From: an uncultured archaeon
GTDB lineage: Archaea; Asgardarchaeota; Thorarchaeia; Thorarchaeales; Thorarchaeaceae
Assembly: GCA_964354495.1 (NCBI GenBank)
Contig: CAYHAA010000001.1
Span: 218,075 to 250,074, forward strand
DNA: 32,000 nucleotides
Reading direction: 5' to 3'
The position numbers were made by a program, and so were the translations under genes. Under the pieces are notes generated by a model that did not search any database, was not told the DNA's origin, and saw only the letters and a list, made by a program, of their open reading frames with translations. This document shows positions 1 through 32,000 of the stretch, one piece after another; positions within the stretch are counted from its first letter, which is position 1, and the number at the start of each line of letters is the position of its first letter.

Positions 1-7943: not shown

Positions 7944-8564
7944 TTAACTCTTGCTCTTGGCACGTTTCCTTTTCGCCGGTTTTGCAGGTGATGCATACAG
8001 ACTGCCCTTGTAGGCTGTTGTGCTTGGACATCCCACGCACTTTTCTGTTGTGTATCTCCCACAGTTCTTGCAGTCCATCGTGCAAGGCGCTCCTGTATCA
8101 CCAGTTGACTCAGGACTCAGATTCAGCTTCAGATACTCGGGCATAAGAGGAGCATTGCCAAACCAGCTCTCAGATTTTCGGACTCCCGGTTCTGTCCTCA
8201 TACTGCAGGCTCCAATGATGGACTCAAGATTCCACGTGTCTTCAGCAACCATCACAGCAAAGACGTTGTAACGCCCAGTGACTGGAGCAAACATGACAAG
8301 TCTGGGACACTTCTCATACTTCCTCTGAATCCTCTCAGCAACTTCCAAGGTCTCTGTTTCGAAACCCAGGAACAAGAGCTTAGTGTCAAGGTATTTAGAG
8401 TTGACTTCAGCTGTCAATTTCACCTTCTTAGTCTTGAGTAATTTGTCAAGACGTTTGCTCACAGCAACGTGCGACATTCCCAGCTGCTTGCCTATTTCTG
8501 ATAGAGTCGTTCTTCCGTTCCCCTGGAGAATCGACACCAATCTCTTGTCAATATCGTCCATCAT
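7944..8564 (-). CDS. Lrp/AsnC transcriptional regulator with C-terminal cysteine cluster
   Basis: N-terminal HTH MDDIDKRLVSILQGNGRTTLSEIGKQLGMSHVAVSKRL, RAM-like domain (VTGRYNV), tail C-x3-C-x2-C-x7-C-x2-C. Confidence 0.88.
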   Translation of the reverse strand: MMDDIDKRLVSILQGNGRTTLSEIGKQLGMSHVAVSKRLDKLLKTKKVKLTAEVNSKYLDTKLLFLGFETETLEVAERIQRKYEKCPRLVMFAPVTGRYNVFAVMVAEDTWNLESIIGACSMRTEPGVRKSESWFGNAPLMPEYLKLNLSPESTGDTGAPCTMDCKNCGRYTTEKCVGCPSTTAYKGSLYASPAKPAKRKRAKSKS

Positions 8565-8657
8565 TGCACCACTCCGACCATTCTAGGGACATGTTTACCT
8601 TGTGAAACTGCAAACGTCGGATAAGTTAAGGAACTATATGAATGATACGGAAAGCGA

Positions 8658-9281
8658 CTACACAAGCTCTGCCTTGCTCCAGTCATTCTTGTAGATGTGC
8701 GCGTTGACTGAGAGTGTTGTGACCGTACCTGATACGAGATTAGTCTTCTCTGAAACGTATGTTAGCAGTTCGCCTAGTGCGTACACATTTGCTGGCCAGG
8801 CACCATACATGTCATTCGACCTTATCATCACGGATAGGTCGACGGAGTTCTCCCGCGTCATGAAGACAAAGTGATTCAAACAGGGTACTTCATCGACGTG
8901 TGTGTCCTTTCTGGGATCCCAAGTGGTTGCCACGGCCCGTCTTGAATTCGGGTTCTCTTTTAGCTTCGTGATGACATACTCTATCTGATTGATTGCTTCA
9001 TCACCCCATGCATTGAGTCGCTCGCCATAGGTATAGTCAAAGTTCATTCGGTCTGGATTGAGCAGCTGAGTCGCATACTTCTCACGGAGAACCGTTTCAC
9101 TGAATGGATACTTATCGCTCACCCTGTCTGAATAGGGGTCGCTGATATGAATCATCACGTTGTCATGCCATCGTGTCTTGCTACCTCTCTCGTCGATACG
9201 GGTCATTCCGCTCTCCATAATCTTTCTAACGACCCTGATCCACCCCTCTTCGGGAGTCCGTGCTTTCAGATACATCGGCAT
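8658..9281 (-). CDS. thyA: Thymidylate synthase (archaeal ThyA type)
   Basis: NSRRA, catalytic VPCL, RSNDMYGAWPAN, NAHIY motifs. Confidence 0.93.
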   Translation of the reverse strand: MPMYLKARTPEEGWIRVVRKIMESGMTRIDERGSKTRWHDNVMIHISDPYSDRVSDKYPFSETVLREKYATQLLNPDRMNFDYTYGERLNAWGDEAINQIEYVITKLKENPNSRRAVATTWDPRKDTHVDEVPCLNHFVFMTRENSVDLSVMIRSNDMYGAWPANVYALGELLTYVSEKTNLVSGTVTTLSVNAHIYKNDWSKAELV

Positions 9282-9403
9282 CCAAATATCACCAGACCTG
9301 TTCTCGCGTGATGCGAATCCTCTCGCCTATTCTAGGTTTTGCATGTTAAGTTTTGGTTCCTTGGAATGAAAAATCAGCAATCACGTTTAGCGCCAAATAG
9401 ACG

Positions 9404-9437
9404 ACATGACTGTATCATGTGTTGGTATAGTTTACCA
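9404..9437. promoter_or_regulatory. Two adjacent palindromes with 5-nt spacers, candidate operator sites
   Basis: ACATGA-CTGTA-TCATGT (9404-9420) and TGGTA-TAGTT-TACCA (9423-9437) in the thyA/nrdH divergent intergenic region. Confidence 0.35.
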
Positions 9438-9537
9438 GATACTTGTTGTGTGGGGTGGGTTCGGAATAGTACAAGGTGTCACCAATCGAGAAATATTCCA
9501 CTCTAATTCTGTACGACCTTAAAAGGGTCACAAAACC

Positions 9538-9543
9538 TATAAA
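9538..9543 (+). promoter_or_regulatory. Putative TATA box (TATAAA) for the nrdH-nrdD operon
   Basis: TATAAA preceded by an A-rich BRE-like stretch; would give a leader of about 140 nt. Confidence 0.4.
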
Positions 9544-9706
9544 GTATGAGGACAATGAATGAATCCTCTCCTCCCCCCGATGCCCTAGAGCTTGAGCAGA
9601 AGCCTATTTGCCGTTTGGCAATGCTTTTATTCCACACCACGCAACGACTAGTTTGCCCCTTCCCGCCGGGAAGGAGTGGCCAATTCATGCGCCGGGAGGA
9701 TTAGCT

Positions 9707-9988
9707 TTGAAGCCGATTCTATATCTATTCACGCAGGATGGGTGCGCCAACTGTCCTGCAGCGAAGGCAGTGGTCAACGAGGCTTTCGAAGGATCCGATG
9801 TTCAGGTAAGGACAATGGACCTCAGAGAGATGGACTCCGACCTTGAGTACATACTGTTGGAGCATCAGATCTTCGTAGCTAGTACACCGGCAATCATTGT
9901 CGCAAACAATGGCAGCATGAAGATGCTCTACAGCGGAAAAATACCAGATGTTGAGACTATCAGAAGGGAGGTCCGTGAGTTCAGATGA
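9707..9988 (+). CDS. NrdH/glutaredoxin-like redoxin (CANC)
   Basis: TTG start at 9707 behind GGGAGG. LYLFTQDGCANCPAAK, STPAIIV. Overlaps nrdD start by 4 nt (ATGA). Confidence 0.85.
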   Translation: MKPILYLFTQDGCANCPAAKAVVNEAFEGSDVQVRTMDLREMDSDLEYILLEHQIFVASTPAIIVANNGSMKMLYSGKIPDVETIRREVREFR

Positions 9989-12126
9989 CGGATATTCGTA
10001 GTGCCGTCTCTGATGCCGAGGATCTCCAAGATAGAGAGAAGAAGATGCCAAAGGTCAGAACAACAAGTAGCACTATGGAGACCTTTGATGCCAACAGAAT
10101 CATAGATAGTCTCGTGCTAGAGGCACGTCTCACACATGCTGATGCGCATCTCGTCGCAGTCAAAGTCATGGATCGACTTGTAGCCTCAGGCATTAAGTTC
10201 CTATCTGGCCCTCTTATTCGTGAGATGTGTAACAGTATTCTTGCAGAGTTGGGGTTTGAGAAGCAGCGTATCCTCTACACTCGAGTCGGAATTCCAATGT
10301 ATGATCTTAACATGCTCATCAACAATCCAGGGGATCATACATACAACGCTAATCTCATGCGAAACCCTGAGACGATTGCCAAGCTCGTTCATGACCAGGT
10401 CATGGAACAGCACACCTACCTATCAATACCCTCTCACCTTGCTGATGCCCACCTGAAAGGTGACATCTACATCAAGGATAGAGAGTACTTCTCGACCCGT
10501 GATTATTGTGCCACATGGGACTTGCGCCAGGTTCTGAAGCTCGGTATCGCGCCTGATGGTCTGGGCGGAATGCACTCGAGCGCTGCGGGTCCTGCAGAGC
10601 ACCTCTCAGTTGCAGTTAATCATGCTGCCATCTGGTTAGCTGCCGCTCAGAGTTCCTTTGCTGGTGGTCAGGGATTCTTCTACTTCAACACATTTCTTGC
10701 TCCCTTCATGAAGGGACAACCCTACAAGGCAATTAAACAGGCAGCTCAACAGCTGATATTCACGCTCACCCAGCAATACGTTGCTCGCGGTGGGCAGGTC
10801 ATCTTCTCAAGCGTCGACCTCACTCCTGGTATCCCAAAGATCATGCGCAATATCCCGGCAGTCCTGCCGGGCGGCAAAATGACTGAGGCGACCTACGGCG
10901 ATTTTGAGGATGAGGCACGTTTATTCTTCAATGCCTTCATGGAAGTCATGATCAAAGGTGATGCAAAGGGCAAGGGGTTTGGTTTTCCAAAGCCCAACAT
11001 CGTCCTCCGGCAGGAGTTCATGGGTCCTGAGTACGATGAGTCATGGCGACTTGTCGCAGAGCTCACCGCCAAGCATGGTTCTCCCTATTTTGAGAACTAT
11101 CTCAACTGGCGCTCAAAGATCGAGGCTGGATGCAGCAGTTGCTGCTCGCACCTATGGACCGCAAGTACTCCAGAGGAGCTTGAGGAGTTCCTGAGTGGCA
11201 ACATGGTATTCGGAGCATCTCAGATGGTCACGCCCAACTTTGGCCGTGCAGCATGGCTTGGTAGAACAGATGAGGCCCACTTCTTCGAGAAGATCGATGA
11301 GTACGCTGAGTTGTCAAAGCAGGTCATCCTTGAGAAGAAGAGACTCATGGACAAGCTCATCGTCAGCGGCAGTGTTCCCTTCTACACTCAGCCTAAGCCT
11401 AATGGTGAACCGCTCATTGATATGAACAAACGAGAGTTCCTGCTCGGCACCGTGGGCTTCGATGAGATGGCTGAGATCATGACCGGTCAGCATCTTCACG
11501 AATCAGAGGGTACCCGTTTCGGAATCAAGGTCCTCAAGCATCTGAAGGCAAAGGCTGCCGAGTTCCAGAAAGAGACCGGTCTACACTTTGCTGTCACACG
11601 TACACCTGCTGAGACCGCGGCTGGCAGACTCGCTGCGAAGGACTACAAGGCTTACCCTGGCATTCGGAAATATCTCAAGGGCAACACTCCAAATGTCTAC
11701 TACACGAACAGCACCACGCTCTATGTTGGCGCTGACATTCCTCTGACCCAACGCATCAAGAAGGAAGGCATGTTCCATCCGTTCATGGACGGAGGTGCTC
11801 TGACTCATGTCTACCTTGGTGAAGCGAACCCTGACCCTGATGCTCTCTGGGAACTGACAAAGAAGATCGCGACAGAAACGTTGAACGCATACTGGAGCTT
11901 CACAAAAGACATCCTAATTTGCCCGTCGTGCAGCTATCAGACTGGAATTGACTGGCGCAGTGCAAGGTTTGCATCCATCGAAGACCTCACGCGAATCCTG
12001 TGTCCCAAGTGCGGGTATGTGGGGGTGGAGGTCTTTAGTCGCATAACAGGTTATTTACAGAGCGTTGGCAGCTTCAATCCTGCGAAGAAGCAGGAGTTCT
12101 TGGATAGGCATAGATACACGCTCTAA
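9985..12126 (+). CDS. nrdD: Class III (anaerobic) ribonucleoside-triphosphate reductase with N-terminal ATP cone
   Basis: ATP cone (GPLIREMCNSIL), HLKGDIYIKD, YCAT, finger loop SCCSH, C-terminal CPSC/CPKC Zn site and glycyl-radical motif SRITGYL. Confidence 0.96.
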   Translation: MTDIRSAVSDAEDLQDREKKMPKVRTTSSTMETFDANRIIDSLVLEARLTHADAHLVAVKVMDRLVASGIKFLSGPLIREMCNSILAELGFEKQRILYTRVGIPMYDLNMLINNPGDHTYNANLMRNPETIAKLVHDQVMEQHTYLSIPSHLADAHLKGDIYIKDREYFSTRDYCATWDLRQVLKLGIAPDGLGGMHSSAAGPAEHLSVAVNHAAIWLAAAQSSFAGGQGFFYFNTFLAPFMKGQPYKAIKQAAQQLIFTLTQQYVARGGQVIFSSVDLTPGIPKIMRNIPAVLPGGKMTEATYGDFEDEARLFFNAFMEVMIKGDAKGKGFGFPKPNIVLRQEFMGPEYDESWRLVAELTAKHGSPYFENYLNWRSKIEAGCSSCCSHLWTASTPEELEEFLSGNMVFGASQMVTPNFGRAAWLGRTDEAHFFEKIDEYAELSKQVILEKKRLMDKLIVSGSVPFYTQPKPNGEPLIDMNKREFLLGTVGFDEMAEIMTGQHLHESEGTRFGIKVLKHLKAKAAEFQKETGLHFAVTRTPAETAAGRLAAKDYKAYPGIRKYLKGNTPNVYYTNSTTLYVGADIPLTQRIKKEGMFHPFMDGGALTHVYLGEANPDPDALWELTKKIATETLNAYWSFTKDILICPSCSYQTGIDWRSARFASIEDLTRILCPKCGYVGVEVFSRITGYLQSVGSFNPAKKQEFLDRHRYTL

Positions 12127-12153
12127 TCCATGTCTATTCATGGTCTCCTTGTT

Positions 12154-12220
12154 GAGTCTGCCTGCTAGGCGGATTCTCTAACCTGTCAAGTCTGGCATTC
12201 TCCCCTCTGCCATTGACAGG
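12154..12220 (+). terminator. Two tandem hairpins downstream of nrdD (possible terminator or stabilising structure)
   Basis: GAGTCTGCCT-GCT-AGGCGGATTC (12154-12176) and CCTGTCAA..TGGCA-loop-TGCCA-TTGACAGG (12182-12220), followed by a pyrimidine-rich tract. Confidence 0.4.
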
Positions 12221-12284
12221 CCACTTCTCTTCCTAACGGAACCAAGATTTTTATCGATTCGCGTGGAGAACAACCTGAGGGTCT

Positions 12285-12794
12285 GTGGTGGCCGAAAAGA
12301 AAGACCAACATCGAATACACATTATTCTGGATGACACGAAGGTCAATCGATGCAAGTGGTGTGGCTCACCACAGAGTGATGACTGGATTTCGAGTAAGGA
12401 CGGAGCATTTTGCTCTAAGAATTGTGCAAGAGCCGCATATTCAGAAGACTCGTGGCGTTTTGGAATATGCCTCGTCGGGCTTCCCTTTTTCATGCTACTT
12501 GCGCTAGTCAGTCAGAATCCACTTTGGCCTCTCTATATATTCATGTTCCCCTTAATCCTGATCTATTACGCTTGGCTTTTCTGTTCAGGTCGAAATCATG
12601 CAAAAGGCACTCCTAAAGGATCTAGAAGAAATACTGGTCTATCGGCGGCATCGCTCCTACGGAGAGTTTCGGCTCCTATTGAATGTCCCAACTGTGATGC
12701 CAAGATCGATCTGAAGAATGTCGGTGAGGACATGATCTACCACTGCCAGTATTGTGGAGCCAGCGGTGTTGTGGATATCGATATCATTCCCTAA
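12285..12794 (+). CDS. Hypothetical membrane protein with N- and C-terminal Zn-binding motifs
   Basis: CKWC...CSKNC, two hydrophobic helices, then CPNC...CQYC. Confidence 0.75.
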   Translation: MVAEKKDQHRIHIILDDTKVNRCKWCGSPQSDDWISSKDGAFCSKNCARAAYSEDSWRFGICLVGLPFFMLLALVSQNPLWPLYIFMFPLILIYYAWLFCSGRNHAKGTPKGSRRNTGLSAASLLRRVSAPIECPNCDAKIDLKNVGEDMIYHCQYCGASGVVDIDIIP

Positions 12795-12902
12795 TCCACA
12801 TGTCATCTTCTGCTATAAGCCGAGTATTCGAATGTCCTTCTCCCTTACTCCACCAAGTAACAGGAGTTCCTAGACAGGCACAGGTACACACTGTAGGTTT
12901 TT

Positions 12903-13718
12903 TCAAGGGTGCCCTTCAACTGTTTTTCTGTAGAGCTTGTCGAAATCATCTCCCATCATGGCTTCAACATACCAAGTGACACCACAAGCTTTGGATTCAT
13001 CGATCCATGAGTCTTTTTCGGCATCACCAGTAGATACCCCCATTATCACTATGTCAAAGTCCTTCATGGATTTTCGATGCTTCTTGACATAGTCTGCAAC
13101 ATTGGAGTAATCCTCTAGTGACATGTCTTCAGTCATACTCAGCGGAAACACACCATCGTATCTTGCAGCTCTTCGGAATGGAGCTCTTATTGGCCAGGTA
13201 CCTGCACACCATATTGGCACCCGTGGTCGCTGAATGGGGCGAGGTTTGAATGTGACCTCATCAATTTTGTAGTGTTTCCCAGAGTATGAAAATGGTTTAC
13301 CAGACCAAAGCCCCTCTAGAATTGCTAAAGACTCATCTAGTTTCTCAGCTCTTACTCTGAGATCAGTATCTTCTCCGAAAATTCCATAATCGTTATCAGA
13401 AGAACCCCCTAATCCAACACCTAGGATGAACCTCCCCTTAGAGAGAATATCTAAAGTAGTGACCTCCCTTGCCACATTCTGTGGGCGTCGTCTTGGTAGA
13501 GGAGTCACTGTTGTACCAATTCGAATCTTTTCAGTGCGTGCTGCTATGGCTGCAAGTGTGATCCATGGGTCTGCAATCAATTCATCCTTTCCCGCATAGT
13601 TGTGGTCCCACATAAAGAAACCATCCCACTTTGCATCTTCAGCAGCAACTGCTAATTCAAGGAATTTACTGGGATCTCCTTGAAGTGCGAAGTTAGAGAT
13701 ATAGACTCCATACTTCAT
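12903..13718 (-). CDS. LLM-class (luciferase-like) flavin-dependent oxidoreductase
   Basis: WDGFFMWDH, DPWITLAAIAARTEKIRIGTTVTPLPRRRP, LSKGRFILGVGLG, RAARYDG. Confidence 0.92.
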   Translation of the reverse strand: MKYGVYISNFALQGDPSKFLELAVAAEDAKWDGFFMWDHNYAGKDELIADPWITLAAIAARTEKIRIGTTVTPLPRRRPQNVAREVTTLDILSKGRFILGVGLGGSSDNDYGIFGEDTDLRVRAEKLDESLAILEGLWSGKPFSYSGKHYKIDEVTFKPRPIQRPRVPIWCAGTWPIRAPFRRAARYDGVFPLSMTEDMSLEDYSNVADYVKKHRKSMKDFDIVIMGVSTGDAEKDSWIDESKACGVTWYVEAMMGDDFDKLYRKTVEGHP

Positions 13719-13814
13719 TGTAGTACACAGATTAGTGAGCGGAGTAATCTAGTTATATTGCTGTCTCTCGCTTCCTCTGAGTGTTAGACTATACCCCTTT
13801 CATGAATCATCTAT

Positions 13815-14293
13815 CTACAACCGTTGAGTACATTCAACTCTGCAAGGAAGTAGGAGTCCATCGACAGACACAGGTACTCCCTCTGATGAACCGAGCTGTG
13901 TCAACAGTGTCTTGATCACTGCCTCATTCGACTTGAATACTCCTAATCAGGGATCACAAACATGACCAGTACGTAGAGGATTAGAGGAAGGGAGAACATG
14001 AATCCAACAACCAAGAGCAGACCCAAGGGTCTTCTCGCCTCGGACATAATGTTACTGAGCCAGAAGGTGAGTGCCATCACCCCGATCGCGATGATGAATA
14101 GAACTTAGTAGATTCTCGGCGGAAGAGTAATGCGACCTTCACTCTATGAGGCATAATAGCACGCTGCAGATGCGGATACAACCAGAATGACAACCGCAAA
14201 GCCATACAGAATCGGCAGGAACTGCATCAGTGCCACCGCGACGAAGCCAAGAACAAAGAGCATGGGAAGTATGTTCTCTCTCCAATTCGTCAT
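13815..14293 (-). pseudogene. Decayed multi-TM membrane protein gene
   Basis: ATG 14293 opens a hydrophobic frame (MTNWRENILPMLFVLGF...) interrupted by in-frame TAG (14144-14146) and TAA (14105-14107). Hydrophobic coding continues to TAG 13943-13945; a shifted frame (GVFKSNEAVIKTLLTQLG...) runs to 13815. Confidence 0.6.
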
Positions 14294-14513
14294 GATTGTT
14301 TGTTGTCCCCTCAGTACATTATCGACTGATTCACACGCACATATGAATCATGCGAGAGAAACCGGTCATCTGGGAGTGGTCAAAGTCACAGAACGTCTCT
14401 CGAACACCCGAGTTGGACAGGTCTGAGGACTGGACAGGGTATGGTGAGTTTTATGAGCGTCCTCGTGTATGCGGAGATGTATCTGTGCGTGCTATTGCGT
14501 GAGAGGAATACGG

Positions 14514-15521
14514 ATGCAGAACGGGGCAGCTGAGCCATCTATGGCAGAAAAGACACCGAATAATCTAATGATACGATGGATGAAGCGAATCTTACTACTG
14601 ATTGTCATCTTCTTCATCCCTTACGGAATCTATGGCCATCTCTTGCCAGAGCTGGATATCTGGTCTGGTGGGTCTGTGGTCTGGAGTTACTATGGTGAGA
14701 TGTCGTCCAGCCCGGAGAAGGGGTTCTTCCTTTTCGACCATCCATTCGTAGTAATAGGCACGTTGATTCTCTGTCTTCCCGGTTTGGTATTCCTGCATTT
14801 CCTTGACAGATGGCCAGCGGGCAAATCGGCGATACGCAATGGCTTGTCAACGGTCGTCGTGACAGTCCTGCTTGAGCAATCACTGGCCGCTATCTATGCC
14901 TTTCTGGGCGGCCCTCCGTGGATGCCCTTCTTTACTTCCTTCTCATCAGCCCTCCCTATTCTCGCCTTCGTTATCGCACCTCTCATATGGTGGGAAACCA
15001 GTCGCATATCAGACGAAGTGGCCTTGCACCGAAGTGATCCTGTTGGCGTTGGACGTACACACAAAAAAGAACTCGAGCCGCGCCGCGTTGGGAGGGTTAT
15101 GTTCGCTCTAGCGCTTCTGGCGCCTCAACAAGTGAGCGGTATACTAGGTTTCTCAGGAATAACCTCGAGCTTTGGCCTGACCATCTATGATGGTACGGTC
15201 TGGTTCTATATCTATCCCTTTGAATGGGTGCTCGGGCTTTCGCTCATCTATGGACTTGGGCTTGTCTTTGCACACAGAGTGTGGCTCTGTTCGATGCGGC
15301 TCGCAGGCAAAGGAACGACTGTCGTGGTTGGCATCCTCAGTCTGCTGGCGGCGTTCTACTTCTCCTACATCACGACCCCGATAGATGGCTTCGGCGTTCC
15401 GCCACCTCTTCCGCTTCTCTTTCTGACGGGACTGTTCTTTGTTCTTCAATCTGGGAGAATGGTCCTTTCAGGCCGCAGCAATCCTGTTGGACACGTCCTC
15501 GAACCGGGTCATGAAATCTAG
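14514..15521 (+). CDS. Hypothetical polytopic membrane protein, possible internal duplication
   Basis: About 8 hydrophobic segments. ATG 14514 follows GAGAGGA; ORF track starts at 14469. Confidence 0.75.
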   Translation: MQNGAAEPSMAEKTPNNLMIRWMKRILLLIVIFFIPYGIYGHLLPELDIWSGGSVVWSYYGEMSSSPEKGFFLFDHPFVVIGTLILCLPGLVFLHFLDRWPAGKSAIRNGLSTVVVTVLLEQSLAAIYAFLGGPPWMPFFTSFSSALPILAFVIAPLIWWETSRISDEVALHRSDPVGVGRTHKKELEPRRVGRVMFALALLAPQQVSGILGFSGITSSFGLTIYDGTVWFYIYPFEWVLGLSLIYGLGLVFAHRVWLCSMRLAGKGTTVVVGILSLLAAFYFSYITTPIDGFGVPPPLPLLFLTGLFFVLQSGRMVLSGRSNPVGHVLEPGHEI

Positions 15522-15562
15522 CCCGCAAATCGTACAGCCTAGGAATGCGATTGCGTACGGGG

Positions 15563-16077
15563 TTAGTTCTCTGTGAGAAAGGAGATTATCGTCATCATAC
15601 GAAAGGCCCTGCCAAGAAACAGGAGTTCATCGACAGGCACCGTTACGACTTGCACTGATCGTCTGTTGTGTTTCCTCGGCTTTGGCCCGCCGCCACCTTT
15701 CCTCCGTTAATGCCTCCGATGTGCGAGATTCTGCCTCTGTATACAATGGAGTCTATCCTAGGAACCCACGAACGATTTCCTCGTAGGCTCTCGAGGTCAA
15801 CGCAAGGGTTTCAAGGGGAACTCGTTCGTTCATCCCGTGAGCGAGATTAATCAGCTCACTCATCTTTAGGGTTCTATCGAATAGACTGAAACCATACGCC
15901 TGCGTGTTCCATTTCTGACGGAAGAACCTGCAGTCCGTCACACCAGCCCTCTAGCCACAAGGTCCTGTCTTTCCCTCTTATCTCAGCAAAGAGCTCGCTC
16001 GGTCTAGGTACGTCAGGAACGAGCTCAGCAACAAGAGCCAGTATGTCATCACGAGTGGGAGGCTTTTGACTTCTCAT
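15563..16077 (-). pseudogene. Frameshifted remnant of an unknown soluble protein gene
   Basis: Protein-like segments in successive frames: MRSQKPPTRDDILALVAEL...LEGWC, then VTDCRFFRQKWNTQAYGFSLF...RGFLG*, then SVQVVTVPVDELLFLGRAF...TEN* (TAA 15563-15565). Confidence 0.4.
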
Positions 16078-16271
16078 AGTCAGACCATATCGGATGACCA
16101 ATATTAAAACGCTGTTCGAAGCAAGTATGATTCAGACCACACTGTCAGGATGGTTCCTTGACTTGAAAGACTAGTGTGATGTTCGCTCCTTGAAAAGAGC
16201 AGGAACTGGCAGTCAAGTCACCACTTGCACAGAGCTTAAAACCCTGTACTTCATAGACTGCCTGGGGAATA

Positions 16272-18002
16272 ATGTTGAGAGTCCAGCATTGGTCGTGGGT
16301 TGTACTGTGTTGCTTAGCTGTTCCAATCCTGATAGTCTATTGTCCTCCGCTCCAATTCCAAGGACCTACGATCCGCGAAGCTTCTCCTATCGTTGATAAT
16401 CCCGGCACTGTCAATATCGCTGATACAACGCCCCATGACCCGATCAATATAACAAGCAATCAGGATTTCATCTCCCAGGGATGGCCCGGAAATGGTTCTC
16501 AGACCAACCCCTATCGCTTGGAGAATCTGTCCATCAGCGGGAATGAGACCTGTATCCGCATAAGCGACACAGATGTCTTCTTCATTGTGACAGGATGTGT
16601 AGTGAGTGTTGTGGATGTCTACGAGGTCAGTCCACCTGTTTCTTCTGTTCATTTCTCGAATGTGACCAATGGCATACTCATGAACAGCGTGGTTTCCTCG
16701 CCGTCGTATGCTGTTCTCTTCGAGAGTTCACGGTATTGCTCCATATCGGATTGCCAGATTGATGCAGAAAGCTGGTGCGTACATTTCCAGAATTGTTCTG
16801 CGTGTGTGCTCTCGCAGTCAGTGATTAGCGGTTCCCGGTCGGGGGTCTATCTTGAGGATACTTCTGATGTCAGAGTGCTTTCAAACGTAGTGGTCGGTGG
16901 ATATTACCACGGTTATGGCATCTTGGTTTCTGGGAGCTCTGGATTTGAAGTCAGTAACAACGAAGTGTGCAGCACTAACCGGTTTGATCATGATGGCATA
17001 TCCGTTTATGACTCATCGTCTGGTGCTGTGACAAATAACACGGTCTACCAGAATCGCGATGGCATAGCTCTCTCTGACATGACATACTGCGATGTGATTA
17101 ACAACTCGGTGTACGACAATTATGTTGGCATCTTCATCTACTCGAATGGGGACTACTGCACGATTGAGTCGAACTCGATTCACCATAATGACTGCGGGCT
17201 CTGGGCTTGGGGCGACAATAACACAATCTCAAGGAACTCATTTCAGGCAAATGAAGGGGGGCATGCAGATGATAGCGGGAATGGAAATGTCTGGCTCCAG
17301 AACTGGTGGGATGATTACATCGGGTACGGATGGTATCCCGTGGAGGGCATTGCCGGGAGTTACGACACCGATCCTGAGCCGAAGAATACCGCACTTCTTG
17401 TAGCTACAACTGGCTCGATTCTTCTGATTGTACTTGGGGGTTTCTTAGTCGCTCTTTATATCACGCGACGGGTCAGGCGGGCAGCTCCGATTGAACAAAG
17501 CATGGCAGATTGGGATACTAGAGAGCGCTTCTCCCTACCACTCGTTGTCAGCATGCTGCTGTCGTTCGGTGTGCATCTGTACTTGCCTGCCTTCAATCCT
17601 GCGAGATGGTCTGTCTGGACTGCGACACCTCTGGGCGTACTCTCCTGGACTGGACAACCATCCTGGGGCCATCAGGCAGTTGAGTTTGTTTTTCCGGTGA
17701 CTGAAGATGTCCAGCTTCTATTCTTCTACGTTCTATTCGGGTTTCTATGGTTCATTCTGAATGCGGTTGTGGTACGAAGGTTCTGGCTCTTCACAGGGGG
17801 CGAAATAGACAAGAAAACGATGAAGAGAACCATCCAAATCGTCCTGATCGTGATGCTTGCCATGAGTCTTGCCACACTGACGATTCCTCTGCCGGTGACG
17901 CCTCTTGCGACACTACTGCAGGTGTCAAGGTTCAAAGACACAGACAGCAGCTCGGAGACTGTTACTCAAGAACGCACTGAGCCTAAAGCAATTCATCTCT
18001 GA
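16272..18002 (+). CDS. Surface protein with NosD/CASH right-handed beta-helix and C-terminal membrane domain, copy 1
   Basis: N-terminal hydrophobic segment, PINITSNQDFISQGWPGNGSQTNPYRLENL, Asn-ladder repeats (SNNEV, TNNTV, INNSV), NWWDDY, then several TM helices. Confidence 0.88.
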   Translation: MLRVQHWSWVVLCCLAVPILIVYCPPLQFQGPTIREASPIVDNPGTVNIADTTPHDPINITSNQDFISQGWPGNGSQTNPYRLENLSISGNETCIRISDTDVFFIVTGCVVSVVDVYEVSPPVSSVHFSNVTNGILMNSVVSSPSYAVLFESSRYCSISDCQIDAESWCVHFQNCSACVLSQSVISGSRSGVYLEDTSDVRVLSNVVVGGYYHGYGILVSGSSGFEVSNNEVCSTNRFDHDGISVYDSSSGAVTNNTVYQNRDGIALSDMTYCDVINNSVYDNYVGIFIYSNGDYCTIESNSIHHNDCGLWAWGDNNTISRNSFQANEGGHADDSGNGNVWLQNWWDDYIGYGWYPVEGIAGSYDTDPEPKNTALLVATTGSILLIVLGGFLVALYITRRVRRAAPIEQSMADWDTRERFSLPLVVSMLLSFGVHLYLPAFNPARWSVWTATPLGVLSWTGQPSWGHQAVEFVFPVTEDVQLLFFYVLFGFLWFILNAVVVRRFWLFTGGEIDKKTMKRTIQIVLIVMLAMSLATLTIPLPVTPLATLLQVSRFKDTDSSSETVTQERTEPKAIHL

Positions 18003-18087
18003 GTCCTGAGGCGAGGCGTGAGTCAGGAGTCAAATTACTATCTACAAAGAGGTTAAATCCCTGTACTCAGTAGGCTGTGCGGGGATA

Positions 18088-19782
18088 GTGTTGAGAGTCA
18101 GGTCTTGGTCGTGGATTCTCTTGTGCATCTTGGTTGTGCCAATGCTGATGGTCTATCATCTTCCACTCCAGTTCCAAGGACCTACGATCCGCGAAACTTC
18201 TCCTATCGTTGATGATCCCGGTACCGTCAATATCGCTGATACAACGCACCACGAACCAATCACTATAGCAAGCAATCAGGACTTCATCTCCCAGGGATGG
18301 CCTGGAAACGGTTCTCAGACCTACCCCTATCGATTGGAGAATCTGTCTATCAGTGCGAATGGGACCTGTATCGGCATCAGCAACACGAATGCCTTCTTCG
18401 TCGTGACTGGCTGCGTGTTGAGTGCCCCTGATGCCCCTGAGGAATACCCAGACGCGCAGTGTGTTTCCTTTTCGAATGTGACTAATGGCGTTCTCATGGG
18501 CAGTGTGGTTTCCGCGAGGTCTCGCTTGGAGAGCTCATATGCTGTTCTCTTCGAGAGTTCACGGTATTGCTCCATATTAGATTGCCAGATTGATGGACGT
18601 GCCACCTGTGTTCGTTTTAGGAATAGTTCTGAGTGTGTGCTCTCGGGGTCACTGATTGACGGAAGTGAGGAGAGCACAGTCCGTCTTGATGAAACATCTG
18701 ATGTCCGGATTATCTCGAACCAAGTGTGGGGTGGAGACGAAGGCATCGATGTTTTTGAGAGCTCTGGATTCGAGATTAGTAACAACGAGATTTGGGCCTA
18801 TCATAGAGGTGTGTCTTTCCTCAGAGCATCGTATAGTACTGTAGCAAACAACAGTATCCGCACGTATTACGGTGATGGCATGAGCATCTCCAACATGACA
18901 GCATGCTATGTGGTCAACAACTCGGTGTACGACAATCACTATGGCATCATGGCATTCGACTCAATCAACTGCACATTCGAGTCGAATTCAATTCACGACA
19001 ATATGCGGGGATTCGCCATCTGGTCGGGGCATAGTAATACGATCTCCAAGAACTTGTTCTGGGCAAATGATCATGGGAATGCTGAAGATGGGGGGCGCGG
19101 AAATATCTGGATCCAGAACTGGTGGGACGACTACATTGGGTACGGATGGTACCCAATAGAGGGCGATGCAGGCAGCTACGACACTGACCCCGAGCCCAAG
19201 AACACTGCGGCTCTTGTGGCAACCACTGGTTCGATTCTTCTCATAGTATTGGGGGGTCTCTTAATAGCTGCTTATGTCACGCGACGGGCCAGGCGGGCAC
19301 CTCCGATTGAGCAGGGAATAGCAAATTGGGAAATCAAAGAGTCTCTCACCCTACCGCTTGCCTTCGGCATGCTGCTCTCGTCGGGTGTGCACCTGTACTT
19401 GCCTGCCATCAATCCTGTAAGATGGTCTATCTGGGCGATATCGCCCATGGGTGTGCTCTCGTGGACCGGGCAGCCACACCATCTCCATCCGGCCATTGAG
19501 TTCTTCTTGCCAGCGTACCTTCCAGCAACATACAATATCGAGCTTCTTCTCTTTTACATTCTATTCGGCTTTGTATGGTCGATTCTCAACGGGCTTGTAG
19601 TACTATGGTTCTGGTACTTTGCAGGGGGCGAAATCAACAAGAGTACCATGAAGAGAGCTATTACCGTTGTCCTTTACGTGATGCTCATCATGAGCCTCGT
19701 TACGCTCACAATTCCTCTGCCAGTGGTCCCTCTTGCGACACTACTGCAGGTGTCAAGGTTCAAGGATGCAGAAGGGAATTGA
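18088..19782 (+). CDS. Surface protein with NosD/CASH beta-helix and C-terminal membrane domain, copy 2
   Basis: Paralog of 16272-18002 with the same architecture; GTG start. Confidence 0.88.
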   Translation: MLRVRSWSWILLCILVVPMLMVYHLPLQFQGPTIRETSPIVDDPGTVNIADTTHHEPITIASNQDFISQGWPGNGSQTYPYRLENLSISANGTCIGISNTNAFFVVTGCVLSAPDAPEEYPDAQCVSFSNVTNGVLMGSVVSARSRLESSYAVLFESSRYCSILDCQIDGRATCVRFRNSSECVLSGSLIDGSEESTVRLDETSDVRIISNQVWGGDEGIDVFESSGFEISNNEIWAYHRGVSFLRASYSTVANNSIRTYYGDGMSISNMTACYVVNNSVYDNHYGIMAFDSINCTFESNSIHDNMRGFAIWSGHSNTISKNLFWANDHGNAEDGGRGNIWIQNWWDDYIGYGWYPIEGDAGSYDTDPEPKNTAALVATTGSILLIVLGGLLIAAYVTRRARRAPPIEQGIANWEIKESLTLPLAFGMLLSSGVHLYLPAINPVRWSIWAISPMGVLSWTGQPHHLHPAIEFFLPAYLPATYNIELLLFYILFGFVWSILNGLVVLWFWYFAGGEINKSTMKRAITVVLYVMLIMSLVTLTIPLPVVPLATLLQVSRFKDAEGN

Positions 19783-19861
19783 TGATTGGTCATAGTCCCT
19801 GTATTCATGATGCACGAAGTGAGTCTGCCCATAGAGTGCCCTGAAGTTGTGCTATTGAGAC

Positions 19862-20866
19862 CTAACTTTCCGGGGAAACAGCTGAACCCTCTTCATGCTC
19901 TTGAGTCTCAGATGGGACAAGCACTGTTTCGAGCTCCATCTCTTTGGCTCCGAGCCTTCTCGCGACGCTCAGAATGCCCCTCTTCATCCCTCTGATCAGA
20001 ATCTCGTGGAAGACTATGAGCGGAAGCACAAATGCCACTGCAAGTAGGGGAACGCCAACTGTAAGGAGCAACGCCCTAAACAAGAAATCTGAATTGAGGA
20101 GCTGGTTGTGAATGACTATAGGAGTGTAGAAGTATTGAACAAAGGTGACCACAGGAACCATGAACAGAGTGAATCCCCCGAGCAGATTGCTCCACCAGCG
20201 TCCGACACCAATCGTATCAGGGCATTTTCTGACTCTCAGTTCCTTGTCTTTCAAGTGCATCACGATTCCTGAGTCATTGAGAATCCATGTCGGTGCAAAG
20301 AAGGCTAGGATGATTGGAAGTAGTACAAGCGCACTCACGACTGAGCTCAGAGGCAGATAGGCAGGTCTCACAACATCTAGAACTAATAGTGGCTCGGTAT
20401 AGAGGAGGTCTCTAATCAGCCCTGAAATCACCCCGCCCATTGATAGTGAGAAGAGTGCCGGAATGAAGGCTCTTCTGATCATGCGAAATGAACCAAATTC
20501 GTTCCCTATCCTCACTACATCAATATCATACGCAGGACTCTTCATGACTCTGGTTACAGTGAGCATGAATGCTGCCAACGGCAATGATGTGAGGAGATAG
20601 ATACCTCCGGCAATAAGCACTATATATGTGATGAGCGATGTGATATCAGCATCGACTGAACCAGTGCTGTAGGGCAACATGCTATAGGCTGTCGCGTCAC
20701 TCCCAAATGCTAGCACAAAATTAGCGAGGATGATATTGACCACCCACATAGCCAGAGCCAAGCAGGCAAGAGAAAAGACTATCATGGGCAGGACTCTAGG
20801 TATTCTGTCTGTCGTTCGAGCACCTCCTAAGTAGATTCTCATGTCTGGTCGACTGTGCAAACTCAA
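19862..20866 (-). CDS. Hypothetical polytopic membrane protein
   Basis: 334 aa with about 6 hydrophobic segments; no family recognised. Confidence 0.75.
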   Translation of the reverse strand: MSLHSRPDMRIYLGGARTTDRIPRVLPMIVFSLACLALAMWVVNIILANFVLAFGSDATAYSMLPYSTGSVDADITSLITYIVLIAGGIYLLTSLPLAAFMLTVTRVMKSPAYDIDVVRIGNEFGSFRMIRRAFIPALFSLSMGGVISGLIRDLLYTEPLLVLDVVRPAYLPLSSVVSALVLLPIILAFFAPTWILNDSGIVMHLKDKELRVRKCPDTIGVGRWWSNLLGGFTLFMVPVVTFVQYFYTPIVIHNQLLNSDFLFRALLLTVGVPLLAVAFVLPLIVFHEILIRGMKRGILSVARRLGAKEMELETVLVPSETQEHEEGSAVSPES

Positions 20867-20907
20867 TCATATGAATGCAGTACATCCTGATAAGAACATT
20901 GCCTGCC

Positions 20908-21618
20908 TCAGAGTGTGGACTTCTTTGCTCTATAGTACTCCTTGTTGTATTCTTCTCTCAGTTCTTCTTCAGATACGAGCGGCTGACTGATAATATCGAG
21001 AGTTTCTGCTGACATCCTTCCCTCTCTGACCAGTTGAGCACCAGCTCTTCTTGCGGCATTTAGTACTTCTTCGGCCTTGTCCTTAGCCCTATCCATTACA
21101 AATGCATGAGGCCGTATCACAGAACCTGAGAACTCGACTCCTACATCCTTTGCGATCCCTTCAACAATTCGAACCACTGTGTCCATGTTCTCCTTCTCCC
21201 ACCACCCTCCGACTGATACAAGTACAATCTTGGATATCCGCACATCATCATGGAACCGTGCTCGCGTTCTTCCATCTCGGAATTCAAGCACAGGTTCGAC
21301 AATTGGCATCAGCCTATTCAACAGGTTCTGTATCTCTCCCGGAAGGGGTAGGTAGACTGGAATAGCAAGAACAAGAATATCTGATTCGCGTAGCTTGACA
21401 TAGAGGTCCTGCATGTCGTCAGTCTGGACACATTTCCCGACCTTCTCATACCAGCATGCGAAGTCACCCAAACATGGTCTGATTTTGAGCCGTTTTGCAT
21501 AGACCAGCTCGATTGCGGCACCTGCCTCTTTCATACCATCAAGAAATGCATTCAGCAGTCTCTTCGTGTATCCCTTTTCCATGCGTGCACTGCCATTTAT
21601 GGCCAGAACCTTAGTCAT
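20908..21618 (-). CDS. Flavodoxin-like NAD(P)H-dependent FMN reductase / iron-sulfur flavoprotein family
   Basis: KVLAINGSAR...GYT, IRPCLGDFACW...GKC..DDM, AIPVY. ATG at 21618 preferred. Confidence 0.88.
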   Translation of the reverse strand: MTKVLAINGSARMEKGYTKRLLNAFLDGMKEAGAAIELVYAKRLKIRPCLGDFACWYEKVGKCVQTDDMQDLYVKLRESDILVLAIPVYLPLPGEIQNLLNRLMPIVEPVLEFRDGRTRARFHDDVRISKIVLVSVGGWWEKENMDTVVRIVEGIAKDVGVEFSGSVIRPHAFVMDRAKDKAEEVLNAARRAGAQLVREGRMSAETLDIISQPLVSEEELREEYNKEYYRAKKSTL

Positions 21619-21802
21619 GTACCACACCTTGAAGAGTTGTGCATGCTTGAGTCATGGTCGTTGTAGGATGGTAATCTCTGCTATAAATTCTTGGAAATCT
21701 GGTGCGAATGGGAGAACAACTAGTTGATAAGAAGGCGTGTCGTTATTTGTACCAGTAGCTGTCTGCATCTGCATGAGATGCTAGCGTGTGGAGGTTGAAG
21801 AC

Positions 21803-22318
21803 ATGGCTAAATGGGAACTCATACTTGCGACTATCGTAGGCGTAATCCTTTTTGTATCAGATTTGGTGTTTGGATGGTTGACGATGTTCTTGGGTCCCAT
21901 CCCAGTCATATTCATAGTAGCTATTATCATCGGCGTCATCGCTGGTGGGATTGGCCTAGCGCTATTGAGCACACTGGCCTCATGGGCAATCGGCATTGTG
22001 ATAGGTGCTCTGATTGCTCCGGTGGCCTTTGATGACTTCTTTACGAGCGAACCGACCTTCTTCAGTCTGCTCTTCTTCGTGTTCATTTACTCAATACGGG
22101 GTATGTACAACTTCACATATGAAGGCGATATTGTAGAAGTTTTGATCGTGGGTCTTCTCTATCTCGTCGTCATGATAGTCATCACGCCGATAATCTATCT
22201 CCTATCGTTTGTCCTCGCAGCACTGGGAGGCATTCTTGGAAAACTCCTACGCAAGAGCTTGAACAAAGAGGGCGAAACAGCCCAGCCTGCCACGCCAGCG
22301 CCGAGTAATCTTCAATAG
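21803..22318 (+). CDS. Hypothetical membrane protein (4-5 TM)
   Basis: Strongly hydrophobic Gly-rich helices; ATG 21803 behind GGAGG. Confidence 0.75.
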   Translation: MAKWELILATIVGVILFVSDLVFGWLTMFLGPIPVIFIVAIIIGVIAGGIGLALLSTLASWAIGIVIGALIAPVAFDDFFTSEPTFFSLLFFVFIYSIRGMYNFTYEGDIVEVLIVGLLYLVVMIVITPIIYLLSFVLAALGGILGKLLRKSLNKEGETAQPATPAPSNLQ

Positions 22319-22451
22319 GACATGTTCTCCATTGGCGGCTGAGTGGTCATTGGTATAGTCTTGGACATGAACGACAATCTGATTGGAAATCAACTGTGTT
22401 AGAATTGGGAATGTTTAAAATCCCCCCTGCGGATTGCAGGGTGGCGGTATA

Positions 22452-22676
22452 ATGGCAGAAATTCCAACTCCATCTGGCGGCAGCGGTGGAAGACTCTATC
22501 GCTCCCGTGATAACAAGATGCTCCTCGGTGTGTGTGGGGGCTTGGGTAAGTACTTCAATACTGATCCCACAATCGTGCGAGTGATTTGGGTCCTGCTCAC
22601 TCTGATTACAGTTGGTGTTGGACTGCTTGGCTATCTCATCGCCGCATTGGTCATTCCAGAGGAGCCCTTAGGATAG
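22452..22676 (+). CDS. pspC: PspC domain protein
   Basis: RLYRSRDNKMLLGVCGGLGKYFNTDPTIVRVIWV...YLIAALVIPEEP is the PspC signature. TTTAAAA about 35 nt upstream. Confidence 0.92.
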   Translation: MAEIPTPSGGSGGRLYRSRDNKMLLGVCGGLGKYFNTDPTIVRVIWVLLTLITVGVGLLGYLIAALVIPEEPLG

Positions 22677-22758
22677 GTGCACACTGGGCTTAGTTCTTGG
22701 CATATCCGAAGGTATTTATCTCACCCGAGATGCACACCGAAGCACATCGGTGAACGCC

Positions 22759-23757
22759 ATGCCTATCGGTCTGAGTAGAAGCACGGGACTGGCCGCTTCA
22801 ATCATCGCTATAGTTGCAGTTGCCTCCCTGACAGTTGTCTTCCTTCTGCAGCCACAGACGCCGATTGATACAGAGGTGATCCTCACTATCAATGTGGGTG
22901 ATTCCTCTGATAACTACACCATGAGTGATCTGTATTCCCTTCCGAGCATAACATGTTCTGCAGGATTCGTCAAGACTGGTACCAGCCCCTATACAATTGT
23001 GAGTCCTTCAAATTGGACCGGCATTCCTCTTGCACAGCTGCTTTCACGAACCGGAAGTCTGCCTGAGAACCACAGCCTTCGAATCTTGAGTAGTGATGGC
23101 TATGATACATATTTCACAGTGAGTGAGTTTGAGGGCTCATTAGAGGCATACAATTCATCCACAGCAGAACCGATTGGAATTCAGAACTTCACGATGGTTC
23201 TTGCCTACAGACAGAATGGCGAATCGATTTCAAATGAGACTGGTGGTCCGCTGCGCCTCATAATGCGACCTGATGGTGACTACATGTCTGCAGGGCACAC
23301 CTTCGCGAAATATGTGAGAGAGATTTCAGTCATCGACGAGACGCTGCCTTGGTCATTGGAGCTGAAGGGAGTACTTGAATGGAACATGACGCATGATGTC
23401 TACTACTCTTTGGGCTCATGTGATCATCATCGGAAGAGCATCACGCTGAACGAGACTCTCTATGCAGGTGTTGCTCTCTGGACAATCATAGCGTCAATGG
23501 ATGGTGGAAACGACATTCACTACAGCTTCAACAATAGCCTAGTTCCCACGAATTACACAGTCACCGTTTGGTCCGATACTGGTTCTCATCTCAACTTCAC
23601 GTCCTATGAGATTGCTTTCAACAACGATATAGTTATCGCTGGATGGGCTGATGAGATGTTGCTGACGCCGCCAGAGTGGCCTCTTAAGCTAGTCACAGCA
23701 AGTGGTGCATATCTTGATAATGTAGTCCGGATAGAGATGACTGGCTGGCAATCGTAG
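22759..23757 (+). CDS. Membrane-anchored molybdopterin-oxidoreductase (sulfite-oxidase fold)-like protein, two tandem domains
   Basis: N-terminal TM; WTGIPLAQLL, SSDGY, MVLAYRQNGE, GGPLRL, AKYVREI; second degenerate copy (YAGVALW..., WPLKLV). Many NxS/T sequons. Confidence 0.7.
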   Translation: MPIGLSRSTGLAASIIAIVAVASLTVVFLLQPQTPIDTEVILTINVGDSSDNYTMSDLYSLPSITCSAGFVKTGTSPYTIVSPSNWTGIPLAQLLSRTGSLPENHSLRILSSDGYDTYFTVSEFEGSLEAYNSSTAEPIGIQNFTMVLAYRQNGESISNETGGPLRLIMRPDGDYMSAGHTFAKYVREISVIDETLPWSLELKGVLEWNMTHDVYYSLGSCDHHRKSITLNETLYAGVALWTIIASMDGGNDIHYSFNNSLVPTNYTVTVWSDTGSHLNFTSYEIAFNNDIVIAGWADEMLLTPPEWPLKLVTASGAYLDNVVRIEMTGWQS

Positions 23758-23895
23758 TATCTGAAAATAATGAACGAATGACTCTCTAGCGGGAGCCGCG
23801 CCATAACTGCAGGAGTGCCTATTTGCATCTATCTATAAACTCCAGATGAGTGCTCTTGTCTTGTACGATTGAGTCTGTTTGGAGTGAAGAAACAG

Positions 23896-25071
23896 ATGGT
23901 CAAGACAAGAAAGCCTTCCACGCTCTGTGTTCAAGGGGCACGTTCACAGACATCGGGCCCCGCAGTAGTTCCCATCGTGCAGACATCCACTTTCGTTTTC
24001 GAGGACCAGCAGCACATGTTGGACTCTGTACAAGGGAAGACAGGTGACCATGTGTATACACGGTGGAGCAATCCTACTACCAAGAGCGTCGAAGAGAAGA
24101 TCAGTTCCCTTGAGGGGACAGAAGACACTCATGTAGTGGCATCTGGGATGGCTGCGATTACATCTGCAGTACTGGGCCTTGTAAAAGGCGGCGAGAGAAT
24201 CCTGTCGAGCGATTCCATCTATGGTGGCACGCTTCATTTCTTCAACGAGATACTGCCGCAGAATGGAATTCAGGTTGATTATGCAGATACCAATGAAGTT
24301 GCTGACGGACTGTCTGACTCTGGAGGCAAATACAGACTCTGTTTCTTCGAGACCCCAACGAATCCAACCCTAAAGATTGTGGACATCAAGAAAGTCGCTG
24401 ATGCTGCCCGTGCGACGGGAACTATTAGTATGATCGATAGCACCTTCGGGTCGCCAATCAATCAGCGCCCCTACCTGCTTGGCGTAGACCTTGTGATGCA
24501 CAGCGCGACAAAGTACTTGGGCGGTCACAGCGACATAATTGCCGGTACTATCTCTGGTTCAAAGGAAACACTAGCGAAAGTTCGGAGCGCTGCGAAGCTT
24601 CTTGGAGGGACTATGGATCCGTTCGCATCATTCTTGCTGGACCGTGGTATCAAGACTCTCAGCGTGAGAATGGAACGACATAACTCCAATGCAAAGTTCC
24701 TAGCTGAGAGGCTCGCTCGAGACAAACGAATCAGGCGAGTTCATTATCCCGGTCTCTCAAGTCACCCACAGCATGATGTTGCAAGAAGACAGATGAACGG
24801 CTTTGGAGGCATGCTGTCAGTCGACCTCGATGCTGATTTGATGGGTACTCGCAGGTTCGTAGATTCTCTTGACATATTCCTGAATGCTGTTTCACTTGGC
24901 GGAGTGGAGAGCCTAGCAAGCATTCCCGCTCTGACCACGCATTATGGGATTCGAGAAGACCTGCTCAAAGAAGCAGGAATCTGCAACTCAACTGTTCGGC
25001 TCTCAGTCGGAATTGAAGATGCAGCAGACCTGCTCGACGATCTGATGACTGCTCTAAATGTGATCAGGTGA
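23896..25071 (+). CDS. PLP-dependent trans-sulfuration enzyme (methionine gamma-lyase / cystathionine gamma-lyase/synthase family)
   Basis: YTRWSNPT, SGMAAI, ETPTNP, HSATKYLGGHSD, AVSLGGVESL, RLSVGIED. ATG 23896 behind GGAGTG. Confidence 0.93.
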   Translation: MVKTRKPSTLCVQGARSQTSGPAVVPIVQTSTFVFEDQQHMLDSVQGKTGDHVYTRWSNPTTKSVEEKISSLEGTEDTHVVASGMAAITSAVLGLVKGGERILSSDSIYGGTLHFFNEILPQNGIQVDYADTNEVADGLSDSGGKYRLCFFETPTNPTLKIVDIKKVADAARATGTISMIDSTFGSPINQRPYLLGVDLVMHSATKYLGGHSDIIAGTISGSKETLAKVRSAAKLLGGTMDPFASFLLDRGIKTLSVRMERHNSNAKFLAERLARDKRIRRVHYPGLSSHPQHDVARRQMNGFGGMLSVDLDADLMGTRRFVDSLDIFLNAVSLGGVESLASIPALTTHYGIREDLLKEAGICNSTVRLSVGIEDAADLLDDLMTALNVIR

Positions 25072-25280
25072 TACACAGGTTATATGGCCATTTGTTAAGG
25101 TCACTCACTCTCTTGTTGCTGTGAGTACTCGCCTAAGAGATGACTGCTCAACGAATTTGGTCGCCAATCTGTCCTGCCCCCTGTAGAATGGATGTCTGCC
25201 CCGATTTGAGGCATTCTCGATGAGGAGTACTTCGTGATACGGGTTATATTCGAAATCCCCTCTATGTTTCTTGATAGGAA

Positions 25281-25616
25281 ATGACAATACGGACTCAAAC
25301 AGCAATTCTCGGGATTCAGGAGAGAAGGTGCGACTGTGGCAGATGCAGCTGCGTTACTCACTATAGCAGTGAATACTGTATTCTGTGCGATGCTGCTCTT
25401 GAGATTCTGTACTCTGTCATTACTGATTTTGGAATATCGCCAGATGTTGTCCGCAAGGTGAGTATAACCAGCGATGATGATGGCGATATCGATCCGTTGC
25501 CTGTCGGTCTACCCGCGATGAGAATCTGTCAAGAGGTATTAACCGGACTACCTGACATGGACGCAGTCAGAGGTGCTGTCATGCATGCAGTCCTAAAAGG
25601 CTGTTTCTCCGATTGA
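25281..25616 (+). CDS. Small hypothetical protein with Cys-rich N-terminus
   Basis: 111 aa; CDCGRCSC...H...CILC. Confidence 0.5.
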   Translation: MTIRTQTAILGIQERRCDCGRCSCVTHYSSEYCILCDAALEILYSVITDFGISPDVVRKVSITSDDDGDIDPLPVGLPAMRICQEVLTGLPDMDAVRGAVMHAVLKGCFSD

Positions 25617-25681
25617 GATTGGTTGATGGTGACCTGTAGCGAGCGGTCAACGATTGTGCCCTTCTTGAGAAAGGACTCCCT

Positions 25682-25966
25682 CTATCTTGTGACCCGAAGA
25701 TTGACCAGGCTTCTCCAAATCTCATGAGTTCTCTGAAGTTCCAGAATTCTCTCATAATCTGCATGATAGAGAGGTTTTCTCATGTCCCTGAGATTCGGAA
25801 CCTTTCTGCAGAATTTGCCAGACTGCAGAGTCTTGAGAGCAAGCGTGACTGTCCTCATAGCTAGTCCGCTCCTATCAGCAATCTCCTGAGGACACATTGG
25901 ACCGTCCTTTGCCAACTTGTCCAGCACTATCAGGGTGCTCTTTGTGAGATTGATTGGCAGACTCAT
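25682..25966 (-). CDS. Small winged-helix DNA-binding protein (MarR/ArsR-like)
   Basis: From ATG 25966: LTKSTLIVLDKLAKDGPMCPQEIADRSGLAMRTVTLALKTL...PNLRDMRKPLY. Confidence 0.75.
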   Translation of the reverse strand: MSLPINLTKSTLIVLDKLAKDGPMCPQEIADRSGLAMRTVTLALKTLQSGKFCRKVPNLRDMRKPLYHADYERILELQRTHEIWRSLVNLRVTR

Positions 25967-26098
25967 TCTGATCACCGGTACTCTGCACACATATAGGGAG
26001 ACAGTGTCACAATCATCACTTGCCGGCCTATGGAGCTCCCTATACTCTGTATCGAGGGTGATAATAAGGATTGCCAATAGAGTAAATTCCTTACCATA

Positions 26099-26782
26099 TC
26101 ATGTTGTAAGAAGCAGTGCATTCCTCTCTTTCCCGACAACATGCAATACTCCCATTTTCCGCAGGCAATATGCCATCTTCTGAGCTATTCGTTTGGAGAT
26201 TCCTGATGCTTCAGCAAGCTGACTTGTAGTGAAGGGTCTGTGCAGGGTGTCTGGAATGAGGTGGAGGAAGTCAGAAGGTCGTCTGTACAGGCGTCGTTCT
26301 ATTACGTCGAGGAGCCTCCTATCAATGCTACTCCAACCTCTTCTTCTCCAGCTCCCCTTGCCATCCTGTCTTCGTATCTCCTCCTCGCGTATGAGGATGA
26401 CTTCCAGGGAGAAGTTCTTGTGAAGGAAAAAGGTCGGAATACTCACAAGTTCTTCGAAGACGTCCGCATATCCTAGTCGTCTTGGAGAGCGCCTTCTGCT
26501 TAGCTCACTCTCACCCTCAGGGCTTTGGCGAACAACCCATTTCTCGACTGCTATTGGATACACAAGCCTTATCGCGTGGTTCTTCATAAGCGCAAGGAGC
26601 TTGCCTTTGATTGCGGCGAAACTCCTTGTCTGTATCTCTATGAAGAGATCATCTTTTACTACATCGACGAAAAACCCATCTACTGCCACTTCTACCTGAG
26701 TCCCGGAATCCTCATAGAGATGCTTTATTGCTGCGTGGAGTGACCGTTCCTGTAGTGTCCCGATGCCGCCTCCGTTCTCCAT
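26099..26782 (-). CDS. Hypothetical PD-(D/E)xK nuclease-like protein with C-terminal wHTH
   Basis: E..LH, VD(V)...IEIQT motif arrangement; C-terminal FTTSQLAEASGISKRIAQKMAYCLRKMG helix-turn-helix. ATG 26782 preferred; ORF track starts at 26836. Confidence 0.7.
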   Translation of the reverse strand: MENGGGIGTLQERSLHAAIKHLYEDSGTQVEVAVDGFFVDVVKDDLFIEIQTRSFAAIKGKLLALMKNHAIRLVYPIAVEKWVVRQSPEGESELSRRRSPRRLGYADVFEELVSIPTFFLHKNFSLEVILIREEEIRRQDGKGSWRRRGWSSIDRRLLDVIERRLYRRPSDFLHLIPDTLHRPFTTSQLAEASGISKRIAQKMAYCLRKMGVLHVVGKERNALLLTT

Positions 26783-26842
26783 GAGTTGAATCCAGCCCAT
26801 TTGCTTATTGATGGTTCTATAACGTGGCCAATACACAACGTT

Positions 26843-27304
26843 CTACAAATGACGGGTCCAAATCACTGCATCATCATGAGGGTAGAGACGAGGTATCTTG
26901 GCAACCTCTGAGAATCCAGTCCGAGAATAGAACTTCCTTGCACGTTCGTTCTTTCTCTCCATGAACAAGATGATGGTTCTGAGTGTGTAGCCGCGATCAG
27001 AGTAGAACTGCGAAGCGTCAGTGATCATCATCTCAACCAACTTCCTTGCTATACCCTTTCGCTGATAGGCTGAATTGACACCAAGCCCAACGAGCTCCAC
27101 GACGCCATCATCATACCCCCCTCTAGCATCCCATGTGAGTGTTCCACAGAGATGTCCATCGTGCAGAGCAAGCAATGTCCTGAATCTAGTAGTCAGTTGT
27201 TCTGCGAAAACTGCGGCACGTTCAGTGTGGTTCTCGATTTCGGATAGATACATCTCCTTCAGGCTGCCGATGTCTGCATGCGTTGCTGGTCTCATCTCTA
27301 GCAT
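26843..27304 (-). CDS. GNAT-family N-acetyltransferase
   Basis: Motif A LGVNSAYQRKGIARKL, motif B NERARKFYSRTGF. Confidence 0.9.
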   Translation of the reverse strand: MLEMRPATHADIGSLKEMYLSEIENHTERAAVFAEQLTTRFRTLLALHDGHLCGTLTWDARGGYDDGVVELVGLGVNSAYQRKGIARKLVEMMITDASQFYSDRGYTLRTIILFMERKNERARKFYSRTGFSEVAKIPRLYPHDDAVIWTRHL

Positions 27305-27352
27305 TGCGAAGCAGAATGCAGGGTCACCATGATTTGTACTTGCTGGCTGAGC

Positions 27353-28132
27353 CTACTCAATAATGATGACAGCATCCACGAATAGTTCGTAGTCTTCATT
27401 CTCATCGAGGTTTCGAATGAGAGCCTTCTCGACCTCGATCTCTCCGTGTATCTCGAGGAGCCTTGATTGATACAAGACCTTGACAGAGGAAGCTGCGAGC
27501 TTCTCTGCGAGCTCTGGATTAAGAACAAGAGTTTCATCTGGCGTGAGAAGAATGACCCGTCCTGAGACCTCTGTCAGTTTGATTGCTGTTTCGACCGACT
27601 TATCACCAGAATAGAGAACCAGAGTTCTTCGACTCTCGAACTCCTCTAGATTGTCAACGTTCAGATAGACACCCTTGTTGAGGAACTCATCTTTTCCGAT
27701 GAGGCATTCGATTTCTTCTTCTACCTTCTCGTGTTCGTCTGGCACTACCTCTCCTCTAGCCTTTCTGTAGCTCTTGATTGCTTCGTGAAGAGCGTCTGCT
27801 GCAAGATTCGAGCAGTGCATTTTGATTGGTGGAAGTCCATCCAATTCATCTGCGACGTCCTGGCGAGTCAACTCCATTGCCTCGTCCAGCGTCATGCCTT
27901 TGACCATCTCGGTCGTCATGCTGGTAGTTGCAATGGCTGAGCCGCACCCAAAAGTTCTGAACTTGGCGTCGGTAATCTTGTCCCCGTCAATTCGGATGAA
28001 GACCTCCATGATGTCTCCACATGTGGGATTGCCAACCTTCCCGACCGCAACATCAGGACCTTCAAGCGTTCCTACGTTCCTTGGATTCCGGAAGTGGTCC
28101 AGAACCTTCTCGCTGTATTTTGTTGATTTCAT
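27353..28132 (-). CDS. iscU: IscU/NifU-type Fe-S scaffold fused to a degenerate TrxR-like Rossmann domain
   Basis: YSEKVLDHFRNPRNVG, CGD (C38), FGCGSA (C63), KMHC (C107); extra ~120-aa C-terminal domain. Confidence 0.93.
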   Translation of the reverse strand: MKSTKYSEKVLDHFRNPRNVGTLEGPDVAVGKVGNPTCGDIMEVFIRIDGDKITDAKFRTFGCGSAIATTSMTTEMVKGMTLDEAMELTRQDVADELDGLPPIKMHCSNLAADALHEAIKSYRKARGEVVPDEHEKVEEEIECLIGKDEFLNKGVYLNVDNLEEFESRRTLVLYSGDKSVETAIKLTEVSGRVILLTPDETLVLNPELAEKLAASSVKVLYQSRLLEIHGEIEVEKALIRNLDENEDYELFVDAVIIIE

Positions 28133-28144
28133 CTATTTTATCTC

Positions 28145-29308
28145 CTACTTGGGTTTGTAAATCGGAGATAGCTTTCGAAGCCGTGCGATTATTTCTGGCA
28201 CTGCCTCAAGAACGCTATCTATGTCTTGATCGGTATTGAATCTTCCAGTAGTGACTTGTAGCGAGCCGTGTGCCTCCTCATGCAAGAGACCCGTTGCGAT
28301 GAGGGTATGAGAGGGCTCGAGTGTCTTCGACGTGCATGCTGAGCCTGTAGAGATTGCTATGCCCTTGTCCTTGAAAGATAAGAGGATTGACTCTCCTTCA
28401 ACCCCATCGAATCTGACATGAGTGTTGCTTGCAAGTCGTTCTGTCGGATGACCATTGAGGTGACTGTCGGGAACCTCCTGAAGAATGTGTTTTATCATCC
28501 TGTCCCGGTACGCTGCGAAGCGTTTGACCTCCTTAGGCATCTCTTTTCTCATGATCTCCGCCGCAATCTTCATGCCCACGATTCCGGGCACATCTTCGCT
28601 CCCAGATCTGAGTCCCTGTTCCTGTCCACCGCCAATGATGATGGGGTTCACTCTGAATTTCTTTCTCATGTACAGAGCTCCAACACCTTTCGGACCATAG
28701 AGATCGTTTGAAGACAGCGCCATCAGATGAACACCGTCACGTTTCACGTCAATGGGAATCAATCCCTCGGCAGCTACGGCGTCTGAATGAAACGCAATCC
28801 CTCTCTCCTCCGCGAGTTTTCCTATCTCTCGTACTGGCTGAATCGTCCCAATCTCATTACTCGCGTAGCCCACAGAGATGAGAATCGTCTTGTCACTAAT
28901 CCTCTGCTCAAGTTTTCTGATGTTGACTTGACCATACTGATCTACTGGAACCCTTGACACCTCGAACCCGGAGCGTTCGAGATGCTTGGCGATGTTATGT
29001 ATCGATATGTGTTCAACCTCGGATATGATGATATGGTTGCCTTTCTTTTGGTTCCTCAGAGCGTACCCGATTATTCCCATATTAATCGCTTCAGTAGCGC
29101 CCGAGGTGAAGATTATCTCGTCCTCGTCTGCATTGATGAATTGAGCTATCTTTCTCCTGCTCTCTTCAAGCGCCTCAGTACCTTCATCTCCGATACTGTG
29201 TAAGGCTGATGGATTTCCATACTTCTCACTGAAGTACGGTAACATACCCTCGACCACACGAGGGTCTACCGGTTTTGCACTCTGATAATCAAGATACACC
29301 TGCTTCAT
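28145..29308 (-). CDS. iscS: Cysteine desulfurase (IscS/NifS group I)
   Basis: YLDYQS, FTSGATE, HSDAV, catalytic STGSACTS; 12 nt upstream of iscU. Confidence 0.95.
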   Translation of the reverse strand: MKQVYLDYQSAKPVDPRVVEGMLPYFSEKYGNPSALHSIGDEGTEALEESRRKIAQFINADEDEIIFTSGATEAINMGIIGYALRNQKKGNHIIISEVEHISIHNIAKHLERSGFEVSRVPVDQYGQVNIRKLEQRISDKTILISVGYASNEIGTIQPVREIGKLAEERGIAFHSDAVAAEGLIPIDVKRDGVHLMALSSNDLYGPKGVGALYMRKKFRVNPIIIGGGQEQGLRSGSEDVPGIVGMKIAAEIMRKEMPKEVKRFAAYRDRMIKHILQEVPDSHLNGHPTERLASNTHVRFDGVEGESILLSFKDKGIAISTGSACTSKTLEPSHTLIATGLLHEEAHGSLQVTTGRFNTDQDIDSVLEAVPEIIARLRKLSPIYKPK

Positions 29309-29350
29309 ATGACCTCATCCTCAAACATTGCTGCACGAACTAGTGCCTGG

Positions 29351-29605
29351 CTACCCTTTCCTTCGTCGTACGAGTATTTTCTGGACTCCATCGGGGAGTC
29401 TGCGAACACTGATGAGTTCATGACCCGTTCTTCTGCAGAATCTCTTGATATCTTCCTCTGCGGCTGGATCATCTGCGAGGACTTCGAGGACTTGGCCCGG
29501 TTTGATACTCTCTATAGCCTGCTTGGTCTGGAAAAGTGGCTGAGGACAAAAGAGCCCCACACAGTCTAAAGTTTCGTCTGCTTTCACTTCTGACACTGAC
29601 ATCAC
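29351..29605 (-). CDS. tusA: TusA/SirA sulfur-carrier protein
   Basis: LDCVGLFCPQP, GQVLEVLADDPAAEEDI. Confidence 0.92.
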   Translation of the reverse strand: MMSVSEVKADETLDCVGLFCPQPLFQTKQAIESIKPGQVLEVLADDPAAEEDIKRFCRRTGHELISVRRLPDGVQKILVRRRKG

Positions 29606-29741
29606 CTGTCTACAACGAGTACACTATTGTTAATTTCACTTATAAAACTATTCATGGATTCAGCGTAGACTTGAGACATTTGAGCTTCTTTTTATGTAGG
29701 TTTTCGACCCTCCCACCAATCTCTACAGAGCAGGTGAAAGA

Positions 29742-30851
29742 ATGGTCAAGACAAGTCGGGCTGCTGTGGTCGCTAAACCAAACGCTCCAATAGCAATTGA
29801 AGAATTCGAGATTCCTAAACTCACTCCGGGTGCAGTACTTCTGAAGGTCGCCAATGCTGGAGTCTGCGGTACAGATGTTCACCTATGGCATGGGCGGCTA
29901 GCTGGCGTACCATATCCTCTCATTCTTGGGCACGAAGTTGTTGGAACAATCGAGGCAATCGGCCAAAAGGCGGTGAAGGATCTCGACGGGAATGAGCTGA
30001 AGGTTGGAGACAGAGTCACCTTCCATGATGTCTATGATACGTGCTACAAGTGTTGGAATTGTCTCATCGCCAAAGCGCCAACAAAGTGTACAAATAGAAG
30101 AGTCTACGGAATTACAATGGACTCTCAGAAGCCTCCCTATCTCATAGGTGGTTACAGTGAGTTTGTGTATCTCTCCCCTGGGACTCATATCATCAAGATA
30201 CCTGACCATGTGAGCTTTGACGGAGCAAGTGCGGTGGGCTGCGCAATGCCGACTGCAGTTCACACGGTGCTCCGAAGCCCTCTCCAGTGGGGGATGAATG
30301 TAGCAATCCAAGGAGCAGGTCCAGTAGGTCTGATGATTGCCGTTCTCGCCAAAATCAGTGGTGCCTCGACTATTACAGTGCTGGATCAAGCAAAGAATCG
30401 ATTAGAGCTCGCGAAGAAGTTTGGAGTCACGCACACTCTCAACATCGGAGAGACCACCTTAGAAGAAAGAAAACATGCATTGATAGACATCGGGGGTGGA
30501 CATGGTCCCGATATAGTGTACGAGGCAACGGGAAACGCCCGTGCAATCCCCGAGGGTATCGAGTTGGTAAGAGAGGGAGGTGCTTACACGATCTGTGGGC
30601 AATACACTGATAGTGGAACTGTCGAGATCAATCCGCATCTGATGAATAAGAAGCATCTTGAAATCAAGACAGTCTGGGGTTCCGAAACCCTCCATGTCTA
30701 CAAGGGCGTCAAGACAATTGCTGACAACTATAACAGATTCCCATTCGACTCTCTGGTCACACACAAGTTTGACCTAGATGATGCACAAAAAGCTCTGGAG
30801 GCTCAAGAGAGCCATGTGTCTCTAAAGGCTGTCATTCAACCAAATCGCTAG
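29742..30851 (+). CDS. Zn-dependent alcohol dehydrogenase (MDR superfamily)
   Basis: GVCGTDVH, GHE, structural Zn C-x2-C-x2-C-x7-C, GAGPVG. Confidence 0.93.
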   Translation: MVKTSRAAVVAKPNAPIAIEEFEIPKLTPGAVLLKVANAGVCGTDVHLWHGRLAGVPYPLILGHEVVGTIEAIGQKAVKDLDGNELKVGDRVTFHDVYDTCYKCWNCLIAKAPTKCTNRRVYGITMDSQKPPYLIGGYSEFVYLSPGTHIIKIPDHVSFDGASAVGCAMPTAVHTVLRSPLQWGMNVAIQGAGPVGLMIAVLAKISGASTITVLDQAKNRLELAKKFGVTHTLNIGETTLEERKHALIDIGGGHGPDIVYEATGNARAIPEGIELVREGGAYTICGQYTDSGTVEINPHLMNKKHLEIKTVWGSETLHVYKGVKTIADNYNRFPFDSLVTHKFDLDDAQKALEAQESHVSLKAVIQPNR

Positions 30852-30870
30852 GATCTACGGACGTGTTTCT

Positions 30871-32000
30871 ATGCCATCAACGCTCGAGCGGACAAAGTGC
30901 GAACAAGCTTCCGGACTCCTGAAAGAGCTTGATCTCGACTGCTGGCTCGTGTGGGTCCGAGAGACCTCACAGATGGCAGATCCCGTACTGGCTCTGGTCT
31001 TGGGAGGCGACTTGGTATGGCAGTCTGCTCTCATTTTTGCGAGATCAGGTGAGAAACTCGCCATCGTTGGCAACTTTGACGCAGGAGACCTCGAAGCGCG
31101 AGGAATCTATGACCAGGTCATCCCATATACCAAAGGAATGAAGGATGCCTTGGTGGCTGAATTGAATCGCATCAATCCACAACAGATTGGCATCAACTTC
31201 AGTACTGATGATGTCTCAGCAGATGGCATGACTTTGGGAATGCACCTGCTTCTGAAGGACTATCTCAAAGAGACCCCGTATATCGACAGGCTTGTTTCAG
31301 CCGAGAGGCTTGTTCAATGCTTACGAGGTAGAAAGACTGCTGAAGAGGTTAGCCTTGTGCAGAAGGCTGTAAGCATCACAGAAGAGATATTTCAGAGAGC
31401 CGAGCGCTTTGTGAGACCCGGCCAGACTGAACTCGAGATCTATAGCTTCTTCCATGATGAGATGAAGAAACACAATGTGACAAATGCATGGAATGAAGAT
31501 CATAATCCCGCGGTCGATGCTGGCCCGAACAAGCAATTCGGGCATGCTGGGCCTACTGACAATATCACCAAGTCCGGCCATCTGCTTCATTTTGACTTCG
31601 GGGTTCGTCACGGAGGATATTGCTCTGATATCCAGAGAATGTTCTTCTTCGGGACTACGAAGGACATTCCATCTGAAATTCGTGATGCATTTGCAGCTGT
31701 TCGCGGCGCAATAATCGTGTCTTCCAAGTTCCTAAGACCCGGTAGACTTGGCTACGAGGTCGATGCAATTGCGCGGGACTTTGTGACAGCTGCTGGATAT
31801 GAGGAGTATCAGCATGCCTTGGGGCATCAGATTGGTAGGCACGCGCATGATGGCGGTGTTCTCCTGGGCCCCCAATGGGAGAGATACGGCGAATCTGTCA
31901 TGGGTCCTGTTGAAGCAGGCAACATATTCACTCTGGAACTATATGTTACAACCAGAGACTATGGTCAGGTCAGTCTTGAGGAAGATGTCTTGGCCACGAA
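30871..32000 (+). CDS. M24-family (Xaa-Pro) aminopeptidase, runs off the window end
   Basis: Manual translation from ATG 30871 (MPSTLERTKCEQASGLLKELDLDCWLVWVRET...); metal ligands HFDFG...YCSDIQR, HALGHQIG..AHD, TLE, LEED. Not in the ORF track. Confidence 0.92.
   Translation, partial: MPSTLERTKCEQASGLLKELDLDCWLVWVRETSQMADPVLALVLGGDLVWQSALIFARSGEKLAIVGNFDAGDLEARGIYDQVIPYTKGMKDALVAELNRINPQQIGINFSTDDVSADGMTLGMHLLLKDYLKETPYIDRLVSAERLVQCLRGRKTAEEVSLVQKAVSITEEIFQRAERFVRPGQTELEIYSFFHDEMKKHNVTNAWNEDHNPAVDAGPNKQFGHAGPTDNITKSGHLLHFDFGVRHGGYCSDIQRMFFFGTTKDIPSEIRDAFAAVRGAIIVSSKFLRPGRLGYEVDAIARDFVTAAGYEEYQHALGHQIGRHAHDGGVLLGPQWERYGESVMGPVEAGNIFTLELYVTTRDYGQVSLEEDVLAT

What the first reader, a model, noticed from the sequence alone, without database searches (positions are those of the whole stretch)
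27353..28132. IscU fused to a catalytically dead thioredoxin-reductase NADPH domain
Seen: after a complete IscU (residues 1-125) and an acidic linker, residues 143-259 (27706 down to 27353) read GKDEFLNKGVYLNVDN...RRTLVLYSGDKSVETAIKL...RVILL...EIHGEIEVEKALIRNLDENEDYELFVDAVII. This tracks the low-Mr TrxR consensus GEEEFLGKGVSYCATC...KKVAVVGGGNSALEEALYL...KVYLI...EIKGDGKVESVVLKN..TGEEKELEVDGVFI (from memory). The CxxC and GGGxS motifs are lost, the domain is very acidic, and no FAD domain is present. Established: that TrxR domain carries the thioredoxin-docking surface, and minimal IscS-IscU systems lack a dedicated ferredoxin. Inference: a repurposed docking domain that recruits a reductant or client to the scaffold. 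I do not recall this fusion being described.
Basis: partly seen in the sequence, partly recalled or inferred. Interest (0 to 1): 0.8.

Follow-up and report, generated by a model that had tools for sequence, protein, structure and literature searches.

The report
IscU scaffold with dead reductase domain
This gene joins an iron-sulfur cluster scaffold (IscU) to a non-catalytic remnant of a thioredoxin-reductase-like enzyme; the fusion is conserved in hundreds of anaerobic archaea and bacteria, and the remnant probably acts as a built-in clamp on the partner protein IscS rather than as a redox enzyme.

Summary
ORF 27353-28132(-) encodes a complete IscU (residues 1-125), a fast-evolving acidic linker, and a 114-aa domain (146-259). 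That domain is homologous in sequence and fold to the NADPH domain of low-Mr TrxR and TrxR-type FNR. It has no FAD domain, no Gly loop, no HRR motif and no CxxC.

It is not a one-off. The scan had already flagged this fusion on other Asgard DNA. It is the third gene of a conserved module, tusA - iscS(PLP-Lys->Asp) - iscU::X. I found the module in 218 of 400 Asgard genomes and in at least 237 species genomes overall, including many bacterial phyla.

Full-length IscU-TrxR-like flavoprotein fusions exist in Methanoperedens (followed there by a flavodoxin gene) and in Jordarchaeia. Their NADPH domains group with the short form, which suggests the short form is a remnant that lost its flavin half.

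A controlled complex prediction puts the remnant's most conserved face on IscS beside the IscU Cys38 loop (ipSAE 0.70, best control 0.00). IscS Lys132 and Ile337 in that footprint are fixed only where the domain is present.

My reading is a tethered, non-redox clamp or lid on the IscS-IscU assembly site, not a thioredoxin recruiter. This is unproven. I found no paper describing it.

The parts
27758..28132 (-). IscU scaffold domain (residues 1-125), with ligands C38, D40, C63, H106, C107 and the LPPIK motif
   Evidence: Pfam NifU_N E 5e-48. TIGR03419 scores 193.9 bits against a cut-off of 187.9. Foldseek to IscU structures gives 63-66% identity and rmsd 1.6-2.1 A. Coordinates verified.
27698..27757 (-). 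Acidic linker (residues 126-145). It is disordered in the model and evolves fast.
   Evidence: pLDDT is below 50 for residues 132-143. Net charge is -6. dN/dS is 0.24, against 0.03-0.05 for the two domains.
27356..27697 (-). C-terminal domain (residues 146-259), a remnant of a TrxR/FNR-type pyridine-nucleotide (NADPH) domain
   Evidence: establish homology and fold. dN/dS is 0.05. The short forms are monophyletic at 100/100 support.
27596..27619 (-). Degenerate dinucleotide loop VLYSGDKS, in place of VxGGGxSA
   Evidence: Alignment with TrxR-like proteins and with the fusion family. Coordinates verified.
27533..27559 (-). Strand beta2, RVILLT, followed by PDE where NADPH enzymes carry HRR (the 2'-phosphate site)
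27374..27412 (-). Conserved acidic hairpin NLDENEDYELFVD (residues 241-253), the core of the predicted IscS/IscU-binding face (D243, E244, Y248, L250, F251)
   Evidence: Invariant or nearly invariant in 32 diverse fusions. Lies in the predicted interface. Also present in full-length fusions.
28145..29308 (-). IscS paralogue with Asp202 in place of the PLP-binding Lys (SSNDLYGPKG). Cys325 is kept. Stop codon lies 12 nt upstream of the fusion gene.
   Evidence: Closest solved relative is A. fulgidus IscS2 4EB5 (E 4e-138), which has the same SSND motif. The motif is invariant in 19 plus 68 partner IscS. The Asp codon is at 28703-28705.
29351..29605 (-). TusA-like sulfur carrier with a CPQP motif, the first gene of the module
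   Evidence: Pfam TusA E 2.1e-25. Present in all examined loci whose flanks include IscS, with few exceptions.

Best explanation
The protein is a two-domain Fe-S scaffold. A complete IscU is tethered by a floppy acidic linker to a redox-dead remnant of the NADPH domain of a CxxC-less TrxR-like flavoprotein.

It is the third gene of a conserved module: tusA - iscS(Lys->Asp, of the Archaeoglobus IscS2 type) - iscU::X.

The remnant most likely works as a built-in clamp or lid. Its conserved face comprises R169, R192, K218, E235, D243, E244, Y248, L250 and F251. That face docks on IscS at E97, P121-R136 and I337-E345. These positions correspond to E. coli 125-140 and 340-348, next to R340 and E347. 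The docked domain also touches the IscU loop G34-C38, which carries the first cluster ligand. This would hold the scaffold on the lysine-less IscS and cover the assembly site. The pocket borders the one used by CyaY, IscX and ThiI in E. coli.

Ancestrally, the same docking would have positioned a flavin module able to feed electrons to IscU. Full-length forms with intact GGGNSA and HRK motifs survive in Methanoperedens, where a flavodoxin gene follows. After the FAD half was lost, only the structural or regulatory docking function remained.

What is shown: homology, fold, motif loss, distribution, purifying selection and operon context. What is inferred: the binding site (a prediction backed by conservation and co-variation), the clamp/lid role, and the direction of evolution.
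For: Identity of the domain: profile against PDB E 1.2e-14, VIA Z 18-19, Foldseek rmsd 1.5 A.

Dead redox site: the Gly loop and HRR motif are degenerate in every lineage. There is no FAD domain in the ORF and none encoded separately.

Under selection: dN/dS is 0.05 for the domain and 0.24 for the linker.

Distribution:
- 218 of 400 Asgard genomes.
- 237 GTDB species genomes, including Desulfobacteraceae, Syntrophus, Coriobacteriia, Thermoleophilia, Spirochaetota, Aminicenantes, WOR-3 and others, some on Mb-size contigs.
- Of the 80 loci examined, 75 carry IscU and the domain in one ORF. The other 5 are cut by contig ends or by frameshifts in the linker. Where the flanks include IscS, it reads SSND-type in all that could be read, and TusA is present with one exception.

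Origin: full-length NifU_N + Pyr_redox_2 fusions exist (about 90 clusters). A tree branch with 98/97 support separates 37 of 38 stand-alone TrxR-like domains from the short and full-length fusions together. The full-length forms also sit beside SSND-type IscS, and in one case upstream of a flavodoxin gene.

Docking: the complex IscS x2 + IscU + C-domain scored ipSAE 0.70 (three runs: 0.67, 0.72, 0.70), with a best control of 0.00. That mark was reached by 58 of 80 solved complexes and 2 of 110 mismatched pairs. Partner pLDDT was at least 87, and at least 87% of contacts agreed between runs. No complex of an NADPH domain with IscS has been solved, so recall from a known structure is unlikely.

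Support for the predicted interface:
- Interface residues of the domain are more conserved than the rest (0.83 against 0.65, p 5e-4).
- On IscS, K132 is Lys in 87 of 87 short-fusion partners and 2 of 2 full-length partners. It is Ala or Leu in 7 of 7 close SSND/SANS relatives that pair with a plain IscU, and Phe in A. fulgidus.
- Only 4 of 387 IscS columns behave in this way. Two of them (K132, I337) lie in the 14-residue footprint and a third lies within 3 residues of it (Fisher p 0.007).
- E. coli R340, which corresponds to I337, is needed for CyaY, IscX and ThiI binding, and E347 contacts IscU (PMC2854127).
Against: The binding is a prediction, not a measurement. The job used my own alignments and four chains, which differs from the tool's calibration set, so its counts hold only roughly.

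The alignments given to the predictor carry the same conservation signal that I then read off the interface.

The fused-system IscS may form one clade. If so, signature residues such as K132 could be inherited together rather than selected by contact. There are only 7 unfused comparators, plus A. fulgidus.

I could not check whether the 18-residue tether can reach the docked position. I also could not check whether the FAD half of the full-length forms would fit in that pose.

The basic patch of IscS (E. coli R220, R223, R225), which the acidic character of the domain first suggested as a target, is not in the predicted footprint.

What docking achieves, whether stability, gating, iron handling or exclusion of TusA, is not addressed by any result here.
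Confidence: 0.55

Rival explanations
1. The dead domain keeps the thioredoxin-docking surface of TrxR and recruits a thioredoxin-like reductant or a client apoprotein to the scaffold.
For: The fold is that of the TrxR NADPH domain. The genome encodes a genuine TrxR with CATC, GGGDTA and HRRDELR, so thioredoxin-system partners probably exist. After the predicted docking on IscS, the former CxxC face would stay exposed (inference).
Against: The closest relatives, both full-length fusions and stand-alone proteins, are CxxC-less FNR-type proteins, so the ancestor probably never bound thioredoxin. The segment that aligns with the CxxC helix (residues about 155-166) varies across the family. The invariant polar residues lie on another face. 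No thioredoxin gene is part of the conserved module.
Confidence: 0.1
2. A tethered, frataxin-like iron handler. The acidic residues E227, E233, E235, D243, E244 and D253 bind Fe(II) and deliver it to the IscU site. This could coexist with docking.
For: The domain has pI 4.46. It carries an invariant acidic cluster. D243 and E244 are predicted to lie against the IscU G34-C38 loop. The predicted location borders the CyaY/IscX footprint on IscS.
Against: The fold is unrelated to frataxin. Several of the acidic residues are predicted to form salt bridges with IscS (E235 with K132), which would leave them unavailable for metal binding. There is no direct evidence of metal binding.
Confidence: 0.12
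3. The domain homodimerises and holds two IscU domains together, which would favour reductive coupling of two [2Fe-2S] clusters into a [4Fe-4S] cluster.
For: Holo-IscU dimers are proposed intermediates of [4Fe-4S] formation (PMC13066941). A tethered dimeriser would raise the local concentration of IscU.
Against: This was not tested here. In TrxR, the dimer forms through the FAD domains, not the NADPH domains. The conserved face is already accounted for by the predicted IscS contact and by the matching IscS signature.
Confidence: 0.08
4. The domain still binds a nucleotide such as NAD(P)H or ADP, and acts as a metabolic sensor that tunes cluster assembly.
For: A Rossmann-like beta-alpha-beta core is retained. 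One Gly of the loop (G176) is nearly invariant, and an acidic residue follows strand beta2 in many members.
Against: The first Gly of GxGxxA is replaced by Tyr, His, Asp, Glu or Phe. The whole loop varies between lineages, and G176 itself is lost in some (YKDNKS, HRSDES, EFDQKS). The HRR motif is gone. A ligand site under selection would not drift like this.
Confidence: 0.07
5. A neutral relic. The domain is left over from a decayed flavoprotein and is kept only because deleting it would destabilise the protein.
For: It is clearly derived from a larger enzyme that has lost its catalytic parts.
Against: dN/dS is 0.05, close to that of IscU itself, while the linker runs at 0.24. Exposed polar residues are invariant across Bacteria and Archaea. 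The domain is retained in at least 237 species genomes.
Confidence: 0.03

Closest known systems
Archaeoglobus fulgidus IscS2-IscU (PDB 4EB5, 4EB7, 4HVK; D199K variant 4R5F)
   Same: The window's IscS is its closest solved relative (E 4e-138). It shares the SSND motif, with Asp in place of the PLP lysine, and keeps the loop Cys. The IscU is adjacent and 56-59% identical. The A. fulgidus protein has no desulfurase activity and is thought to act as a co-scaffold that supplies a Cys ligand (PMC8918507).
   Different: A. fulgidus IscU has no C-terminal domain. At positions 97, 123, 132 and 342, where the fused systems carry E, D, K and L, its IscS has A, G, F and K.
Low-Mr thioredoxin reductase and TrxR-type ferredoxin-NADP+ reductase (2ZBW, 3LZW, 3F8D; TIGR01292)
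   Same: Residues 146-259 are homologous to their NADPH domain and superpose on it. The match covers exactly the inserted domain, 2ZBW residues 131-247.
   Different: There is no FAD domain, no GxGxxA loop, no HRR motif and no CxxC. It therefore cannot be an oxidoreductase. TIGR01292 scores 40.5 bits against a cut-off of 343.
Full-length IscU-TrxR-like fusions (443-448 aa) of Ca. Methanoperedens / Methanosarcinales and Ca. Jordarchaeaceae. These are database entries annotated as NifU, IscU 2 or thioredoxin reductase.
   Same: They have the same IscU, the same family-specific VEK...(N/D)L.E(D/N)E.(F/Y).L.VD hairpin, the same SSND-type IscS neighbour, and the same K132 and L342 on that IscS. Their NADPH domains group with the short form.
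   Different: They keep both halves of the FAD domain. The Methanoperedens forms also keep GGGNSA and HRK, and one locus has a flavodoxin gene directly downstream. They are probably still redox-active.
NifU (three-domain nitrogen-fixation scaffold, TIGR02000)
   Same: An IscU-type N-terminal scaffold is extended in the same polypeptide by accessory domains, one of which is redox-related.
   Different: NifU's extra domains are a [2Fe-2S] ferredoxin-like domain and an Nfu domain, and neither is present here. TIGR02000 matches only residues 5-143 and scores 151 bits against a cut-off of 273.
Frataxin/CyaY, IscX and ferredoxin as accessory proteins of IscS-IscU
   Same: These are small acidic proteins that dock on IscS next to IscU and the Cys loop. 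The predicted footprint includes the equivalent of E. coli R340, a residue needed for CyaY, IscX and ThiI binding.
   Different: The fold is unrelated. The domain is covalently tethered rather than free. The predicted footprint does not include the R220/R223/R225 patch those proteins use (residue mapping is my own).

Membership tests
IscU / NifU_N scaffold (PF01592, TIGR03419) | Profile match above the curated cut-off | tested here: met
   PF01592 E 5e-48, 162.9 bits against a cut-off of 22. TIGR03419 193.9 bits against 187.9.
IscU / NifU_N scaffold (PF01592, TIGR03419) | Three Cys ligands plus the Asp and His of the assembly site | tested here: met
   C38, D40, C63, H106 and C107 are invariant in 32 fusions.
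IscU / NifU_N scaffold (PF01592, TIGR03419) | IscU fold | tested here: met
   Foldseek to 7C8M, 3LVL and 4EB5 gives TM by target 0.84-0.91 and rmsd 1.1-2.1 A.
Low-Mr thioredoxin reductase (TIGR01292) | FAD-binding domain (N- and C-terminal halves, GxGxxG) | tested here: not met
   The ORF ends at the last strand of the NADPH domain. Only profile positions 119-232 of 300 are matched. No FAD-only ORF exists in the genome.
Low-Mr thioredoxin reductase (TIGR01292) | NADPH site: GxGxxA loop and HRRxxxR | tested here: not met
   YSGDKS and TPDETL stand at the aligned positions, and the region is degenerate across the family.
Low-Mr thioredoxin reductase (TIGR01292) | Redox-active CxxC in the NADPH domain | tested here: not met
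   YLNV stands at the aligned position and the domain contains no Cys.
Low-Mr thioredoxin reductase (TIGR01292) | NADPH-domain fold | tested here: met
   Z 18-19 to TrxR, AhpF and FNR chains, rmsd 1.7-2.1 A over about 120 residues.
TrxR-type ferredoxin/flavodoxin-NADP+ reductase | Complete TrxR-like flavoprotein without CxxC | tested here: not met
   It lacks CxxC, as they do, and the best PDB hit is 2ZBW. However, the FAD domain and the NADPH motifs are absent.
NifU proper (TIGR02000) | Central [2Fe-2S] ferredoxin-like domain and C-terminal Nfu domain | tested here: not met
   151 bits against a cut-off of 273, and the match covers residues 5-143 only.
Archaeoglobus-type IscS(Lys-less)-IscU system | IscS with Asp in place of the PLP lysine, loop Cys retained, encoded next to IscU | tested here: met
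   SSNDLYGPKG and C325. 12-nt gap to the IscU gene.
Archaeoglobus-type IscS(Lys-less)-IscU system | No cysteine desulfurase activity; PMP bound instead of PLP | not testable with these tools
   Known for the A. fulgidus protein only (PMC8918507).
Frataxin / CyaY | Frataxin alpha-beta sandwich fold | tested here: not met
   The fold is a Rossmann-type NADPH domain. Only the predicted location on IscS resembles frataxin's.

The most novel reading that the evidence does not exclude
TusA, a PLP-less IscS and IscU::X together form a distinct and so far uncharacterised Fe-S (or sulfur-trafficking) machine of anaerobes, spread across Asgard archaea and more than ten bacterial phyla. In it, sulfur arrives as a TusA persulfide or as sulfide rather than through IscS catalysis. 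IscS serves only as a co-scaffold. The dead reductase domain is an obligatory third structural element that closes the assembly chamber at the site where frataxin or ferredoxin act in ISC. The domain would be the fossil of an ancestral, self-contained IscU-flavoprotein that reduced its own substrate.
Probability: 0.3. Interest if true: 0.8.

Novelty: new variant of a known kind. Interest (0 to 1): 0.62.

Why it matters
IscU is normally a stand-alone protein of about 130 aa. Its helpers (ferredoxin, frataxin, IscX, chaperones) are separate proteins, and most are missing from the minimal archaeal systems, whose working is largely untested.

Here a helper-like module is fused to the scaffold. It is under strong selection and is always paired with a catalytically dead IscS and a TusA carrier. 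In this Thorarchaeota genome it is the only IscU. It is also present in most Loki-type (Promethearchaeota) genomes, the lineage closest to eukaryotes, for which an Asgard link of NFS1 and ISCU has recently been argued (PMC12872458).

The series from intact flavoprotein fusion to stripped remnant offers a natural experiment on how electron supply to IscU can be built in and then abandoned. The predicted interface gives concrete residues to mutate: IscS K132, L342 and I337, and domain E235, K218 and F251.

Tried and rejected
1. Split-enzyme idea, in which the remnant pairs with a separately encoded FAD domain. A search of the genome with the flavoprotein part of a full-length fusion found only complete TrxR-like ORFs of 313-338 aa and larger flavoproteins. 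No FAD-only ORF was found. Rejected.

2. Docking on the IscS arginine patch (E. coli R220, R223, R225). I expected this from the domain's acidity. Those residues are not in the predicted footprint. Dropped.

3. Natural split forms. Two actinomycete loci appeared to have the domain as a separate ORF. Reading the frames showed a frameshift inside the linker, which is probably an assembly error.

4. Pfam alone does not recognise the domain (E about 0.05-0.09).

5. The first homologue search returned only Thorarchaeota, because its word index misses distant relatives. The wider range came from the genome scans and the Atlas.

6. The full-length AF2 model gave no confident packing between the two domains (pTM 0.51), so it says nothing on an intramolecular contact.

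7. Literature. Six searches found no description of the fusion. The key survey of minimal Fe-S systems (Garcia et al. 2022, cited as ref 67 in PMC13066941) is not held, so I cannot exclude that its supplement lists the architecture.

8. Not tried: homodimer prediction, a complex of the domain with TusA, a complex of a full-length fusion with IscS, and expression data.
Full report
THE OBSERVATION

The ORF 27353..28132 (minus strand, 259 aa) exists as described, and the quoted peptide is correct. Residues 5-126 are a complete IscU. They match Pfam NifU_N at E 5e-48 and NCBIfam TIGR03419 above its cut-off. They are 63-66% identical to crystallised archaeal IscU. The ligands C38, D40, C63, H106 and C107 are all present.

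Residues 126-145 form an acidic linker that the AF2 model leaves disordered (pLDDT below 50 for residues 132-143).

Pfam does not recognise residues 146-259 (E about 0.05-0.09), but stronger tests settle their origin:
- phmmer against PDB gives E 1.5e-6 to residues 131-247 of 2ZBW, followed by a long list of TrxR, TrxR-type FNR and AhpF chains.
- A profile of the family gives E 1.2e-14.
- TIGR01292 gives E 1.4e-10 over profile positions 119-232.
- A confident model of the domain (pLDDT 88.8) superposes on NADPH domains at Z 18-19, and Foldseek gives rmsd 1.5 A.

The domain is acidic (pI 4.46, net charge -12). At the aligned positions GGGxSA reads YSGDKS, HRR reads TPD, and the CxxC position reads YLNV.

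NOT A ONE-OFF

A word-indexed search found 97 clusters of the same 258-263-aa architecture, all named Thorarchaeota or Sifarchaeia. Scanning 400 genomes of the phylum with a profile of the domain found it in 218. That includes 72 of 85 genomes in the window's family and 115 of 135 in a large family whose members are titled Promethearchaeota. It was absent from several other families.

A pattern scan of one genome per GTDB species found 237 genomes. The best 80 include Promethearchaeota, Thor-, Hod-, Hermod- and Odinarchaeota. They also include many Bacteria: Desulfobacteraceae, Syntrophus and Syntrophobacterales, Coriobacteriia, Thermoleophilia, Gaiellales, Spirochaetota, Aminicenantes, Fibrobacterota, Aerophobetes, Zixibacteria, WOR-3 and Eubacteriales. 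Several of these lie on Mb-size contigs.

In 75 of those 80 loci the domain shares one ORF with IscU. The 5 exceptions are cut by contig ends or by frameshifts in the linker.

Within the window's genus, dN/dS is 0.03 for IscU, 0.24 for the linker and 0.05 for the domain. dS is near saturation, so these values are rough.

In the window's own genome (97.7% complete) the fusion is the only NifU_N gene. Loki-type genomes carry plain IscU copies as well.

Earlier first-stage notes of this scan had flagged the same fusion in other Asgard genomes.

CONTEXT

The gene lies 12 nt downstream of an IscS and 1.2 kb downstream of a TusA.

That IscS is the closest relative of A. fulgidus IscS2 (E 4e-138). 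It shares the SSND motif, with Asp in place of the PLP-binding lysine, and keeps the loop Cys. The A. fulgidus protein has no desulfurase activity and is thought to act as a co-scaffold (PMC8918507).

The Asp is invariant in 19 diverse Asgard partner IscS. In 68 further partner IscS from Bacteria and Archaea it is Asp in 63 and Glu in 5. Among the 80 scan loci, TusA is present wherever the flanks include IscS, with one exception.

The unit is therefore tusA - iscS(Lys->Asp) - iscU::X. The downstream GNAT and the 245-aa ORF are not conserved neighbours.

The genome also encodes a SufB-like protein and several other class-V aminotransferases. It has a genuine TrxR with CATC, GGGDTA and HRRDELR.

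ORIGIN

The exhaustive profile search and the Atlas pointed to 443-448-aa proteins that combine NifU_N with a complete Pyr_redox_2 flavoprotein. About 90 clusters are named Ca. Methanoperedens or Methanosarcinales, and a second group is named Ca. Jordarchaeaceae. One Asgard family in the scan has 449-475-aa NifU_N ORFs.

These full-length fusions lack CxxC (they read GVYYFV, as in TrxR-type FNR). The Methanoperedens forms keep GGGNSA and HRK. Both groups share the short form's hairpin motif VEK..(N/D)L.E(D/N)E.(F/Y).L.VD.

Their neighbours again include an SSND-type IscS, with TusA in the Jord-type locus. In the Methanoperedens-type locus a flavodoxin gene starts 2 nt after the fusion.

In a tree of 69 NADPH domains the short forms are monophyletic (100/100) on a long stem. 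A branch with 98/97 support separates 37 of 38 stand-alone TrxR-like proteins from the short and full-length fusions together. The Jord-type fusions are the nearest neighbours of the short forms, but only weakly (56/23).

The simplest reading is that IscU was fused once to a CxxC-less TrxR-like flavoprotein, and the short form arose by loss of both FAD segments. On this reading the CxxC was not lost here; it was never present in the immediate ancestor. The direction of change is inferred, because the tree is unrooted.

WHAT THE REMNANT DOES

Nucleotide binding is unlikely. The first Gly of the loop is Tyr, His, Asp, Glu or Phe. The loop drifts between lineages, even losing the remaining Gly, and HRR is gone.

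A split enzyme is unlikely, because no FAD-only ORF exists in the genome.

The invariant residues across 32 diverse fusions are R169, R192, K218, E235, E244, Y248 and D253, plus structural Gly, Ala and Leu positions.

The results were:
- ipSAE 0.70 (three runs: 0.67, 0.72, 0.70), with a best control of 0.00. That mark was reached by 58 of 80 solved complexes and 2 of 110 mismatched pairs.
- Partner pLDDT at least 87, and at least 87% of contacts shared between runs.
- The tool notes that its counts hold only roughly, because my own alignments and four chains were used.

No complex of an NADPH domain with IscS has been solved, so recall from a known structure is unlikely.

The predicted interface uses these residues:
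- Domain: 167, 169, 191-192, 194, 218, 220-221, 231-232, 235-236, 241, 243-244 and 248-252.
- IscS: 97, 121, 123-124, 132, 135-136, 337-340, 342-343 and 345.
- IscU: 34-35 and 37-38, beside ligand C38.

Predicted pairs include K132 with E235, E345 with K218 and H343 with Y248. F251 sits in a pocket formed by E97, P121 and I337-G340.

The domain's interface residues are more conserved than the rest of the domain (0.83 against 0.65, p 5e-4). The predictor saw the same alignment, so this is not fully independent.

A more independent test compares IscS from systems with and without the domain:
- K132 is Lys in 87 of 87 short-fusion partners and in both full-length partners. It is Ala or Leu in seven close SSND/SANS IscS of Asgard families whose IscU is plain, and Phe in A. 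fulgidus.
- Position 342 is Leu, Ile or Val in nearly all fused systems. In the unfused ones it is Ser, Asp, Pro, Asn or Lys.
- Of 387 IscS columns, only four are at least 93% fixed in fused systems and never carry that residue in the seven unfused relatives: T44, K132, T335 and I337. Two lie in the 14-residue footprint and a third is within three residues of it (Fisher p 0.007).

Shared descent of the fused systems could inflate this signal, and the comparators are few.

Mapped onto E. coli numbering (my own mapping from H104 and C328), the footprint covers residues 125-140 and 340-348. R340E weakens CyaY, IscX, ThiI and TusA binding, and Glu347 contacts IscU (PMC2854127). The predicted site therefore borders the pocket used by the classical accessory proteins. 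It does not include the R220/R223/R225 patch.

INTERPRETATION

I read the domain as a tethered, non-redox clamp or lid that docks on the IscS-IscU junction over the assembly site.

The K132 and L342 signature is already present next to the full-length fusions. That suggests the docking predates the loss of the flavin half and originally oriented an electron-donating module. This last step is inference.

The specific route does not: the thioredoxin-docking face is the less conserved one, and the lineage has no CxxC history.

Iron handling by the acidic cluster, homodimerisation and nucleotide sensing remain open at lower odds. A neutral relic is very unlikely given the strength of selection.

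NOVELTY

Databases name these proteins simply NifU or IscU. NCBIfam has no model for the domain or for the architecture. The papers I could search do not describe it. The main phylogenomic survey of minimal Fe-S systems is not held, so I could not check it.

I classify the finding as a new variant of a known kind: an IscS-IscU (MIS/ISC-type) system with a previously uncharacterised built-in accessory domain.

Noticed in passing
window 28145-29308 (-), Asp codon at 28703-28705: The IscS next to the fusion has Asp in place of the PLP-binding lysine (SSNDLYGPKG), like the inactive A. fulgidus IscS2. This holds for every partner IscS examined. Five of 68 have Glu instead of Asp.
   Followed up: yes
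window 29351-29605 (-): A TusA-like carrier (CPQP motif) lies 42 nt upstream of IscS. In several other genomes a gap of 330-430 nt separates TusA from IscS. That is enough room for the DsrE-like gene mentioned in earlier notes of this scan. The gap is absent here.
   Followed up: partly
L025:1925-2356 (metagenome contig carrying the full-length fusion P0126): A flavodoxin gene (Pfam Flavodoxin_1, E 1.5e-17) starts 2 nt after the full-length IscU-TrxR-like fusion. This suggests the intact flavoprotein module works with flavodoxin.
   Followed up: partly
L110, L111 (Asgard family f29, genomes of 1.3-1.4 Mb): The IscS next to a plain IscU and a TusA reads SANSIY at the PLP-lysine position. This is Lys->Ser, a second kind of lysine-less IscS.
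   Followed up: no
L093 and L104 (actinomycete MAGs): IscU and the C-terminal domain lie in different frames, with the shift inside the linker. This is probably a homopolymer error of assembly rather than a natural split.
   Followed up: partly
window 26099-26836 (-): A 245-aa ORF with no family match, only a faint Rrf2-like helix-turn-helix at its C-terminus (E 0.18). It is not a conserved neighbour of the module.
   Followed up: no
window 26843-27304 (-): A GNAT acetyltransferase lies 48 nt downstream of the fusion on the same strand. It is not found next to the module in six other genomes.
   Followed up: partly
window 23869-25071 (+) and 25682-26077 (-): A Cys/Met-metabolism PLP enzyme (Pfam E 2.9e-125) and a small MarR-like regulator (just below the Pfam cut-off) lie near the Fe-S module. 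A link with sulfur metabolism is possible but was not tested.
   Followed up: no
G135 and G138 (family f21, single contigs of 4.4 and 6.0 Mb); L017: Two closed Loki-type genomes carry the module. Their sizes match those I recall for the cultured Lokiarchaeia strains, which would make the protein experimentally accessible.
   Followed up: no
Asgard family f22 genomes: These genomes carry 2-6 NifU_N genes each, with plain 126-147-aa IscU copies beside the fusion. The window's genus has only the fusion.
   Followed up: no
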